Origin: an uncultured Eubacterium sp.
GTDB taxonomy: Bacteria > Bacillota > Clostridia > Lachnospirales > Lachnospiraceae
Direction: 5' to 3'
DNA length: 64,000 nucleotides
Assembly: GCA_934322085.1 (NCBI GenBank)
Contig: CAKRGF010000010.1
Coordinates: 4,986-68,985 of the forward strand
Shown here: piece by piece, positions 1-64,000 of the stretch
Numbering within the stretch: position 1 is the first letter of the stretch
Layout of the letters: each line of letters starts with the position of its first letter
Position numbers and translations under genes: made by a program
The notes under the pieces: generated by a model
What the model saw: only the letters and a program-made list of their open reading frames with translations
Told to the model about the DNA's origin: nothing
Databases searched by the model: none

Positions 1-38
1 TAAGCTACATGAGTGAATCGTAAGATAAAGGAGAAACT

Positions 39-434
39 ATGGAGACAAAGGAATTGATTACGCAGGCGTTGTCTGCGCGTGAAAACGCCTATGCACCGTA
101 TTCCGGTTTTATGGTGGGGGCAGCACTTCTGTGTAAAGACGGCACGGTTTATACCGGCTGCAACATTGAAAATGCGGCATTTACACCGACAAACTGTGCG
201 GAGAGAACAGCTTTTTTCAAAGCAGTCAGTGAGGGAAAACGGGATTTTGTAAAAATTGCGATTGTTGGCGGAAAAAAGGGAGAAATGACAGCACCGGCAC
301 CGTGTGGTGTCTGTCTGCAGGTGATGTCGGAGTTTTGCAAGGCAGATGAATTTGAAATTGTAATGGCAAAGGGCGAAGAGGATTATAGCAGTAAGACGCT
401 TTCCGAACTTTTGCCAAGCAGTTTTTCCTTATAA
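39..434 (+). CDS. cdd: cytidine deaminase
   Basis: 131 aa; zinc-ligand motifs CAERTA and PCGVCLQ typical of tetrameric cytidine deaminases; aaaggaga RBS upstream of ATG. Confidence 0.9.
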   Translation: METKELITQALSARENAYAPYSGFMVGAALLCKDGTVYTGCNIENAAFTPTNCAERTAFFKAVSEGKRDFVKIAIVGGKKGEMTAPAPCGVCLQVMSEFCKADEFEIVMAKGEEDYSSKTLSELLPSSFSL

Positions 435-454
435 AAGGCTGGAGGAGATAAGAG

Positions 455-1843
455 ATGGAATTACCAGTTGCATTTTGTGATGAGATGAAACGGATTTTGG
501 GGGATGAGTACGAGGATTATCTGAAATCCATGGAAGGTACAAGAAAGTTTGGACTCCGTGTAAATACAGCGAAGATTTCTGTGGAGGATTTTTTGAAAAT
601 TTCTCCGTTTGAATTAACACCGATTCCGTATGTCAAAAATGGTTTTTATTATGATGGGGAGAAAGAGCAGCCTGCCAAGCATCCGTATTATTTTGCGGGA
701 TTATATTATTTGCAGGATCCAAGTGCGATGACGCCGGCCTCGCGCCTGCCGATTGAGGAAAATGATGTGGTACTTGATTTGTGTGCGGCACCGGGTGGAA
801 AAGCGACGGAGCTAGCAGCAAAACTTCATGGTACCGGGCTTTTGATTGCCAACGATATTAGCAGCAAGCGCGCAAAAGCATTGTTGAAAAATATTGAATT
901 GTTTGGCGTGGAAAATAGCTTTATTGTGACGGAATATCCGAAAAAGCTGGCGGAGTATTTTACCGGTTTTTTCGATAAAATTTTGATTGATGCGCCGTGT
1001 TCGGGGGAGGGAATGTTTCGCAAGGAGCCGTCTATGGTAAAGGCATGGGAGCAGAATGGTCCTGAATTTTATGCCGCGTTACAGGAAGATATTTTGAAAC
1101 AGGCGCTTCCGATGTTAAAACCGGGCGGTATGCTTTTGTATTCTACCTGTACATTCTCACCGCTGGAAGATGAGGGAACGGTGCAAAAAATACTTTCGAT
1201 GAACCCGGATATGGAGATTCTTCCGATGGAGGGTTATGAAGGATTTGCGTCTGGAAACCCGGAATTGATTGGAAGTACAGAAGAATCTATACGAAACTGT
1301 GTCCGCATTTTCCCGCACCGTGTCGATGGCGAGGGGCATTTTCTGGCACTGTTTCGAAAAAAGGAGACGGCGGATGAGCCGGTTGTGTCCTGTGAGCAGA
1401 CAAGAAGTGGTCTGCGGGGAGAGGAAAAGGAATTGTGGGAGGCGTTTGGTGAGAATCTGAACCGGACGTTTCTGCCGGAACGCATGGAAAGCAAAAACGG
1501 AATGGTTTACTATATGCCAAAGGAACTTCCGAAGATGCGTGGACTTCGTTTTTTACGCAGCGGATTGTTTGTCGGTGAGATGAAGAAAAAGAGGTTTGAG
1601 CCGAGTCAGTCACTGGCAATGGCACTGCGGGCAAAGGACTATAAGAATTGTCTGCATTTGTCTGTTGACGATGAGCGGGTGGTTCGTTATTTAAAGGGCG
1701 AAACACTGGTGCTGACGGATGAGGAAGCTGCTGCAAAGGATGGCTGGCAGCTTGTGTGTGTAGAAGATTACCCGCTTGGCTGGGGCAAAAAGAATAAGCA
1801 TAATTTAAAAAATAAATACCACAGCGGATGGCGCATGGTATAA
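455..1843 (+). CDS. RsmB/RsmF (NOL1/NOP2/Sun) family rRNA cytosine-C5 methyltransferase
   Basis: 462 aa; SAM motif DLCAAPGGKAT and catalytic DAPCSGEGMFRK / STCT motifs. Confidence 0.85.
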   Translation: MELPVAFCDEMKRILGDEYEDYLKSMEGTRKFGLRVNTAKISVEDFLKISPFELTPIPYVKNGFYYDGEKEQPAKHPYYFAGLYYLQDPSAMTPASRLPIEENDVVLDLCAAPGGKATELAAKLHGTGLLIANDISSKRAKALLKNIELFGVENSFIVTEYPKKLAEYFTGFFDKILIDAPCSGEGMFRKEPSMVKAWEQNGPEFYAALQEDILKQALPMLKPGGMLLYSTCTFSPLEDEGTVQKILSMNPDMEILPMEGYEGFASGNPELIGSTEESIRNCVRIFPHRVDGEGHFLALFRKKETADEPVVSCEQTRSGLRGEEKELWEAFGENLNRTFLPERMESKNGMVYYMPKELPKMRGLRFLRSGLFVGEMKKKRFEPSQSLAMALRAKDYKNCLHLSVDDERVVRYLKGETLVLTDEEAAAKDGWQLVCVEDYPLGWGKKNKHNLKNKYHSGWRMV

Positions 1844-1854
1844 AAGAGCAAGCG

Positions 1855-1880
1855 AAAAGGACCGCATAAGCGGTCCTTTT
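1855..1880 (+). terminator. rho-independent terminator after methyltransferase gene
   Basis: aaaaggaccgc-ataa-gcggtcctttt perfect stem followed by T-rich run. Confidence 0.75.
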
Positions 1881-2006
1881 CTGGGGAATAGAGAACTAAA
1901 CTATATATAGGCGATCATTGGCAGAGCCAATGATTAGGGCAAATTTAGGCGCGGCGCTTCGGTCGCGCCGTCTTTGGTGCATTGCACGTTTAACAAAAAA
2001 CGTAGG

Positions 2007-2041
2007 AAAAAATAAAAAGCGACCCACAAAATGTGAATCGC
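2007..2041 (-). terminator. rho-independent terminator of the minus-strand membrane protein gene
   Basis: On minus strand GCGAUUCAC-AUUUU-GUGGGUCGC (with G-U pairs) followed by UUUUUAUUUUUU. Confidence 0.6.
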
Positions 2042-2087
2042 CTTTGATTACAATGCCATAATACACCTTATCAGGATTTCTGTCAAC

Positions 2088-2906
2088 TTATTTTTTACCG
2101 TTTTCCGTTCGGTGATAGATTTGATAGGCAAACAGGGCAATAGCAAATGTAAACACGGTTGCGATGACAAACAGCGTCATCGAACTTTTATAGATGTCAA
2201 TGTTTCGCAAGTAAATCGGTACATATCCTGCAACGTGGAGAACAATGGCAATTACTGTCCACTGTTTTTCTCCGGTTGAAATGGCATATTCAACAAGGAT
2301 GGCAATGGCAGCATACAATACGAGAGAAAGAATCACGTAAGTAGCGTCCATAAAGAAGGAAGAGGAAGGCGTTGCCGCCTGCTCCGTAAATAACTTCTGG
2401 GTCTGAGCCAGTTCTTCTCCTTTTAATGCCAGCTTTTTGAAATATTCCGTTGAGCCAATGGAATTAATCAGTAACGCCGCAATGATGTTTGTAATATAGA
2501 CGGTTGCGCCATTTAAAATACTTTCAAAACCGCCCATACCAACTCCGAAAATCAGCGCGTTTTCCTTGCCCGGACGTTTTTTCATTGCATACTTCAATCC
2601 GACAAATGCTCCGATGGTCGAAAGAATACCAAGGGAGAAAGCTCCGAACAGTGCCGAGTAGACCGGATGATTTTTTGCACTGAAAAAGGATAAAAGCCCC
2701 GGAATTGAAAAAATCAAAACATTCACAATTGTGGCGGCAACGTAGGAAAAGAGCAGGCAAAACGCAGCTCCAATAAAAAATGCCCCTGGTTTTACGCCGT
2801 TTTTCCGTTTCTGATACCATACAAATAAAATCGGCAGCAGGATGCAAAGCAGTGAACAAAAAATATTTGCCTGAACAAATCCCGCTGAAAAAACAATCTG
2901 ATTCAT
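2088..2906 (-). CDS. polytopic membrane protein, YhfC-like putative intramembrane protease
   Basis: About 7 predicted TM helices. The GMGGFESILNG motif resembles the YhfC/DUF2324 family. ATG at 2906 has an aagtgag RBS, whereas the TTG at 2945 in the ORF track has none. Confidence 0.5.
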   Translation of the reverse strand: MNQIVFSAGFVQANIFCSLLCILLPILFVWYQKRKNGVKPGAFFIGAAFCLLFSYVAATIVNVLIFSIPGLLSFFSAKNHPVYSALFGAFSLGILSTIGAFVGLKYAMKKRPGKENALIFGVGMGGFESILNGATVYITNIIAALLINSIGSTEYFKKLALKGEELAQTQKLFTEQAATPSSSFFMDATYVILSLVLYAAIAILVEYAISTGEKQWTVIAIVLHVAGYVPIYLRNIDIYKSSMTLFVIATVFTFAIALFAYQIYHRTENGKK

Positions 2907-3015
2907 AATAATCTCACTTTCTTTGGTGGTTTTGTTGCTATTCAAGATCTTTTGCTCTATGTATTAGTCATGAATAGCTGCAACTGTAGTACATTGTAAC
3001 TAATAATGAGACGGT

Positions 3016-3208
3016 GCGTCAAGTGTTCGTTGGTGTTTTTTTAGTTTCCGGTAAATGAATAGAAAAGCTTTGCGTCTCGTCGGCACTCCCGTTTGTTGAG
3101 TGCGTAGCGGTATGGGCACTGAAACTACCAGTGCCACATACCGACGTACTCAAACCCACGAGACACAAAGCATTTACCGGAAACTAAAAAAATACGAGCA
3201 CTTGACGC
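3016..3208. repeat. long near-perfect palindrome (about 190 bp), family P1, copy 1
   Basis: Outer arms are gcgtcaagtg...cacttgacgc. Nested arms include tttttttagtttccggtaaatg/catttaccggaaactaaaaaaa and ttgagtgcgtagcggtatgggcactg/cagtgccacataccgacgtactcaa. Loop is at 3121-3128. Confidence 0.85.
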
Positions 3209-3338
3209 TAACCACTAACCAGCTAGTTGAGAGCAGCTTCTTGTGTTTTCAAGACAACGCTTTTTACTTGTTCAAGGGAAAAGCGTTGCATCGAGACCGC
3301 AGACCCATTTGCGCAGAGTCATTCGCTGGCAAATAGTT

Positions 3339-3522
3339 GGTGGGCGTTTATTAGGCTTTCAGTAAAACAGAAGAAAAACTTTGTGACTCGTGGGTTTGAG
3401 TGCGTCGGTATGAGGCACTGGTGGTTTCAGTGCCCATACCGTTACGCACTCAATAAGTGAGAACGCCCACGAGACGCAAAGTTTTTCTTCTATTTTACGA
3501 AACCCTAAAAACCTCCCCCACC
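3339..3522. repeat. long palindrome, family P1, copy 2 (inverted relative to copy 1)
   Basis: Arms are gtaaaacagaagaaaaactttg/caaagtttttcttctattttac. The core ttgagtgcgtcggtatgaggcactg...cagtgcccataccgttacgcactcaa closely matches the reverse complement of copy 1. Confidence 0.85.
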
Positions 3523-3585
3523 TTGCCAATGTCTCCATTCTATTGTAAAATAAAAAGTAAATATTCATGGCAGGAGGGATTTACG

Positions 3586-4998
3586 ATGAATCTTTATGAA
3601 AGACTCATGTGGACGGCAAAAGAAAACCGATATCCGATGCATATGCCCGGGCACAAGCGGGCAGGTCTTTTTACGATGGCAAATCCCTATGCATTTGATG
3701 TGACAGAAATTGACGGCACAGATAATCTTCATCAGCCGGAGGGTGAAATCCTTTGGGAGATGGAGCAGATGAAACAAAAGTATGGAACGAAAGCTTCTTA
3801 CCTTTTGGTAAATGGCAGCACGTGTGGCATCTTAGCAGCGATTTCTGCCTGCTGTCATCCGGGCGATACGATTGTGATTGCCAGAAACTGCCACCGTTCG
3901 GTGTACCATGCGGTGGAGCTTTTGTCATTGAAGCCGGTTTATGTATATCCGGAAGTAGATAAAGAGACGGGAATCTGCCTTGGAATTTCTTCGGAGGAAG
4001 TGAAGCGTGTCCTGGCAGAGACGAAACCTGCCTGTGTTGTATTGACCTCGCCGACGTATGAGGGCGTTGTGTCAAATATCCGGGCGATTGCAGAGATTGT
4101 TCATGAAGGAAACTCTCTACTTGTAGTGGATGAGGCGCATGGCGCACATTTTGCATGGAGTGACAAATTTCCGGAGACTGCGATGGAACAGGGAGCGGAC
4201 CTTGTCATTGAGAGTCTGCACAAGACGCTGCCGGCATTGACTCAGACGGCGGTTTTGCACCGGGTGAGTGACCGTGTTTTGGCAGAGCGCGTGGAGCATT
4301 ATCTGGAAATTTTTGAGACGAGCAGCCCTTCTTATGTGCTGATGGGCAGTATCAGTCAGTGTATGCAGTGGATGCGGGAATATGCTGATACTTGGTTTGA
4401 GGCTTATTTTACGAATCTTAACTGGTTTCGTGAGCACGCAGAAAAATGGAAGGAATTACGTCTTTGGGAAAATCCAAGAAAGGAACCATCAAAACTTGTT
4501 GTTCTGACCGGAGAAAAATGTTCGGGTACAGAGGCAGCAAAATGGCTGCGGGAAGAATTTCAAATTGAAGTGGAAATGGCGGCTGCAGGGTATATTCTTG
4601 CGATGACAAGTCTTGCGGATTCGAGGGAAGGCTTTGTTCGCCTTATGGATGCCCTTACTAAAATTGATGAAAGACTGCAAAAAATTCCTTTTTCCAAGGA
4701 GAAAAAAACAAATTATAGCGAGTCGGTTTTAACCTGCCCGGAAGTGGAAATGTTGCCGGTGCAGGCGGTCAATGCACTGGAGGAGACAAAGCCTGTGAAT
4801 GAGGCAGAGGGATTTGTCTCGGCGGAATATGGGATGGTGTATCCACCGGGAATTCCGTTTTTAGTGCCGGGAGAAAAGATTACAAAAACGGTTTTAGATA
4901 AGATAGAAAATGCAAAAAAAGCAGAACTTCATTTGTTTGGCTTTGCGGATGCAGGCGGACAGACCGTGCAGGTTGTGAAAGAAGAAAAGAAAAGGTAA
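3586..4998 (+). CDS. Orn/Lys/Arg decarboxylase family PLP enzyme (YaaO-like)
   Basis: Has the HMPGHK N-terminal motif and the SLHKTLPALTQ PLP-lysine motif. ATG at 3586 is preceded by an aggaggga RBS. The ORF-track start at 3457 lies inside a palindromic repeat. Confidence 0.85.
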   Translation: MNLYERLMWTAKENRYPMHMPGHKRAGLFTMANPYAFDVTEIDGTDNLHQPEGEILWEMEQMKQKYGTKASYLLVNGSTCGILAAISACCHPGDTIVIARNCHRSVYHAVELLSLKPVYVYPEVDKETGICLGISSEEVKRVLAETKPACVVLTSPTYEGVVSNIRAIAEIVHEGNSLLVVDEAHGAHFAWSDKFPETAMEQGADLVIESLHKTLPALTQTAVLHRVSDRVLAERVEHYLEIFETSSPSYVLMGSISQCMQWMREYADTWFEAYFTNLNWFREHAEKWKELRLWENPRKEPSKLVVLTGEKCSGTEAAKWLREEFQIEVEMAAAGYILAMTSLADSREGFVRLMDALTKIDERLQKIPFSKEKKTNYSESVLTCPEVEMLPVQAVNALEETKPVNEAEGFVSAEYGMVYPPGIPFLVPGEKITKTVLDKIENAKKAELHLFGFADAGGQTVQVVKEEKKR

Positions 4999-5013
4999 AG
5001 AGAGGATTCTACC

Positions 5014-5598
5014 ATGGGCAGATTGTTTGTATTTATGGGGAAAAGTGCATCGGGAAAAGATACGCTTTACGGGGAACTGTTAGCGCGTTACCCGGAGATT
5101 CATGCAGTGATTCCCTATACGACCAGACCGATACGGGAGGGCGAAACGGATGGCGGAGCGTATTATTTTGTCTCCGAAGATAAAATGCGCAGGATGGAAA
5201 AAGAGAACCGGATTGTGGAATCGAGGTGTTATCAGACCGTCCATGGACCGTGGTATTATTTCACAGCGGAAGATGGACAGATTGACTGGGACAAAGGTGA
5301 TTTTGTGTTGATTTCGACGCTGGAAGGTTTTGAGAAAATTTCCCGATTTTATGGTGCAAATAAGGTTGTTCCACTTTATATTGAAGTAGATGACATGACC
5401 CGGATTGAGCGCTCACTGAAAAGGGAAAAAGAGCAGAAAAATCCCTGCGTTTCCGAGGTGTGCCGCCGCTTTTTAGCAGATGAAAAAGATTTTTCCAAAG
5501 AAAATCTCAAGCGCTTACATATTACGGACAAAATCGTAAATGATTCTGTTGAAAATGCACTGAGAGAGATTGTTTTGCGGATAAAAAGTGGTAGATAA
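5014..5598 (+). CDS. guanylate kinase family protein
   Basis: 194 aa; P-loop GKSASGKDT and YTTRPIREGE-DG--YYFVS guanylate-kinase signature. Confidence 0.75.
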   Translation: MGRLFVFMGKSASGKDTLYGELLARYPEIHAVIPYTTRPIREGETDGGAYYFVSEDKMRRMEKENRIVESRCYQTVHGPWYYFTAEDGQIDWDKGDFVLISTLEGFEKISRFYGANKVVPLYIEVDDMTRIERSLKREKEQKNPCVSEVCRRFLADEKDFSKENLKRLHITDKIVNDSVENALREIVLRIKSGR

Positions 5599-5642
5599 AT
5601 CATGTGAAACGTGGTATTATAAATCGAGAAAGAGGTGATATT

Positions 5643-6083
5643 TTGGATATTCGAGTGGACAACATGCAGCAGGTAAATGCGACGACACAGACGCAGCAGG
5701 CGCAGCAGAGTGGAGAAGATTTTAAATTTACACTGATGAGTTCGATTGAAGAAGCCGGTCTTTCCGAGCGGTTATCGGTTATGATGCAGGAAATTACGAT
5801 GCAGGGCGAAAAGCTTGGCAAGCATATGGATGTCCGGGATATGAAGCATTACCGCCGCCTCATTCAGGAATTTATGAATGAGATAGTAAATCGTTCGCAT
5901 AAATTCAGCCGTGAAAATTTCTTAGACCGCCGGGGCAGACACCGTGTGTATGGCATGATTAAGCGTGTAAATGTGGTGTTGGATGAACTGGCGGGAGAGT
6001 TGATTAAAGAAGAAAAAGATACCCTTGCGATTTTGAGTAAAGTTGATGAAATCAGAGGGTTATTACTGGATATTATTACGTGA
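5643..6083 (+). CDS. YaaR/DUF327 family protein
   Basis: Its position between the kinase and holB, and its C-terminal similarity to B. subtilis YaaR (ends ...IRGLLLDIIT), support the call. The start is uncertain: TTG 5643 has an agaggtg RBS, while the ORF track uses GTG 5604. Confidence 0.65.
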   Translation: MDIRVDNMQQVNATTQTQQAQQSGEDFKFTLMSSIEEAGLSERLSVMMQEITMQGEKLGKHMDVRDMKHYRRLIQEFMNEIVNRSHKFSRENFLDRRGRHRVYGMIKRVNVVLDELAGELIKEEKDTLAILSKVDEIRGLLLDIIT

Positions 6084-6101
6084 TAAAAGAAGGGAGAAAC
6101 G

Positions 6102-7085
6102 ATGTTTTCATTTTCAGAGATTGTAGGTCATGAACAGATAAAGGAACATATGCAGGCAGCGATTCGTGATAAGAAACCATTTCATGCGTATTTGTTCCAA
6201 GGCGAGGAAGGTGTTGGAAAAGAAGCGCTGGCGAGGACGTTTGCCGCTGGTTTGCAGTGCCAGAGTGAGTCGGCAGATAAACCGTGCAAGGAATGTGTGT
6301 CCTGCCGCCAGATGGAGTCCGGAAATCAGCCGGATGTTATCTGGGTAACAAGAGAGAAGGCGAGTCTTGGCGTGGATGAAATCCGCGAGCAGCTTTGCAA
6401 TACGATGGATATTAAGCCGTTTTCGAGCCCGTATAAAATATACCTCGTGCCGGAGGCGGAAAAAATGACAGAGGCGGCACAGAATGCACTGTTAAAAACA
6501 ATTGAGGAACCGCCGGAATATGGTATTGTCATTTTGATGACGAGTAACATTTCTGCGTTGCTACCGACGATTCAGTCGCGCTGTCTTACGATGGAATTTC
6601 GTCCGCTCAGCACTGCCGTTGTGGAATCGTTTGTCAAAGAACATTGTCAGGTGCCGGATTATCAGGCGAGAGCGAGTGCGGCATTTGCACAGGGAAATCT
6701 GGGAAAAGCGATGCGGTATGCGAAATCGGAAGATTTCATTGAGAGAAAGGACCATATTATTTCTCTGCTGCGGCATGTGGAGCAGATGGATTTGTCTGAG
6801 ATGTTAGCGGTAATTAAGGATTTGGGAACACGCAAAGATGAAGTGAGGGATTATATTGATTTAATGGTGCTGTGGTACCGGGATGTGCTTTTGTTTAAGG
6901 CGACAAAGGATATTAACCAGCTTTTGTTCCAGGATGAGGCGTCTTACATTTCCCGTGAGGCAAGCCACCGCAGTTATGAGAAAATCGAAGAGATTCTGCA
7001 GGCGTTTGAAAAGGCAAAAGTCCGCCTGCGTGCAAATGTAAATTTTGATATTACGATGGAGCTTATGCTTCTTACTTTGAAATAG
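6102..7085 (+). CDS. holB: DNA polymerase III subunit delta-prime
   Basis: 327 aa; has the HAYLFQGEEGVGK P-loop-like motif, the CxxCxxC zinc module (CKECVSC) and the SRC motif (IQSRC). It is syntenic with yaaR-holB-yaaT. Confidence 0.9.
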   Translation: MFSFSEIVGHEQIKEHMQAAIRDKKPFHAYLFQGEEGVGKEALARTFAAGLQCQSESADKPCKECVSCRQMESGNQPDVIWVTREKASLGVDEIREQLCNTMDIKPFSSPYKIYLVPEAEKMTEAAQNALLKTIEEPPEYGIVILMTSNISALLPTIQSRCLTMEFRPLSTAVVESFVKEHCQVPDYQARASAAFAQGNLGKAMRYAKSEDFIERKDHIISLLRHVEQMDLSEMLAVIKDLGTRKDEVRDYIDLMVLWYRDVLLFKATKDINQLLFQDEASYISREASHRSYEKIEEILQAFEKAKVRLRANVNFDITMELMLLTLK

Positions 7086-7101
7086 AGATACGGAGGTTAT
7101 T

Positions 7102-8013
7102 ATGAAGATTATTATTGGTGTTAGTTTTCGACAGGCGGGAAAGGTGTATTTTTTTGACCCGGGCGATGAGCAGATTGAGCGCGGGGAGCACGTAATTGTC
7201 GAGACTGCAAAAGGTGTTGAATACGGAACGGTTGTTGTGCCAAACCGCGAGATGGCAGAAGAGAAAATTGTGGCACCGTTGAAAAAGATTATTCGTGTGG
7301 CAACGCCGAAAGATGAAGATATCGAGTTAAAGAACCGTGAAAAAGAAAAAGACGCATATAAAATTTGTCTTGAAAAAATTGCAAAACACGGATTGGAAAT
7401 GAAGCTGATTGCGGCGGAGTATACGTTTGATAACAATAAATTATTGTTTTATTTCACCGCGGATGGACGAATTGATTTCCGTGAGCTGGTAAAAGATTTG
7501 GCGAGCGTATTCCGTACCCGAATCGAGCTTAGACAGATTGGTGTGCGTGATGAAACAAAAATCTGCGGCGGAATTGGAATCTGCGGAAGAACTTTGTGCT
7601 GCCACAGTTATTTATCCGAGTTTGCGCCGGTTTCGATTAAAATGGCAAAGGAGCAGAATCTTTCCTTGAATCCGACGAAAATATCCGGTGTCTGCGGACG
7701 TCTGATGTGCTGTTTGAAAAATGAGGAAGAGGCTTATGAGGAATTAAACAGTCGTCTGCCATACATTGGAAGCCATGTGAAAACGGCGGAAGGTTTGGAT
7801 GCGGAAGTGCAGAGCGTAAGTGTCTTAAAGCAGCTTGTGAAGGTTATTGTTTCTTTGGATGACGGCGAGAAAGAGGTGCGTGAGTACCGCGTGGATGAGT
7901 TGAAATTCCGTCCGAACAAGCCGAAAAACAGAATTAAAGATAAACATGATAAAGAGTTAAAAAAATTAGAGGCAATGGAAAAAAAGGAAGGAAAATCGAA
8001 GTTGAATGAGTAA
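7102..8013 (+). CDS. ricT: PSP1 domain protein, stage 0 sporulation protein YaaT/RicT
   Basis: 303 aa; Cys cluster GICGRTLCCHSYL...GVCGRLMCCL typical of PSP1/YaaT; follows holB. Confidence 0.85.
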   Translation: MKIIIGVSFRQAGKVYFFDPGDEQIERGEHVIVETAKGVEYGTVVVPNREMAEEKIVAPLKKIIRVATPKDEDIELKNREKEKDAYKICLEKIAKHGLEMKLIAAEYTFDNNKLLFYFTADGRIDFRELVKDLASVFRTRIELRQIGVRDETKICGGIGICGRTLCCHSYLSEFAPVSIKMAKEQNLSLNPTKISGVCGRLMCCLKNEEEAYEELNSRLPYIGSHVKTAEGLDAEVQSVSVLKQLVKVIVSLDDGEKEVREYRVDELKFRPNKPKNRIKDKHDKELKKLEAMEKKEGKSKLNE

Positions 8014-8761
8014 TCAAAAAGACCCAAAGGATTTTCTTTATGAGGGCGAGCGGCTGGATGATTTGCAGCGGGATGGAATGTACATTATTCAGAATCCGAA
8101 GTGGTTCTGCTTTGGCATGGATGCCGTCCTTTTATCCGCATACGCGAAGGTAAAGGAAGGGGAAAAATGTCTGGACCTTGGCTGTGGCAACGGTATTATT
8201 CCGCTGTTGCTTTCCGGGCGTACCAAGGGAAGTTCCTTTACCGGGCTGGAACTGCAAAAAGATATTGCCGAAATGGCAAAGCGCAGTGTGGCTTATAACG
8301 AAAAAGAAGATAAAGTGCATATTGTGCAGGGTGATATCAGGGAAGCCACTTCAATTTTTGAAGCTGCTTCCTTTGACGTTGTTACGAGCAATCCGCCGTA
8401 TTTGAATCAATCCAATGGCCGTGTCAGCGAGGCGTCACACAAGGCGATTGCCAGACATGAACTTTTCTGCACATTTGAAGATGTGGTAAAAGCGGCAGCA
8501 AAGCTTCTGCGGCCCGGCGGGCGTTTTTATCTGGTACACAGACCATTTCGCTTAGCGGAAATTATTTCCTGTATGGTGCAGTACAAATTGGAACCAAAGC
8601 GGATGAGACTGGTTTATCCGTATGTTGATAAAGAACCAAATATGGTGTTGATTGAGGGAGTTCGAGGAGGGAATCGTCAATTGACGGTCGAAAAGCCGTT
8701 AATTGCATACGCTAATACGAATCAATACACAGAGGAAGTGAGGCGGATGTATTATGATTAG
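8006..8761 (+). CDS. tRNA1(Val) (adenine37-N6)-methyltransferase-like (YabB/TrmN6 family)
   Basis: 251 aa; SAM motif LDLGCGNG and NPPY catalytic motif; overlaps upstream gene by 8 nt. Confidence 0.8.
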   Translation: MSNQKDPKDFLYEGERLDDLQRDGMYIIQNPKWFCFGMDAVLLSAYAKVKEGEKCLDLGCGNGIIPLLLSGRTKGSSFTGLELQKDIAEMAKRSVAYNEKEDKVHIVQGDIREATSIFEAASFDVVTSNPPYLNQSNGRVSEASHKAIARHELFCTFEDVVKAAAKLLRPGGRFYLVHRPFRLAEIISCMVQYKLEPKRMRLVYPYVDKEPNMVLIEGVRGGNRQLTVEKPLIAYANTNQYTEEVRRMYYD

Positions 8762-9617
8762 AGAAGAAAAGACAGGAATGTTATATTTGTGTGCGACGCC
8801 GATTGGCAATCTGGAGGATGTTACACTTCGTGTTCTCCGCATTTTAAAGGAAGCCGATGTGGTGGCGGCCGAAGATACAAGACAGAGCATCAAGCTTTTG
8901 AATCATTATGAAATTAAGACACCGCTTGTCAGTTACCATGAACATAATAAATATGAAAAGACGCCAGTTTTAGTACAGCGCATGTTGAAAGGTGAGACGA
9001 TTGCACTTGTTACGGATGCCGGCACACCGGCAATTTCGGACCCTGGTGAGGATTTGGTTAGGGCGTGCTATGAAGCGGGAATTCCGGTTACATCTCTTCC
9101 GGGACCGGCAGCAGTAATTACAGCGCTGACCCTATCAGGCATGCCTGCCCGCCGGTTTACATTTGAAGGATTTCTGCCGGTGGATAAAAAGGAAAGAAAA
9201 GAAGTGTTAGACCGTCTTGCCCAAACGACCTGTACGACAATTTTTTACGAAGCACCGCATCGTCTGAAAAAAACACTTGCACTGTTTTGTGAACTTTTGG
9301 GCGAAAACAACCGGATTGCCATCTGCAAAGAACTGACAAAAAAACATGAGACGGCACTTCATTTTACTTTAGGTGAGGCTGTGGCGTATTATGAAGCGAA
9401 TGAGCCAAAAGGTGAGTTTGTGCTTGTACTGGAAGGGAAAAATGCGGAAGATATGAACCGCGCCAAACAGGAGAAGTGGCAGGAAATGCCGCTCTCCAAA
9501 CATATGAAAATCTATGAAGATAAAGGACTTAGCCGCAAGGAAGCCATGAAGGCAGTGGCGAAAGACCGGGGCGTATCCAAACGGGAGATATATGCGAAAT
9601 TATTGGAAGATGAGTAG
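8754..9617 (+). CDS. rsmI: 16S rRNA (cytidine1402-2'-O)-methyltransferase
   Basis: 287 aa; N-terminal LYLCATPIGNLEDVTLR and TDAGTPAISDPG motifs of RsmI/YabC. Confidence 0.9.
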   Translation: MIREEKTGMLYLCATPIGNLEDVTLRVLRILKEADVVAAEDTRQSIKLLNHYEIKTPLVSYHEHNKYEKTPVLVQRMLKGETIALVTDAGTPAISDPGEDLVRACYEAGIPVTSLPGPAAVITALTLSGMPARRFTFEGFLPVDKKERKEVLDRLAQTTCTTIFYEAPHRLKKTLALFCELLGENNRIAICKELTKKHETALHFTLGEAVAYYEANEPKGEFVLVLEGKNAEDMNRAKQEKWQEMPLSKHMKIYEDKGLSRKEAMKAVAKDRGVSKREIYAKLLEDE

Positions 9618-9665
9618 AGGGCGAAATTTATTGGGGGGAGTTTATTGGCGGAAAGTTGGTCATAA

Positions 9666-9913
9666 GTTGACCGGATTTTGAAAAATCGCAAATACGGTCA
9701 ACCATTTTATAGACATAAGGTGACTGAAAACCCATTTTGTGTTAAATAGGTCAACCAAATAGTCTTAAACGAATGACTGTATTTGCAATTATGTGAGTTA
9801 AGGTCAACAAATACATTTCAAAAGTTGACTCAATTTAGAAAAAAACAGATATAAGTCAACGAAAGAGTAAAAATTGGTTGACCGCAGGAGAAGTTTTTCT
9901 AAATCAAGTCAAC
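9666..9913. repeat. phased array of five GTTGAC-N25-GTCAAC units (copy A)
   Basis: Half-sites lie at 9666, 9697, 9719 (GGTGAC), 9750, 9772 (AATGAC), 9803, 9824, 9855, 9877 and 9908. Spacing alternates 31/22 bp. The array is homologous to 12368-12615. Confidence 0.85.
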
Positions 9914-9981
9914 ATGATGGTTATTATGTAAGAAATCTATTTTCCCATTACCACTTTAATTCTTCTAACAAGGCTTATTAA

Positions 9982-10256
9982 CTAAAATTTCATCTTCTTC
10001 TGAAACAAGTCTGCAATAATCTGAGCCGTCTCGCTCATCTCCAAATCATCGGATTTGATACACAAGTCATAATTATTTGCATTGCCCCAGTCAGTTTTAG
10101 TAAAATGTCTGCAGTGAATTACTCCGTCATGGTGGAGCAGATAATCCGGTATTTTGGGCTGGCTGGGTGTTAATCCGGTATCTTTGACACTTGATACAAG
10201 AGCTTTTTAAACCATCAGGTGATCGGACATCAAAAGGTAGTGAAGTGTTTTTTCAT
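9982..10256 (-). pseudogene. decayed remnant of a cytidylate-kinase-like family (AAA) gene
   Basis: The minus strand opens with MKKHFTTF* and then shifts frame. The terminal frame reads ...FTKTDWGNANNYDLCIKSDDLEMSETAQIIADLFQKKMKF*, like the C-terminus of cytidylate kinase-like family proteins. No intact ORF of 60 aa or more is present. Confidence 0.4.
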
Positions 10257-10399
10257 AATAACCTCCATAATTAGAAACCTAATCGAATGTGCACCATGAG
10301 AAACAAAAAGTCAATAGGAATTATTTTGAAAACGGAAACTTTCATTGTTGCCCGGACGCAAGTGTGGTATAGTTATGCTCAAAGAGAGGTGTGAAAAAT

Positions 10400-10714
10400 A
10401 TGGCATCAAGTAAAGATTATTTACAGTTTATATTAGAACAGTTATCGGATTTAGAAGAAATTACTTACCGCGCCATGATGGGTGAATATATTCTTTATTA
10501 TCGTGGCAAAATTGTAGGTGGAATTTATGATGACAGACTACTTGTAAAATCGGTAAAATCAGCGATATCTTATATGCCGGAGGCTGCTTATGAATTGCCT
10601 TATGAGGGCGCAAAAGAAATGTTATTTGTGGACAATGTTGACGATAAAGAGTTTTTGGCAGGACTTTTTCGTGCGATGTATGATGAATTGCCGGCACCGA
10701 AAAAGAAAAAGTAG
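10400..10714 (+). CDS. TfoX N-terminal domain family protein
   Basis: About 104 aa; pattern YLQFILEQL...ITYRAMMGEYILYYRGKIVGGIYDDRLLVK resembles TfoX_N; start may be GTG 10391. Confidence 0.65.
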   Translation: MASSKDYLQFILEQLSDLEEITYRAMMGEYILYYRGKIVGGIYDDRLLVKSVKSAISYMPEAAYELPYEGAKEMLFVDNVDDKEFLAGLFRAMYDELPAPKKKK

Positions 10715-10736
10715 ATTATTTAGGAGGACTTACAAC

Positions 10737-11285
10737 ATGCTATACATTATGCGCCACGGAAAAACCGATTGGAATGCATTGCACAAACTTCAGGGAAGAA
10801 CGGACATCCCATTAAATGACGAAGGAAGATTAATGGCATCCAAAGCACACGAGGAATATAAGTCGTTGAATATCGATGTATGTTATTGTTCTCCGCTGAT
10901 TCGGGCAGTGGAGACGGCGCAGATTGTGCTGAAAAACAGGGGAATTCCAATTATAACAGATGAACGGCTGGTAGAGATGAGCTTTGGTGATTATGAGGGA
11001 ATTGAAAATAGTTTTAAAATTCCGGATTGTCCAATTAACCTTATCTTTCACAAACCGCAGGAATACATAGAATCAATTGGTGGGGCGGAAACATTTGCAG
11101 AGCTTTTTGCGAGAACAGGTTCCTTTCTGAAGGAAGTAATAGAACCTCAATTGCAGGAAGGAAAGGATGTTCTTATTGTGGGACATGGCGCGATGAATTC
11201 CAGTATTATATGTCAGGTTAAGAATAAGCCAATCGAGGAGTTTTGGAGTGCGGGGCTTGAACAGTGTAAGATTTTACAATTGTAA
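10737..11285 (+). CDS. histidine phosphatase (phosphoglycerate mutase) family protein
   Basis: Has the RHG catalytic motif (MLYIMRHGKTDWN) and a downstream VGHGA motif. ATG 10737 has a taggagga RBS. The ORF-track start at 10590 overlaps the TfoX gene. Confidence 0.85.
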   Translation: MLYIMRHGKTDWNALHKLQGRTDIPLNDEGRLMASKAHEEYKSLNIDVCYCSPLIRAVETAQIVLKNRGIPIITDERLVEMSFGDYEGIENSFKIPDCPINLIFHKPQEYIESIGGAETFAELFARTGSFLKEVIEPQLQEGKDVLIVGHGAMNSSIICQVKNKPIEEFWSAGLEQCKILQL

Positions 11286-11402
11286 ATTGAGAGGAACCGG
11301 GGAGAAGGAATTAAAAGCTGACAATGTGGTTAGTCTATGCTAACTTTGAACTGACAGAAAAGAGTGGGATTATCATTCGAATAAGATACTGGAGGAAGAG
11401 CA

Positions 11403-12332
11403 ATGAAAAAGTTATTTTTTGAAACCGAAAAAGATGGGTTTTATGGAACTTATTATGAAAATCCCAAAGGTTCAGACTGTGCGGTTATTGGATTGTTTGG
11501 AGATGACCCCAATGATTATATGGCGAAATGCGGGACAAAATGGCTTCATAAAAATGGTGTCAATGTCCTTTGTATGTCGCCGGGAAAGAAAAATTACAGC
11601 CATGTAAATTTCCCGCTCGAACGTATTGAGACGGCAATCCAGTGGCTGAAAAATAAAGGAAATCAAAAAATCGGAATTATGGGAATGAGTACAGCGGGTA
11701 TGGATGCTCTTGTTGCAGCTTCTTTCTTTTCGGATATTACGCTGACATTTGCGCTTACTCCTAGTGATTTTGTATGGCAGGGATTTGAACAGGGAGAAAA
11801 AGATGGATGCAAGGAATGGCCGGTCCCGGGAGCGTCCACTCTTTCATGGAAGGGAGAGCCCCTTGCTTATATGCCATTTGTATATAAGCATCCGGTATAC
11901 TGGCAGAAAATTCAGGAAGAAACAAAAGGTTCCGGTGATATTGAACGCAGCACCTGCCTGTTTATTGATTCTGAAAATGCAAGAGAACATACCGAAGAGG
12001 AAATGATTCCGGTTGAGAATATAAAGGGAAGACTGTTTCTTGTAGGAGCCGAGGATGATTCCTTCTGGGAAACAGGAAAATACATCCGCCGTATGGATGA
12101 GCGGTTAAAAGAGCGCCCGCATACCTGTGAGTATGTGCCACTCGTGTATGAACACGGAACTCACTTTGTACTGCCGGAATCCCTGCTTCGCAAGGCTTTG
12201 CCGGTGGGACTTAAATTTGTGATGCGATTTATTTTCAAAGCGGCAAAAGAATATCCAAATGAGTGTGAAAAAACGCGAAAAGATATTGACAGAAGACTTT
12301 CTTCTGCCCTAAAAGAGTGGCGGGAAGAGTAG
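11403..12332 (+). CDS. alpha/beta hydrolase, BAAT/acyl-CoA thioester hydrolase C-terminal-like
   Basis: 309 aa; nucleophile-elbow-like GMSTAG, overall resemblance to BAAT_C hydrolases. Confidence 0.5.
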   Translation: MKKLFFETEKDGFYGTYYENPKGSDCAVIGLFGDDPNDYMAKCGTKWLHKNGVNVLCMSPGKKNYSHVNFPLERIETAIQWLKNKGNQKIGIMGMSTAGMDALVAASFFSDITLTFALTPSDFVWQGFEQGEKDGCKEWPVPGASTLSWKGEPLAYMPFVYKHPVYWQKIQEETKGSGDIERSTCLFIDSENAREHTEEEMIPVENIKGRLFLVGAEDDSFWETGKYIRRMDERLKERPHTCEYVPLVYEHGTHFVLPESLLRKALPVGLKFVMRFIFKAAKEYPNECEKTRKDIDRRLSSALKEWREE

Positions 12333-12367
12333 ATTATGAAACTTTTGCAAGGAGATATTTGCAGTTA

Positions 12368-12615
12368 GTTGACCTGATTTGGGAAAATAGTAAATTCAGT
12401 CAACCACTTTATAGATAAAAGTTGACTTAAAAATTGCTTTTTGCCAAATAGGTCATCAAAAGTGACTAAAGTAAATGACTGTATTTAAGATAATGCAAAT
12501 TTAGATCAACAAATATATTGTAAAAGTTGACTTAATTAGAGAAAAAGTAGAAAAAAGTCAAATAGAAGCCGGATTTTGGTTGACCGTTGTTGTGATTTTA
12601 ATAAAACAGGTCAAC
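12368..12615. repeat. phased array of five GTTGAC-N25-GTCAAC units (copy B)
   Basis: Half-sites lie at 12368, 12399, 12421, 12452, 12474, 12505, 12526, 12557, 12579 and 12610. Each is exactly 2702 bp from its counterpart in copy A. Confidence 0.85.
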
Positions 12616-12673
12616 ACAGTGTTTCCGTTTCTTTTTTTATCATACGACGGTGCAGCCAAATTACATAATACAT

Positions 12674-12709
12674 AAAAAAAGACGCCCGAAGTCTGGGAAA
12701 ACTTCGGGC
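12674..12709 (-). terminator. rho-independent terminator of abrB-like gene
   Basis: gcccgaagt-loop-acttcgggc stem; on the minus strand it is followed by UUUUUUU. Confidence 0.75.
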
Positions 12710-12730
12710 AAACACTAAAGGGATATATGA

Positions 12731-12991
12731 TTAAATTAAACCAGCAAGCTTTGATAATTCACGGATTGATTCTTTGGAAACTAATTTTCCTTTGTACTCA
12801 ATCAAATCCTCTTCAGAACCAGTAAAAATATCCTGTTTCTGTCTTTCACATTTTCTTAAAATAATTTTGTCATCTTCAGTATATATTTCCAATAATTCGC
12901 GGTCTTTAAATCCTAAAGACTTACGAAGTTCTTTTGGCAGAGTAATACGTCCGACTGCATCTAACTGTCTTGCAATACCTGTTTCTGTCAT
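12731..12991 (-). CDS. abrB: AbrB/SpoVT-family transition-state regulator
   Basis: Swapped-hairpin motif GIARQLDAVGRITLPKELRKSLG. ATG 12991 is preceded by an aaaggag RBS. The gene is convergent with rsmI, as in B. subtilis. Confidence 0.85.
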   Translation of the reverse strand: MTETGIARQLDAVGRITLPKELRKSLGFKDRELLEIYTEDDKIILRKCERQKQDIFTGSEEDLIEYKGKLVSKESIRELSKLAGLI

Positions 12992-13029
12992 AGGTTTACT
13001 CCTTTGAAAAACTTTTTTTAACGTAGTCA

Positions 13030-13069
13030 ACTATAGTACGTTTTTGACATTTTGTCAAGTGATTCGACG
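13030..13069 (-). promoter_or_regulatory. candidate sigma-A promoter of abrB with Spo0A-box-like elements
   Basis: The minus strand reads cGTCGAAtcacTTGACA-17 nt-TATAGT. The spacer contains TGTCAAA, one mismatch from the 0A box TGNCGAA. Confidence 0.45.
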
Positions 13070-13214
13070 ATTAAAAGAGTATAAAAAAATAATGAAAAAG
13101 AATAGACCTTTTTTATGACACACGGATGCATATAATAATAAGAAAAGGATGCTTTATTTTTTGTCCTAAAAGTGATAAAATGAAAATGATTAATTTGTGA
13201 AAGGAGTGTGTTTC

Positions 13215-14120
13215 ATGAAAAAGAGGAAAAAGGGATTATGGATTCTTGGTTTTATGTGTGCGATGATATGCGGTATCGTGTTGTCGAACAGTAAAAGTCA
13301 GGCAAAGACAATCATTTATCCAACCGTAGCAAGCGGGAAACTGGTCAAGGAAAGTAATCATTGTGTGATTGATTATTCCAATACAGCAGACGGATATGTG
13401 ATGGCTAAGTTTAAAAAAGCACTGGGCCCTACGTTAAAATGCGTTGTTACAACAGGGGGACAGGCGTTGAATGATGGTTACAAATATACACTTTCTGTAA
13501 ATAAATATCAGGTTATTCCGTTAACTGAGGGAAATACAACTTATACGATTTACCTTCTTTATGAAGTTGGTGGACGCTATGCCATGGAGATGACCCTGAA
13601 AGTAAATGTTAAGATGACGGACCAGTTTGGACCGTATCTGCGGCCGAATCAGTTTGTGAATTATACCAAAAGCACGAAAGTTGTAAAAAAAGCAGCCTCG
13701 ATTACAAAAAGTTGTAAAAACGATTTGGCAAAGGTAAAAAAGGTATACAACTATGTTATTAAAAATTATAAATATGACAAAAAACTTGCCAAGACAGTAA
13801 AGCCTGGTTATGTGCCGAATTTGAATAAGATTTACAAGAAGAAAAAAGGAATCTGTTTTGATTATGCGGCAGTAATGACTGCGATGCTGCGAAGTCAGGG
13901 AGTTCCGACAAAACTAATTGTAGGTTATACCGGGAATGCGTATCATGCATGGATAAACGTGTATTCCAAGAAAAAAGGACGCATTTCCAAAATGATTTAT
14001 TTTAATGGTAAGAAATGGAAACTGATGGACCCTACATTTGCTTCAACCAGTAAATCAAGTAAGTCCATTATGAAATACATAGGAAATGGTAGAAATTACA
14101 AAGAAAAATTGAGTTACTAA
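13215..14120 (+). CDS. secreted transglutaminase-like (cysteine protease fold) protein
   Basis: Has a signal peptide and the transglutaminase-core motif GICFDYAAVMTAMLRSQGVPTKLIVGY...AYHAWINVY. ATG 13215 follows an aaaggag RBS. Confidence 0.75.
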   Translation: MKKRKKGLWILGFMCAMICGIVLSNSKSQAKTIIYPTVASGKLVKESNHCVIDYSNTADGYVMAKFKKALGPTLKCVVTTGGQALNDGYKYTLSVNKYQVIPLTEGNTTYTIYLLYEVGGRYAMEMTLKVNVKMTDQFGPYLRPNQFVNYTKSTKVVKKAASITKSCKNDLAKVKKVYNYVIKNYKYDKKLAKTVKPGYVPNLNKIYKKKKGICFDYAAVMTAMLRSQGVPTKLIVGYTGNAYHAWINVYSKKKGRISKMIYFNGKKWKLMDPTFASTSKSSKSIMKYIGNGRNYKEKLSY

Positions 14121-14135
14121 TCAGGGGAGTGTGTC

Positions 14136-15182
14136 ATGAGTAAGCAAACAGTAAGTAATGAGTATGTTTCTGCTTTTTGTCTGGAAATGTCGCTTTTACT
14201 GCATGCCGGCATTGGAATCGAAGACGGATTGTATCTTTTGATTGAGGACGAAAAGGACAAAAAAAGCAAAAAAATGCTAGAGCAGCTAGCGGATTTGGTG
14301 ACGGATGGAAGACCATTTTCCGAAGCGGTACGAGAGGCTGGTACGTTTCCGAAGTATGTTGGCGATATGATTGAAACTGGTGAGGAGACAGGGCGATTAG
14401 AGCAGTCCTTTCAGGCACTGGCAGATTATTACGACAGGCAGCAGCAATTGATGTCGCAGGTTCGCAGTGCTCTTCTGTATCCGTTCATATTGATGATTTT
14501 GATGTTAGTAATTTTAGTTGTGCTGCTTGTTAAGGTACTTCCGATTTTCAATCAGGTCTATGAGCAGCTTGGCGGTACGATGGGCGGCACGGCGAAACTT
14601 TTACTGCGGTTTGGTGACTGGCTTGGAAGTATCATGCCGGTATTGTGCGGTATCATTTTTGCCATTGTTTTGGTGGCAGCAGTGATTGCTTGCAGCAAGA
14701 GGGCAAGAGGCTTTTTCGTGAAGTTGTATAAAAAAGTTTTTGGCGGACACGGAATTGTGCGCCGGATGGGTGAAGCAAGATTTGCGTCAGCGATGGCGAT
14801 GGGAATGATGAGTGGATTAAATACCGAAGATGCATTCCGTACGGCGATGCTTTTTCAGGATGTAAATCAAAAGACGAAGAAGCGTTATGAGAAATGTCTT
14901 GAGATGCTGGAAGTGGGCGAACCGATGGCGAAGTCCTTCCGTGAAAATGAAGTGTTGGAAGCGTCATTTTGCCGGATATTAGATTTGGGTGCCAAAAGTG
15001 GTACATCCGATACGGCGATGGCAGAAATTTCACGGCGTATGGACGACAGAGTGCAGTTGGAAATTGCACGAAAAGTTGGTAGGATTGAGCCTACGATTGT
15101 CATTATTACCTCCATTCTCGTAGGCATTGTTTTGATAACCGTAATGCTGCCGTTGATTCATATCATGTCTTCAATTGGATAG
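14136..15182 (+). CDS. type II secretion system F (GspF/PilC/ComGB) family platform protein
   Basis: 348 aa; two T2SSF-like cytoplasmic repeats separated by TM helices. Confidence 0.8.
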   Translation: MSKQTVSNEYVSAFCLEMSLLLHAGIGIEDGLYLLIEDEKDKKSKKMLEQLADLVTDGRPFSEAVREAGTFPKYVGDMIETGEETGRLEQSFQALADYYDRQQQLMSQVRSALLYPFILMILMLVILVVLLVKVLPIFNQVYEQLGGTMGGTAKLLLRFGDWLGSIMPVLCGIIFAIVLVAAVIACSKRARGFFVKLYKKVFGGHGIVRRMGEARFASAMAMGMMSGLNTEDAFRTAMLFQDVNQKTKKRYEKCLEMLEVGEPMAKSFRENEVLEASFCRILDLGAKSGTSDTAMAEISRRMDDRVQLEIARKVGRIEPTIVIITSILVGIVLITVMLPLIHIMSSIG

Positions 15183-15187
15183 GATGG

Positions 15188-15520
15188 ATGAAAATGAAGA
15201 AACAGAGAAGTTTTCTAATCATAAAAATTGTATTACTGATAGCGGTGATTGGCGGTCTGCTTTATGCGATGAATGCTGGGGCGGCAAAATTGAATCAGGG
15301 GCAGGAGGCAGAGAGCATGAAACAGCTTGAAAACTCCATTCGCAAGGCAACGATGACCTGCTATGCGACAGAAGGCGTATATCCGCCTACCCTTGAATAT
15401 TTAAAGAAAAATTATGGAATCCAGATTGATGAAAGCCGTTTTACCGTCTTTTATGAAGTATTTGCCAAAAATTTGATGCCGGAAATTACAGTAATGGAAA
15501 ATCAGGAGCGGGTCGATTAG
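15188..15520 (+). CDS. small N-terminally anchored protein, possible non-canonical pilin-like subunit
   Basis: 110 aa; basic N-terminus then KKQRS-FLIIKIVLLIAVIGG hydrophobic helix; operon position between platform and ATPase. Confidence 0.45.
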   Translation: MKMKKQRSFLIIKIVLLIAVIGGLLYAMNAGAAKLNQGQEAESMKQLENSIRKATMTCYATEGVYPPTLEYLKKNYGIQIDESRFTVFYEVFAKNLMPEITVMENQERVD

Positions 15521-15522
15521 CA

Positions 15523-16035
15523 ATGAAGAGAAGCAGCCAGAAACATAGTATTGAAAATGTATTTGTTCTTGTGTTGTTTGCCATTTTCGCCATGACCGTA
15601 GTGGCAGTTTTAGCACTGGGAGCAAATCAGTATAAAAGCTTGGTTGAGCGTGATAATAATGCGTACAATAAAAGAATTATCACGTCTTATGTGTCTGCCC
15701 AGATTCGCGGTTACGACAGGACGGATGCTGTGGAAGTAGGCGGATTTGCTTCGCCAGGTGCGCAAGATGAGGTAAATACGCTGCATCTTTTGGAGAAAAT
15801 CGATGGCATCCGGTATGATTTGAAAATTTATTATTATCAGGGTAAGGTGTATGAGTTGTTTGCCGCCGAGGATGCTGAAATGAAACCAGAGGATGGTGTG
15901 GCGATTATGGATGCGAAAGATTTGCATTTTGAAAAGAAAGGAAGTCTCATACGAATTACATCAAAAGATAGTGAAGGCCGACAGAATGAGGCAACCGTTT
16001 CTCTGCGAAGTGAGGAAAGCGGGGTGGCATCGTGA
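15523..16035 (+). CDS. small N-terminally anchored protein (DUF4860-like), possible minor pilin-like subunit
   Basis: 170 aa; QKHS-IENVFVLVLFAIFAMTVV helix; 2-nt gap to upstream gene. Confidence 0.45.
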   Translation: MKRSSQKHSIENVFVLVLFAIFAMTVVAVLALGANQYKSLVERDNNAYNKRIITSYVSAQIRGYDRTDAVEVGGFASPGAQDEVNTLHLLEKIDGIRYDLKIYYYQGKVYELFAAEDAEMKPEDGVAIMDAKDLHFEKKGSLIRITSKDSEGRQNEATVSLRSEESGVAS

Positions 16036-16433
16036 ATTATGAAAGAAGCAAAGCTCCATTAGCGTTGATGGAGCAGATTATTATGATTTTAGTGTTTGCG
16101 CTGGCGGCAGCAGTGTGTTTGCAGGCATTTGCCTATGCAAACGGGTTGTCTAGACGCGGTGAAAAAGAAAATATTGCGGCAGCCCATGCGCAGGAAGTAA
16201 TAGAGATGTGCAAAGCGTGTGCCGGCGACTGGCAGAAAGTAGTATGGGAAATGCCCGGTCAGATTGAGGGAGATACTTTGAAAATTCCTTTTGAGCAGGA
16301 CCACATGACGGTTCAAATAACAAAGACGGATGCAAATGAGTATTTAATAAATGCAAAAGTTATTGTTTTTGATGAAGATAAGAAAGAGATTTATCATATT
16401 GCGGCAGCGTGGCAGAGAGGGGGCACATCATGA
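16032..16433 (+). CDS. small N-terminally anchored protein with prepilin-like LALME motif
   Basis: 133 aa; SKAP-LALMEQIIMILVFALAAAV resembles a class III signal (Glu at +5); 4-nt overlap with neighbours. Confidence 0.45.
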   Translation: MNYERSKAPLALMEQIIMILVFALAAAVCLQAFAYANGLSRRGEKENIAAAHAQEVIEMCKACAGDWQKVVWEMPGQIEGDTLKIPFEQDHMTVQITKTDANEYLINAKVIVFDEDKKEIYHIAAAWQRGGTS

Positions 16434-16843
16434 AAAAACGAAAGCTCTCATTCACAAGTGTAGGCGGCAGTTCAATTCTGACGATTTTTGCCGTATTATG
16501 TTTTCTAGTTTTTGCTCTTTTGTCGCTGTCGACGGCAAAAGCTAACTATAACCTGTCAGAAAAATCAGTAAAAGCAGTAAGTAATTACTATACAGCAGAT
16601 ACGAAAGCAGAAGAGATATATTCACAGATTCGGGCAGGAAATATGCCGGATGGTGTGAAAAAAAAAGAAAGTTCTTATACTTACACGTGTGCGATTGATG
16701 ATAAGCAAAAACTGTTTGTTGAAATCAAAAAACAAAAAGGGAAATTTCATGTAGTAAAGTGGGAGAAGCAGTATACCGGTGAGTGGAAACCGGATGATAC
16801 CATCAATGTTTGGGATGGAATGGAACAAATGCTTCCAGACTAA
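16430..16843 (+). CDS. small N-terminally anchored protein, possible pilin-like subunit
   Basis: 137 aa from ATG 16430 (ATGA overlap with upstream stop); KRKLS-FTSVGGSSILTIFAVLCFLVFALL. Confidence 0.4.
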   Translation: MKKRKLSFTSVGGSSILTIFAVLCFLVFALLSLSTAKANYNLSEKSVKAVSNYYTADTKAEEIYSQIRAGNMPDGVKKKESSYTYTCAIDDKQKLFVEIKKQKGKFHVVKWEKQYTGEWKPDDTINVWDGMEQMLPD

Positions 16844-16860
16844 AGAAAGAGAGAAAAGAT

Positions 16861-17928
16861 ATGGAACGTTTAGTGGAAATATTAAGAAAAGCAGTCTCTG
16901 ATGGGGCATCGGATATTTTTATTGTTGCCGGTGGTGCATTGAGTTATAAGGTGGATGGTGAGATTCATCCAATGGAAGCTTCGGCAGGACGTCTGATGCC
17001 GGATGATACAAAGGTGCTTTTAGATGAAATTTATGAGTGTGCCCGCCGGGAGAAAACTCATTTTTTAAAAGAAGGAGACGATGATTTTTCCTTTGCGATT
17101 GAGGATTTGGCGAGATTTCGTGTGAATTCATATTTTCAGCGTGGTTCACAGGCGGCGGTTATTCGTGTTGTTTCGTTCCAGATTCCGGATTATAAGGAAT
17201 TAGGGATTCCGGAAGAGGTAATTGCCCTGTCGAAATTACAGCATGGCATGATTATTATTTCAGGAACGGCTGGAAGCGGAAAATCGACGACACAGGCGTG
17301 TATCATTGATGCGATTAACAAAGAGCGTGAGGCGCATATTATTACGCTGGAGGATCCGATTGAATATTTGCACCGCAATCAGAAATCATTAATCAGCCAG
17401 CGTGAAATTGCGATTGATACCGAGAATTATCTGACCGGGCTTCGCGCGTGCCTGCGTCAGGCACCGGATGTTATTCTGTTAGGGGAAATGCGTGATGCGG
17501 AAACGATTCGTACGGCGATGACCGCAGCAGAAACCGGACATCTCGTTATTGCAACACTGCACACCAAGGGTGCGGTAAATACGATCGACCGAATTGTAGA
17601 TTCCTTCCCGGCAGACCAGCAGGACCAGATTAAAATCCAGCTCTCGCTTGTGTTAGACTGCATTGTTTCCCAGCAGTTACTGCAGAGAGAAGGCGGCGGC
17701 ATGATTCCGGCAGTGGAGATTATGAAAATTGTGCCAGCGATTCAGAACATGATTCGAGACAGTAAAAACTATCAGATTGATAATGTCATTCAGACGTCTG
17801 GAGAACAGGGAATGGTTTCGATGGACCAGTACATTTTGAAACTGTACCGGAAAGGTGAAATCAGCGAAGAAACCGCACTTTTATCCGCCATTAATCCAGA
17901 GCAGTTAAAGAGAAAATTAAGCCGGTAA
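16861..17928 (+). CDS. pilT: PilT-family type IV pilus (twitching/retraction-type) ATPase
   Basis: Has Walker A GTAGSGKSTT, ITLEDPIEYLH, Walker B VILLGEMRD, a His box and the C-terminal PAIQNMIRDSKNYQI motif like PilT AIRNLIRE. The ATG is at 16861. Confidence 0.85.
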   Translation: MERLVEILRKAVSDGASDIFIVAGGALSYKVDGEIHPMEASAGRLMPDDTKVLLDEIYECARREKTHFLKEGDDDFSFAIEDLARFRVNSYFQRGSQAAVIRVVSFQIPDYKELGIPEEVIALSKLQHGMIIISGTAGSGKSTTQACIIDAINKEREAHIITLEDPIEYLHRNQKSLISQREIAIDTENYLTGLRACLRQAPDVILLGEMRDAETIRTAMTAAETGHLVIATLHTKGAVNTIDRIVDSFPADQQDQIKIQLSLVLDCIVSQQLLQREGGGMIPAVEIMKIVPAIQNMIRDSKNYQIDNVIQTSGEQGMVSMDQYILKLYRKGEISEETALLSAINPEQLKRKLSR

Positions 17929-19830
17929 TTATTTTATAGTATTCGGAAGGACGAATCGCACAACAAAGATTCCGTCCTTTGGCTCAAAGGAAATAACACC
18001 CTTTGCCTTGTCAACGATGAGGCGGGCAGACTGGGTACCGATACCCATACCGGAATGTTTTGTTGAGAAGAACCGATTCGCTTTTTGAATGGGTTCTTTT
18101 TTGCAGCTATTTTCAATCATTGCAACAATGTTGTTTTTCTGTGGCTGGATCTGAATTCGGATATACGCATTTTCTGGTACCTGGCTTGCGGCCTCCCATG
18201 CATTTTCCAAGAGATTACCAAACAAAATCGAAAAGTCAGTGTCGGGAATCGACAGCGTTTCTGGAAGGTTTGCCAGACATTCGAATGCTACGCCATTGTT
18301 TTTGCAGAGTGTCTGATAGTATTGTAAAATCGCATCCGCAAGCATATTACGGCATAATACGATACGTCCTTTCTGCTCTCTCTGCTCTGCGTATTGTGCC
18401 AAATATTCCAGTGCTTTTTCGCGTTCATTATTTTGCAGATAGGTCGTAACAGTCTGCATGTGGTGGCGGTGGTCGTGGCGCAGGCGAATCGATTCGTCAA
18501 TGCGCTCCGTAAGCTCCTGATAGTGCGCTTTCTGAATTTCAATCTGCTTTGCCAGATAATGAGTCTCTTCCTCTAACAAAAGTTTTGCACGGTAGGTTTT
18601 CGATAAATCCTGCCACAATTCATAGCCGATAGAAACGACCAGCAGAAAAGTGCCAATTTCCTGAAACCAGCCGCCGTAAATCGGTTCGTAGCCCGGATAC
18701 ATACGGTCAGCAGTCAAAGAGGCGGCAAACAAAACAGTACCGATTAAGAGAATTGGTGACGCGTGCAATTCTTTCTGGTACGAATAGTATGCGTGGAATA
18801 AAAGCAAAAGAGCACAGCCTGCTTTGTACAAAAATAAAAATTCAGAATACAGTTTGGCGAAATGTGTGCTGCCGTGTAAAAACAGAGTGAATATAAGGGA
18901 TAAAAGCACACAGCTGCCAAAGATAAGCGTTTCGCGTCGAATCAATTTCTTAGGAAGGTTAAAAATTGTTCCCTGCAGCAAAACCATGCATGGATACATG
19001 GCGGTTAAACATGCAATTTCCAGTGGGTACCATGGGAAAACAGAAAAACTGCCATAGGAAAATAGAACTGGATATAGGGAAATAACGAAAAATAAGCCAC
19101 ATAAAATGGTAAAAATCAGTGCGTTTTTGTGCTTTAGCCGGCAGAAAAAAAACAGCGAGCAGGCGGCAAAAAGAAAAATAGCTGTGAGCGTAATGCCGGA
19201 AATGAAAAGTTTTGTAGAAAGATATTTCTGAATGGCAGTAATCGTTCCAAAGGCAGGCGGATAGGTAATACCACTGTAAATGTGCGAATAATTGGTCACA
19301 ATAATGGTAATATGGACAGTGCCGGATGCGGTAAAAGAAATCTCTCGATTACCAATTAAATCTTTATAATGCGCTGGGTCAGGGTTTCCCTGCGAACAGA
19401 CTTTTTCCTCATTTAGGTACAGTGTATAAGCGGAAAAAATTTCTGGCAGATACAAAGAATATGTCCGCGCCGTGTCCGGGAGAGATAGTGTTAAGCGATA
19501 GGTGGCAGTGCCATTCGAAGCCTCAGAAGTGTTGCCAAGACTGAAATTGCCAAATGAGCCAAGGGTTAAAAAAGTGCCTCCCGTTACTTTTTTTTCATTA
19601 AAATCGGAAGGCGTATATTGTTTGCCCGGGAAAAAGTTCCACTGATGGGCAAGGAAAATTACGGAATCACCGGATAAGTCGGCATCGGAACAAAACATGA
19701 CACCGCCCATCGGGTAAACCGGATTATTTTCATATTTGTTATTGTAATAGAATAGAAAGTGTGCAAGAAGCAGAAAGGAGGCAAAAGGAAGAAACAAAGC
19801 GAGAAATAGTTTAACAAAGCGAGGTTTCAT
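17929..19830 (-). CDS. sensor histidine kinase (LytTR-partner HPK10/AgrC-like GHKL) with 7TMR-DISM-like N-terminus
   Basis: It has a periplasmic domain of about 190 aa, multiple TM helices, the H-box RLRHDHRHHMQ and C-terminal GMGIGT. ATG 19830 lies 1 nt after the upstream stop. Confidence 0.8.
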   Translation of the reverse strand: MKPRFVKLFLALFLPFASFLLLAHFLFYYNNKYENNPVYPMGGVMFCSDADLSGDSVIFLAHQWNFFPGKQYTPSDFNEKKVTGGTFLTLGSFGNFSLGNTSEASNGTATYRLTLSLPDTARTYSLYLPEIFSAYTLYLNEEKVCSQGNPDPAHYKDLIGNREISFTASGTVHITIIVTNYSHIYSGITYPPAFGTITAIQKYLSTKLFISGITLTAIFLFAACSLFFFCRLKHKNALIFTILCGLFFVISLYPVLFSYGSFSVFPWYPLEIACLTAMYPCMVLLQGTIFNLPKKLIRRETLIFGSCVLLSLIFTLFLHGSTHFAKLYSEFLFLYKAGCALLLLFHAYYSYQKELHASPILLIGTVLFAASLTADRMYPGYEPIYGGWFQEIGTFLLVVSIGYELWQDLSKTYRAKLLLEEETHYLAKQIEIQKAHYQELTERIDESIRLRHDHRHHMQTVTTYLQNNEREKALEYLAQYAEQREQKGRIVLCRNMLADAILQYYQTLCKNNGVAFECLANLPETLSIPDTDFSILFGNLLENAWEAASQVPENAYIRIQIQPQKNNIVAMIENSCKKEPIQKANRFFSTKHSGMGIGTQSARLIVDKAKGVISFEPKDGIFVVRFVLPNTIK

Positions 19831-19831
19831 C

Positions 19832-21361
19832 TTAATGTTTCCTTTCTTTTTTGTGGTAGACAAAACAACCAGTCGATACCAGCACGAGCGCAATGGCACC
19901 TAAGATTACGAGACGCGGTATGCGGTTTCTTTTTACCGGTAGATTTTGTCTGGGAGAACCAGGTGGCTTATAAACGCCCGTTTTGTCAATTGTGCGGGTT
20001 TTATTCTCCTGTTTCCAGGTCAGATGGCTGTTTGGGATCTCCGTTAGTATTTTGCCAGCGGCGCGGACGGTAAGTGTTACCTCTTTTCCGGAACCGGGAA
20101 CAATGCTTACTGTCAGCAGTTCATCGTCTTTTAGATTCAGCGATAGAAGGTAATCAGTCGGAATCTCAAGCATAATATTGTCATAAGTAAACGGAACATA
20201 GTTTGGGTTTGATTCCGCAATTAGGTGAAGTCGTTTTCCGGATAATGAAATGCGGTTAGAACCAACTTGTTCTACTGCCTTTTTTTCACTTGCATGGGAA
20301 GTGGTGGCACTGTCCGCAGTGTCCTTTTTTGTCGATGCTGTTGTACTTGTACTATCACTGGATTTTTCTGTACTGCTTGTAATACCGGTAATCATTCCCT
20401 CTGATTTTTTGACAGAAGAAGATTTCTCCTTTTTTTTCTCGTGTGCCGTTTCTTTTTTTGGATTGGAAGAAACAACTGTCTTTTTAGAAGGAACGGATGT
20501 CGCTGGAATTATAATTGCCGCAGTGGCGGTCGGTTTTGGTACAGCCGTGTTATTTGCGTCCTGCCCGTTGTTTGGTGTCGATATCGGTGAAGTAATCTCA
20601 AATGGGTCTTCGGAAGAAAAATCGCCGCCGTCACGGTCTCCCTCAATTGGTTTTGAAAGAACGAGGTCGCCCTTCTGCTCCAGACAAAGAATATTGGAGG
20701 TAAGGTTTTCATTTGTTAATTTTACATATAGATAGACGTCCTCTTCAAAAAAAGCGGACGATAACGTGACACCATCTGGTGTTGAACTAAAGTCTTCCGA
20801 AGATGTAATCGTTGTCCATTCTGCCTTGTCAAGCTGGGATTTGGTAAGGGCGTTTTTGGATTTTACATAAGCTCCCTTTATTGTGGAAAAATCCTTAAAA
20901 TGATGTACAAAACTCAGCGTTGTGTGGTGAAATGATGTAAAGGTCGAAAAAATTTCAAACTTCTCCGGGTCAGAGATACAGACCGGGATAGTATAGGTTT
21001 CGGAATAGTTCTCTGCCAGTTGGAACATTTCTTTGTCGTATTGCAAAGTCATAGTCATTTCATAGATGCCTTCTTTTTGCACATCAACCGAGCGGGTGTC
21101 ATAAGATGGTATCAGTTCCGTGCTCTCGTTTTCATTTTCGCAGACGGCGTAGAGAGGGCAATCACTGTAAGCCTGAATGATCTCGTCAAAAGAATCGGAG
21201 CCAACCGGACACATGAGCGGAGCAGATACAAGATCCAAGTCGTAAATTTCTGTAATGGTCAATTTGTCCTGTGTGGATGCCCACGCAAAAGAGACATTCC
21301 CCAAAAGCGAACTGAGAATGCCAAAAACTAGAAAATAAACAAGAATTGTTAATCTGCGCAT
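19832..21361 (-). CDS. surface protein with Ser/Thr/Lys-rich linker and C-terminal TM anchor, unknown function
   Basis: 509 aa; signal peptide, low-complexity STK-rich segment, C-terminal RLVILGAIALVLVSTGCFVY helix followed by HKKERKH. Confidence 0.6.
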   Translation of the reverse strand: MRRLTILVYFLVFGILSSLLGNVSFAWASTQDKLTITEIYDLDLVSAPLMCPVGSDSFDEIIQAYSDCPLYAVCENENESTELIPSYDTRSVDVQKEGIYEMTMTLQYDKEMFQLAENYSETYTIPVCISDPEKFEIFSTFTSFHHTTLSFVHHFKDFSTIKGAYVKSKNALTKSQLDKAEWTTITSSEDFSSTPDGVTLSSAFFEEDVYLYVKLTNENLTSNILCLEQKGDLVLSKPIEGDRDGGDFSSEDPFEITSPISTPNNGQDANNTAVPKPTATAAIIIPATSVPSKKTVVSSNPKKETAHEKKKEKSSSVKKSEGMITGITSSTEKSSDSTSTTASTKKDTADSATTSHASEKKAVEQVGSNRISLSGKRLHLIAESNPNYVPFTYDNIMLEIPTDYLLSLNLKDDELLTVSIVPGSGKEVTLTVRAAGKILTEIPNSHLTWKQENKTRTIDKTGVYKPPGSPRQNLPVKRNRIPRLVILGAIALVLVSTGCFVYHKKERKH

Positions 21362-21380
21362 AAAAAATGTCCTTTCTCGT

Positions 21381-22094
21381 TTACTGGTTTAACGAAAAAT
21401 CTAAAAAAATTTTTTTAGCCTGCGATAAATTCCGCCGGCTAATGGGTACTTCTTCCCCGTTATCAAGGATGAAGTGGTCTTTTTCCAATTCGCTCACGTA
21501 CTGTAAATTCACGATGACTCCTTTGGAACAAAGGAAAAAACGGGAATCACTGAGTAAGGGGGCGATGGTCTTTTGAAAATTTATTGCAGAAGACTGCCGT
21601 AAAACTTTTTTTTGCAAATGAACTTCCGTTGTTCGCATGACGGAAGATAAAAAGTACAAATCCGAATAAGGAATGTACAAAGGGGTACGATCCACCATAA
21701 GAGGCAGTTTCCTCGTCTCCTGGCGGAATTTGCGTAAAAATGGGTTTAAGGTATCTTCAAGTTTATCATAAGTAAGTGGTTTAAGTAAGTAGCGAAAAGC
21801 TCCTACTTCATATCCCTCGAGTGCATATTCCCGGCTGGATGTCAAAAAGATAATTGTGCAGCTGCATCCTGCATCCAACAATCCGCGTGCTGCATCCATG
21901 CCTGTAATCTTATCCATAAAAATATCGAGAAAGACAAGGTCAAAGGAATATCGGGAAATATCGGCCAAAAAAAGTTCACCGGATACAAATGGATAAATGG
22001 TAATGCTGATTCCGGTTAAGTCAAAAAAACGTATTAATAATTCCTGTAATAACTTTCGGTCGTCTTCATGATCGTCTACAATTGCAATATTCAT
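21381..22094 (-). CDS. LytTR-family response regulator
   Basis: 237 aa; canonical receiver (DD at N-terminus, FLDI phospho-Asp, LKP) plus LytTR DNA-binding domain. Confidence 0.9.
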   Translation of the reverse strand: MNIAIVDDHEDDRKLLQELLIRFFDLTGISITIYPFVSGELFLADISRYSFDLVFLDIFMDKITGMDAARGLLDAGCSCTIIFLTSSREYALEGYEVGAFRYLLKPLTYDKLEDTLNPFLRKFRQETRKLPLMVDRTPLYIPYSDLYFLSSVMRTTEVHLQKKVLRQSSAINFQKTIAPLLSDSRFFLCSKGVIVNLQYVSELEKDHFILDNGEEVPISRRNLSQAKKIFLDFSLNQ

Positions 22095-22257
22095 TGCTGC
22101 CTCCTATGATTTTGCGATACTTACCTATATAAAATATTAACAAATCCATAAGGCAGGGTCAAGCAATTTTTCATGCTCTATCCACAATTTTGCAAGGTTT
22201 CTTGCATGATAGGGAAAGAGCCGATACAATGAAAAAAATGAGAGAGGAGTATATAGG

Positions 22258-24183
22258 ATGAAAAGAAAAAAATATCAAAAATGGACAGCGCTGTTACTTG
22301 TTTTTAGTCTTGTTTTTTCTATGACTGGATGTGCAGATGAGGAACAGGAGAAGAAGCAGAGTTTCAGCAAAGATGATACGTGGGCGATTTATTGGTATCT
22401 TTGTGGTAGTGATTTGGAGAGTAATGCCGGTGCGGCGACGGCGGATCTTCAGGAAATGCTGCAGGTAAAACTTCCTGAAAATGTTAAAGTGGTAATTCAG
22501 ACAGGAGGAGCTTCAAAGTGGCAGAATGACCAAGTAAAGGCTGACCGGATTCAGCGTTATGAGTATAGTGGGAATGAACTTACATTAAAAGATGAAGCCA
22601 AGCAGGCGAATATGGGAGATCCGGAAACATTAAAAGGTTTTCTTTCTTATGCAGAGAAAAATTATCCGGCAGATCATAAGATGCTGTTATTCTGGAATCA
22701 CGGCGGCGGAAGTGTGAGCGGAGTTTCCTTTGATGAAAATTATGAGATGGATTCTTTGGTGTTAGACGAACTTTCGGTAGTCATGAAAGATGTATATGGT
22801 GACAAAAAGCCATTTGAGGTTGTTGGTTTTGACACCTGTCTGATGGCAACGGTAGATACAGCAAATGTATTTCAGAATTACGCATCCTATATGGTAGCGT
22901 CTGAGGAGACGGAGCCGGGAAATGGATGGCTGTACAGCGGATGGTTAGGAAAACTTGCGAAAAATCCGGCTATGAACGGTGCCGAACTTGGCAAGGCAAT
23001 TTGCGACAGTTTTAAACAGGGCTGTAAAGAAGTGGGTACGGATGCGGAAATTACTCTTTCTGTTACGGACTTGTCTAAGACACCGGCCATTATTGATGCC
23101 TTGAAAAATATGGGTAAAGTCGTTTTGAAAAAGGCGGAGAAAGACTCTTCTGTATGTGCAGAATTTGCCAGAAGTGCCACGAAAGCAGAAAATTATGGTG
23201 GTAATAATGACAAAGAAGGTTATACAAACATGGTTGACTTAGGGCATTTGGCAGAGAATGCAGAAGGGCTGATTGGCGAGAGCAAAGCGCAGATTGAAAA
23301 AGCACTTTCAGATGCTATCGTATATAAAATAAACGGAAATTACCGCCGTCATGCAAGTGGACTTTCGGTTTACTATTCCTATGATGGTGATCAGGAATCG
23401 GCAGCCCGCTACCAGCAGATTGCCGCAGAGAATATTTATTCCTCCTTTGTCAATTATTCCATCGGTGCCAATGTATCCGATGAGGCATTGAGTGAAACTG
23501 GTGTCGACGAAGTACAGGAAGTAAGCGAATTTGATGGTAACCTTGAGATGTCAATAAATGAAAATGACTATATCCAGTTGAACATTGACCCAGCAAAATT
23601 AGACAGTATTCAGAGCATTGCCTTTAATTTTGCTTATATCAGTGATGACGGAGATGCAATTGTATTTTTAGGAAAAGATAATGACTTAGAGTGTGACTGG
23701 GAGAATGGGGTATTCCAAGATAACTTCCGTGGTGTCTGGGGATCTATCAATGACAGAGAGTGTTACATGGAGTTAGTTTATGAGGGCGATGATTATAATT
23801 TGTATACCGTTCCGATTAAATTAAATGGAGAAGACAGTTATCTGAGTGTTGCCTATGATTATGAGTCAAAAGCTTTCTATATTCTTGGTGCGACTTCCGG
23901 TTTGGATGAATCCGGACAGGCGGCTAAAGATATGCGGCCATTGGAGAAAGGTGATAAAGTAGCCATTGTCTACTATGCACAGAGCCTGGAAGGGAATGAT
24001 GAAATTCAGGAAATGCCGGACGACGAGTTTACCTGGAAGGAAAGTTATGAATTTAAGGAAAAAGACTTGCCAGATGGAAAATATGCATTTACTTATGAAG
24101 TAACAGATGTTACTGGTAAGAGTACAATGTCGGATGTTGCTTTCCTGAATTTGAAAAATGGTGAGATTAAGCCAGAGTTATAA
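22258..24183 (+). CDS. clostripain-family (C11) cysteine peptidase lipoprotein
   Basis: 641 aa; lipobox SMTGC; His/Cys dyad contexts LFWNHGGG and VGFDTCLMA. Confidence 0.8.
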   Translation: MKRKKYQKWTALLLVFSLVFSMTGCADEEQEKKQSFSKDDTWAIYWYLCGSDLESNAGAATADLQEMLQVKLPENVKVVIQTGGASKWQNDQVKADRIQRYEYSGNELTLKDEAKQANMGDPETLKGFLSYAEKNYPADHKMLLFWNHGGGSVSGVSFDENYEMDSLVLDELSVVMKDVYGDKKPFEVVGFDTCLMATVDTANVFQNYASYMVASEETEPGNGWLYSGWLGKLAKNPAMNGAELGKAICDSFKQGCKEVGTDAEITLSVTDLSKTPAIIDALKNMGKVVLKKAEKDSSVCAEFARSATKAENYGGNNDKEGYTNMVDLGHLAENAEGLIGESKAQIEKALSDAIVYKINGNYRRHASGLSVYYSYDGDQESAARYQQIAAENIYSSFVNYSIGANVSDEALSETGVDEVQEVSEFDGNLEMSINENDYIQLNIDPAKLDSIQSIAFNFAYISDDGDAIVFLGKDNDLECDWENGVFQDNFRGVWGSINDRECYMELVYEGDDYNLYTVPIKLNGEDSYLSVAYDYESKAFYILGATSGLDESGQAAKDMRPLEKGDKVAIVYYAQSLEGNDEIQEMPDDEFTWKESYEFKEKDLPDGKYAFTYEVTDVTGKSTMSDVAFLNLKNGEIKPEL

Positions 24184-24203
24184 TATAAAAAGATTTTATA
24201 GAA

Positions 24204-24238
24204 AATGCAGAAACTTTACCGTTTCTGCATTTTTTTTG
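24204..24238 (+). terminator. rho-independent terminator
   Basis: aatgcagaaac-tttacc-gtttctgcatt followed by TTTTTTT. Confidence 0.85.
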
Positions 24239-24316
24239 CCGTTTTGACAGAAAACATAGGATTTATCAATAAAGTATGTTATTTTGGGAGCACGGAATCT
24301 TTTGAGGAGGGGTTTA

Positions 24317-25063
24317 ATGAGAATTTATTTATGTGATGAATCCGCAAAAGAGCGGGCGCAGATAAAAAATTGTATTGAAAAATATCTGTGCGGCAATTAT
24401 CAGGTAAGCATAAAGGAATTCGGCTCGGTTCAGCAGACATTGGCAGAGCTTCCATCAGGACCATCAAGTCTTATGATTATGAATCTTTCCGAACAAGAGA
24501 TGACAGATCCGGAGATTGTGAAACAGCTTCGGAGGAGAAAAAGTAATCAGAAATTGATTATGACAGCAACATCTGAACGCTATGCAATGGATGCTTTTTC
24601 CGTGTATGCAGATGGATTTTTGACGAAACCGTTTTCGCAGGAGCAGGTCGACTGTGCATTGAATCGCTTTAAAAGTATGTTTTACCGTATGAAAAAAAAC
24701 ATATCATTTATGGTCAACCGCACAATGAAAGATTTTTGCATGGATGAGATTATCTATATGGAAACGTGTGGTCACGCGACCATGATACATACGATTGATG
24801 GTAATTTTAGGACGAATTGTTCGTTAACCAAGGCAAAAATCAGAATCTCAGAAGAAGATGGATATTTTGTCAGCTGTGGAAAAAGTTATTATATCAATGC
24901 CAGCTATATTGAAGATGTTACCAAAAAAGAAATTATTTTACGGGGAGGTGAACATATTTTTATTCCGATTCGTTTGCAAAGAGAACTTTGCATAAAAGTT
25001 GGAGACTATATTGCACGAAGAGACGACAATTATGAAAAGTCCGTTGTCAAAAATGAAAGTTAA
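24317..25063 (+). CDS. LytTR-family regulator with degenerate (Asn-for-Asp) receiver domain
   Basis: ATG 24317 follows a gaggagg RBS. The receiver-like N-terminus has LMIMNLSEQ where the phospho-acceptor Asp is expected. The C-terminus is a LytTR domain. Confidence 0.7.
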   Translation: MRIYLCDESAKERAQIKNCIEKYLCGNYQVSIKEFGSVQQTLAELPSGPSSLMIMNLSEQEMTDPEIVKQLRRRKSNQKLIMTATSERYAMDAFSVYADGFLTKPFSQEQVDCALNRFKSMFYRMKKNISFMVNRTMKDFCMDEIIYMETCGHATMIHTIDGNFRTNCSLTKAKIRISEEDGYFVSCGKSYYINASYIEDVTKKEIILRGGEHIFIPIRLQRELCIKVGDYIARRDDNYEKSVVKNES

Positions 25064-25105
25064 TGATATTATCTTATAAAAAATTAAAATTTGGAGGATT
25101 AAAAA

Positions 25106-25558
25106 ATGAAAAAAGTAGTATCTGTTGTAGTAGTATTAGTAATGATGTTAAGTTTAGCAGGATGTGGTATTTCTTATGACGACATCAAAGGTGATTGGAC
25201 AGCAAAGACAATCAATGGTATGACAATTGATGAATATGCAGCATCACTTGGTGTTGATCCTAGTCAGGCAACTGTAAATGTAAATATTACAGAAGATGAT
25301 AAAATGACAATGACTACTACAAACGGCGAGACAAAATTTGATTATGAGAGACGTTCTGACGGAATTGAAGTTAAAATGGAAGGTAAAGATGAAGTTTACA
25401 TGTCCATGGCATATGACAAAGACAAGAAGACGCTCACATACAAATTAGATTTGGGAAATGGACAGACAATGGAAGTTGTTTTGGAAAAGGGAAAAGCTGA
25501 TATGACACCTGTTCAGCAGGACGCTCAGACAGAAGGAGCTACTGAGGCTGTACAGTAA
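25106..25558 (+). CDS. small lipoprotein, unknown function
   Basis: 150 aa; lipobox LSLAGCG. Confidence 0.65.
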   Translation: MKKVVSVVVVLVMMLSLAGCGISYDDIKGDWTAKTINGMTIDEYAASLGVDPSQATVNVNITEDDKMTMTTTNGETKFDYERRSDGIEVKMEGKDEVYMSMAYDKDKKTLTYKLDLGNGQTMEVVLEKGKADMTPVQQDAQTEGATEAVQ

Positions 25559-25563
25559 AGATT

Positions 25564-27255
25564 ATGATGAGAAAATGGGACAAATGGATAACGTTAGCAC
25601 CAATTGCCTTGGTGCTTGCGTTTCTGCCCCTCATTGTCGGCAGGATAAACAGTAAAACATATACAGAAAATGAGCCATGGCTTCCCGCAGATGCGGTTGA
25701 ATCGGACTTCTTTTTGTATGGTAAATTGTTTATCCTGTTTTTTTGCTGTCTATTTATGATTGTACTTTTGGTTCGTATGCATTTTTGGCAGCAGATTTAT
25801 GAGATGCCCAAATATCTTCTTCTACCTATATTATATGGCGGTTTCGCAATTGTATCTTCTCTGCATGCGAATCATCCTTTTCTGAGTGTGCGGGGAATGA
25901 CCGGCAATATGCAGGGGCTTTTCGTAATACTTTCGTATTTGGTTGTGTTTTTTTATAGCTTTTTTTGGATAAAAAAGACAGAAAATCTCTCTGTTCTGAT
26001 AAAAATCCTAGGAGTCTCGATAGGGATTCTTGGAGTGATTGGTATTTCCCAGTTTTTTGAATTTGATTTATTGTCAGTAGGTTTTGTGAAAGAGTTTTTA
26101 GGCGGGAGAAAGGCAAGGGTTTCTCATTTTATATATTTGACCTTGTATCATTGGAACTATGTAGGAAGTTATGTGGCACTTCTTCTGCCAGTAACGGTGG
26201 CAATGATTGTTTATTTCCATGAGGTGGGTAAAAAGCGGGAGAGAACTTTTTGGTTCGTGCTTTTTTATCTGCTGATTTTCTGCCTTTTTGGTTCGCAGTC
26301 GCGGACCGGCACGCTTGCTGTACTGGCTTCGTTTTGCATTGGCGGCGTGAAATATCGTAACAAAGTCAGTCAGTACAAAAGGACAATTTTCTGCGTCTTT
26401 GTTTCCGCGCTTGCAATTTTATTTTTCTGCAACTGGTATATTACAGGAGATATTTTTGGAAAATGGCAGCAAATTCGATTTTCTACCAAAGGAAGTAAAA
26501 AGTTATCTTATATTGAAACAAAGGATAACCATGTGAAAATCCGCTATAAAAAGAAAAATTATTCTTTTGTCATAGAGGGAAGTGGCAAGAATATTTCACT
26601 CAAAAAGACACCAGATAGAAAGTGGAAGGCATTTTCATTTGAAAAGAAAGCGTTTTTGGATGGCAAAAAGACAGTCTATGGCTATCAAATGAAGTACAAA
26701 AAGAGTGTCTGGCGTTTCACCAACCAGCGTGGGGATGGAAAGTATTATTATCTTAATGCAAACGGAAAATGGGATTTGTGTATTCACGCCCAAACGGCAC
26801 TGCCATCGTGGATGAACGAGGTGGCATCGCTTCGTGGTTTTGTGTGGTCAAGAACAATACCTCTGCTAAAAGATTATGTGCTGCTTGGAGCGGGGCCCGA
26901 CCAGTTTGGTTTTGTGTTCCCGCATAATGATTATGTTGCCAGATATCAATATGATTTGTTGACAACCTATTATAAAAAGCCACATAATTATTATCTTCAG
27001 ATGGGAATTGAAACGGGGTGTCTTTCACTTGTTCTGATGCTTGCATTTTTTGTCATTTACTTAAAGCGAGGCTTTGCAGCAGCCAAAGGAAAGTGCCATA
27101 CGCAAAAAGAATATTTTATACGGGCAATTTTGATCTCTGTCCTGGGATATCTCTTTGCCGGGATGTTTAATGATTCTATGGTGGTAATAGCGCCTGTGTT
27201 CTGGTGCCTGTTAGGACTGGGAGCGGGTGGAGTTGATAATGTTAGGAAAAGGTAG
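25564..27255 (+). CDS. O-antigen ligase (Wzy_C) family polytopic membrane protein
   Basis: 563 aa; more than 10 TM helices; the GSQSRTG motif and a large extracytoplasmic loop are typical of O-antigen ligase-like proteins. Confidence 0.7.
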   Translation: MMRKWDKWITLAPIALVLAFLPLIVGRINSKTYTENEPWLPADAVESDFFLYGKLFILFFCCLFMIVLLVRMHFWQQIYEMPKYLLLPILYGGFAIVSSLHANHPFLSVRGMTGNMQGLFVILSYLVVFFYSFFWIKKTENLSVLIKILGVSIGILGVIGISQFFEFDLLSVGFVKEFLGGRKARVSHFIYLTLYHWNYVGSYVALLLPVTVAMIVYFHEVGKKRERTFWFVLFYLLIFCLFGSQSRTGTLAVLASFCIGGVKYRNKVSQYKRTIFCVFVSALAILFFCNWYITGDIFGKWQQIRFSTKGSKKLSYIETKDNHVKIRYKKKNYSFVIEGSGKNISLKKTPDRKWKAFSFEKKAFLDGKKTVYGYQMKYKKSVWRFTNQRGDGKYYYLNANGKWDLCIHAQTALPSWMNEVASLRGFVWSRTIPLLKDYVLLGAGPDQFGFVFPHNDYVARYQYDLLTTYYKKPHNYYLQMGIETGCLSLVLMLAFFVIYLKRGFAAAKGKCHTQKEYFIRAILISVLGYLFAGMFNDSMVVIAPVFWCLLGLGAGGVDNVRKR

Positions 27256-27260
27256 GAACT

Positions 27261-27938
27261 CTATTTTTTGTGTATCGCCGTCACATTTTGCGTGTAGGCC
27301 TTGTCGCAGGTGCGAAGTCCGTCGATATGTTCAAATAAATCAGGTTTGATTGGTGTACCGAGTGGATCCAGAATAAAATCAATCCCCTCACGACGTGCTA
27401 GTTTTGCGGCAGATACAAAATCACTGTCTCCAGATATAAGGATAATCTGTTCTACTTGTTTTTTGTAAGCAAGCGAGGCAATATCCAATCCGATTTTCAT
27501 ATCTACCCCTTTTTGATCTATTTCAACACAAAAATCGGTTTCTGTTAAGTTGGCAAATGTCAAACTTCCATTACATAGTTTTTTTACAATATTAGGTCTT
27601 ATTGTATAATAGGCCTGTTCTTCTGCTAATTTTCCCAGGCGAACGGCTAATTTTCGTTTTTTCTTTAATTCATTCAAAAAATCGCTCATCCATGTATAAA
27701 GTTCTGTTTTGGAAAAGTCTACCTGTTTTTGCAGAAAAGGGTGATAAATTCGTTTCGAAGTTGGAGGACAATCATAATAGAATATTCTATACAAGTCATT
27801 GTTTTCACCATGTGAATTTAAATGTCTTTTGCAGTAATTTACAAGTTCAGTTGCCCGGTCTTTTGCGGATATGTCACCGAATACTTTTTGGGCACGTCTT
27901 GTATAGAATCCTCCATCTACTAAAATAGCTGTTTTCAT
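27261..27938 (-). CDS. NYN (LabA/DUF88-like) domain protein
   Basis: 225 aa; ILVDGGF, GVDMKIGLDI and LISGDSDFVSAA acidic motifs of the NYN/PIN-like nuclease fold. Confidence 0.75.
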   Translation of the reverse strand: MKTAILVDGGFYTRRAQKVFGDISAKDRATELVNYCKRHLNSHGENNDLYRIFYYDCPPTSKRIYHPFLQKQVDFSKTELYTWMSDFLNELKKKRKLAVRLGKLAEEQAYYTIRPNIVKKLCNGSLTFANLTETDFCVEIDQKGVDMKIGLDIASLAYKKQVEQIILISGDSDFVSAAKLARREGIDFILDPLGTPIKPDLFEHIDGLRTCDKAYTQNVTAIHKK

Positions 27939-28080
27939 ATATTTCTCCTTATAATAGTAAATGAAAAGCTCTAGGGGTCGGCCTATCTCCTATTATGAGA
28001 GGCGTACAACCTAGAGCGTTATTAACATGTAACCTTTGTTACACTTTTATACTATATGCAAATGAGGCAATTGTCAATCT
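27939..28080 (-). promoter_or_regulatory. candidate promoter and structured 5' leader of the NYN gene
   Basis: The minus strand carries TTGACA-17-TAGTAT. This is followed by hairpins gtaac-aaag-gttac and gctctagg...(nested stem)...cctagagc just before the aaggaga RBS. Confidence 0.3.
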
Positions 28081-28110
28081 TTTTTTGACAATATTTTGAG
28101 AAAATATTAT

Positions 28111-29502
28111 TTACCCTCTCAATGCCTCATCAATTGCCTTAGCGGCAGCTTTTCCTGCGCCCATGGCAAGGATTACGGTTGCGGCACCTGTTACGGCGTC
28201 ACCACCGGCGTATACATTATCGCGGGTTGTTAAACCGGATTCATCCTTTGTGATTAAGCATCCACGGTTATTTGCTTCCAGACCAGGAGTTGTGGAGCGA
28301 ATCAATGGGTTTGGACTTGTACCGATGGACATAATTACGCTGTCAACATCAAGAACAAATTCGCTGTCTGGTTTTTCAACCGGACGGCGGCGTCCGCTTT
28401 CATCCGGCTCGCCAAGTTCCATCTCAACACATTTCATGCCACATACCATACCCTCGTCATTGCCAAGGATTTCAACCGGGTTATTTAATGTCTTAAAGAT
28501 GATTCCCTCTTCTTCTGCATGCTCAACTTCTTCTTTACGAGCAGGAAGTTCTTCCATACCACGGCGGTATACAATGTAAACTTCTTCAGCACCAAGACGT
28601 TTTGCGCTGCGGGCTGCATCCATAGCTACGTTACCGCCACCGACAACCGCAACTTTCTTTGCGTGCTGGATTGGTGTTTTGCTTCCGTCGCGGTAAGCTT
28701 TCATGAGGTTAATACGAGTCAGGAATTCGTTTGCGGAATAAACACCCTTCAGACTTTCACCAGGGATATTCATGAAACGAGGAAGTCCTGCACCGGAACC
28801 AACGAAGATTGCTTCGTTACCCATTTCAAAAATTTCATCAATCGTTAATACTTTACCAATTACCATATTGGTTTCTACATCAACACCGATTGCTTTCAAA
28901 TTATCAATTTCCTTCTGCACAATTGCTTTTGGAAGACGGAATTCCGGAATACCATAAACCAAAACGCCGCCGGCAAGGTGAAGTGCTTCAAAAATTGTTA
29001 CTTTGTATCCTAATTTAGCCAAATCACCGGCAACGGTAAGACCACTTGGGCCGGCACCGATAACGGCAACTTTGTGACCGTTTGGCTCCGGTTTAACCGG
29101 TGCGTCTGTGCAGTGCTCTCTGTGGTAGTCAGCAACGAAACGCTCCAATCGTCCGATACCAACCGGCTCGCCTTTGATACCGCGGACACATTTGCCTTCG
29201 CACTGATTTTCCTGTGGGCATACACGGCCACAGACAGCAGGAAGGGAAGTGGATTCTGAAAGAATCGCAAAAGCACCTTCAATATCTTCATTTGCTACGC
29301 GCTCAATAAATGCCGGAATGTTAATCTGAACCGGGCAGGCGCTGACGCAAGGTTTGTTTTTACAGTTTAAGCAGCGACGGGCTTCGTTTACTGCCATATC
29401 ATAGGTGTAGCCAAGAGCTACTTCGTCAAAGTTTTTATTACGGACATCCGGGTCTTGTACCGGCATTGGGCATTTATTCATATCCATATTTCTCTCTGCC
29501 AT
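28111..29502 (-). CDS. nfnB: NfnB / GltD-like NADPH-dependent oxidoreductase (glutamate synthase small-chain family, SudA-like)
   Basis: Has two N-terminal Cys clusters (CLNCKNKPC, CPQENQCEGKC) and dinucleotide motifs VIGAGPSGL and VVGGGNVAMD. ATG 29502 lies 2 nt after the upstream stop. Confidence 0.8.
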   Translation of the reverse strand: MAERNMDMNKCPMPVQDPDVRNKNFDEVALGYTYDMAVNEARRCLNCKNKPCVSACPVQINIPAFIERVANEDIEGAFAILSESTSLPAVCGRVCPQENQCEGKCVRGIKGEPVGIGRLERFVADYHREHCTDAPVKPEPNGHKVAVIGAGPSGLTVAGDLAKLGYKVTIFEALHLAGGVLVYGIPEFRLPKAIVQKEIDNLKAIGVDVETNMVIGKVLTIDEIFEMGNEAIFVGSGAGLPRFMNIPGESLKGVYSANEFLTRINLMKAYRDGSKTPIQHAKKVAVVGGGNVAMDAARSAKRLGAEEVYIVYRRGMEELPARKEEVEHAEEEGIIFKTLNNPVEILGNDEGMVCGMKCVEMELGEPDESGRRRPVEKPDSEFVLDVDSVIMSIGTSPNPLIRSTTPGLEANNRGCLITKDESGLTTRDNVYAGGDAVTGAATVILAMGAGKAAAKAIDEALRG

Positions 29503-29504
29503 GA

Positions 29505-30347
29505 TTAATTTTCCCCTTTCTTGAGTAGATTGCAATATTCATCGCGGGCGTGTGTCTCAAATTCTTTGTACATTGTTCCACGATGCATTGCTTCATCGAA
29601 ATCAACGAGGTGTCCATCGAAATCCGGACCGTCTACGCAGGCAAATTTGGTTTCGCCACCAACTGTCAGACGACAGCCGCCGCACATACCGGTTCCGTCA
29701 ATCATAATCGGGTTCATGCTGACAACGGTTTTGATGTCATATTTTTTCGTCGTCAGGCATACAAATTTCATCATAATCAATGGTCCGATGGCAATGACTT
29801 CATCGTATTCATTTCCATCCTGAATTAATTTTTCCAATGCGTCTGTTACCAGACCTTTTTCACCATAGCTTCCGTCATCGGTCATCATGACAAGTTTGTC
29901 ACTGGCTGCTTTGAATTCGTCCTCAAGAATTACTAAGTCCTGATTACGGAATCCGACGATGGCGTGAACTTCAGCACCCATCTGATGCAGTTTCTTTGTA
30001 ATCGGATATGCAATGGCACAGCCAACACCACCGCCGACAACTGCTACTTTTTTCAAGCCTTCTGTGTGGGTAGGAACACCAAGTGGTCCTACGAAGTCGT
30101 GAATGTAATCCCCTTCGTTTAAGGTATCTAATTCCATTGTACCGGCACCAACAATCTGATAAATAATGGTAACGGTTCCTGCCTCACGGTCAAAATCCGC
30201 GATTGTTAAAGGAATTCTCTCGCTATCTTCTTTTGCGCGGAAGATAATAAATTGTCCCGGCTCTGCTTTCTTTGCAATCAAAGGAGCCTCTACTGTGATT
30301 TTACTGACAGTAGGATTCAGGGACTTTTTTTCAACAATTTTGAACAT
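29505..30347 (-). CDS. nfnA: NfnA / sulfide-dihydroorotate dehydrogenase-like FAD/NAD-binding subunit (SudB-like)
   Basis: About 280 aa; RIPLTIADFD FAD motif, VVGGGVGCA NAD motif, C-terminal CGGCRL...C [2Fe-2S] cluster motif. Confidence 0.8.
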   Translation of the reverse strand: MFKIVEKKSLNPTVSKITVEAPLIAKKAEPGQFIIFRAKEDSERIPLTIADFDREAGTVTIIYQIVGAGTMELDTLNEGDYIHDFVGPLGVPTHTEGLKKVAVVGGGVGCAIAYPITKKLHQMGAEVHAIVGFRNQDLVILEDEFKAASDKLVMMTDDGSYGEKGLVTDALEKLIQDGNEYDEVIAIGPLIMMKFVCLTTKKYDIKTVVSMNPIMIDGTGMCGGCRLTVGGETKFACVDGPDFDGHLVDFDEAMHRGTMYKEFETHARDEYCNLLKKGEN

Positions 30348-30581
30348 AAACAAAATCCTCCATTCATCTGTGTACATAAGTCAACATAATTCTATCATAT
30401 TATAGGGGTAAATTCAAACGGATTCTTCTGGAAGTGTAAAAAATATATTAAATATCACGATTTTGCGTTGTTTTTCTTGACAATAGAGAAAGCGTGATGT
30501 ATTGTTTACAATATGATGTGGTTTTGAAAACTACATGGGACATAAAAACAATTTGCAGGATATGATATAGGAGGAACGCAA

Positions 30582-32270
30582 ATGGCACTTTCAAAAGGCG
30601 ATATTGCAGCACCATTTATTCAGGTTAAGGAAGATGAAAACGGTGTTTTGCAGGATATTAAATTTGTAAATGATGATAATTTTAACTTTGCCTATGATGT
30701 AGTAGACAAGATGGCAAAGAAAGCTCCGGACAAAGTAGCGATGCTTCATATTTCAAAGGATGGAAAGGAACGCTCCTTTACCTTTTATGATATGGCACGC
30801 TATTCTTCTAAGGTAGCAAACTATCTTCAGTTTTTAGGAATTAAAAAAGGCGACCGCGTAATGCTCGTTTTAAAACGCCACTACCAATTCTGGTTTGCGA
30901 TTTTGGCACTGCACAAGATTGGTGCAGTAGCAATTCCGGCAACAAATCTTTTGCTGAAATCCGATTTTGAATACCGTTTTAAAGCCGGTAATGTAGATGC
31001 GATTCTTTGTACGGCAGACGGTCCGGTTTCCCGTGAGGTTGATAAAGCGTGCCGCAGTTACAAAAATCTGAAAGTAAAAATCATGGTTGGTGCCAGCCGC
31101 AAAGGATGGCGCAGCTTTAACAAGGAAGTAAAATATTTTTCAAGTCATTTCCGCAGACCACATGGTGAGAATGCAATCCATGGTGATGACCCATCGATTA
31201 TGTTCTTTACTTCCGGTACGACTTCATATCCGAAAATTACAACCCATAACTTTAAGTATCCTTTGGGACACTATGTGACAGCGAAATACTGGCATCAGGT
31301 TGACCCGGATGGCATCCATTTTGCCATTTCCGATACCGGCTGGGGAAAAGCTCTCTGGGGTAAAATTTATGGTCAGTGGCTGTGCGAGGCATGTATTTTT
31401 ACCTATGATTTTGATAATTTCGATGCAAAAGAAATTCTTCATATGATTGAAAAATATAAAATTACAACATTTTGTGCACCGCCAACGGTTTACCGTGTAA
31501 TGGTTCATTTGAAATTAGACCAGTACGATTTGTCTTCTTTGCAGAATGTAACAACAGCAGGCGAGGCATTGAATCCGGAAATCTTTGAGAAGTTTAAGGC
31601 AAAAACCGGACTTACTCTGATGGAGGGATTTGGACAGACCGAGACAACACTGACAATTGGCAACCTCGTTGGTACAACACCAAAACCGGGCTCCATGGGT
31701 GTGCCGACACCACAGTATGATGTACAGATTATGCTGCCGGATGGAACACTTGCCGGTCCGGAAGAAGAGGGCGAAATTGTTATCTGCACAGAAGATGGTG
31801 CGCCAAATGGTTTGTTTATGGAATATTACGGCGATGAAGAAAAAACACAGAATGCATGGCATGATGGTTATTATCACACAGGTGATACCGCTTACTTTGA
31901 TGAGGACGGTTATCTGTGGTATGTCGGACGTACCGATGATGTAATTAAATCCAGCGGCTACCGCATCGGACCATTTGAAATTGAAAATGAAATTATGAAA
32001 CTTCCATACGTTTTGGAGTGTGCCGTTACTTCCGTTCCGGACCCAATCCGCGGTCAGGCAATTAAGGCAAGTATCGTTCTTGCCAACGGTGAAGAGGGAA
32101 CGGATAAACTGCGAAATGAGATTATGAAATCCTTGAAAAAGAATATTGCGTCATATAAATGGCCAAAAATACTTGACTTTACGAAAGAATTGCCTAAAAC
32201 TATAAGTGGTAAGATTCGTAGAAAAGAAATCAAGGAGAATGACTGGAATGAAAATGAAGACAACGAATAG
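30582..32270 (+). CDS. AMP-forming acyl-CoA synthetase (short/medium-chain, ACSM/MbcS-like)
   Basis: 562 aa; AMP-binding motifs FFTSGTTSYPK, GYYHTGD, SGKIRR. Confidence 0.85.
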   Translation: MALSKGDIAAPFIQVKEDENGVLQDIKFVNDDNFNFAYDVVDKMAKKAPDKVAMLHISKDGKERSFTFYDMARYSSKVANYLQFLGIKKGDRVMLVLKRHYQFWFAILALHKIGAVAIPATNLLLKSDFEYRFKAGNVDAILCTADGPVSREVDKACRSYKNLKVKIMVGASRKGWRSFNKEVKYFSSHFRRPHGENAIHGDDPSIMFFTSGTTSYPKITTHNFKYPLGHYVTAKYWHQVDPDGIHFAISDTGWGKALWGKIYGQWLCEACIFTYDFDNFDAKEILHMIEKYKITTFCAPPTVYRVMVHLKLDQYDLSSLQNVTTAGEALNPEIFEKFKAKTGLTLMEGFGQTETTLTIGNLVGTTPKPGSMGVPTPQYDVQIMLPDGTLAGPEEEGEIVICTEDGAPNGLFMEYYGDEEKTQNAWHDGYYHTGDTAYFDEDGYLWYVGRTDDVIKSSGYRIGPFEIENEIMKLPYVLECAVTSVPDPIRGQAIKASIVLANGEEGTDKLRNEIMKSLKKNIASYKWPKILDFTKELPKTISGKIRRKEIKENDWNENEDNE

Positions 32271-33498
32271 TCGGCTTGTCATCACCGGAATGGGTGCTGT
32301 GACGCCGATTGGAATTGGCGTAGAGAATTATTGGAAAAATCTTGTGGCCGGAAAATGCGGTGTGGAAGCAATTACCCGCTTTGACACCGAAGAGCTACCG
32401 GTAAAAATTGCAGCTGAGGTCAAAGATTTTAATGCGGAAGACTTTATGCCAAAGAAACTGACGCGTGAAATGGACGTGTTTATGCAGTATGGTTACGCAG
32501 CAGCAATGGAAGCAATCGCAGATGCCGGAGAGGAAATTGCTGTACCGGATCGCATGGGTATCGTCGTTGGTACGGCACTTGGTGGTATTTCACCGATTGC
32601 AGAAGTGCAGGATGGATTAAGCAAGGGAGAGCATAAAAAAGTCAGCCCGCGTTTTGTTCCGAAAATTATCGGCAACGAGGCAGCAGCCCAGGTGGCAATT
32701 GCAAAAGGCTATCGTGGTCCAAGTCTGACGGTGAGCACAGCATGTTCTTCCGGCGGTGACGCAATCAGTACCGCCTGCATGTTAATTATGTCCGGCCAGG
32801 CAGATGCTGTTCTTGCGATGGGAACGGAATCCGCATTATCCCCATTGTTTATTCAGGGACTGGCTTCAGCACATGCTTTGTCCACCAATAATGAAAATCC
32901 GCAGCAGGCGAGCCGTCCGTTTGATAAAGACCGTGATGGTTTTGTCATTGGCGAAGGCGGTGGCGCGCTGATTATTGAGACGGAAGAAAATGCAAAAAAA
33001 CGCGGTGCCAAAATTTATGCGGAACTCGCAGGATTTTCCAACTGCACCGACGGCTACCACGTAACAAGCCCGCATCCAGAAGGAATTGGTGCGGTATTCT
33101 GCATGGAAAAAGCAATTGAGCATGCAGGTATCACAAAAGAATCCGTAGATTATATTAATACACATGGAACTTCTACCGGTATGGGGGACCCAATTGAAAC
33201 GAATGCGATTGCAGAACTTTTTTCAGAACATGCTGGCGAAATGGCAGTGACTTCGACAAAGGGCGCAACCGGACATATGATGGGTGCCGGCGGTATTACC
33301 GAGGCGATTACATGTATTCAGTGTATCCGCACTGGCGTTGTTCCACCAACATTAAATCTGGATGAATTGGATGAAAAATGTGCATCCTTGAATTATGTTC
33401 CACATAAGGCAATTGAAAAAGAGGTTCGTGTGGCAATGAGTAATTCGTTTGGATTTGGCGGGCAGAATTCAAGTGTGATTTTTTGCCGCTATGAGTGA
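32248..33498 (+). CDS. fabF: beta-ketoacyl-ACP synthase II family
   Basis: Cys-His-His triad contexts TACSSGGDAI, NTHGTSTGMGD and GHMMGAGG, with C-terminal SNSFGFGGQN. The start overlaps the end of the synthetase gene by about 23 nt; the exact start is uncertain (32239 or 32248). Confidence 0.85.
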   Translation: MKMKTTNSRLVITGMGAVTPIGIGVENYWKNLVAGKCGVEAITRFDTEELPVKIAAEVKDFNAEDFMPKKLTREMDVFMQYGYAAAMEAIADAGEEIAVPDRMGIVVGTALGGISPIAEVQDGLSKGEHKKVSPRFVPKIIGNEAAAQVAIAKGYRGPSLTVSTACSSGGDAISTACMLIMSGQADAVLAMGTESALSPLFIQGLASAHALSTNNENPQQASRPFDKDRDGFVIGEGGGALIIETEENAKKRGAKIYAELAGFSNCTDGYHVTSPHPEGIGAVFCMEKAIEHAGITKESVDYINTHGTSTGMGDPIETNAIAELFSEHAGEMAVTSTKGATGHMMGAGGITEAITCIQCIRTGVVPPTLNLDELDEKCASLNYVPHKAIEKEVRVAMSNSFGFGGQNSSVIFCRYE

Positions 33499-33525
33499 TA
33501 AACAATTATGATGTAATAGTTAATA

Positions 33526-33662
33526 AAAAAGAGACGGTTAATTTCCCATTCGGAATCGCTTCCGCTGAGAGAACACACGCAGCGGTGCATGAGGGCAGAC
33601 TACGCCCTCTGCGCACCGGCGGTGTTCAACATTCCTCATGGTGAAATTAACCGTCTCTTTTT
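33526..33662. repeat. long palindrome (about 137 bp), family P2
   Basis: Arms aaaaagagacggttaatttc / gaaattaaccgtctcttttt enclose nested imperfect arms (gaacac..agcggtgca.gagggc / gccctc.gcgcaccg..ggtgttc). It probably also terminates fabF. Confidence 0.8.
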
Positions 33663-33824
33663 GTTTATCATTACATCATGATTAGTTTTGACAAAAGAGG
33701 ACTTTTTTATGCGGGCAATCCAGTCAATGCAACGCAAACAGGCTGAAAATCTTAAAAGGGTTGCTTATCTGTAAAGACATGGCGGGGAAAGGGCAACCAT
33801 GAATGGAATAAATTGATAAAAGAG

Positions 33825-33946
33825 TTGCAGTAACAGAAGTTAAAAGAAGAAAGAATCACAAATCAGGGAGAAACATTATTCGCATTTGCGAATTCTCTGT
33901 TTCGAGTCGATTTGTGATTCTTTCTTCTTTTGAGTTGTACCTGCAA
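33825..33946. repeat. long palindrome (about 120 bp), family P3
   Basis: Main arms are aaaagaagaaagaatcacaaatc / gatttgtgattctttcttctttt. Inner arms are attcgca/tgcgaat and outer arms are ttgcag/ctgcaa. Confidence 0.8.
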
Positions 33947-34022
33947 ATTTGCATATTTTTCAAAAAATCGGAAATCCTATAAGAAAGTCACAAGTGGATG
34001 ACTTTGGAAAGGATGATTTTAT

Positions 34023-34493
34023 TTGGGCAAGAAGAAATTTTTTGCGGCGGCTTTTGCAGCATTGATTTTGTGGGGCATTGTGATTTTGCAGACTGTTTTA
34101 ACCAGATGGTATGTTTCGCAGACTGCGTTTGAACAGGCATTTGCAAAAAGTGATATTATGAAAGCATCAACTCAGGAAGCGGCTGCTGATACAAGAAATA
34201 TAAATAGTAACAATCGTGTCATGGAAGGCGTGGTAAATGGCAGACTGAATGCATCGGAGCAGCAAACAATGGCAGACAAGCTTTTCCGTCAGTTTGGTGG
34301 AGGAGAAGTAATGGATAGCAATTCCGGAAGCTGTTCGGATTACTATGTGGCATATGGCTATACAAGAGGATTTGAAGGTTCTAAAAAAGTAAATGGCAGA
34401 CGCATAAATATGATGGCTGCATTTTCGTATGATGAAAACAAGGACGTTACAAAAGTTGTGTTTGGAACACCACTCATTAACAGCGATTTTTGA
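34023..34493 (+). CDS. membrane-anchored protein, possibly YwmB-like
   Basis: 156 aa (TTG start); N-terminal TM helix; C-terminal ...VVFGTPLINSDF resembles the end of YwmB/DUF1779 proteins; weak call. Confidence 0.35.
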   Translation: MGKKKFFAAAFAALILWGIVILQTVLTRWYVSQTAFEQAFAKSDIMKASTQEAAADTRNINSNNRVMEGVVNGRLNASEQQTMADKLFRQFGGGEVMDSNSGSCSDYYVAYGYTRGFEGSKKVNGRRINMMAAFSYDENKDVTKVVFGTPLINSDF

Positions 34494-34550
34494 TTTTGTC
34501 GGAATGTTTATCTTCCTGCCGCATACAATAAAAGAAAAAGGCGTGTGCGT

Positions 34551-35144
34551 ATGCTCAATAAACTTTGGGGATTTATGATTCTCATTGGGATTTTGTTTGC
34601 GGCGGCAACCGGCAAAATCGGAGAAATCGGAACAGCAGCACTGGATTCGTCAAAAGAAGCAGTGACTTTATGTATTACGATGCTTGGCATCATGTCCATG
34701 TGGACAGGACTTATGAATATTGCAAAAAAGGCAGGAATTATTGATGCGCTTACAAAAGCACTTCGACCGGTTCTTGCCTTTTTGTTTCCGGGAGTGCCAA
34801 AAGAGCATAAGGCAAATGAATATATGGCTGCCAATATGATTAGTAATGTGCTTGGACTTGGATGGGCGGCTACGCCGGTTGGTTTAAAGGCAATGGAGGA
34901 ACTGAAAAAATTAAATCATGGAAGCCACATTGCCAGTGCGGATATGTGTACTTTTTTGATTATCAATATTTCTTCTCTGCAATTGATTCCGGTTAATATT
35001 ATAGCGTATCGAAGCCAGTATGGTTCTGCTTCGCCTGCTTCAATTCTTGGCATGGGGCTAGTGGCTACAATTGTATCGACGGCAGCCGGTGTTATTTTTT
35101 CTGTAATAGCAAGAAAAGTATCAAAGAAAAAGGGGGAGCGGTAA
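34551..35144 (+). CDS. spmA: spore maturation protein A (nucleoside-recognition/Gate domain)
   Basis: About 197 aa; N-terminal LNKLWGFMILIGILFA and Gate-domain pattern; directly followed by spmB. Confidence 0.8.
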   Translation: MLNKLWGFMILIGILFAAATGKIGEIGTAALDSSKEAVTLCITMLGIMSMWTGLMNIAKKAGIIDALTKALRPVLAFLFPGVPKEHKANEYMAANMISNVLGLGWAATPVGLKAMEELKKLNHGSHIASADMCTFLIINISSLQLIPVNIIAYRSQYGSASPASILGMGLVATIVSTAAGVIFSVIARKVSKKKGER

Positions 35145-35669
35145 ATGGAAATCCTTTATTATATTTCAGATTGCATGATACCATTCGTGATTCTCTATCT
35201 TGTCGGCTATGGCATGTGCAAAAAAGTGGATATTTTTGATTCGTTTATTGAGGGAGCCAAAGATGGATTTTTGACGGTCTATAAAATTCTGCCGACGTTA
35301 ATTGGTTTGATGATTGGTGTAGGAATTTTGCGGCAGTCCGGTTTTATGGAGTGGCTCGCCGGTATATTTGCCCCGGTTGTAAATATCCTTCATTTCCCGG
35401 GCGAACTGCTTCCACTTTTTATCGTGAAAATGTTCTCATCCTCGGCGGCAACCGGTCTTTTACTTGATGTATACAAAACATATGGAACCGATTCCTATCT
35501 TGGCACATTAGCGTCAGTTCTTATGAGCTGTTCGGAAACCATTTTCTATACAATGAGCGTTTATTTTATGACGGCGCGCGTGACAAAAACGCGTTATACA
35601 CTTACCGGAGCGCTGGTGGCAACATTTGCCGGGGCGATGGTGGCAGTTTTGCTGGTAGGTATGTCGTAA
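35145..35669 (+). CDS. spmB: spore maturation protein B
   Basis: 174 aa polytopic protein, ATG immediately after spmA stop; SpmB-like pattern. Confidence 0.8.
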   Translation: MEILYYISDCMIPFVILYLVGYGMCKKVDIFDSFIEGAKDGFLTVYKILPTLIGLMIGVGILRQSGFMEWLAGIFAPVVNILHFPGELLPLFIVKMFSSSAATGLLLDVYKTYGTDSYLGTLASVLMSCSETIFYTMSVYFMTARVTKTRYTLTGALVATFAGAMVAVLLVGMS

Positions 35670-35744
35670 AGGACTAAAGTGAATCTTGCGTTCTTTTATG
35701 GAGAATGCTACAATTGAAAAAAATACAATGTGAGGTGAAAGACT

Positions 35745-35924
35745 ATGTCAAATATTGAAGCGGCACGTAAATTGTATGAGCAATGCAAGGATATGGATAT
35801 AGATGAAACGAGAGAATTAGTTTTGGCGGCAAAAAATGAGGATGAAATTGAATTTTTTTCGCTTTTGAGTGATTTTATTTTACAAAGAAAGCAAAAGAAA
35901 GTTATTGAGCAGGGGAGATTTTAG
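35745..35924 (+). CDS. small acidic protein, candidate antitoxin of the downstream zeta-like ATPase
   Basis: A 59-aa ORF, below the ORF-track cutoff: MSNIEAARKLYEQCKDMDIDETRELVLAAKNEDEIEFFSLLSDFILQRKQKKVIEQGRF. Its TAG stop overlaps the GTG start of the next gene (TAGTG). Confidence 0.45.
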   Translation: MSNIEAARKLYEQCKDMDIDETRELVLAAKNEDEIEFFSLLSDFILQRKQKKVIEQGRF

Positions 35925-36484
35925 TGAAGAAATACGAAATTTTTGCGGGAGTAAATGGCGCGGGAAAATCTACATTATATGCAACAAACCATGTTGTAGC
36001 TGGTGAAAATAGGGTGAATACAGATGAAATTCTGAAAAATATGGGAGATTGGCGGGATACTGCTCTTTTAGCAAAGGCAGGTATGGAAGCTGTTTCCAGG
36101 ATACGGAAGTATTTTAAAGAAGGAAGTTCATTCAATCAGGAAACTACTTTGTGTGGTCATGCCATATTTCGGAATATATTGAAGGCAAAAGAATTGGGCT
36201 ATTTAGTAGAAATGCATTATGTAGGAGTGGATTCTGCTGAAATTGCGAAGAAGCGAATTTCACATAGAGTGGCTATGGGAGGTCATGGGATTCCTGATGC
36301 AGATGTGGAACGAAGATATGGGGAGAGTTTAAAAAATTTATATAAGGTAATCCCGTTATGTGATTTGGTTGATTTGTATGATAATACACAAATATTTAGG
36401 AGATTTGCTATTATTAGAAAAGGAGAGATTGTTCGTTTATCTGCTAATGTTCCTTCGTGGTTTGACGTAAGTGTTCTTAAATAA
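35924..36484 (+). CDS. zeta-toxin-like P-loop kinase/ATPase (COG4185-type)
   Basis: 186 aa; Walker A AGVNGAGKST; HYVGVDSAEIAKKRISHRVAMGGHGIPDADVERRY block typical of zeta toxin family. Confidence 0.7.
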   Translation: MKKYEIFAGVNGAGKSTLYATNHVVAGENRVNTDEILKNMGDWRDTALLAKAGMEAVSRIRKYFKEGSSFNQETTLCGHAIFRNILKAKELGYLVEMHYVGVDSAEIAKKRISHRVAMGGHGIPDADVERRYGESLKNLYKVIPLCDLVDLYDNTQIFRRFAIIRKGEIVRLSANVPSWFDVSVLK

Positions 36485-36607
36485 TTTATTATCATTTTCT
36501 TGTAAAAAAATTCCTTACTTTTGCAACATTTTCCAGTTATCATTCGTTATATAAGTACAGGGTACATGATTGATGGACGTGTAAATGAAAGTAAGGAGTG
36601 AGATTTT

Positions 36608-37714
36608 ATGAAAGTGAAAAAGATTTTGGCGTCGATGTTTTTGCTGTTTTTTGCACTGTGTCTGAAAACAAATGTTTCAAATGCAGCGGAGATTTCTGCG
36701 ATGGAGCGGTTGGATTACTGGGATATTACTAAGGAATATACGATTACCAATCAGGATGCAACCTATCATGCTTATTTATCGAAAGATAAAAAAGAAAGTT
36801 GGATTTTTAAAGCAGATGTTGCAAAGGACAAGAAAAATGTTAAGGTGGTAATTCCGGATAAAATTGAGAATGCACCGGTTGTTATAGTTGGAGTAACCAG
36901 TGGATATGAGGAAATTTTAGCCAAACAAAATCTTGGAAGTGTTGGCATAAAGGGATCGGATGGCTCTTATTATCTGGATGCGGACGTAACTTTTTGGGGA
37001 GATTTTTTGGAACCGTGGCATTACTCGGGTCCATATAAAAAGAATATTAAATCAATTACAATGCCGGACACAGTAAGGTACCTTGGTACAGCAGCATTTG
37101 CGTACACAACATCCTTAGAAACGATTCATTTGTCAAATCAGCTCGTGTCACTGCGCAATTACACTTTTTTGGGATGTAAAAATCTTAGGAAGATAGATAC
37201 CTCTGCTAAAGTAAAAGTAGAAGCTAAAGAAGCATTTACCGGCTGCAGCAAACTGGCAGGACTTGCTTATATTACAAAGCATTTAGATGGAGATACATTA
37301 TCATTTTCTAATAACATGGTAATTGATTTGACGGAAAAAGATTTGATTCAGGTAATGCCGGATGCAAAGAAAATCACAATACCAAAAAGCGTGAAATGGA
37401 TTGAGCCGACGGCATTTAAAAACACCAGTATTAAAACGCTAAAAGTGTCGAAGAAAAACAAATATTTTGCGGTTCATAAAAGATGTTTGTATCGGAAGGC
37501 AGAAAAAGAACTTGTTTATGTGTTTGGCAAGGGAAGCACGTTGACATTGTCGAAAAAAATAAAACAGATTAGTGAAGACGTGTTTGTAACCAAGACTAAA
37601 TTGAAAAAGCTAATCATTTCACATAAAGTAAAACGGTATAACAATTGGAAAAAGCCATTTGTTAAGAATAATAAAAAGATAAAGATTTATTACCGTGGGA
37701 AAAGAGTGAAGTAG
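36608..37714 (+). CDS. secreted leucine-rich-repeat (BspA/LRR_5-type) protein
   Basis: 368 aa; signal peptide; repeated I.IP..V..IG..AF..C..L..I pattern. Confidence 0.65.
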   Translation: MKVKKILASMFLLFFALCLKTNVSNAAEISAMERLDYWDITKEYTITNQDATYHAYLSKDKKESWIFKADVAKDKKNVKVVIPDKIENAPVVIVGVTSGYEEILAKQNLGSVGIKGSDGSYYLDADVTFWGDFLEPWHYSGPYKKNIKSITMPDTVRYLGTAAFAYTTSLETIHLSNQLVSLRNYTFLGCKNLRKIDTSAKVKVEAKEAFTGCSKLAGLAYITKHLDGDTLSFSNNMVIDLTEKDLIQVMPDAKKITIPKSVKWIEPTAFKNTSIKTLKVSKKNKYFAVHKRCLYRKAEKELVYVFGKGSTLTLSKKIKQISEDVFVTKTKLKKLIISHKVKRYNNWKKPFVKNNKKIKIYYRGKRVK

Positions 37715-37727
37715 GGAGGTTTTGCTT

Positions 37728-38927
37728 ATGAGAAAAGAAATTTTGTTAGCGTGTGCGTGTGTACTTTGTTTATCAGCATGTGGGACTGGCACAAAGGAGC
37801 AGTCAAAAAATCCGCAGAAGGCGTTGGAGGTAGGAGCAGAAACAACGCCAAAAAGTGTTGAAGCAACGAGCAGTCCTATGGTACAAAAAATAAAAAACAC
37901 AAGCGGGAAAAGGGAAAATCCAAAAGATTTGAAACAAATAAAATTATCCGTTGAGCGCTGGGATACGAAGCAAAAAGATTTTTCTGTTCAGGCAGTCAGA
38001 TTTGGCACTGGCAGTGGCTGTGTTTCGGAATTTGGTCAGAATTGGGAGTTTATTTCTTATAAAGAAAATCTCAAAACGGTTCAAAAGAAAAATCCGTCGT
38101 ATTTTGTGGAATTAACTGATTATCTGGATGAAAATCACACAAAATATAAGGCGGCGCGTTATTTTAAGAATAACAATTCTTATGTCCTTTATGAAAGAAG
38201 TGAGAAAGGGAAGAAACATAATTATTTGTGTCTGGAAAACCAAATGCTTACTTTGGAGTATCCGAAATATATGAATGAGAACCAAAAGTATATTTCTTTT
38301 CCATATCCGTCATGTAAGAGTCTTTCTGATTTTAAAATCGAAGAATCTTGGGAGAAAAATGAAGACTTTTACGAAAAGGAATTTTGGCAGTTATATTCAT
38401 ATGAGGATTTAAAAGCATTTTATCAGAATTTTGAAAAAGGTACTGCCGAATGTTCTGATAAAACGCAGACTATTCTTGTGAAAGCAATGGAACACGATTA
38501 TGATAATAAAACAAGTGATGCAAGTGTTTTGCTTGATTTTAAAAATCATAATTTTATTGTGAAGAACCCACAGGGTAAAAAGATTTTTGATAAAAATGAC
38601 GTATGGAAAGCGTATGAAAAGCAGTATACAAGTGCCGGAAAATTTGGCAGTAAAGAGTTTTTCTATAATAAAAGCAGTGTGAATATTTTATGTGTGGAAA
38701 AAGGAAAAAGAACGGTATGCATTGAGAATCAGGATGAGAGAGATACCCTGTTTGAGGATTTGGGCTGGAACTGTGTAGGAACAAGTATGGATATGAAAGT
38801 TTCGCCAAAATCAAATTCTAAAAATATATATTTAGATGTCACACTCCATATGGAGGAGGATGGCAAGTGGGATAATCATGCGGTGCTTAAACTTGACAAA
38901 GATGGAAAATTTTTGGAATGTAAATAA
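37728..38927 (+). CDS. lipoprotein, unknown function
   Basis: lipobox CLSACG; about 399 aa, no recognisable motif. Confidence 0.55.
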   Translation: MRKEILLACACVLCLSACGTGTKEQSKNPQKALEVGAETTPKSVEATSSPMVQKIKNTSGKRENPKDLKQIKLSVERWDTKQKDFSVQAVRFGTGSGCVSEFGQNWEFISYKENLKTVQKKNPSYFVELTDYLDENHTKYKAARYFKNNNSYVLYERSEKGKKHNYLCLENQMLTLEYPKYMNENQKYISFPYPSCKSLSDFKIEESWEKNEDFYEKEFWQLYSYEDLKAFYQNFEKGTAECSDKTQTILVKAMEHDYDNKTSDASVLLDFKNHNFIVKNPQGKKIFDKNDVWKAYEKQYTSAGKFGSKEFFYNKSSVNILCVEKGKRTVCIENQDERDTLFEDLGWNCVGTSMDMKVSPKSNSKNIYLDVTLHMEEDGKWDNHAVLKLDKDGKFLECK

Positions 38928-38929
38928 AG

Positions 38930-38958
38930 GTTGTGAAGTGTAATGAAATATGTTATAC
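38930..38958 (+). promoter_or_regulatory. candidate sigma-A promoter (extended -10) of the small toxin gene
   Basis: TTGTGA-17 nt-TATACT with TGT immediately upstream of -10. Confidence 0.5.
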
Positions 38959-39047
38959 TTTGCCTGCGGGAAACTAGAGAGCCGGGCGGCTTACCCTCTT
39001 TTTCGGAGGGGCTAACCCTCCAGACGAAAGAAAGGAGGGCGTTGCCA

Positions 39048-39143
39048 ATGTATGTTACATATACTGATTTAATTCAGATTGGAATATTCATTTGCGCCCT
39101 TGTCGGATTGTGTTATACGATTTTCAAGGGAAAACGAAAATAG
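39048..39143 (+). CDS. 31-aa hydrophobic peptide, Hol-Tox-like (putative holin-like toxin, type I toxin candidate)
   Basis: MYVTYTDLIQIGIFICALVGLCYTIFKGKRK has a single TM helix and a basic tail. It has a strong aaaggaggg RBS that can be sequestered by upstream ccctc(c) tracts. Confidence 0.55.
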   Translation: MYVTYTDLIQIGIFICALVGLCYTIFKGKRK

Positions 39144-39231
39144 CCGCCATTACAGCGAATAATGACGGCTAATCTTACAAAGATTTGATTTAGTATTCGA
39201 GGTAAGCCGCTTTTCTAGCTTCCCTCTTTCT
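39125..39231 (-). ncRNA. candidate convergent antisense sRNA (type I antitoxin candidate)
   Basis: A minus-strand promoter TTGCAC-17-TATATT (with TGa extension) lies at 39238-39266. A minus-strand hairpin at 39141-39171 followed by UUUUCGUUUU would end the transcript over the 3' end of the toxin ORF. Confidence 0.35.
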
Positions 39232-39339
39232 GTGTCTAATATATCATATTTTCTTAGTGTGTGCAAGAAAAAAGGAATTCTTTTGTTGTAAATTAAAGTG
39301 CTTCTAGAAATCACATGTTTTTCCGGGTGATAAAACATA

Positions 39340-39391
39340 TTGACATTTGGGAAAAACAAATGTATACTATGACAAGATAAAAGGTTTACAT
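39340..39391 (+). promoter_or_regulatory. bioY promoter with overlapping BirA-operator-like inverted repeat
   Basis: TTGACA (39340)-17 nt-TATACT (39363); inverted repeat ATGTATAC (39360)-N16-GTTTACAT (39384) overlaps the -10. Confidence 0.5.
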
Positions 39392-39413
39392 TTGAAAAAA
39401 CGGAGGATGAACA

Positions 39414-39965
39414 ATGAAAGAAAAAAAGTTTTTTTACCTGAAAGATATGGTGTTAATGGCGTTATTTGCAGCGCTTACCTGTGTACTTGCACCGCTTGCT
39501 GTGCCGATTGGTCCGGTGCCGATATCGCTGACAAACCTTGTGATTTATTTTAGTTTGTATGTGCTTGGATGGCAGCGGGCAACCATCACGTACATTGTAT
39601 ACCTGCTGCTTGGTCTGGTTGGACTTCCGGTATTCTCTGGATTTGAAGGCGGCGTTGGTAAAGTTGCCGGTCCTACTGGCGGTTACTTAATTGGATTTAT
39701 TTTCATGGCAATTGTATGTGGTCTTTTGATGCAGGTTAAGAAGGACAAGAAGATTGTAAATATTGTTTTCTGTGTTGTCGGAATGATTGTTGGTACCGTG
39801 ATTGCATATGCATTTGGTACGATGTGGTTTTGCTATTCGACAGGAACAGGACTTGGCGCAGCAATGGCGCTTTGTGTAATTCCATTTATTCCGGGCGATT
39901 TGATTAAAATTGCGATTGCAGCAGTTGTTGCACCGACAGTTGCAAACCAGATAAAACGAATTTAA
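39414..39965 (+). CDS. bioY: biotin transporter S-component BioY
   Basis: 183 aa; PISLTNLVIYFSLYVLG, GPTGGYLIGF and PFIPGDLIK motifs typical of BioY. Confidence 0.9.
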   Translation: MKEKKFFYLKDMVLMALFAALTCVLAPLAVPIGPVPISLTNLVIYFSLYVLGWQRATITYIVYLLLGLVGLPVFSGFEGGVGKVAGPTGGYLIGFIFMAIVCGLLMQVKKDKKIVNIVFCVVGMIVGTVIAYAFGTMWFCYSTGTGLGAAMALCVIPFIPGDLIKIAIAAVVAPTVANQIKRI

Positions 39966-39987
39966 GAAATAAGAAAAGATTCAAAAT

Positions 39988-40058
39988 AAAAAGGAGCAGC
40001 TCTCCATGTACCACCGTGTTTACACGTAAGAGACATGGATAACTGCTCCTTTTGTTTT
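39988..40058. terminator. bidirectional terminator between bioY and trpS
   Basis: aaaaaggagcag..tccatgt / acatgga..ctgctcctttt long stem flanked by A-run and T-run. Confidence 0.75.
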
Positions 40059-40077
40059 ATTCGTTATGCAGGAAACA

Positions 40078-41121
40078 TTAATCAAAGTAATCAATTTTCA
40101 TTGCATGTTTTACTTCACTCAAAGTACCGGCAGCGACTTCTTTAGCCTTAATACTTCCTTTGTGCAAAATTTCCATAACGGCCGGAATATCTTTTTCAAG
40201 CTCTTTTCTTCTTGCCTGAATTGGAGAAAGTTCCTCCATAATAACAGAGTACAAAAATTTCTTAACCTTCACGTCACCCAGACCTCCGCGGGTGTAGTGG
40301 TCTTTTAATTCCTGTAAACAATTGTAATCCGGCAGGTATTCTGCAAACAATTCATCCTTGCAGAAAGCATCCAAATAAGTAAATACCGTGTTTCCTTCCA
40401 ATTTTCCCGGATCCTCAATGCGAATGTGGTCTGGATCGGTGTACATACTCATGATTTTTTTGCGGATATCTTCCGGCTCATCAGACAGATAAATACAGTT
40501 GCCAAGGGATTTGCTCATTTTTGCCTTGCCGTCGGTACCAGGCAGGCGGCTGCAAATTTCATTTTCCGGCAAAAGTGCTTTCGGCTCAACCAAAACCTCA
40601 TCGTAAGTAGTGTTAAAACTGCGGACAATTTCACGTGCCTGCTCAAGCATTGGCAGCTGATCCTCGCCAACCGGTACAGTCGTTGCTTTAAAGGCAGTGA
40701 TGTCAGCAGCCTGACTGATTGGGTAAGTAAAGAAACCAACCGGAATACTTGCATTAAAGCCACGCATCTGAATTTCTGATTTAACCGTAGGATTTCGTTT
40801 CAATCTTGAAACTGTAACTAAGTTGCTGTAATAAAAAGTAAGTTCTGTAAGTTCGGAGACATACGACTGAACGAAAAGGTTCGATTTCTCCGGGTCAAGT
40901 CCACAGGACAAATAATCTAGAGCAACTTCCGAAATGTTTTTACGAACTTTTTCCGGGTTATCTGCATTATCCGTTAAAGCCTGTGCATCTGCAATCATAA
41001 TGTAAATATCATCATATTCGCCGGAATTCTGTAATTCCACACGGCGTTTCAAGGAGCCTACATAGTGACCGACGTGAAGTTTGCCGGTAGGACGGTCTCC
41101 TGTCAAAATAATCTTTTTCAT
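40078..41121 (-). CDS. trpS: tryptophan--tRNA ligase
   Basis: Has the HIGH motif ([11 protein letters not shown]) and the KMSKS motif. ATG 41121 is preceded by a ggaggaag RBS. Confidence 0.92.
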
Positions 41122-41240
41122 TTCTTCCTCCAATCCGGAGCCTTGCATGTTATCAAATCTCCGTAGCAATTTTCATAAGAACAATTTTAATAGGTATTGT
41201 AACAAAAGTCAATGTTGGGATAGAAACAGTTTGGGGGGAA

Positions 41241-41442
41241 GTGTTCGCTGGTACTTTTTGTTTTCCGTAATTCCATAGAAAGGCTTTGCGTCTCGTGGGC
41301 GCTCCCGCTCGTTGAGTGCGTAGCGGTATGGGTGCTTATGCTCACGCATATACAAGCACCTCATACCGACGTACTCAAAACCCACGAGCTACAAAGCTTT
41401 TCTACGGAATTACTGGAATCCAAAGGAACTGGCAGCGAACAC
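41241..41442. repeat. long palindrome (about 200 bp), family P1, copy 3
   Basis: It shares the core gctttgcgtctcgtgggcgctcccg...ttgagtgcgtagcggtatggg / cataccgacgtactcaa and the outer arms gtgttcgctg...cagcgaacac with copies at 3016 and 3339. Confidence 0.85.
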
Positions 41443-41722
41443 TTAACCCGGGTCACTGCCCTGAAACTCACAAACAACCGTTTCCCTCGAAAAGTGCAAA
41501 AAGAGTTGCATGCTTTTTCGGCATAAACAACCATAAAAGCAAAAAATTTCGGAAAAAGTTGCATTTATCTCGTGATTTCTCCTGATATGACCGAATTTCA
41601 CCACAAAAACACATCAAAATGCAACCCTATAACACAAATTAAAGAAAAAGAGTTGCCTAGGCCCCATAAAGCCACCTCACCTCGCCCAAACACACACTGT
41701 AAACCAATCCCCAAAACAACCT

Positions 41723-41759
41723 CCCCCATCAGTCCCCTCCCCCATCAGTCCCCTCCCCC
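41723..41759. repeat. C-rich 16-bp tandem repeat (2.3 copies)
   Basis: cccccatcagtcccct x2 plus partial third copy. Confidence 0.8.
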
Positions 41760-41774
41760 TTCACAAATCAGAAT

Positions 41775-41956
41775 CGTTGCCAAGTTTTTTGGTGTCTGTA
41801 AATAAGCAAGAATAGCTTGCAAAGAGTGGGTACAAACACGTGGGTATCAGGCATGTGTTGTTTACATGCCGATACCCCTACGCGTTTGTTTAGCGAAAGC
41901 GCCCACTCTTCGCAAGCTATTCTTGCTTATTTACGGAAACTCAAAAAACTTCAACG
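41775..41956. repeat. long palindrome (about 180 bp), P1-related termini with a different core
   Basis: Arms are taaataagcaagaatagcttgc.aagagtggg / cccactcttcgcaagctattcttgcttattta. The outer ttttttg.gt.tc.gtaaat arms resemble the P1 termini. Confidence 0.8.
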
Positions 41957-42061
41957 AACATTTGACACAGCCCCCAATCTAAAATATAATTTTCATATTA
42001 GTAAGTAGGGTGCGGTAAAAGGATTTTATTATAGCAAAGCAGCAAAGAAAGGAAAAACAGG

Positions 42062-43225
42062 ATGAAAAAGACAGGCAGATTAGCAGCGGCAGTGTTCGCG
42101 GCTATGTTACTGGCAACCGGCTGTGGTGCTCCGGCGGAGAAAAAAGCCGTGGAGGCAACACCGGCACAAAGTTCAAAAATTGAACAGAAAGAAGAGGGTA
42201 AAAATTTGAAAGATGCATTTAAAAAGGATTTTAAAGTTGGGGTTGCGGTTAATCCGTACCAGTTAAAGGATGAACAGACAAAGAAAATCATTCTTGAAAA
42301 TTTTAACAGCATTACGATGGAAAATGGCATGAAACCGGAGGCAATTTTAGACCAGCGGGCGTCGGAAAACAGCAAAGACGGCATGCCGGCGATTAATGAA
42401 GAAAATTTGGAGGAGTGTCTTTCGCTGGCAAAAGACAATGGGCTTGTACTTCGCGGACACTGCCTTGTCTGGCACAATCAGACGCCGGAATGGTTTTTCT
42501 GTGAAAAATACGATGCAGGAAATGCCAAAGTGGATAAAGAAACGATGAAAAAAAGAATGGAAAGTTACATTAAAAAAGTTCTGAGTTTCTGCCAGGAAAA
42601 ATATCCGGGAGTTGTCTATGCATGGGATGTTGTGAATGAGGCGTGTGACGACGGTGGCGGATACCGCACTTCCAGTTTGTGGTATGAAATTTACGGCGAT
42701 GAATCATACATTGAGGATGCGTTTACATTTGCGAGAAAATACGCAGATAAAGATGTGAAATTATTTTATAATGACTACAATGAGTATATGCCAAGCAAAG
42801 TAAGTACTATTGCAGAACTTGTGAAAAAATTGTATGATAAGAAATTGATTGACGGTGTGGGTTTCCAGAGTCACTGGGATATGAATTATCCGGATACCGG
42901 CATGATTTCTGACGCGATGCAAAAGTACAGTGAGATTGGTGACTTGGAGATTCAATTTACTGAAGTGGATATGCATAATACCGATGATTCGAAAGAAGGT
43001 TTGAAAAAACTGGCAGACCGTTACAAAGAATTTTTTGAGACGATTGTGAAAGCGGACCGCGAAGGAAAAGCGAATGTGACGAGCGTTACATTCTGGGGAC
43101 TTTCGGATGATGTAACATGGTTGACGGCCTTTAAAGGTGAAGAAAGTTACCCGCTTTTGTTCGATGAAAGCCATAAGAAGAAGGCGTGCTACGACAGTGT
43201 GCTGGCAGTCGGAAACGAAAAGTAA
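42062..43225 (+). CDS. GH10 endo-1,4-beta-xylanase lipoprotein
   Basis: 387 aa; lipobox LATGC; catalytic Glu contexts WDVVNEA and FTEVDM. Confidence 0.88.
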   Translation: MKKTGRLAAAVFAAMLLATGCGAPAEKKAVEATPAQSSKIEQKEEGKNLKDAFKKDFKVGVAVNPYQLKDEQTKKIILENFNSITMENGMKPEAILDQRASENSKDGMPAINEENLEECLSLAKDNGLVLRGHCLVWHNQTPEWFFCEKYDAGNAKVDKETMKKRMESYIKKVLSFCQEKYPGVVYAWDVVNEACDDGGGYRTSSLWYEIYGDESYIEDAFTFARKYADKDVKLFYNDYNEYMPSKVSTIAELVKKLYDKKLIDGVGFQSHWDMNYPDTGMISDAMQKYSEIGDLEIQFTEVDMHNTDDSKEGLKKLADRYKEFFETIVKADREGKANVTSVTFWGLSDDVTWLTAFKGEESYPLLFDESHKKKACYDSVLAVGNEK

Positions 43226-43278
43226 TACGCATAATGGAACAAGCATATAGTGTAAAAAATGACTGGGAGGCAGTGATT

Positions 43279-43710
43279 ATGTCGGACTATATGCGGAAAG
43301 TGTTTTATGTGAGAAAACGGGAAGAAAATCCGGATTGCTCTGTGACAGCCGGTTATGTAAAAGCAGAGCGGAGAAAACAGGTATTAACGCTGACGATTTT
43401 TTTGGATGCGCAGGATTTGCCGGAGGAATGCCCGGTATGTGCCGTTTACTGCACAGGCAGAGAGTGGCAGTGTTTCTTCTGCGGATGGGTTACTTTTGAC
43501 AAAAATGGGACTACCGTCTGCAATTTATTTTTGCCGGACGATGAGACAATTGCCCACGCGGATGCTGTGGCAGGAATCGGAATTTGCAGAAATGGTGTTT
43601 ACTGGGCAGGCCAATTGCCGTGTTTTTATGAATGTCAGGCAGGGGAGCAGTGCAGACGCATGACAGCACTTAGAAAATGCGGCGGTGCGATGTGCGGCTG
43701 CCAGTGTTAG
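43279..43710 (+). CDS. Cys-rich hypothetical protein
   Basis: 143 aa from ATG 43279, which has a gggagg RBS; the ORF track begins at 43186. It has 14 Cys, including a terminal CGGAMCGCQC. No family was recognised. Confidence 0.4.
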   Translation: MSDYMRKVFYVRKREENPDCSVTAGYVKAERRKQVLTLTIFLDAQDLPEECPVCAVYCTGREWQCFFCGWVTFDKNGTTVCNLFLPDDETIAHADAVAGIGICRNGVYWAGQLPCFYECQAGEQCRRMTALRKCGGAMCGCQC

Positions 43711-43742
43711 AGGAAACTTTGCCGGGATTAGGAGGAATCACG

Positions 43743-44207
43743 ATGACAAGCGATGAGTCGTTTATGAAACAGGCAGTGAAGCAGGCGAAAAAGGCGTATG
43801 ACAAACTGGAAACGCCAATTGGCTGTGTGATTGTGTATGAGGATAAAATCATTGCCAGAGGATATAATAAAAGAAATATGAAGAAAAACACGCTTGCTCA
43901 TGCGGAAATTCTTGCGATTAATAAAGCGAGTAAGGTGCTTGGCGACTGGCGGCTTGAAGACTGTACGATGTATGTTACATTAGAGCCGTGTCCGATGTGT
44001 GCCGGAGCGATTGTGCAGGCACGGATTCCGCGCGTGGTGATTGGCAGCATGAATCCAAAAGCGGGATGCGCAGGCTCCGTTTTGAATCTTTTGCAGCAGG
44101 ATGGATTGAACCATCAGGTGGAGATAACAAAGGGTGTACTTGTGGAGGAATGCAGTGGATTGATGACCAGTTTTTTCAGAGAATTGCGAAAAAAGAAAAA
44201 AGCGTAA
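43743..44207 (+). CDS. tadA: tRNA adenosine(34) deaminase
   Basis: HAE zinc motif (HAEILAI) and PCPMCAGA motif; ATG 43743 after aggagga RBS. Confidence 0.92.
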   Translation: MTSDESFMKQAVKQAKKAYDKLETPIGCVIVYEDKIIARGYNKRNMKKNTLAHAEILAINKASKVLGDWRLEDCTMYVTLEPCPMCAGAIVQARIPRVVIGSMNPKAGCAGSVLNLLQQDGLNHQVEITKGVLVEECSGLMTSFFRELRKKKKA

Positions 44208-44213
44208 TGGTAT

Positions 44214-44242
44214 TTGACATACCGTGAAAAAACAGATATAAT
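44214..44242 (+). promoter_or_regulatory. consensus sigma-A promoter for the SRP RNA
   Basis: TTGACA-17 nt-TATAAT, perfect consensus. Confidence 0.7.
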
Positions 44243-44299
44243 TGTTATGATATTGTTTATAACGGATTCGTTTCCCCTATTGGGAGGCAGACCGTTTCA

Positions 44300-44570
44300 A
44301 ATTTCCGTGCAGCCGGGGAGATAGCGGTGCCCTGTACCTGCAATCCGCTATAGCAGGGGTGTTGTCCCATCGAGGGTCTTTTGACGGAGAGCTGCCCAAA
44401 GTAAGTGGCGTTGACACTTGGGTCTTGCGCAACAGGAACTTGTGAACCGTGTCAGGTCAGGAATGAAGCAGCACTAAGCAATCCTTCCTGTGTGACGCGA
44501 GGGTGCCTGAGCCTAGCTAACTGCTTTGGTAACGTCTTCTGATTTTGATTCGACATGGGATGCACGGATT
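44300..44570 (+). ncRNA. ffs: signal recognition particle RNA, large Bacillus-type (scRNA with Alu domain)
   Basis: It aligns closely with B. subtilis scRNA as I remember it. The Alu domain is gccggggagatagcggtgccctgtacctgcaatccgctatagcagggg and domain IV is gtgtcaggtcaggaatgaagcagc. A closing helix tccgtgca/tgcacgga is present. It is located after tadA, as in B. subtilis. Ends are +/-5 nt. Confidence 0.93.
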
Positions 44571-44607
44571 TTATATTATACAGCTTTTTCACGAGGAGTT
44601 GTTACAT

Positions 44608-46920
44608 ATGGCAGAGAGTTTGGTCTTAAATGGAAACAGTTCCATTACAAAAGGAACGGTTATATTTGAAAAAGGACAGCCGTTGCAGTCGACGGCACTA
44701 ATACTTAAGGGACGAGTGATTGTACAGGGCGAGGGCGTCCGGATGACAATCGGCTCAGGAAATTTTTTGGGAATGTGCGATGTTTGGAAAAAGGAGCATT
44801 CCTTTACTTATGTTGCACTTGATGATTTGGTTTTGTTTGGGTTGCCGATGGAAAATGAAAAGCAGGCAGCTCTTTTACTGGAGCAGAAGCCACAGTACCG
44901 CGGTCTTTTAGTGACCTCGTTAAATTTCTTTTATCACGATGTGTTCCGTGTGTTTGGAAAATTGAAGACAGAGACGGAAAAGGTGGCTGAGTTTGTACAT
45001 CAGACCTACCTGCGTTATCAGAAACTTGCAGAAAGTGCTGGGCTGACGGCGGAAAAAATTGCGGCGATGGAACGTCTTTTGAGCCAGCAGATGGAGAAAT
45101 ATCCACTTGCGGAAAAAATCACGTATTTTATCCAGTGCAGTAAGATTCCGATTGAAGCGCAGAAAAATTATTATGGTGCCAGTGCCTATGTGGCACAAAA
45201 ACAATTTGAAGAACAGTGTGCGGTGCTTCCTCAATTGGTAGGAGGATGCCGTTATTACAGTGATTGGCTGACACGTTATTTCCGAATTATGATTATGGAT
45301 GAAAAAAATCTGTTTTCGTTAGTGGGACGTATGGCGCTCGGCGTAAGACGTTCCGGACAAAATGACAGTGAATTAAGTGTTATGCTTGACCATATTTTGG
45401 AGCAGATTAATAATACAGAAACTTTGTTGTTAGAGTATGCTGGTGTGAATCTGAATCTTGACAGACAGCGTATGGAAGAAACATATTTTGCTCTGTTATC
45501 AGATGATACCGGAAGTCTGGATGCGTTTGATCAGGAAGACTTAAAAGTATTGGATCATTCCGTACAGCAGATTCTTGATTATGCAGAAGTTTCCGATGAG
45601 ACGGCAGAAAAATTTGGAGCGGCTGTTGAGTCGTTTTTGGCGTGCGTGGACAAGTTTGCGAGAACGCCGGAAGCATCCGCTCTGCGCAAAGAATTAATAA
45701 AATATTTTTTTGAAATTTATGAGCGTGCCTGTAAAAAAAGTTTTCAGGATGCAAATCCACCGCTTGCAGTGAAATTGTTTTTAAGATATGGCTATGTCAG
45801 CGAGGAACTTCTGACGGAGGAAGAACTCCGCACCCTTCTGACACTGCCGGATTCGAGAGAAGAAGAAACTACATGCCGTGTTTATACGATGAGCGAGTGG
45901 CTGCGTGAGATTTATGAGGGCAGAAAAAATCCATCGAAAGATGAGTTTGATACCGATTATGAAGAATCTCTCCGCAAGCAGGTGCAGGAGAAAAAACTTA
46001 CAAAAGCTGAGGCCGATGATGCGTTTCGTGATGCGGACAAGCGGCTTCATTTTGAAGTGGAAAATCTGCTTAGTTATGCGGATCGAATTCTCAGTGGAAA
46101 TATTTCTACCTTTGTACCGGTTTTGTGTTCGGAAGGTATTTATACAAAATTAGAAAGTGCAGTAGTAACTTCTGCTATTATTAATAAGATTGTAAACCGT
46201 GTGGAGAAAATTGATTATTCTATTTTTTACCGTGAGCGCATGGTGGCATATGAAGAAGCGGGGCTTACCCGTTTTACTGTGACAGGACGTTATACGCCGG
46301 AGTTTATCATATTCCCGGTATATGGGCGCAAAGGACTGATGTGGCAGGATATCGAGGGACGAAAAAAAGAAACACATGGAAGAATTCTTCTGCCATCGTT
46401 TATGGAGCAGAATTTAGAGGCTGAGCTTCTGAAAATGCTTGCTTATTTCCGCTGGGAAAAATGCCGTACGGAAATGGGAGCGCAATGGAACAATTATCGT
46501 TATCCATCGCTCACTGCTGAGTATACGGATTATTTACAGTTTTTTAAAAAGAATAATGACCTGTCGCCGGAAAAACGAGAGAAAGTAAAAGCACAGCTTA
46601 CGCAGTGCGGAAACCGTCATAAAGATGTATTTGCCAAAGATTATGCAGACTGGGTGCTGCGTGAGGCAACCGGGGCGATGAAGCTGAATCGTGTGGCGCG
46701 TGATATTTTGTTTACCTATTGTCCGTTAGCTCCTCAGATTGCGGAGGGGCTGCTTGCGCAGAATGCGTACCGGGATGCGGCGCGCCGTTATATGATTGAA
46801 AAGGGCAAAAGAGAAAAAGAAATTAATATGGCAGTGCACCGTTTTGAAAAGGCAGGTGTGAATTTGCCGGAAGAAGTGGAACAAACAAGGTGTTTTGTGT
46901 TAGATTTACAAGGAGCATAA
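44608..46920 (+). CDS. 770-aa protein with degenerate cyclic-nucleotide-binding-like N-terminal barrel, unknown function
   Basis: ATG 44608 follows a gaggag RBS; the ORF-track start at 44545 lies inside the SRP RNA. The N-terminus GTVIFEKGQPLQSTALILKGRVIV..GSGNFLGMCDV is cNMP-barrel-like but lacks the RS/TA phosphate cassette. Confidence 0.6.
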   Translation: MAESLVLNGNSSITKGTVIFEKGQPLQSTALILKGRVIVQGEGVRMTIGSGNFLGMCDVWKKEHSFTYVALDDLVLFGLPMENEKQAALLLEQKPQYRGLLVTSLNFFYHDVFRVFGKLKTETEKVAEFVHQTYLRYQKLAESAGLTAEKIAAMERLLSQQMEKYPLAEKITYFIQCSKIPIEAQKNYYGASAYVAQKQFEEQCAVLPQLVGGCRYYSDWLTRYFRIMIMDEKNLFSLVGRMALGVRRSGQNDSELSVMLDHILEQINNTETLLLEYAGVNLNLDRQRMEETYFALLSDDTGSLDAFDQEDLKVLDHSVQQILDYAEVSDETAEKFGAAVESFLACVDKFARTPEASALRKELIKYFFEIYERACKKSFQDANPPLAVKLFLRYGYVSEELLTEEELRTLLTLPDSREEETTCRVYTMSEWLREIYEGRKNPSKDEFDTDYEESLRKQVQEKKLTKAEADDAFRDADKRLHFEVENLLSYADRILSGNISTFVPVLCSEGIYTKLESAVVTSAIINKIVNRVEKIDYSIFYRERMVAYEEAGLTRFTVTGRYTPEFIIFPVYGRKGLMWQDIEGRKKETHGRILLPSFMEQNLEAELLKMLAYFRWEKCRTEMGAQWNNYRYPSLTAEYTDYLQFFKKNNDLSPEKREKVKAQLTQCGNRHKDVFAKDYADWVLREATGAMKLNRVARDILFTYCPLAPQIAEGLLAQNAYRDAARRYMIEKGKREKEINMAVHRFEKAGVNLPEEVEQTRCFVLDLQGA

Positions 46921-46923
46921 AGA

Positions 46924-48192
46924 ATGAGTAGAAAACGAGAGAATGTGCGTCAGTGCAACACAATTCGTCAGTTAATTGACGACAATAAGTATACAAAAGC
47001 ACTCGAACTGATTGATACAATTTCTTTAGATGAAGTTGGCTCGTTAGGTGATTTATACCGTTATGCAGAACTGTATGAAAAAGCAGAGCGGATGGATAAA
47101 AAGAAAGAAATTTTTTACCATATCTATCATCGTACGCATTCCCGTTATATGTTGAATCGTCTGCTTCGTCTGACAATTCGTATGGGCGACATGGATGAAG
47201 CAAGAGAATTGTATTTTGCCTATGAGATTGCTGGGCCGATTACACTGGATACCTTTGAACTTCGTTATCTTCTTGCGAAAGCAGAGGGAGAACCGGCAGA
47301 GCGGCTGATTCAGATTTTGGAAGAATTGAAAAAGGAAGAATATACAGAAGAGTGGGGATTTCGTCTTGCCTGTCTGTATGAAAAGACTGGGCAGATTGAA
47401 AAATGCATTCAGGAATGTAAGGACTTGAAACTTTGGTTTGGCGAGGGGGAGATTGTAGATAAGGCAATGCAGTTGTTAGAGCATTGTGAAAACCCGGCGG
47501 TTACAGAACCGGAGGAATTAGAAGAGACGATTGAGAAGGAATTGCCGGAGCGAAGAGAAGAATATGAGCCGGTAGAACCGGAAGAAATAGAAGAAGAGCC
47601 ACAGGAAAATGAAGATGTGGAAGAGGCAGAGGAAAGCGAAGAGCCGGATGGTCCTTTGGTGGAGTCTGTGGGCGAAGTCAAGGTGGTGGCGAAGCGGAAG
47701 AAAGAAAAACCGCTTGCAAAACCGGAAAATGTAGAAGAACTGCTTGAAGAAAAGGAAGAGGACATTTCAGAGCGTGGTATTTTGTACCGTACGCTGAAAA
47801 GCGCAATGAATCATGTCCGCTATGGAGATAAAATGCCGCATTTTGTATTTGCCGGCGGCGAGGAGCGCATTGTGCTTGCAGTTGCAAAGCGCGTGGCGAA
47901 GGAACTGAACAGAGTGGGTTATGTTTCGGTGCGGAGTATCGTCAAAATTACAGCTGAAAAATTAAATCAAATTGATTTGGCGGAACAGGCAGGAAAAATT
48001 GCCGGCGGCTGTATGTTAGTGACAGATGCTGCTGAACTGACAAAAGAATCTGTCGACAAATTGAAGGCGGTGATTGAGCAGGAGGATGAAAAAGTCGTCA
48101 TCATGCTGGCTGGACCGTTTGATGAGATGGACTGCTTTTTAGACATCTATCCGGAATTAGCAGAAAAACTAGTGTATAAGATTCGTATGTGA
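46924..48192 (+). CDS. TPR-like / poly-acidic linker / degenerate CbbX-SpoVK-type AAA+ domain protein
   Basis: 422 aa. It has a helical-repeat N-terminus, an E-rich linker (about residues 195-250) and a C-terminal AAA-like fold. FAGGEERIV replaces Walker A and MLVTDAAEL replaces Walker B. The gap to the upstream gene is 3 nt. Confidence 0.55.
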   Translation: MSRKRENVRQCNTIRQLIDDNKYTKALELIDTISLDEVGSLGDLYRYAELYEKAERMDKKKEIFYHIYHRTHSRYMLNRLLRLTIRMGDMDEARELYFAYEIAGPITLDTFELRYLLAKAEGEPAERLIQILEELKKEEYTEEWGFRLACLYEKTGQIEKCIQECKDLKLWFGEGEIVDKAMQLLEHCENPAVTEPEELEETIEKELPERREEYEPVEPEEIEEEPQENEDVEEAEESEEPDGPLVESVGEVKVVAKRKKEKPLAKPENVEELLEEKEEDISERGILYRTLKSAMNHVRYGDKMPHFVFAGGEERIVLAVAKRVAKELNRVGYVSVRSIVKITAEKLNQIDLAEQAGKIAGGCMLVTDAAELTKESVDKLKAVIEQEDEKVVIMLAGPFDEMDCFLDIYPELAEKLVYKIRM

Positions 48193-48231
48193 GGAGGCGC
48201 CGTTATGGACAAGGAGGCGCCGTTATGGACG
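48192..48231 (+). repeat. 20-bp tandem duplication containing RBS + ATG
   Basis: aggaggcgccgttatggaca / aggaggcgccgttatggacg (19/20 identical). Confidence 0.9.
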
Positions 48232-48794
48232 AAAAAAAACAAGTATGGAAACCGGGCAACATGCTTTACCCGGTGCCGGCAGTGATGGTGAGCTGTGGCA
48301 ATAAAAATGGAGAGAAAAATATTATTACGATTGCGTGGGCGGGCACAATCTGCTCGGACCCTGCGATGGTTTCGATTTCAGTGCGTCCGGAGAGATATTC
48401 CTATGCGATGATTCAGGAGACCGGCGAGTTTGTGATAAACCTTACGACAAAGGAACTTACTTATGCGACGGATTGGTGCGGCGTGAAATCCGGACGGGAT
48501 GTGGATAAGTTCAAAGAGATGAACTTGACGGCGATGCCCGGTGAAAAACTTACCTTTGCACCAATTATTGCGGAAAGCCCGGTGAATTTAGAGTGCCGTG
48601 TGCAGAAAGAAATTCCGCTTGGCAGCCACAATATGTTTTTGGCAAAAATAGAAGATGTCATGATTAGTGAGAAATACATGAACGAGACCGGAAAATTTGA
48701 ACTCAATCAGACCGGACTTGTGACGTATTCTCATGGCGAGTATTTTGTCCTTGGTGAGAAAATTGGAAAATTTGGTTATTCCGTAAAAAAATGA
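48225..48794 (+). CDS. flavin reductase family protein (FMN-binding split barrel)
   Basis: About 189 aa; the KPGNMLYPVPAVMVSCG... pattern is typical of the flavin reductase-like domain. The start is taken at the second copy of the duplicated RBS-ATG. Confidence 0.75.
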   Translation: MDEKKQVWKPGNMLYPVPAVMVSCGNKNGEKNIITIAWAGTICSDPAMVSISVRPERYSYAMIQETGEFVINLTTKELTYATDWCGVKSGRDVDKFKEMNLTAMPGEKLTFAPIIAESPVNLECRVQKEIPLGSHNMFLAKIEDVMISEKYMNETGKFELNQTGLVTYSHGEYFVLGEKIGKFGYSVKK

Positions 48795-48865
48795 TTTTCT
48801 GTTTTACAAATGTCAAAAGTGTGTTATACTAGTAGAATAAAATGTTTCAATCAGTGGAGGTTGCG

Positions 48866-50164
48866 ATGAAACAGTACATTATAAAAGGTGGAACGCCACT
48901 TTCAGGGGAAGTTACCATCGGCGGTGCGAAAAATGCAGCGCTTGGTATTATCGTGGCGGCTATTATGGCGGATGAGCCAGTTACAATTGATAATTTACCG
49001 GACGTTGATGACGTCCGGGTTTTGCTGGATGCAATAGAAAGTATAGGTGCGATTGTGGAGCGTATCGATTCTCATACGGTTCGTATTAATGGTGCCTGTA
49101 TTAATGATGTAAGTATTGATGAGGATGCAATTCGTAAAATTCGCGGTTCTTACTATTTAGTAGGAGCTTTGCTTGGTAAATATAAGAAAGCTTTAGTTGC
49201 CCTGCCGGGAGGATGTCAGATTGGAAGCCGCCCGATTGACCAGCATATTAAGGGCTTTGAACAGCTTGGTGCAAAGGTAAGTATCCATCATGGTAAAATT
49301 GACGCGCAGGCGGAAAATCTTGTTGGTACACATATTTATCTGGATTGTCCGAGTGTCGGTGCTACCATTAATATCATGATGGCGGCATGTATGGCAGAAG
49401 GAAAGACAATTATTGAGAATCCGGCAAAAGAACCACATATTGTAGATGTGGCAAACTTCTTAAATAGTATGGGAGCAAACATCAAAGGTGCCGGAACCGA
49501 TGCTATCCGAATCCGTGGTGTAGAAGCACTGCACGGAGCGGAGTATTCGATTATTCCGGATCAGATTGAAGCCGGAACATATATGCTTGCCGTAGCAGCA
49601 ACTGGCGGTGATGTGATGATTAAAAATGTCATTCCAAAGCATTTGGAAGCGATTACTGCAAAATTAGTTGAGATTGGTGCGGTTGTGGAAGAGTTTGATG
49701 ATTGTGTCCGTGTCTGCGCGGACCACCGTTTGTCTTATGCAAATGTTAAGACAATGCCGTATCCGGGATTCCCGACGGATATGCAGCCACAGATTACGAC
49801 GCTGCTTGCTTTGTCAGAGGGAACCAGTATTGTTACAGAGACAATTTTTGAAACACGGTTTAAGTATATCAGTGAACTGCGCCGTATGGGAGCAAATATT
49901 TCCGTAGAGGGAAATGCCGCTTTTGTAACTGGTGTAGAAGGCTTTACCGGGGCACGCGTGAGTGCACCGGATCTGCGTGCGGGTGCAGCACTTGTGATGG
50001 CAGGACTTGTCGCAGAAGGTTATACCTACGTGGATGATATTCAGTATATTGAGCGAGGGTATGAGAATTTTGCAGAAAAGATCCGTGGGCTTGGCGGCCA
50101 CATGGAAAAGATAGAGGCAGAGGATGAACGTGCCATAAGGAAATTCAAAATGAAAGTTTCTTAA
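48866..50164 (+). CDS. murA: UDP-N-acetylglucosamine 1-carboxyvinyltransferase
   Basis: Has GAKNAALG, the active-site loop LPGGCQIGSRPID and C-terminal YIERGYENF. ATG 48866 follows a ggaggt RBS. Confidence 0.92.
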   Translation: MKQYIIKGGTPLSGEVTIGGAKNAALGIIVAAIMADEPVTIDNLPDVDDVRVLLDAIESIGAIVERIDSHTVRINGACINDVSIDEDAIRKIRGSYYLVGALLGKYKKALVALPGGCQIGSRPIDQHIKGFEQLGAKVSIHHGKIDAQAENLVGTHIYLDCPSVGATINIMMAACMAEGKTIIENPAKEPHIVDVANFLNSMGANIKGAGTDAIRIRGVEALHGAEYSIIPDQIEAGTYMLAVAATGGDVMIKNVIPKHLEAITAKLVEIGAVVEEFDDCVRVCADHRLSYANVKTMPYPGFPTDMQPQITTLLALSEGTSIVTETIFETRFKYISELRRMGANISVEGNAAFVTGVEGFTGARVSAPDLRAGAALVMAGLVAEGYTYVDDIQYIERGYENFAEKIRGLGGHMEKIEAEDERAIRKFKMKVS

Positions 50165-50181
50165 AAAAAAGATAGAAAGGG

Positions 50182-50207
50182 AACGCCGAGGGTATCCGGC
50201 GTTTTCT
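50182..50207 (+). terminator. rho-independent terminator after murA
   Basis: aacgccg-loop-cggcgtt followed by ttctgtt. Confidence 0.55.
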
Positions 50208-50242
50208 GTTATTATCTGAGGAGTGAGAAAGGAGAATCATAA

Positions 50243-51169
50243 GTGAACGATAAAGTACAAGAGATTCTGAATGAAGTTGGTAAAGTAATTCGTGGTAAGG
50301 ACGAAGCGATTGAACTTGTGATGACAGCGATGCTGGCCAAAGGTCATATCCTTGTAGAGGATGTTCCAGGTGTTGGTAAGACAACGCTGGCGGTTGCTTT
50401 TTCCCGTGCGATGGAATTGACAGAGCGACGTCTGCAGTTTACACCGGATGTGCTTCCAAGTGATGTAGTTGGTTTTAATATGATTGGTGCTGATGGTGAG
50501 TTTCAGTACAAACCTGGTGCAATTTTGTGTAACCTTCTGCTTGCAGATGAGATTAACCGTACCTCGACGAAAACACAGTCGGCTCTTTTGGAGGTCATGG
50601 AAGAAGGACAGGTAACGGTCGATGGTGTGACACGACAGCTGCCAAATCCATTTATTGTAGTGGCAACACAGAACCCAGTTGGTTCTGCCGGAACACAGAT
50701 GCTGCCGGAATCCCAGCTTGACCGATTTATGATTCGTATTTCGATGGGATATCCGACGATGGAAGAAGAAGTTCGTCTGATTAAAGAGCGTCAGGACATT
50801 AACCCACTTGATTTTATCCAGGAAATTATTTCAAAACGGGAACTGCTTGAAATGCAGGATCAGGTAAAACAGATTTATGTAGATGATAAAGTGCTTACTT
50901 ATTTATCGAAGATTGTGGATGCAACAAGAAATCATTCCATGATTACACTCGGCGTGAGTCCACGTGGAACACTTGCCCTTATGGATATGTCAAAAGCGCA
51001 TGCGTTCGTTCAGGGACGTACCTTCGTTTTGCCGGAGGATATCAAACGTGTTTCCAAAGCGGTACTTGCCCACCGTTTGTTGTTAAATGGTAAGGCACGT
51101 ATGAGCCACACGACAGAAGAAGATGTCGTTGAGGAAATCGTAGGGAAGATTCAAGTCCCTAAATTATAA
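50243..51169 (+). CDS. MoxR-family AAA+ ATPase
   Basis: 308 aa; GTG start after aaaggaga RBS; Walker A DVPGVGKT, Walker B LLADEINR, MoxR-type C-terminal region. Confidence 0.9.
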   Translation: MNDKVQEILNEVGKVIRGKDEAIELVMTAMLAKGHILVEDVPGVGKTTLAVAFSRAMELTERRLQFTPDVLPSDVVGFNMIGADGEFQYKPGAILCNLLLADEINRTSTKTQSALLEVMEEGQVTVDGVTRQLPNPFIVVATQNPVGSAGTQMLPESQLDRFMIRISMGYPTMEEEVRLIKERQDINPLDFIQEIISKRELLEMQDQVKQIYVDDKVLTYLSKIVDATRNHSMITLGVSPRGTLALMDMSKAHAFVQGRTFVLPEDIKRVSKAVLAHRLLLNGKARMSHTTEEDVVEEIVGKIQVPKL

Positions 51170-51202
51170 GTAACATGAGATATGATTCGGAAGGAGGAAA
51201 TT

Positions 51203-52330
51203 ATGACATTAGGAACTATCCTATACATTCTCCTTTTCTTTGTGAGTGTTTTCATTTCCATCATGTATTTGGAATTTGGTGCGATGGCACTGATGGGGCT
51301 GATGGTGACGATACCAGTCTGCATGTTTCTTTTTCTGCTTGTTTTGCGAAAGAGAGTCAGTGTGACAGTCGATTCGAAAAATCCACTGGCAGAAAAAGAC
51401 GCCATAGATAAGCCGGCGAGAGCGGCGATTACTCTGTCGGTAGAAAACAGAAGCCGTCTGCTTCCGGTGACGAAAGGAATTGCCAAGGTTCGTTATGAGA
51501 ATCCATTTTCCGGTGATAAAGGGAAGATGAAAGTTCGTTTTTCTGTGGATACCGGGAAAAAAAGAGACCGTAGAATCCCGGTTGTTATGGATAACTGTGG
51601 AAATGTTTCCATCACGGTAGAGAAGGTACGAATCTATGATTATTTGAATATATTTGCGTGGACAATTGGAAAGCATTTTGAGACGCAGGATGTGCTTGTT
51701 CTGCCACCGACTAAAGAGATGTATCTCGGAAAAGACAAATGGTATAACGAGACGAGTGCGGACAGCGACCGTTTTTCCACTTATAAAAAGGGAGATGACC
51801 CCTCTGAAATATTTGACATTCGTGAATATGCAGATGGGGATAAAATTCAGAGAATCCACTGGAAATTAAGCAGTAAAACCGGTGATTTGATGGTGAAAGA
51901 GGGAAGCCTTCCTCTGATGAAAGAAATTCATATTTTTATTGATTTATGTGCGACTGGTTCAAAGCAGGAAAGAAATGATAAAATGAACCGGCTGGTTCAG
52001 GGCGTGTATTCCATTGCTATGTTTATGATTGAAAGTGGAATCCCGCAGGCATATATTTGGTATGACAAGGTAAATGGTGTGATTCAGGAATATTCGGTGG
52101 AGCAGGAAGAAGAACTGTACTGGATGTTTCAGGAATTGTTCCGCAGTAAAACAACGACCGAGGCGGGTGAGCTGATGGAAGCTTATGTCGACTGGGGCAA
52201 AGGTAGACTTTTAGAATCGGCACTGTATCTGACAGTGGCTGACCACGATTCCTTAGATTCCGGGAATCTGGTGCGCGACCGACTGGAAGTAATGGACTTA
52301 CGAGGTGACGTAATTGAGGATCAGGAATAA
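51203..52330 (+). CDS. DUF58 domain protein (MoxR partner)
   Basis: It has N-terminal TM helices and the REYADGDKIQRIHWK motif characteristic of DUF58. ATG 51203 follows a ggaaggagga RBS. Confidence 0.8.
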   Translation: MTLGTILYILLFFVSVFISIMYLEFGAMALMGLMVTIPVCMFLFLLVLRKRVSVTVDSKNPLAEKDAIDKPARAAITLSVENRSRLLPVTKGIAKVRYENPFSGDKGKMKVRFSVDTGKKRDRRIPVVMDNCGNVSITVEKVRIYDYLNIFAWTIGKHFETQDVLVLPPTKEMYLGKDKWYNETSADSDRFSTYKKGDDPSEIFDIREYADGDKIQRIHWKLSSKTGDLMVKEGSLPLMKEIHIFIDLCATGSKQERNDKMNRLVQGVYSIAMFMIESGIPQAYIWYDKVNGVIQEYSVEQEEELYWMFQELFRSKTTTEAGELMEAYVDWGKGRLLESALYLTVADHDSLDSGNLVRDRLEVMDLRGDVIEDQE

Positions 52331-54752
52331 TAAACTGATTAATTTCATATTAGAATTCAGCCAGATTATGCTTGTATTTCTTGGTGTATATTCTGCCCTG
52401 ATGTGTACGGCGTCGAGTCTGGATATGATTTATGATGGAAGGTTATGCCTGCTATTATTGTTTGGAGCCTCCATCGTATTTTATGGATTGTTCACAGTGC
52501 TGGAGACATTCCGAAAGGGAAAACTTTACGGCTTAATCGGTATTACGATGTTCTTTTTGGCGTTAGTGATTCGATTTAAGGGGGCACTGTTAAAGGGAAT
52601 CGTGAGTGCAGCGAATAGTTTTCTGAAAGAGTTTATGAACTATACCGGCACGAATGTATCCCTTTTATCCTATGCAGATACGGAAAATGCGAGTGCTAAA
52701 TTCTGCACGACTCTTCTGCTGATTCTGATAGGTGTATATATCGTGGCACTTATCAGTGCGTTTTTCTACCGCAGAAGACGTTCGGTAGTCTTTTTGGCAG
52801 GTACGATACCATTTGTTTTTCTACCGCTTGTGGCAGGAAGAGTTGGACGTTATTTATACTTTTTTACCTATTTAATTGTGGCGGTGACAATTATCGGAAC
52901 AAGGCATTTGCGGACCGATGCCACAGATCGAAGGATGCGCCAGAAACTGGCACTGATTCTGATGGCAACTTGTCTGATTTGCGGCGGTGTATTTTACTTG
53001 TTTATTCCACCTTCGAGATATGATAGGAATGTGGATAAATTGTCTCAGGCAAAGAATAGCCTGGTGGCACTTACGACATGGGACGGAGAGGATATTGTAA
53101 CCTGGCTGAAAGCATACTTTAACGGAGATGCGATTTCCTATGGTAAAATTGGCAAGAAAGGTGAAGTCAGTTATACCGGTGAGACGATGCTGAAAATATC
53201 AGGAGATATCAATTCTGACCATGGGCTTTATCTCAAAGGTTATGTCGGCGATGTCTATGAGAATAACAAATGGTCATCCATTCGCTCGGATGAAAACTAT
53301 AAGAAAGACTGGAAAACTCTCGATGCAACCGGTGTCACAACAGAAAACTGGCATACGCAGTTAAGAAACGAGCTTGGTGACGAGGAGCAGAGCGGCGAAG
53401 AAGAGGTCTGGAAAACCGGAACATTAAGAATTCGCAATCTTGCATTTGGCTATGGAAACTTTTTGGTGCCATGCCTTCCAACCGGGGCATATAAGAGTCT
53501 CGCAAATGGACGCTCGACGGTGGATAAACCGGGAATTGATTACTCGGTAGAATATTATTTGCGCTATCCTACAATTCTGCGCACCGATGTTTTACTTGGT
53601 GAATCTCGTATGGCAGCAGCCGGCTTTTGGAGTTCAAATGAGGTTGAGCGGAGGAATTTAAGTGATTTTGCAAAAAAATATTATTTGCAGATTCCTGATT
53701 CCATGAAATCGATTTGCGAGGATTTTAAAAAGGATTGCCAATCTGCCGATTTGACGAAGGCGTCCGACATTATTCTTGAAGCAAAGAGTTATATTACAAA
53801 AGATACGACGTATTCCTTATCGCCGGGCAAAACCCCTTCCGGTAAGGAATCCATTGAATACTTTTTAAAGGAAAATAAAAAAGGATATTGTACCTATTAC
53901 GCGACGGCAGCCGTTATGCTGTTACGCAGTATGGGAATCCCGGCACGTTACGTCGAGGGTATGTATGTCAGTAAAGATGAACTGACAGCTGTCAAAAAAG
54001 GCAAAGAACTTGAAGTGCCGGATGAAGACGCTCATGCATGGGTTGAAGTCTTTGATGAAAAATATGGATTTGTAACCGTTGAAGTGACGCCGGGCAAAGG
54101 TGAGGATGATATGACAGGAAGTGATTCCTCCAATGAAAACACCAATCCGAACCAGACTTCGAACGGAACACAGACAGATTCCGAAAATCCATCACAGGAA
54201 GACGCTCCGAATGTTGCGACACCAACCCCTTCGGTGACACAGGAACCGGAAGAGAGCATGGTGTTTGATGACATCAAGCAAAACGACAAAAAATCCAGTG
54301 ACAGTGGAAATGCAAACGGCACATCCAAAGGACGGATATGGTTTGTAATTTTAGATATTGTGATTGTGTTACTGCTCATTGCTGTGGCAATGGAAGCACA
54401 GCGGAGGATACGAGCTTACATGTTTAGAAAGAATATGAAGCAGAAGAAAGCGAAAAGGCGTATCCGTATGGTATACCTGCATTTGTTCCCGGTATTCCAC
54501 CGCTACAAGCTTGCTTACCGCGGACAGTCGATGGCGCAGTTTAGCAGGGAAATCAGCAGAGAGATGGAACTTCCTTTTGAGGATGTGCTTGAATTTGTGA
54601 CTTTAATTTTCCACGCAAGATTTGGTCCGGACACGATTACGGAAGACCAATTAAGAGAGTTCAAACGGGTTTATCACGAAATCCGCAGTAAAGCATATCG
54701 TGATGCAAAGCCGATGCGAAAACTATATTATATGTATATCATGGTATTATAA
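52314..54752 (+). CDS. polytopic membrane protein with transglutaminase-like domain
   Basis: 812 aa. It has multiple N-terminal TM helices and the transglutaminase core GYCTYYATAAVMLLRSMGIPARYVEGM...AHAWVEVF. A low-complexity region, one further TM helix and a C-terminal domain follow. Confidence 0.8.
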   Translation: MRIRNNKLINFILEFSQIMLVFLGVYSALMCTASSLDMIYDGRLCLLLLFGASIVFYGLFTVLETFRKGKLYGLIGITMFFLALVIRFKGALLKGIVSAANSFLKEFMNYTGTNVSLLSYADTENASAKFCTTLLLILIGVYIVALISAFFYRRRRSVVFLAGTIPFVFLPLVAGRVGRYLYFFTYLIVAVTIIGTRHLRTDATDRRMRQKLALILMATCLICGGVFYLFIPPSRYDRNVDKLSQAKNSLVALTTWDGEDIVTWLKAYFNGDAISYGKIGKKGEVSYTGETMLKISGDINSDHGLYLKGYVGDVYENNKWSSIRSDENYKKDWKTLDATGVTTENWHTQLRNELGDEEQSGEEEVWKTGTLRIRNLAFGYGNFLVPCLPTGAYKSLANGRSTVDKPGIDYSVEYYLRYPTILRTDVLLGESRMAAAGFWSSNEVERRNLSDFAKKYYLQIPDSMKSICEDFKKDCQSADLTKASDIILEAKSYITKDTTYSLSPGKTPSGKESIEYFLKENKKGYCTYYATAAVMLLRSMGIPARYVEGMYVSKDELTAVKKGKELEVPDEDAHAWVEVFDEKYGFVTVEVTPGKGEDDMTGSDSSNENTNPNQTSNGTQTDSENPSQEDAPNVATPTPSVTQEPEESMVFDDIKQNDKKSSDSGNANGTSKGRIWFVILDIVIVLLLIAVAMEAQRRIRAYMFRKNMKQKKAKRRIRMVYLHLFPVFHRYKLAYRGQSMAQFSREISREMELPFEDVLEFVTLIFHARFGPDTITEDQLREFKRVYHEIRSKAYRDAKPMRKLYYMYIMVL

Positions 54753-54765
54753 GGAGGACAAGAAC

Positions 54766-55377
54766 ATGCTGAAAAAAACGTATGATAAAGTGTGTGAATT
54801 ATTTGAGGAGGGAAATGGTTATCTGCCGACCCGTACATTGCTTAACAATAAAATCACGACGATTCAGATTCGTACGATGCTGCAGGAAGGCAAGATTGAG
54901 AAAGTGTCTCACGGTAATTACTGGAACTTAATGAGTGGCAGAAAGAAACCAAAACATTACAAAATGTTAGAAGCCTGTATGACAAACAAAAAGGCTGTTA
55001 TCTGCTCTTTAAGCGCATGCTATTATCACGGATTGATTAAGGATGAGCCGGACTGTTTGTATGTGGCAACAGCCCGTACTGACCGTGGGAACATGAAGTT
55101 AAACTTCCCGGTTTCCCGCCATTATTTTTCTGTTACAACATTTGAAGATGATGTCTTGAATGTTAAAACAGGTGGTGGCAGCATTCGTATTTATGATGTG
55201 GACCGCAGTGTATGTGACTGTATACGTCTTGAGAAAGAAATTGGAAAAGAAACCGTACAGCTTGTGGTTGAAAACTATAAAAAGAGCAATAAAAAAAGAA
55301 TGAATCACCTTTTACAGTATGCGGATCAGATGCGTTATGGCAAAATTGTCCGCGAATACCTTGGAACGGATGAGTGA
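54766..55377 (+). CDS. AbiEi-family (type IV TA antitoxin/transcriptional regulator)-like protein
   Basis: 203 aa. The wHTH-like N-terminus is NGYLPTRTLLNNKITTIQIRTMLQEGKIEKVSHGNYW. The C-terminal half (ICSLSACYYHGLIKDEP...IRIYDVDRSVCDCIR) is like AbiEi. An aaggagga RBS lies 7 nt upstream. Confidence 0.65.
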   Translation: MLKKTYDKVCELFEEGNGYLPTRTLLNNKITTIQIRTMLQEGKIEKVSHGNYWNLMSGRKKPKHYKMLEACMTNKKAVICSLSACYYHGLIKDEPDCLYVATARTDRGNMKLNFPVSRHYFSVTTFEDDVLNVKTGGGSIRIYDVDRSVCDCIRLEKEIGKETVQLVVENYKKSNKKRMNHLLQYADQMRYGKIVREYLGTDE

Positions 55378-55382
55378 TATAG

Positions 55383-56075
55383 ATGGAAAAAGACGAAAAG
55401 AAAAAAGGTACGATGCTTGATGAGTCCTTTTTGCAGGAGCTAATGCAGAATGAACAGGTTGAGCAGATATTGGAAGAAGGCGAGGCGTTTCAGACATTGA
55501 TGGCGTACTACCGGTGTGCCATCATGGAAGTAGAGACCAAATTTAAGGTGCTCAACACCGAATTTAGTCTCCGCTATGACAGAAACCCGATTGAGACGAT
55601 AAAAACAAGACTCAAATCGCCAGAAAGTATTATTGAAAAACTTCACCGCAAAAAGATTCCATTTTCTGCGGAAATGATCGAGGAAAAGCTGCATGATATA
55701 GCCGGTGTACGCGTTATCTGCGCATTTCCGGAGGACATTTATGAGATTAGTGAATGTTTTTTGGCTCAGGATGATATTCGTTTGATTGAGAAAAAGGATT
55801 ACATCAAAAATCCAAAACCAAACGGGTATAGGAGCCTTCATTTGATTGTGGAAATTCCTATCTTTTTGCATAACGAAAAACGAATGATGAAAGCGGAAGT
55901 ACAGTTCCGTACAATTGCCATGGATTTTTGGGCAAGTTTAGAACACCGTATTTATTATAAAAAAGGACAGAATAACGAGACGCTGCGCAATGAGTTAAGG
56001 CAATGCGCGGAAGTGAGTGCCGCATTGGATTTACGTATGCAGAGTATCCGAAAGGAACTCGATGTGGACGATTAA
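55383..56075 (+). CDS. small alarmone synthetase (RelQ/RelP-type GTP pyrophosphokinase)
   Basis: 230 aa; RSH synthetase motifs DIAGVRVIC, NGYRSLHLIV and EVQFRTIAMDFWASLEH. Confidence 0.88.
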   Translation: MEKDEKKKGTMLDESFLQELMQNEQVEQILEEGEAFQTLMAYYRCAIMEVETKFKVLNTEFSLRYDRNPIETIKTRLKSPESIIEKLHRKKIPFSAEMIEEKLHDIAGVRVICAFPEDIYEISECFLAQDDIRLIEKKDYIKNPKPNGYRSLHLIVEIPIFLHNEKRMMKAEVQFRTIAMDFWASLEHRIYYKKGQNNETLRNELRQCAEVSAALDLRMQSIRKELDVDD

Positions 56076-56086
56076 TCTCAAAAAAT

Positions 56087-56115
56087 GCATAATTTCCTCT
56101 GTTTTCCACATACTA
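56087..56115 (+). promoter_or_regulatory. candidate forespore sigma-G-type promoter of spoVT
   Basis: GCATA-17 nt-CATACTA matches the GHATR-N17/18-CATNNTA consensus. Confidence 0.5.
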
Positions 56116-56168
56116 CCCATACAGTATAAATATGGAAAAGCATGTAGAGAACAGGAGGAAATTTTTTT

Positions 56169-56714
56169 ATGAAAGCAACAGGAATTGTACGAAGAATTGA
56201 TGATTTAGGACGTGTGGTCGTGCCAAAAGAAATCCGGAGAACCCTTAGGATTCGCGAGGGTGAACCGCTTGAAATATTTACAAACCGCGAAGGAGGCATT
56301 GTATTAAAGAAGTATTCACCCATAGGAGAGCTTGCCGCATTTGCGAAAGAATATGTGGAGGCGGTTGCGCAGGTGGCGAAATGCACCGTGTGTGTGACGG
56401 ACAGAGACCAGATTGTGGCGGCGGCAGGACCGAGAAAAAAGGACTATGCCGGAAAAACCATTCACCGTGAATTGCTGGAAGCAATTGAGGATAGACGGAC
56501 GATTCTGGCAACGGATGCTGAACCGGACTTTAGTCAGGTAACAGAGGACGAGAAAGAAGTATTTTCCGAAGCAGCGGCGACCATTTTAGCAGAAGGTGAT
56601 GCTATCGGAATGGTGCTTTTACTGTCCTGCGACACAGAACGCATATTTGGCGATTTTGAGCAAAAAATGGCGATTTGTGGTGCAAACTTTTTAGGACGGC
56701 AGATGGAACCCTGA
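56169..56714 (+). CDS. spoVT: stage V sporulation protein T (AbrB-family regulator with GAF-like domain)
   Basis: 181 aa; N-terminal MKATGIVRRIDDLGRVVVPKEIRRTLRIREGEPLEIF. Confidence 0.92.
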   Translation: MKATGIVRRIDDLGRVVVPKEIRRTLRIREGEPLEIFTNREGGIVLKKYSPIGELAAFAKEYVEAVAQVAKCTVCVTDRDQIVAAAGPRKKDYAGKTIHRELLEAIEDRRTILATDAEPDFSQVTEDEKEVFSEAAATILAEGDAIGMVLLLSCDTERIFGDFEQKMAICGANFLGRQMEP

Positions 56715-56740
56715 TAAATAAAACAATATGCAGAAAAACC

Positions 56741-56769
56741 TTGACAATTACTACCAAAAAGGTTATATA
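56741..56769 (+). promoter_or_regulatory. candidate sigma-A promoter of hup
   Basis: TTGACA-17 nt-TATATA. Confidence 0.55.
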
Positions 56770-56825
56770 TAGATGTATAGGTTGTTCAAATCTAGCAAAT
56801 AATTTTTTTGAGGAGGATATAATCC

Positions 56826-57101
56826 ATGAATAAGACTGAATTAGTAGCAGCTATGGCTGAGAAAGCAGAATTATCTAAGAAAGACGCTGAGAGTGCATTG
56901 AAAGCATTCGTAGATGTTGTTACAGATGAATTAAAAAAAGGTGAAAAAGTACAGTTGGTTGGTTTTGGTTCTTTCGAAGTTGCTGAGAGAGCAGCAAGAG
57001 AAGGTATCAACCCATTGACAAAACAGCCGATGAGCATTCCTGCTTCTAAAGCTCCTAAATTCAAAGCCGGCAGAGGTTTGAAGGACGCTGTGAACGCATA
57101 A
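56826..57101 (+). CDS. hup: HU-family nucleoid DNA-binding protein
   Basis: 91 aa; MNKTELVAAMAEKAELSKKDAE...GFGSFEV..RAAREGINP.T. Confidence 0.95.
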   Translation: MNKTELVAAMAEKAELSKKDAESALKAFVDVVTDELKKGEKVQLVGFGSFEVAERAAREGINPLTKQPMSIPASKAPKFKAGRGLKDAVNA

Positions 57102-57128
57102 TCTTACGATTGTTATTATGGATTTTTG

Positions 57129-57167
57129 GAGCACTTTGCTATCGCATATAGCAGAGTGCTCTTTGTT
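57129..57167 (+). terminator. rho-independent terminator after hup
   Basis: gagcactttgctat-cgcat-atagcagagtgctc followed by tttgtt. Confidence 0.75.
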
Positions 57168-57234
57168 ATGCTTTGCCAGACTGCGGATGAAACCGCGTGT
57201 GAGGCAGGACTTGACAGAAGAAGGGAGATTTTCT

Positions 57235-57474
57235 ATGAGACTGGATAAATACTTAAAGGTATCCCGCCTGATCAAGCGCCGTACAGTGGCGAATGAGGCG
57301 TGCGACGCCGGACGAATTTTAGTCAATGATAAGGTGGCAAAAGCATCGTTGAATGTTAAGCCGGGCGATGTCATCGAGATTCAGTTCGGAAACCGGAATA
57401 CAAAAGTAGAAGTATTGAGCATAAACGAAACGTACAAAAAGGATGAAGCCAAAGAACTTTATCGGTATGTGTAA
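57235..57474 (+). CDS. yabO: S4-domain RNA-binding protein YabO-like
   Basis: 79 aa from ATG 57235; MRLDKYLKVSRLIKRRTVANEA..GRILVN S4 motif. Confidence 0.85.
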   Translation: MRLDKYLKVSRLIKRRTVANEACDAGRILVNDKVAKASLNVKPGDVIEIQFGNRNTKVEVLSINETYKKDEAKELYRYV

Positions 57475-57531
57475 TAACCCCCCCTGTGACAGCATATAGT
57501 GAGATAGATATGATGCCAGGGGGCTTTTATT

Positions 57532-57819
57532 ATGTTGCAGGAATCTTCCCGGCCGGTGACGGCACATAAATTGGAGATGCAGAATCGTAATCACGTGGAT
57601 TTAACCGGAATTACGGAAGTGGTTTCTTTTGATAATAAAGAAATTGAATTGGAGACCGTAGAAGGTGCCGTGCGCTTTGCGGGTGAGGATTTGCATGTAA
57701 AGCGCCTTACGCTTGAAAAAGGCGAGGTGGAATTAGAAGGAAGGATTCGTGAGATTGTCTATCATGAGTCGAGAAAGGAAAAGACGGCAGGGGGTGTTCT
57801 TGGCCGTTTGTTTGGCTGA
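57532..57819 (+). CDS. yabP: sporulation protein YabP
   Basis: 95 aa; HKLEMQNRNHVDLTGITEVVSFDNKEIELET..G.....GEDLHVKRLTLEKGEVELEG. Confidence 0.9.
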   Translation: MLQESSRPVTAHKLEMQNRNHVDLTGITEVVSFDNKEIELETVEGAVRFAGEDLHVKRLTLEKGEVELEGRIREIVYHESRKEKTAGGVLGRLFG

Positions 57820-58193
57820 TGGAAATGATACAGGGGCAGCTCATGTATGTTGCCGCCTCCTTTGCGGAGGGTGTTTTTTTAATGTTTTTGTATGATTTTA
57901 TCCGGGCGTTCCGCATGAAAGTAAAGCATGGCAGGATTGGAATTCTGATTGAGGACTGGTTGTTTTGGACATTGGCGGCATTTTTTGTATTTCCTATGAT
58001 TTTCACGCTCAATCATGGATTGCTCCGCAGTTTTTTTGTGATTGCACTGACCTTGGGCGTTTTTTTATATCGAACTTTGGTAAAAACGCATGTACAAAGA
58101 GCAATTTATGGATTTTTTAGACTTATTTTTCGACCGTATGTTTGGATTTTTAAAAAAATAAAAGGAATACAGAAAAAACACTTGAAATCGTGA
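57819..58193 (+). CDS. yabQ: spore cortex biosynthesis protein YabQ
   Basis: 124 aa membrane protein directly following yabP (ATG overlaps stop). Confidence 0.8.
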   Translation: MEMIQGQLMYVAASFAEGVFLMFLYDFIRAFRMKVKHGRIGILIEDWLFWTLAAFFVFPMIFTLNHGLLRSFFVIALTLGVFLYRTLVKTHVQRAIYGFFRLIFRPYVWIFKKIKGIQKKHLKS

Positions 58194-58273
58194 AAGTCAG
58201 CGTCTATAATGAGATTATTAGTACTACAAGTATAGAAAATACAATTGTAGAATAATGTTGAGGGGATGGAGCC

Positions 58274-58561
58274 GTGAGAAGAAGAAAAAGAAGAAACCGC
58301 ACCGGGATTTATCTGGTTATGCTGGTGGCAGCCTTGTTTGTTGGCACATTAGCGGTTCATGGTTATTCACTGCGTGCAAACTGTCAGAAGCTTGCGACGG
58401 AGCAGCAGAATCTAAAAGAGAAAAAAAAGAGTTTGAAAAAAGAACAGGAACAGATTAAAGAACAAAAAGAGTATCGTAAAACAGACCAGTATGTGGAAGA
58501 TGTAGCGCGTGAGAAGTTTGGTCTGGTATACGATAATGAAATTGTATTTAAGGCAGAATAA
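58274..58561 (+). CDS. divIC: septum formation initiator family protein (DivIC/FtsB)
   Basis: 95 aa; TM helix, coiled coil, C-terminal VEDVAREKFGLVYDNEIVF. Confidence 0.85.
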   Translation: MRRRKRRNRTGIYLVMLVAALFVGTLAVHGYSLRANCQKLATEQQNLKEKKKSLKKEQEQIKEQKEYRKTDQYVEDVAREKFGLVYDNEIVFKAE

Positions 58562-58567
58562 GAACGA

Positions 58568-58596
58568 AGACCACTGCTTAGGCGGTGGTCTTTTTT
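58568..58596 (+). terminator. rho-independent terminator after divIC
   Basis: gaccactgc-ttag-gcggtggtc followed by TTTTTT. Confidence 0.75.
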
Positions 58597-58661
58597 GTCG
58601 AAAAATTTTTTAAAATGCCCTTCCGATTTTGACATTTTTCTCTGTATGCACTCTTTATACT
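58596..58661 (+). promoter_or_regulatory. spoIIE promoter candidate: Spo0A box plus -35/-10 with 21-bp spacer
   Basis: TGTCGAA (58596-58602); TTGACA (58629)-21 nt-TATACT (58656). Confidence 0.5.
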
Positions 58662-58696
58662 GAGAGTGTTAAGAGAAAGACAAGGGGGCACGGATT

Positions 58697-61024
58697 TTGA
58701 AGGACAAGAAACAAAAAATATGTTTTGACAAACGATATTTGCTATTGTTAGTGGCGGGATTTCTGACCGGACGCGTGTGGCTGTATGGAATTAATCCTTT
58801 TGGTGTGGCATTGTTTGCTGCGGTGGCGGCGGAACGAAAAGGCAGGAAACTTTTGGCGCTTTTTGTTTTGGCTGGCATGTTTAGCAGTATAGAAGGGCTT
58901 TCGCTTATTAAGTATCTCACGCTCTTTCTGCTTGTGTTGTCACTCGAAAAAATACAGGAAAAGTGGACAAGCCATACCGGACAGGCGGTGTATTTAGCAC
59001 TTCTTACCGGCGGCTTAAATATGGCGGCAGGTATTTTGAACAGTATTCTTGCCGTAAATACATGGGAAGTATTTTGGCTCAGCATTCTTGAAAGTGTCAT
59101 GGTATTTGCACTTGCCAATGTGTATCAATGGGGTGTGCATTTTATTTTGTATGAGGAGTGGAGTCGATTATTTAACAATGAGGAATTGATAAGTATTCTT
59201 ATCCTTGCGGTGACAGCGCTGTATGGGCTGCCGAGGCAGGCGGATATGATTTTTTCGATTTCCGGAACACTTTCTTATTTCATGATTTTGTTTATGGGAT
59301 ACCGGTATGGGGCGTCGACCGGCGCCATTGCCGGGGCAGCCGGAGGAATTTTACTGGCACTTACCGGAGAAAATATGGTGGTCGTCGGCATTTGCTGTCT
59401 GCTTGGTGTGTGTGCGGGAACGCTGCGTAAAATGGGACGCTTTGTAAGTGGCGGTCTGTATCTGCTTGTTGGTGTGCTGCTTGCCGTGTATTCGCTAAAG
59501 GACTTGTATGGCATTATTGAACTGCGGGCAATGCTGTCGGCGGTTATTTTGTTCTTTGCCATTCCAAGGCGGGTCATTCACTGCGTGGAAGAGGACATGC
59601 CAGAGCGGGAAGAGGATTCCTTTGCCAAAGAGGATGTCCGCTCGCTTGCTAACCATCAGCTGGAAGACTTTTCCGATGCCTTTCGCCGGCTGTCCAAGAG
59701 TTTTGAAAGTGAAATAGAAGAAAAAGGGTTGTCGGAAGAGCGGTTAGAGGATATTTTTGCACAGCTGTCCCGTGATACGTGCAATGAATGTATCAATTGT
59801 AAATATTGCTGGAACCGCCATTATGAGGAGACTAATGAAAGTCTGCGGCGGATTTTGTGGCAGGTGGGGCAGGACGGAAGCGTAACACTGTCACAGATTA
59901 GTCCGGATTTTCAAAGACGCTGTATGCACTTAGATGAATATGTGCATCAGGTCGAGGAGAGGATTGCCGGGGAAAATGTGAGACTTGGCTGGCATAACCG
60001 GATGTCGGAAAACCGCCGCGTGATGGCGGAGCAGATGAAAGAAATTGCGGTGGCGTTAAAATCGTTTACCATTAATTTGGGAGAGACAGAGGAACTTCCC
60101 AAAGAGCGAAAACGAAGAATTTTAGAAGAATTAAAAAAAGAGGGCATCAAGGTGGCACGTTTATCGGTGAAAAAAAGGGGAGGATATCTGGAAGTAATGT
60201 TTACCGGTGCCTGCCATGGCAATCATTGTTTGACAAAGACCGATGTTGCACAGGCGCTGTACCGTGCGACCGGCATTATGATGTGTCCGGCAAGAGAGAC
60301 AAGAAACGTGCTTTCTTCCACAACGGATACGATGTTTTTCAGACAGGACACGGTGTATAAGGCACTTACGGGGCTTGCCAGAGTTGCCAAAAGCGGCGAG
60401 AGTGTGTCGGGCGACAATTATTCGTTTTTGGAACTTTCGGGAACCGGTGAACTTCTCATGGTTTTGACGGACGGCATGGGAAGTGGTGAAATGGCGGACC
60501 GTGACAGCAGCAATCTGATTGAGGCACTGGAATATCTGATGGAGGCTGGGTTTGAAAAAAAATCGGCGCTCAGGCTTCTGAATACGCTGTTTGTTGCAAA
60601 TTATGAGGGAAAATCATTTGCAACACTTGATATGGCAGCAATTAACCTTCATACCGGTATTTGTGAAATTATGAAAAACGGAGCCGCAACTACTTTTGTA
60701 AAGCGGGAAGACGGAGTAGAAATGATTGCCTCCAGTGCGCTTCCGGTCGGAGTGGATTTGCAGGCGGAGCCGGATGTCGCCGTCGTACAATTGCAGGAAG
60801 GCGATATGGTTATCATGGTTTCGGACGGCGTGCTTGACAGTTTTTATGAGAGAAATATAGAGAGCGACAGTCAGGAGGAGATGGCGACACTCATTGACCG
60901 GCTGTACTGCAAAAATGCGAATGATATGGCAAACCAGATTTTGATGAATACACTGGCGCACAGCACAAAAGAAGCGTCTGACGATATGAGCGTTTTGGTG
61001 GCTGGAATCTGGAATAAAGTTTGA
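58697..61024 (+). CDS. spoIIE: stage II sporulation protein E (PP2C phosphatase)
   Basis: 775 aa; about 10 N-terminal TM helices, central regulatory region, C-terminal PP2C domain (SGDNYSF..., TDGMGSG, MVSDGV, DDMSVLV). Confidence 0.92.
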   Translation: MKDKKQKICFDKRYLLLLVAGFLTGRVWLYGINPFGVALFAAVAAERKGRKLLALFVLAGMFSSIEGLSLIKYLTLFLLVLSLEKIQEKWTSHTGQAVYLALLTGGLNMAAGILNSILAVNTWEVFWLSILESVMVFALANVYQWGVHFILYEEWSRLFNNEELISILILAVTALYGLPRQADMIFSISGTLSYFMILFMGYRYGASTGAIAGAAGGILLALTGENMVVVGICCLLGVCAGTLRKMGRFVSGGLYLLVGVLLAVYSLKDLYGIIELRAMLSAVILFFAIPRRVIHCVEEDMPEREEDSFAKEDVRSLANHQLEDFSDAFRRLSKSFESEIEEKGLSEERLEDIFAQLSRDTCNECINCKYCWNRHYEETNESLRRILWQVGQDGSVTLSQISPDFQRRCMHLDEYVHQVEERIAGENVRLGWHNRMSENRRVMAEQMKEIAVALKSFTINLGETEELPKERKRRILEELKKEGIKVARLSVKKRGGYLEVMFTGACHGNHCLTKTDVAQALYRATGIMMCPARETRNVLSSTTDTMFFRQDTVYKALTGLARVAKSGESVSGDNYSFLELSGTGELLMVLTDGMGSGEMADRDSSNLIEALEYLMEAGFEKKSALRLLNTLFVANYEGKSFATLDMAAINLHTGICEIMKNGAATTFVKREDGVEMIASSALPVGVDLQAEPDVAVVQLQEGDMVIMVSDGVLDSFYERNIESDSQEEMATLIDRLYCKNANDMANQILMNTLAHSTKEASDDMSVLVAGIWNKV

Positions 61025-61068
61025 CGAAAAAAAGGAAAACCGTTACAATAAATGCGGAGGATGAAGCC

Positions 61069-62487
61069 GTGAGAGAAGAAATGATTCGATATAGCGAAAC
61101 GCACCACTTGTTTTCACCGGGCGACAAGATTGTCGTAGGGGTGTCGGGTGGCGCTGATTCGGTATGTCTTTTGTATTTATTAAATAGTTTACGGAAAGAA
61201 ATGAAGTTGTCTCTATTTGTTCTGCATGTCAAACACGGCATCCGGGGAGACGATGCCGACCAGGATGCACATTTTGTGAGAGAGCTTGCGGATAAATGGG
61301 AACTTCCGTATTTTGAAGCTTCCGAAGATGTACCGGCGTATGCAAAAAAGTGGGGGATGAGTGAGGAGGAGGCAGGCCGGGTATGCCGCTATGAGCAGTT
61401 TGAAAAATTACGCAGGGAAAAAAATGCGGACTGCATTGCAGTGGCGCACCACAAAGAGGATCAGGCAGAGACATTTTTGTTCCGGCTGATACGTGGGAGT
61501 TCTGCCAGAGGTTTGGCGGCGATGTTACCGAAAAGAGATTTTATTATACGGCCGCTTCTGTTTGCCGAAAAGGGAGACATTCTTGCATTTTTAGAGGAAA
61601 AAAAGATACCGTGGCGGGAGGATGTTACAAATCAGGATACAGTGTATCAGAGAAACTGGATTCGGAAAGAGTTATTACCGCTTTTAAAAGAGAACTTAAA
61701 TCCGGGGGCGGTAGGGCATATTGCAGATGCGGCGGATGACATTGGCAAGTGGCGGGGGTACATCCGTGAGCAGGCAGAGCGTGAGGCAGAACATGTGATT
61801 TTCCATGAGGGAGAAGAAGTTCTGTTAAGGCGGGATGCGTGCCGGGGGCTTCCGGAGGTTTTGCAAAAAGAGATTTTATCACTCTTTTTAGAGCAGGGAA
61901 TCTCTGGTGTAAAAGATGTCACGAGAGCGCATTATGAGGCGCTATATGAAAGAATAGCGCACAAAGGAAACGGTACGTTTTCTCTGCCAGACGGCTATTT
62001 TGTTGTCTGTGATTATGAGTATCTGAGGCTTACGAAAAATAAGCCCAAAAAGCAGGAAAACGTTTGTGTGGAATGTGACATGGCATCCGGGAATATAGTG
62101 GAAATGGATGGCGTATATTACCACTTTCATTTTGAGGTGGTGTCACGCGAACAACTGGATTCAGAAATTCCACAAAAAGACTATACGAAATGGTTTGATT
62201 ATGATAAGATAAATAGTAAACTGACGATTCGTAATCCGAGACCGGGAGATTTTTTTGTGCTTGATGAGAAGGGGCATAAAAAGAAATTATCCCGCTACTA
62301 TATGGATGAAAAGATTGCGAAAGAGCGTCGGGACAGGCAGCTTGTACTGGCGGATGGCGCCCATGTGATATGGGCAATTCCGCATCGGATCAGTGCAGCC
62401 TGTAAAATAAATCAAAATACAAAATTTGTTTTGGTTGTGACCAAAGAAAGGATACGTCATGAAGGAAGAAATCAAGGTCTTGATTAA
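61069..62487 (+). CDS. tilS: tRNA(Ile)-lysidine synthetase
   Basis: It has the PP-loop VGVSGGADS. GTG 61069 has a ggagga RBS; the ORF-track TTG at 61021 is an alternative start. Confidence 0.9.
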   Translation: MREEMIRYSETHHLFSPGDKIVVGVSGGADSVCLLYLLNSLRKEMKLSLFVLHVKHGIRGDDADQDAHFVRELADKWELPYFEASEDVPAYAKKWGMSEEEAGRVCRYEQFEKLRREKNADCIAVAHHKEDQAETFLFRLIRGSSARGLAAMLPKRDFIIRPLLFAEKGDILAFLEEKKIPWREDVTNQDTVYQRNWIRKELLPLLKENLNPGAVGHIADAADDIGKWRGYIREQAEREAEHVIFHEGEEVLLRRDACRGLPEVLQKEILSLFLEQGISGVKDVTRAHYEALYERIAHKGNGTFSLPDGYFVVCDYEYLRLTKNKPKKQENVCVECDMASGNIVEMDGVYYHFHFEVVSREQLDSEIPQKDYTKWFDYDKINSKLTIRNPRPGDFFVLDEKGHKKKLSRYYMDEKIAKERRDRQLVLADGAHVIWAIPHRISAACKINQNTKFVLVVTKERIRHEGRNQGLD

Positions 62488-62989
62488 AGAAGAAGAAATT
62501 GTAGCAAGAGTGAAGGAACTTGCTGAGCAGATTAACCGTGATTACGAAGGAAAAACACTTCATTTGATTTGCATTTTGAAGGGAAGTGTATTTTTTACCT
62601 GCGAACTGGCAAAATATATTACAGTGCCGGTTACGATTGATTTTATGAGTGTATCAAGTTATGGAAATGGTATGACCAGCAGCGGAAGCATTACGATTAG
62701 TCAGGATTTGATTATGAGTTTGGAAAACCGAGAAGTGCTGATTATTGAAGATATTGTGGACAGCGGACGCACACTTTCGTATCTTGCCCATATGTTAGGA
62801 AAGCGCGGACCGAAAAGTTTACGCATTTGTACGCTTCTTGACAAACCGGCATGCCGTGTGTCAGAAGTGGATGTAGCGTATACCGGTTTTGAGATTGATG
62901 ATTTATTTGTGGTTGGATTTGGACTTGATTATGCCCAGAAATACCGCAATCTGCCTTATATCGGAGAGCTGAAAATAAAGGAGGATTAA
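62459..62989 (+). CDS. hpt: hypoxanthine phosphoribosyltransferase
   Basis: 176 aa; PRPP-binding motif [14 protein letters not shown]. Confidence 0.92.
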
Positions 62990-62993
62990 TCCG

Positions 62994-64000
62994 ATGAGAA
63001 AATGGAAAGGTTATGGCTTTTTTGTCGTGATGGCGGCGATAATTTTAATTGCCATGATTTCGAGTGATTTTATGTCCGGATGGACAGAGGAGAATTATAC
63101 TTATACACAGTTTAAGGACGATTTATCGAATCATAAAATACAGTCTGTTGTGGTGGGACAAAATGAGCAGGTTCCGACCGGTGAAATCCGTGTGACGATG
63201 AAAGACAGCAAGAAACATTCTTTCTATGCACCGGATGTCAATGTGGTTACGGATAAATTAGACGATGCTCATTTCACAAACGTAGTTGTATCGGATGTTG
63301 AGACAACACCGTGGTATTTAGAGATTCTGCCATATGCGATTGGATTTGTCTTGATTTTCATTTTGTTTACGATGATGACGAGCCAGGCGCAGGGCGGAGG
63401 CGGCGGAAATGCCAAAATGATGAATTTTGGAAAGAGCCGTGCGAAAATGACCGCACCGGATGAAAAATCAAAGACATTTGCGGATGTTGCCGGTCTGGTT
63501 GAAGAGAAAGAACAGTTAGAGGAAATTGTAGACTTTTTGGAAGCACCGCAGAAATATACGAATTTAGGTGCGAGAATCCCAAAAGGTGTAATTATGGTAG
63601 GCCCTCCGGGAACCGGTAAAACCCTGCTTGCCAAAGCAGTTGCCGGTGAAGCGGGTGTTCCGTTCTTTAGTATTTCCGGATCTGATTTTGTGGAAATGTT
63701 TGTCGGTGTCGGTGCTTCCCGTGTCCGTGACTTGTTTGCGGAAGCAAAGAAAAATGCACCGTGTATTGTTTTTATTGATGAGATTGATGCCGTGGCAAGA
63801 AGACGAGGAAGCGGTCTTGGCGGCGGACATGACGAGCGTGAGCAGACATTGAACCAGATGCTTGTTGAGATGGATGGTTTTGGAATTAATGAGGGAATAA
63901 TCGTGATGGCGGCAACCAACCGTGTAGATATTCTCGACCCGGCAATTCTCAGACCGGGACGTTTTGACCGAAGAATCCACGTGGGTCTTCCGGATGTGAG
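62994..64000 (+). CDS. ftsH: ATP-dependent zinc metalloprotease FtsH (5' part; continues beyond the window)
   Basis: This open frame from ATG 62994 is not in the ORF track because it has no stop in the window. It has an N-terminal TM helix, Walker [24 protein letters not shown], Walker [10 protein letters not shown] and the SRH ...[20 protein letters not shown]. Confidence 0.93.

Follow-up and report, generated by a model that had tools for sequence, protein, structure and literature searches.

Two arrays of inverted half-sites that bracket the segment between rsmI and abrB in an uncultured Eubacterium sp. belong to a family of intergenic arrays that is widespread in the Lachnospiraceae and apparently undescribed. 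We read them, with about as much belief as doubt, as a Lachnospiraceae-wide family of phased double-stranded DNA sites for a dimeric protein, with a nuclease-like protein as the best candidate for that role. The first-pass annotation of this DNA recognized no described element with such an architecture, and a literature search likewise found no description of such arrays or of a Lachnospiraceae interspersed-repeat system.

Two paralogous arrays between rsmI and abrB

The window, meaning the whole stretch of 64,000 nucleotides analyzed, has the following features in the region of interest:

8754..9617, + strand, rsmI (TP_methylase)
9666..9913, no strand, array A (A1), five 53-bp units from motif and repeat scans; half-site pairs at 9666/9697, 9719/9750, 9772/9803, 9824/9855, and 9877/9908
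9940..10260, − strand, decayed cytidylate-kinase-like remnant (Cytidylate_kin2)
10400..10714, + strand, TfoX_N protein gene; cassette missing from some strains
10714..10720, no strand, empty site for a third array, from strain comparison
10737..11285, + strand, histidine phosphatase gene (His_Phos_1)
11403..12332, + strand, BAAT_C-type hydrolase gene; missing from some strains
12368..12615, no strand, array B (A3 where strains have three arrays), five units starting at 12368, 12421, 12474, 12526, and 12579
12683..12710, − strand, abrB intrinsic terminator
12731..12991, − strand, AbrB-type gene
13058-13030, abrB promoter TTGACA-17-TATAGT

The domain matches (Cytidylate_kin2 remnant, TfoX_N, His_Phos_1, BAAT_C, and the AbrB-type gene) agree with the gene content first assigned to this island. 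Other strains still have the cytidylate-kinase-like remnant as an ORF of 82 to 94 aa, and deletions of this stretch vary from strain to strain. Array B occupies a convergent intergenic region, between the end of the hydrolase gene and the abrB terminator. From ~6 kb upstream of rsmI to ~7 kb past abrB, no integrase, recombinase, par, rep, or cas genes were found, and no toxin gene was found adjoining the window arrays.

Repeat and motif scans confirm two real direct repeats, each of five GTTGAC-N25-GTCAAC units, lying 2,702 bp apart. Arrays A and B are paralogous unit by unit. The offset between them is constant at 2,702 and gap-free through direct repeats at 9665-9859/12367-12561 (195 nt, 74% identity) and 9874-9914/12576-12616 (41 nt, 73% identity), and the 249-nt arrays are 71% identical when compared ungapped; the computed 71 to 74% matches the 70 to 75% first estimated by eye. 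In the sequence flanking the arrays, identity falls to 27 to 33%, which is the random level. Unit starts in copy A (9666, 9719, 9772, 9824, and 9877) give spacings of 53, 53, 52, and 53, and the alternation of 31 and 22 bp described earlier is correct apart from one 21.

A shuffle test of the motif count, as the first-pass annotation had proposed, comes out in favor of the arrays. With at most one mismatch, GTTGAC-N25-GTCAAC matches eight times in the 64 kb, every time within array A or B, against 0.10 on average, and never more than 2, in 100 dinucleotide shuffles of the window; unit 3 of each array (AATGAC...) has at least two mismatches to this motif. Between the two arrays, hexamer positions are 93% identical and other array positions 64% (permutation P < 5e-5), in line with the earlier impression that hexamers and phasing are kept while the interiors drift. 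Among 33 distinct copies from other strains, variable columns make up 15 of 60 in the half-sites and 105 of 188 elsewhere. Furthermore, a position weight matrix (PWM) built from other genomes' arrays only scores the window's 10 units at 21 to 32 bits, and no further site in the window reaches 8 bits. A chance origin is thus ruled out by the shuffles, the A/B conservation permutation, and the independent PWM. Purifying selection acts on the half-sites in these diverged paralogous arrays.

A family of arrays in Lachnospiraceae

The scan of relatives for the phased motif, also suggested at first pass, revealed a family in which half-sites and phasing are conserved. A 20-base pattern with a calculated chance expectation of ~1 in 596 Gb recovered at least 119 loci, all but three of them from organisms named as Lachnospiraceae or generic Clostridiales. 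The hosts are gut and rumen Lachnospiraceae, several with many arrays per genome; among the matches listed, the Oribacterium KHPX15 draft genome has at least 13 array-bearing stretches. In other genomes the arrays are mostly single and lie between ordinary genes. The same scan returned 53-bp arrays from Bacillus, which are G+C-rich, lack the nuclease gene described below, and may be coincidental.

Arrays of the family have 2 to 11 units with a period of 53 bp, rarely 52 or 54, a strictness that is partly a product of the search pattern used; variants of the geometry include N26 with a 54-bp period at one locus (L219) and a residual peak at N24-N26. For 69 arrays, the context is two + strand neighbors in 24 cases, two − strand neighbors in 25, convergent genes in 14, and divergent genes in 6, and none of the 69 lies inside an ORF. 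Contig ends coincide with 34 of 124 arrays. From array to array, conservation is limited to the inverted half-sites (RWTGACYnAwwT) and the distances between them; within an array, the 25-nt and 16-nt intervals are mutual variants. Half-site dialects differ from genome to genome. For example, six diverged arrays in the metagenome-assembled genome JAFWCK are 94 to 98% G-TGAC-C, and G is missing from that position (0%) in the Oribacterium arrays. Core-adjacent identity is 0.52 for array pairs of the same genome, against 0.41, even with the remaining unit at random level, the pairs being non-independent.

Neither a search of 2.9 million viral contigs (0 matches) nor one of a plasmid collection returned an array. 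The sole “phage” match, MT837166, is a bacterial chromosome fragment with groES and acetyltransferase genes, and a phage or plasmid element was rejected.

A nuclease-like gene linked to the arrays

A conserved gene for a 262-aa PD-(D/E)xK-type protein has an array immediately 5' of it in all seven unbiased homologue look-ups and also at 11 pattern-selected loci. The array is kept when the upstream neighbor is a prophage, IS66, or another gene instead of rpsI, and the linkage holds across homologues of only 34 to 75% protein identity. Clustering of flanking ORFs found no other universally linked neighbor, only rplM/rpsI synteny and common families (ABC-F). At L131/L134 only, an array also lies 3' of the gene, and no terminator was found between array and gene in L131, L216, and L217. 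The protein family has 1,978 homologues, and all 13 with a source name come from Lachnospiraceae-type organisms. The gene is absent from the 64-kb window.

The nuclease domain matches the C terminus of PADLOC PDC-S68 at 1e-27, with further PADLOC matches to PDC-S69 and HEAT_CxxC_PD-DEXK. Foldseek gave weak fold matches, to PD-(D/E)xK enzymes only, and the 262-aa protein had no Pfam, NCBIfam, or PDB sequence match and no recognizable DNA-recognition domain. The only PHROGs match was a weak one, obtained with P0101, to phrog_21138 (function unknown; E = 4.5e-4). The link between this protein and the arrays is positional, and the gene could merely be regulated by an array-binding factor.

Strain variation and mobility of the arrays

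Within the window's species, at least seven architectures exist for the rsmI-abrB interval, with cassettes separated by one to three arrays; as expected, the bracketed DNA varies from strain to strain. Many conspecific strains have a third array of five units (A2) on a segment of ~400 bp between tfoX and the phosphatase gene; it is polymorphic for presence or absence within the species, and its empty-site junction has AGATT microhomology. In some strains, a block of vapBC and 399 aa occupies the place of A2, and several variants share a junction that lies ~25 bp upstream of the phosphatase gene. Unit number also differs among strains, one 106-bp deletion being the loss of exactly two units. 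Arrays are copied as entire modules, their number of units changes, and between rsmI and abrB they mark a stretch whose gene cassettes vary by strain. The first-pass proposal that the arrays mediated an insertion or duplication survives in part: the interval is hypervariable and a third array is present in many strains, but most breakpoints fall in the vicinity of the array edges, missing them by tens to hundreds of bp.

Modules also occur at other sites. In Clostridium sp. AF37-5, a copy of the A3 module with 87% identity lies at a different locus, and five-unit modules are found at unrelated loci. In Oribacterium, arrays are carried on a putative miniature inverted-repeat transposable element (MITE) with 17-bp terminal inverted repeats (TIRs), GTAACAGTTCAGCCGGC, and shared arms, with near-identical array-bearing elements at several loci in three genomes. 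The ends of the window arrays are formed by the arrays' own inverted half-sites, and neither a target-site duplication nor a transposase was found at these arrays. Relatives with an RsmI identity of ≤64% have neither array nor abrB downstream and so do not inform the ancestral state of the interval. At one further locus (L173), a divergent rsmI is followed by unrelated genes, and this contig may be recombinant or chimeric.

Duplex sites or RNA

Mirrored positions in the units have a symmetric base composition without an excess of pairing (14/38, 0.58 Watson-Crick versus 0.48 in the control), and no covariation was found across the family beyond the four fixed TGAC/GTCA base pairs. Symmetry without a pairing excess points to duplex DNA bound by a dimer and away from a hairpin. 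The covarying stem extension noted earlier is seen in single units but fails across the whole array family. Rfam gave no match at gathering thresholds and only noise when an E-value threshold was applied, so a known RNA family was dismissed, and scans for sigma-70 promoters within the units were at background level.

Among the alternatives, an RNA function of the arrays seems to us very unlikely, whether in a 3' UTR element with several hairpins or in a processed repeat RNA of the type III antitoxin kind that partners the nuclease. The tandem repeats directly 5' of the nuclease gene do recall ToxIN-type loci; no intrinsic terminator was found between rsmI and array A and no terminator between the hydrolase gene and array B; the sense strand of the interiors is rich in A; and folding of the window arrays is more favorable than that of shuffled sequence (z = −6.4 and −3.5). 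However, the predicted folds consist of long-range pairings between units, with no unit hairpins, and the L131 array has z = +0.4. With covariation absent, fold z-scores inconsistent, and no fold conserved, unit hairpins and structured RNA were dismissed, and the multi-hairpin RNA entertained at first pass falls with them. Moreover, conservation is mirror-symmetric, ~38% of gene-to-array gaps hold a terminator, which places many arrays outside the upstream transcript, 14 arrays have convergent neighbors, strand composition relative to the nuclease gene is reversed in the L219 array, and the PADLOC matches include no type III toxin family.

Proposed phased docking sites and competing explanations

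The arrays most likely function as double-stranded DNA. Their 53-bp unit can be described as two inverted half-sites of ~12 bp (RWTGACYnAwwT ... AwwTnRGTCAWY; GTTGACY/RGTCAAC in the window's species) with centers 31 and 22 bp apart, and because 53 bp is five helical turns, all sites of an array would face the same side of the DNA. We infer that a sequence-specific protein binds the inverted half-sites as a dimer and that neighboring dimers would align into a cooperative nucleoprotein stack of 250 to 600 bp. The best candidate for the binder is the protein of ~262 aa, with its predicted N-terminal helical region and C-terminal PD-(D/E)xK/Vsr-like nuclease domain, in which case the window would hold “orphan” sites whose factor is encoded at another place in the genome. 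Binding may serve chromosome organization, local recombination or cleavage, or regulation. Of the functions listed at first pass, a platform for cooperative protein binding fits best; half-sites and phasing are constrained while the interiors drift. More tentatively, the arrays may form half of a two-part system, in which a vertically inherited PD-(D/E)xK nuclease-like protein recognizes dozens of arrays and either organizes the chromosome or makes recombination hot spots, hence the cassette-like variation between rsmI and abrB. If so, the system would be a Firmicute counterpart of the REP/RAYT or parS/ParB-type site families.

Three further explanations place the arrays in a different light. 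There is a smaller but real chance that they are non-autonomous mobile DNA of a MITE- or BIME-like kind, selfish or in decay and of no function to the host, whose half-sites bind a copying enzyme and which persists only by spreading. The near-identical TIR-bearing elements of the three Oribacterium genomes, the presence/absence of A2, and the modules at unrelated loci are all consistent with this, and the nuclease gene would be tied to the arrays as the RAYT gene is to REPs (PMC2817692). Against it, the window copies, though old (71 to 74% identical), are free of indels and retain 93% of hexamer positions, the nuclease linkage persists at 34 to 75% protein identity, the window arrays lack both target-site duplication and transposase as far as found, and the viral and plasmid searches returned no matches. 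Alternatively, the arrays may be recombination sites that bound cassettes, in an integron-like or other site-specific exchange, and act as crossover points for tfoX, the phosphatase/hydrolase pair, vapBC, and others. This we consider unlikely. It would fit the seven or more architectures with cassettes parted by one to three arrays, the replacement of A2 by the vapBC block, and the recurrent junction upstream of the phosphatase gene, but most breakpoints are displaced from the array edges, the surveyed neighborhood holds no integrase or recombinase gene, arrays elsewhere are mostly single between ordinary genes, and A and B are too divergent for efficient homologous exchange.

We give almost no credence to a locus-specific operator platform for the neighboring AbrB-type regulator. 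Array B does adjoin abrB, and a GTCAAC overlaps the abrB −10 as the first-pass annotation stated, but that hexamer is at chance level, being one of 13 in the window, and array B is located past the terminator that follows the 3' end of abrB. The operator is unlikely because the same architecture is found at the 119 or more loci, next to unrelated genes.

The Lachnospiraceae are among the most abundant bacteria of the human gut and the rumen, and the array family comes with a candidate partner that can be tested, namely a conserved protein whose function is unknown and which has ~2,000 homologues. The arrays break metagenome assemblies, as their frequency at contig ends indicates, and their strain-variable unit number could serve typing. 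At this locus at least, they occupy a hot spot of strain-level variation in gene content. If the nuclease link is true, it would represent a second, independently evolved system of a domesticated nuclease plus genome-wide repeats, after REP/RAYT.

Comparison with known systems

Type III toxin-antitoxin systems (ToxIN, CptIN, and TenpIN) resemble the nuclease locus in having tandem direct repeats directly 5' of a nuclease gene. Their repeats are near-identical, ~34 to 45 nt long, and RNA-acting, followed by a terminator, whereas the present units are diverged and the PADLOC matches lack any type III toxin family. Their toxins have another fold, and orphan arrays are not known to occur elsewhere in the genome. 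Integron attC sites share imperfect inverted repeats with conserved layout and variable sequence between strain-variable cassettes. However, attC is one site of 57 to 141 bp with RYYYAAC/GTTRRRY cores, compared with five inverted-repeat pairs in 250 bp here; GTTGACY does not match GTTRRRY, no IntI or attI is present, and an integron was rejected. A CRISPR array was rejected as well, as the intervals are mutual variants, no cas genes are nearby, and a 53-bp period is too short.

Plasmid centromeres and iterons also combine tandem units of whole helical turns with dimer-binding inverted repeats and a phased stack. F sopC has 43-bp repeats, each with an inverted repeat, and R1 parC is another plasmid centromere array. 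Such sites are single-copy beside par or rep on plasmids, while the present arrays number dozens and are chromosomal, with no par or rep genes near the window arrays and no plasmid match. RacA-ram (TGACGCCGGCGTCA) and MatP-matS (GTGACRNYGTCAC) are single palindromes of 13 to 14 bp bound by a dedicated organizer protein, and, similarly to the present sites, their TGAC/GTCA or GTGAC/GTCAC inverted half-sites are scattered over the chromosome. Their half-sites are 6 or 3 bp apart (TGAC to GTCA) rather than 25 bp, the present sites are in arrays, and RacA and MatP belong to other taxa and have other folds.

The closest likeness is to BIMEs and the REP-RAYT system. REPs are extragenic, self-complementary hairpin palindromes with >100 copies per genome, associated with an IS200/IS605-like tyrosine transposase (RAYT) whose gene is flanked by inverted REPs (PMC2817692). 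The present units have no hairpin constraint, with only TGAC/GTCA fixed around a 25-nt interior. The partner gene is PD-(D/E)xK/Vsr-like with no Pfam match, not an IS200/IS605-type tyrosine transposase, and has its array 5', with arrays on both sides in one lineage only. The period is fixed at 53 bp and the hosts are Firmicutes, whereas BIMEs and RAYTs are found in Proteobacteria. In both cases, however, the elements are extragenic, multi-copy, composite arrays of short motifs regularly spaced in alternating orientation, with species-specific variants, one conserved nuclease-type gene in physical association, and proposed roles in protein binding and chromosome organization.

Two arrays in the window

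The two five-unit arrays of the window bracket four genes or gene remnants, whose content is as the first-pass annotation listed it:

9666-9913, array A1 (read from the sequence)
between the arrays, a cytidylate-kinase-like remnant followed by TfoX_N, His_Phos_1 and BAAT_C genes
12368-12615, array A3 (read from the sequence)
beyond array A3, a convergent AbrB-type gene

A1 and A3 are direct repeats without gaps, offset by exactly 2702 bp (71% identity over 249 nt, ungapped; the repeat finder reports 195 nt at 74% and 41 nt at 73%). Just outside them, identity drops to 27 to 33%, so the repeat extends no further than the array. Unit starts follow one another in steps of 53, 53, 52, and 53 bp. 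All eight matches to GTTGAC-N25-GTCAAC (≤1 mismatch) in the 64-kb window lie within the two arrays, compared with a mean of 0.10 matches in the shuffled window, which together with the gapless offset shows that the arrays noticed in the first-pass annotation are real. The impression that hexamers are kept while interiors drift also held: the two copies agree at 93% of hexamer positions versus 64% of the rest of the array (P < 5e-5). Variation among 33 distinct copies of other strains affects 15 of 60 half-site columns versus 105 of 188 others.

A repeat family across Lachnospiraceae

The pattern TGAC-N25-GTCA-N20-TGAC-N25-GTCA-N20-TGAC (20 specified bases) matched at least 119 stretches in 596 Gb (one genome per species), for a calculated chance expectation of ~1. 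All but three of the listed matches (two Bacillus, one Saprospiraceae) come from Lachnospiraceae genera or generically named Clostridiales MAGs; the genera among the matches listed are Oribacterium, Butyrivibrio, Coprococcus, Blautia, Acetatifactor, Agathobacter, Dorea, Fusicatenibacter, Faecalicatena, and Muricoprocola, along with unnamed Lachnospiraceae. Arrays have 2 to 11 exact units with a period of 53 bp, steps of 52 or 54 being rare, and several genomes carry many; the Oribacterium sp. KHPX15 draft alone has at least 13 stretches with arrays. A position weight matrix built from foreign arrays only scores exactly the ten window units at 21 to 32 bits and nothing else in the window at ≥8 bits, indicating that the window repeats are true family members. 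The arrays are not specific to the rsmI-abrB locus.

The Bacillus matches (L050:7530-8000 and L083:5830-6590) are G+C-rich 53-bp tandem repeats containing TGAC-N25-GTCA, in L083 adjoining a second tandem repeat family, with no homologue of the nuclease-like gene described below nearby; they may be kin of the Lachnospiraceae arrays or a coincidence.

The array pattern had no matches in 2.9 million viral contigs, and a plasmid search with the array returned none. The sole matching “phage” record, MT837166, is a bacterial chromosome fragment; this entry (MT837166.1, “Bacteriophage sp.,” unverified, in GenBank) carries acetyltransferase and methyltransferase genes, a surface-protein-like ORF, and groES. 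Its array of five units shares 75% identity with the window's and lies between the acetyltransferase gene and a putative regulator gene, and Clostridium sp. AF37-5 has an A3-like module (87% identical) at another locus. These copies indicate that the module of five units is dispersed as a repeat in its own right. Oribacterium arrays are carried inside a ~0.6-kb element, a MITE-like vehicle whose arms are conserved and whose terminal inverted repeats are 17 bp long. The element is multicopy; its terminal inverted repeat reads GTAACAGTTCAGCCGGC, one arm is a hairpin resembling a terminator, and the 53-bp array lies inside:

L024:5200-5680, element copy
L032:1-460, element copy
L084:5760-6190, element copy
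L079, L013, L057, L058, and L108, further copies

Conserved features of the unit

Unit sequences are almost wholly different between arrays, even inside one genome. What remains constant is a mirror-symmetric half-site pair, ~RWTGACYnAwwT ... AwwTnRGTCAWY, and its spacing, although the latter is not absolutely invariant: L219 has N26 with a 54-bp period, and masking of the N25 arrays leaves an excess of TGACY-N-RGTCA pairs at N24 to N26. Base composition is mirror-symmetric at mirrored unit positions. These positions pair no more than do half-sites from different arrays (14/38: 0.58 versus 0.48), with no excess further out. No array lies within an ORF; the 69 with both neighbors called comprise 49 between co-directional, 14 between convergent, and 6 between divergent genes, and 34 more are at contig ends. 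Between the upstream gene and the array, an intrinsic terminator is present in 34 of 90 cases, and sigma-70 promoter scans of the arrays gave only background levels. Taken together, half-sites that are symmetric but do not covary, placement irrespective of the transcription context, and units five helical turns long suggest that a dimeric protein recognizes duplex DNA at sites repeated in phase.

The first-pass annotation had also considered a multi-hairpin RNA. The window arrays do fold (z = −6.4 and −3.5), via long-range pairing between units, but the Blautia array in L131 does not (z = +0.4), and the RNA fold is not conserved among arrays. Rfam has no match for the arrays. With neither a pairing excess nor a conserved fold, the multi-hairpin proposal was dropped, and an RNA role of any kind appears very unlikely.

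Half-sites differ in dialect between genomes. In six mutually diverged arrays of MAG JAFWCK, TGAC is preceded by G in 94% of cases and followed by C in 98%; the preceding position is 0% G in three Oribacterium genomes, and two other MAGs have TGACTG half-sites. For same-genome pairs that are otherwise as dissimilar as unrelated ones (0.36 versus 0.35), core-adjacent identity is 0.52 versus 0.41, which is supportive rather than conclusive because such pairs are not independent. Half-site details common to one genome's arrays and absent from those of others imply a putative trans-acting factor.

A nuclease-like gene beside the arrays

Clustering of all ORFs within 3 kb of arrays yielded one family right beside them (median, 85 bp), encoding a ~262-aa protein and always having the array on its 5' side. 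The gene, usually downstream of rplM-rpsI, is not present in the 64-kb window:

L066:1362-2150 (-), gene for the ~262-aa protein
L131:6001-6801, same gene
L216:3001-3861, same gene; further homologues elsewhere

The protein has no match in Pfam, NCBIfam, or PDB sequences and one weak match in PHROGs, whose family has no assigned function. In its C-terminal half, it matches the C terminus of the PADLOC candidate PDC-S68 (1e-27) and also a PD-DExK model. E159, D190 (in PDF), and E205-H206 are invariant. A Foldseek search with the AlphaFold model (pLDDT 84) gave weak matches only, to the PD-(D/E)xK enzymes R2 endonuclease, DrdV, BamHI, and Vsr. There are 1978 homologues, and all 13 with a source name are from Lachnospiraceae-type organisms.

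Because the first 11 loci had come via the array pattern, seven more homologues were picked solely for their long contigs. An array lies directly upstream of the gene in 7/7, with differing unit sequences and with the rpsI terminator, a prophage lysis module, IS66, or other genes as the upstream neighbor. In one lineage, an array is also found 3' of the gene. The most divergent homologue (L093, 34% identity) sits in the genome with the GTGACC dialect, a suggestive but single case. The strongest candidate for a partner of the arrays is this conserved nuclease-like protein family.

Mobile DNA has landed repeatedly in the region just upstream of array and gene (L132:4125-5306, L133:1-5700, and L134:1972-4709), including a prophage with its integrase at the rpsI 3' end, a prophage lysis module with a DGR-like reverse transcriptase, and IS66.

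Variation between rsmI and abrB

In the window's species, among contigs whose RsmI is identical or ≥97% identical to that of the window, at least seven architectures occur between rsmI and abrB. In many strains, tfoX and the phosphatase gene are separated by a third array of five units (A2), a unit-by-unit paralogue of A1 and A3; the window lacks it and has an empty site at 10714/10715 with AGATT microhomology. Other strains have in its place a block of vapB/vapC (MazE-like and PIN) and a 399-aa protein without a Pfam match (L002:7056-8960, L005, L146, L152, L153, and L159). Some strains lack tfoX or the hydrolase gene, A1 is mostly deleted in L155, and A3 has three units rather than five in L139 and L159, through a 106-bp deletion equal to two units.

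Relatives with RsmI identity of ≤64% have neither array nor abrB after rsmI. In the metagenome contigs L167, L170, L173, and L179, the upstream methyltransferase gene is 98 to 99% identical to the window's and rsmI only 68 to 85%, reflecting recombination with a boundary at or within rsmI, or else a chimeric assembly; unrelated genes follow the divergent rsmI of L173.

Downstream of abrB (13197-17928), a transglutaminase-like gene and a T2SSF/T2SSE cluster (type IV pilus or competence-like) lie not far from the TfoX_N gene. A bacterial large SRP RNA (44305-44567, +; Rfam RF01854, 190.7 bits), with holB, PSP1 (yaaT), rsmI, and abrB, suggests, by analogy with B. subtilis, that the window presumably lies near the replication origin.

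Possible roles of the arrays

The reading we favor, to which we give an even chance, is that the arrays constitute a BIME-like family of interspersed repeats whose units are phased binding sites for a dimeric DNA-binding protein. The protein would bind the inverted half-sites, repeated in phase along the array; binding may serve nucleoid organization or regulation, or may drive local cleavage or recombination, which would account for the cassette variation. A purely selfish MITE-like element, consistent with the terminal inverted repeats around the Oribacterium arrays, is unlikely. Breakpoints in the rsmI-abrB interval cluster near arrays, mostly not at array edges, and a role simply as cassette recombination sites seems less probable still. 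An AbrB operator is barely credible: the GTCAAC at the abrB −10, singled out in the first-pass annotation, is one of 13 in the window and is treated as chance.

Comparison with known systems

A literature search found no description of these arrays, although its library is incomplete and this is absence of evidence. Type III toxin-antitoxin, integron, CRISPR, and plasmid-centromere membership each fail on a defining feature. Among known systems, REP/BIME with RAYT (PMC2817692) comes closest, sharing extragenic, alternating, regularly spaced motifs, variants that differ by species, and a single linked gene of nuclease type. However, the 53-bp unit is not a hairpin-forming palindrome, the defining feature of REP, and the array-linked gene does not encode a tyrosine transposase, that of RAYT. 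The arrays and the nuclease-like protein represent a real but unproven candidate for a new protein-DNA system.

Follow-up and report, generated by a model that had tools for sequence, protein, structure and literature searches.

An AbiEi-family gene beside a RelP-type small alarmone synthetase gene in gut Lachnospiraceae: probable neighbours by lineage-specific synteny

Introduction

Alarmone synthetases and AbiEii, the toxin of the AbiE systems, are both nucleotidyltransferase-fold enzymes. AbiE is organised as a bicistronic operon, in which AbiEi (COG5340), consisting of a winged helix-turn-helix (wHTH) and a C-terminal domain, represses its own expression via inverted repeats in its promoter (Dy et al., 2014; PMC3985639). 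AbiEii (DUF1814), a GTP-binding nucleotidyltransferase of the pol-beta type, is encoded directly downstream (PMC3985639). According to a 2026 preprint, auto-phosphorylation of AbiEii is induced when AbiEi binds to it, whereby a loop of the antitoxin (D85/E86/I87) enters the active site of the toxin (10.64898/2026.01.19.700257).

The toxSAS modules are recognised by two-gene arrangements that are conserved across disparate lineages (Jimmy et al., 2020; PMC7229694). RelP and RelQ were reported not to be arranged as toxin-antitoxin (TA) pairs, and expression assays showed no toxicity for RelP of S. aureus or RelQ of E. faecalis (PMC7229694). Neither the toxSAS discovery paper (PMC7229694) nor the NetFlax paper uses the term 'AbiE'. 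A preliminary description of the locus studied here knew of no described pairing of AbiEi with a small alarmone synthetase (SAS), which is in agreement with the literature searched: no such pairing was found, and both terms came together only in two reviews.

The locus is part of a 64,000-nt stretch of DNA from an uncultured Eubacterium sp. of the Lachnospiraceae (hereafter the window), which shares ~94% identity over 14.6 kb with DNA of Clostridium sp. AF37-5 (NZ_QUDR01). Like in the toxSAS systems FaRel, FaRel2, PhRel, PhRel2 and CapRel, a small RelA_SpoT enzyme is encoded directly beside a small gene of an antitoxin family. In contrast to AbiE, the partner in the window is a RelA_SpoT synthetase, and AbiEii/DUF1814 adjoins the AbiEi-like gene in 0 of 80 species. 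Here, we describe the locus and its relatives and come to the reading that the pair probably consists of two functionally independent chromosomal genes, which are neighbours by chance in one gut Lachnospiraceae lineage.

Organisation and transcription of the locus

The genes of interest are encoded on the forward strand in the following order:

50243-51169, + strand: MoxR-type AAA+ ATPase (Pfam AAA_3, 3.4e-53; AAA_lid_2, 8.5e-26)
51182-52330, + strand: DUF58-like membrane protein (Pfam DUF58, 23.1 bits, marginally below the cut-off of 23.4)
52314-54752, + strand: transglutaminase-like membrane protein (Pfam Transglut_core, 2.1e-22)
54766-55377, + strand: AbiEi-like protein, 203 aa (PADLOC, 6Y8Q profile match and fold match)
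55378-55382, + strand: spacer of 5 nt from the AbiEi-like stop codon to the start codon of the SAS (from the sequence)
55383-56075, + strand: RelP-type SAS, 230 aa (Pfam RelA_SpoT, 1.2e-33)
56169-56714, + strand: SpoVT (Pfam SpoVT_C, 7e-42, and an AbrB/MazE-type N-terminus)

Both open reading frames of the pair were found where the preliminary description had placed them, on the same strand and 5 nt apart: the AbiEi-like ORF extends from an ATG at 54766 to a stop codon at 55375-55377 and the SAS ORF from an ATG at 55383 to a stop codon at 56073-56075. The AbiEi-like gene is preceded by a ribosome-binding site (AAGGAGG, 54751-57) that overlaps the stop codon of the transglutaminase gene, and the gap from this stop codon to the AbiEi-like ATG comprises 13 nt (54753-54765). 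A longer AbiEi-like ORF of 225 aa, starting with a GTG at 54700, was rejected, as it shares sequence with the transglutaminase gene and has no ribosome-binding site; the start of the 203-aa version is preferred because the lengths of the homologues agree with it.

Terminator-like hairpins on the + strand of this region were detected only at 50178-50207, after murA, and at 57128-57162, after hup, and none was found from 50207 to 57128. This supports the earlier view of the pair as being located at the 3' end of the MoxR/DUF58/transglutaminase genes, with a 13-nt gap and no terminator. A search for promoters on the + strand ahead of the AbiEi-like gene or the SAS yielded no convincing candidate. 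The gene for the MoxR-type ATPase is the probable first gene of the transcription unit, and, based on the gaps of 13 and 5 nt and the absence of a terminator, the AbiEi-like gene and the SAS in the window would probably be transcribed by read-through from the promoter of the MoxR-DUF58-transglutaminase operon. The arrangement thus differs from AbiE, since neither an own promoter nor an inverted-repeat operator was found for the AbiEi-like gene of the window, and it also differs from a RelP under an envelope-stress promoter, as the SAS, which stems from Lachnospiraceae, is probably the last gene of the MoxR operon. A possible operator, the 10-nt inverted repeat at 54673-54704, was discarded: only the two nearest relatives share it, and we estimate that roughly 0.5 repeats of this kind are expected by chance.

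The downstream border is formed by SpoVT, which opens the conserved sporulation cluster spoVT-hup-yabP-yabQ-spoIIE (SpoVT, HU, YabP, YabQ and SpoIIE). With murA on the other side, the surroundings of the pair are made up of core genes. The GC content over the pair is ~0.40 within a local range of 0.37-0.51; the composition profile revealed no compositional island at this position, and no Rfam family was found near the locus. As an observation that counts against independence of the two genes, a spacing of 5 nt together with a shared orientation is typical of functionally linked genes.

Identity and fold of the AbiEi-like protein

The preliminary description had assigned the product of 54766-55377 to the AbiEi family. 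This held for the PADLOC model PDLC02225, which matches the protein over its full length (E = 2.8e-42), but was not reproduced with Pfam, where AbiEi_4 reached 12.2 bits at a cut-off of 25 and no assignment is given; NCBIfam returned no AbiEi match either. For the neighbouring protein, the HMM search confirmed RelA_SpoT (1.2e-33). A profile of 26 family members aligned with S. agalactiae AbiEi (6Y8Q/9HLO) over residues 11-200 (E = 1e-14), and an AlphaFold (AF2) model with a pLDDT of 89 and a pTM of 0.84 retrieved 6Y8Q as the top match in Foldseek (E = 2e-13, TM 0.63-0.65, 23% identity in the alignment), followed by Rv2827c from M. tuberculosis (1ZEL). The homologues carry the NCBI name 'AbiEi family antitoxin domain-containing protein'. 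The protein resembles S. agalactiae AbiEi in length (203 vs 195 aa) and in its architecture of an N-terminal winged HTH and a C-terminal domain, and the likeness to 6Y8Q comprises the full-length profile match (1e-14), the fold (TM ~0.64) and an acidic loop ending in proline. Taken together, the product of 54766-55377 is a genuine two-domain protein of the AbiEi family (COG5340).

Among the 26 homologues, 40 columns are invariant and a further 24 near-invariant. The loop K92-D93-E94-P95 aligns with the antitoxin loop D85-E86-I87-P88 of S. agalactiae AbiEi; across the family, E94 is conserved to at least 90% and P95 is invariant, while the two positions before them vary. The conservation of this E-P suggests that a function of the protein towards a partner is not obviously decayed. 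It is also one of the features that count against independence from the SAS, being a part of the antitoxin loop that is conserved in the AbiEi-like family. The protein most likely acts as a winged-helix DNA-binding regulator; it might also work with an unlinked partner.

Distribution and genomic context of the AbiEi-like family

Scanning one genome per species, we obtained 80 loci with an AbiEi-like homologue (44-97% identity), all of them from Lachnospiraceae, Eubacterium or Clostridium-labelled bacteria of gut or rumen. For each gene, ~7 kb on either side were examined by mapping the proteins of the window and clustering the flanking ORFs, and a neighbour-joining tree was calculated for 81 AbiEi-like proteins. 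The genomic context tracks this tree: in one clade, to which the window belongs, the AbiEi-like gene follows murA-MoxR-DUF58-transglutaminase; in another, it is located between a pair of ABC-transporter genes and the genes for a purine-nucleoside phosphorylase (PNP) and an amidohydrolase; in the remaining one, it comes after a class-I glutamine amidotransferase (GATase). In 29 species-representative genomes, the transglutaminase gene is the direct 5' neighbour of the AbiEi-like gene, and the DUF58-like gene is syntenic in 27 related genome loci. Because the flanks follow the phylogeny, these data indicate, on the level of sequence comparison, that at least 80 species of Lachnospiraceae inherited the AbiEi-like gene vertically. 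Unlike AbiE on mobile elements, it is a chromosomal, vertically inherited gene among core genes.

None of the 54 representatives of the neighbour clusters (120-520 aa, 80 genomes) matched the PADLOC AbiEii models, and their Pfam families belong to metabolism and transport. Downstream neighbours include PNP, amidohydrolase, MCP, AraA and ThyX. An ORF of 277-308 aa, present downstream in 35 loci and a candidate for AbiEii by size, turned out to be a PNP_UDP_1 phosphorylase.

A conserved promoter (TTTACA-17-TATAAT) serves the AbiEi-like gene alone in the ABC/PNP clade, and several species of this clade also show a hairpin in the leader with a U-run behind it, which is in agreement with a stand-alone, regulated unit there; a conserved inverted repeat was not found at this promoter.

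With regard to mobility, the viral contig collection contained no AbiEi-like relatives, and the nearest relatives on plasmids and phages (tblastn) share only 22-28% identity. Two of the Clostridium plasmid relatives are without a listed AbiEii, in a gene table that omits pseudogenes. Judged by flanks, viral contigs and GC content, the pair has no mobile-element or defence-island context.

The small alarmone synthetase

RelA_SpoT is the sole significant domain of the SAS and is covered almost completely (profile positions 1-112 of 113). In a search against the PDB, the best agreement was with RelP from B. subtilis (YwaC, 6FGK; 47% identity, E = 4.7e-57, 196 bits) and S. aureus (42% identity, E = 4.4e-52, 180 bits), compared with E-values of about 1e-37 to 7e-37 (130-115 bits) for RelQ/YjbM and 1.7e-5 (28 bits) for the toxSAS CapRel; no other toxSAS chain in the PDB matched at E<=1e-3. 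On the NCBIfam equivalog for RelQ/YjbM, the protein scored 177 bits against a cut-off of 320 and is therefore not RelQ. Like RelP (YwaC/SAS2; 6FGK, 6EWZ), it consists of a single RelA_SpoT synthetase domain of ~210-230 aa with a near end-to-end alignment, and the RelP motifs DIAGVR, NGYRSLH, EVQ.RT and WASLEH are all present. The synthetase motif columns are invariant in 17 SAS orthologues.

In terms of sequence relationship, the SAS is thus of the RelP type and nearer to RelP than to RelQ. The preliminary description had left the choice between RelQ and RelP open and leaned towards a housekeeping RelQ; the small alarmone synthetase stands, the RelQ-like assignment does not, given the greater similarity to RelP (47% identity). 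In contrast to the toxSAS enzymes, the SAS is distant from the toxSAS structures in the PDB, which also speaks against the toxSAS-like reading that had been raised, as the PDB matches place it with the housekeeping RelP type and not with a toxSAS subfamily. The PADLOC candidate PDC-S33, a single-gene model of 349 positions, matched with 3.7e-25 over positions 28-175, which correspond to the shared synthetase domain; a match over the full length of the model was not obtained. By homology to RelP, the enzyme would transfer pyrophosphate from ATP to GTP/GDP and thereby produce (p)ppGpp in normal stress signalling.

Conservation of the adjacency

The adjacency was evaluated from both sides of the pair. 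From the side of the AbiEi-like gene, 72 of the 80 loci were evaluable (at least 1.2 kb of downstream sequence), and an HMM search within 7 kb detected a SAS in 12 of these 72 species-representative genomes. In eight of the twelve loci the SAS is directly adjacent, with spacers of 6-21 nt (window: 5 nt); in the other four, a gene for a DUF2752 protein (123-130 aa) lies in between, giving distances of 404-465 nt. All 12 SAS-linked loci fall into one subclade of the transglutaminase clade in the AbiEi-like tree. Eight further evaluable species of the same subclade have other genes downstream (SpoVT, metallophosphoesterase, AraA and others); in one of them (L004), SpoVT follows the AbiEi-like gene after a small ORF. 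In the sister subclade, genes for chemoreceptors or ThyX take this position. At locus L017, AbiEi-DUF2752-SAS are kept together and the transglutaminase gene is gone from the upstream side. Two features of this set count against independence of the genes: 9 species, that of the window among them, retain the pair, and L017 keeps AbiEi-DUF2752-SAS intact.

From the side of the SAS, a close homologue (P0214) is part of a MoxR-TGase-AbiEi-DUF2752-SAS locus. Two homologues with 75% identity have no AbiEi-like gene, one of them located after a divergent amino-acid ABC transporter (P0218) and the other after Fic and an ORF of 137 aa (P0201). Such contexts are those of the intact orthologues with ~75% identity, which come after an amino-acid ABC transporter in L083 and after Fic plus a small ORF in L085 and L089. 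The 137-aa ORF upstream of these AbiEi-less SAS genes was checked as a possible DUF2752 protein and is not DUF2752-like. A metagenome scan added 80 SAS-centred loci (55-98% identity), of which 66 were informative, having enough upstream sequence. The AbiEi HMM found a gene in two of them, both with 98% identity and from the window's own species, and no AbiEi-like gene in the remaining 64. Recurrent neighbours of the SAS in the metagenome loci are HAD hydrolase, TauE, NUDIX, TetR, radical SAM, GH31 and DHH/DHHA1 genes. An ORF of 199-215 aa that recurs upstream of SAS orthologues, by its size a candidate for a divergent AbiEi, was identified as a HAD hydrolase.

Both genes thus persist independently, and the link between them is shallow. 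As the adjacency is confined to a small group of gut Lachnospiraceae, the arrangement points to ordinary gene order and not to a new TA or phage-defence pair. In this respect the locus is unlike toxSAS, as the AbiEi-like/SAS arrangement is not conserved across lineages. Gene-neighbourhood conservation across relatives was a test set beforehand by the preliminary description, and its outcome (12/72, one subclade) goes against the idea that the SAS has replaced AbiEii as the functional partner, with the adjacency missing in most related genomes and both genes persisting apart. What the evidence favours is the caveat of the same text, according to which the two genes may be adjacent by coincidence.

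Interpretation of the pair

In the reading we prefer, the first gene would be an orphan AbiEi-family gene, encoding the full two-domain architecture with no AbiEii nearby, and the second a housekeeping RelP-type SAS that came to lie beside it by lineage-specific synteny. The tight spacing would then result from compact operon packing after a local rearrangement and not from a TA relationship. A new AbiE- or toxSAS-like module, in which the SAS is a growth-arresting effector that the AbiEi-like protein represses or neutralises until phage or stress occurs, would be in agreement with the 5-nt gap on the same strand, the true homology to AbiEi over both domains, the conserved acidic E-P loop, the match of the SAS domain to PDC-S33 (3.7e-25) and the nucleotidyltransferase fold that the synthetase and AbiEii share. 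We nevertheless regard such a module as very unlikely: the adjacency is limited to 12 of 72 evaluable species in one subclade and interrupted by DUF2752 in 4 of them, SAS orthologues are intact without an AbiEi-like gene upstream, and in 60 species without a SAS nearby the AbiEi-like gene, including the loop, is conserved to the same degree. Moreover, the SAS belongs to the RelP type, a subfamily tested as non-toxic (PMC7229694), and the PDC-S33 match is confined to the synthetase domain (28-175 of 349). The locus also lacks a mobile-element or defence-island context, a dedicated promoter under autoregulation would find no space in it, and the sole upstream inverted repeat is not conserved. 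About as improbable is a co-option of the AbiEi-like protein in the window's subclade for the control of the RelP-type SAS, either by repression of its transcription or by binding of the E-P loop in the active site; if true, the pair would switch growth by way of alarmones, in analogy to AbiE. The chance of any real functional link between the two genes in this subclade appears similarly slight. That the AbiEii-less clade represents a domesticated antitoxin, which is now an ordinary chromosomal transcription factor, is more likely than co-option.

Another reading makes the AbiEi-like protein a functional fourth part of the MoxR-DUF58-transglutaminase operon, perhaps as its regulator. In favour of this, 29 genomes have the gene directly behind that for the transglutaminase, with identities down to 54% and gaps of 13-140 nt, and neither a terminator nor a promoter was found between the two in the window. 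However, about 50 other species have no MoxR operon within 7 kb of the gene, which is found there in ABC/PNP or GATase contexts, it has a promoter of its own in the ABC/PNP clade, and the link to the transglutaminase gene is lost in L017. As murA upstream is also syntenic, the conservation reflects synteny of the region in general rather than a link specific to the MoxR operon, and we consider this role unlikely. The least probable reading is that of a decaying AbiE remnant that lost its toxin and has no function left. An AbiEii partner is indeed absent nearby, and some plasmid AbiEi genes are without a listed AbiEii, too, but the ORFs are intact and of full length in 80 species (44-97% identity), 40 columns being invariant and 24 near-invariant, the fold prediction is confident and one clade has a conserved dedicated promoter, all of which argues for purifying selection and not for decay. 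Two functionally independent genes in lineage-specific synteny therefore remain our favoured explanation of the locus.

The locus calls for caution, as an AbiEi annotation beside a nucleotide-modifying enzyme resembles a new defence or TA module, and it is the sampling of the neighbourhood from both sides that shows lineage-specific synteny. On the positive side, a modest result is a conserved, vertically inherited AbiEi clade without AbiEii across gut Lachnospiraceae, in which a protein of an antitoxin family is a stable chromosomal gene. If a functional link to the SAS were true, AbiE-type antitoxins would be tied to alarmone synthetases via the regulation of nucleotidyltransferase-fold enzymes. 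Defence-system predictors that rely on AbiEi alone would mis-call the AbiEii-less clade. Canonical relatives came from the tblastn search of plasmids and phages, while the profile search for distant homologues listed again only family members; the best plasmid relative, on pPC03 of Paenibacillus, forms a canonical AbiEi-AbiEii/AbiGii pair with the two genes 1 nt apart.

Genomic setting and gene neighbourhood

In the window, the genes for the AbiEi-like protein and the RelP-type small alarmone synthetase (SAS) are directly followed by a conserved core sporulation cluster:

56169-61024, + strand: spoVT-hup-S4 domain gene-yabP-yabQ-divIC-like-spoIIE

Because this spoVT-to-spoIIE cluster lies directly downstream, it confirms that the locus belongs to the core chromosome of a spore-forming member of the Clostridia.

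The junction between the two genes varies among related loci (L-numbers). In several species they are split by a gene for a DUF2752 membrane protein of 123-130 aa (Pfam, 1.5e-16). L010 carries the same gene, but there it is followed by a metallophosphoesterase in place of the SAS. Furthermore, a conserved small ORF of 64-85 aa without a Pfam match recurs directly 3' of either the SAS or the AbiEi-like gene. The window lacks this ORF; there, the gap between SAS and spoVT is just 93 nt.

DUF2752 gene between AbiEi-like gene and SAS:
L007:7609-7983
L081:4596-4988
L011, L014, L017

Small ORF of 64-85 aa:
L004:7672-7881
L006, L009, L014, L016, downstream of the SAS
L025

Across other gut taxa, RelP-type SAS orthologues have HAD, NUDIX and DHH/DHHA1 genes as repeated neighbours. 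A HAD-family hydrolase gene is followed 28 nt downstream by the SAS in L091, L116, L118, L119, L126, L128 and L135, a NUDIX hydrolase gene adjoins it in L137, and a DHH/DHHA1 phosphoesterase gene overlaps it by 7 nt in L164 and L165. Such arrangements may represent pairs for alarmone synthesis and degradation.

Promoter, leader and fold of the AbiEi-like gene

Where AbiEi-like homologues are set between an ABC-transporter pair and a purine-nucleoside phosphorylase (ABC/PNP clade; L033-L056 and relatives), the gene is preceded by a conserved, TG-extended promoter (TTTACA-17 nt-TATAAT):

~150 nt 5' of where the AbiEi-like gene starts, for example L038:6850-7000: conserved promoter region

A leader hairpin with a U-run (CCACAAGC...GCTTGTGGTTTTT) is also present in L037, L038, L040, L043, L044, L045, L050 and L056. 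Its arms vary in sequence among species while retaining complementarity, and hairpin and U-run may act as an attenuator.

In Foldseek, the AlphaFold model of the window protein (54766-55377; m21fb2602166f) weakly matched the small nucleotidyltransferases ANT(2'')-Ia, TM1012 and MenT1, at E 4e-3 to 0.1 and prob 0.9-0.99, ranked below AbiEi and the M. tuberculosis AbiEi-type protein Rv2827c. These matches hint that some part of the predicted structure resembles a nucleotidyltransferase-like fold.

Other features of the window

44305-44567, + strand: bacterial large SRP RNA (Rfam RF01854, 190.7 bits)
46924-48192, + strand: protein of 422 aa whose middle part is a long, Glu-rich stretch of low complexity

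The SRP RNA was the only gathering-level Rfam match in the window. The 422-aa protein had no Pfam match, and its gene is directly followed by a flavin reductase-like gene.
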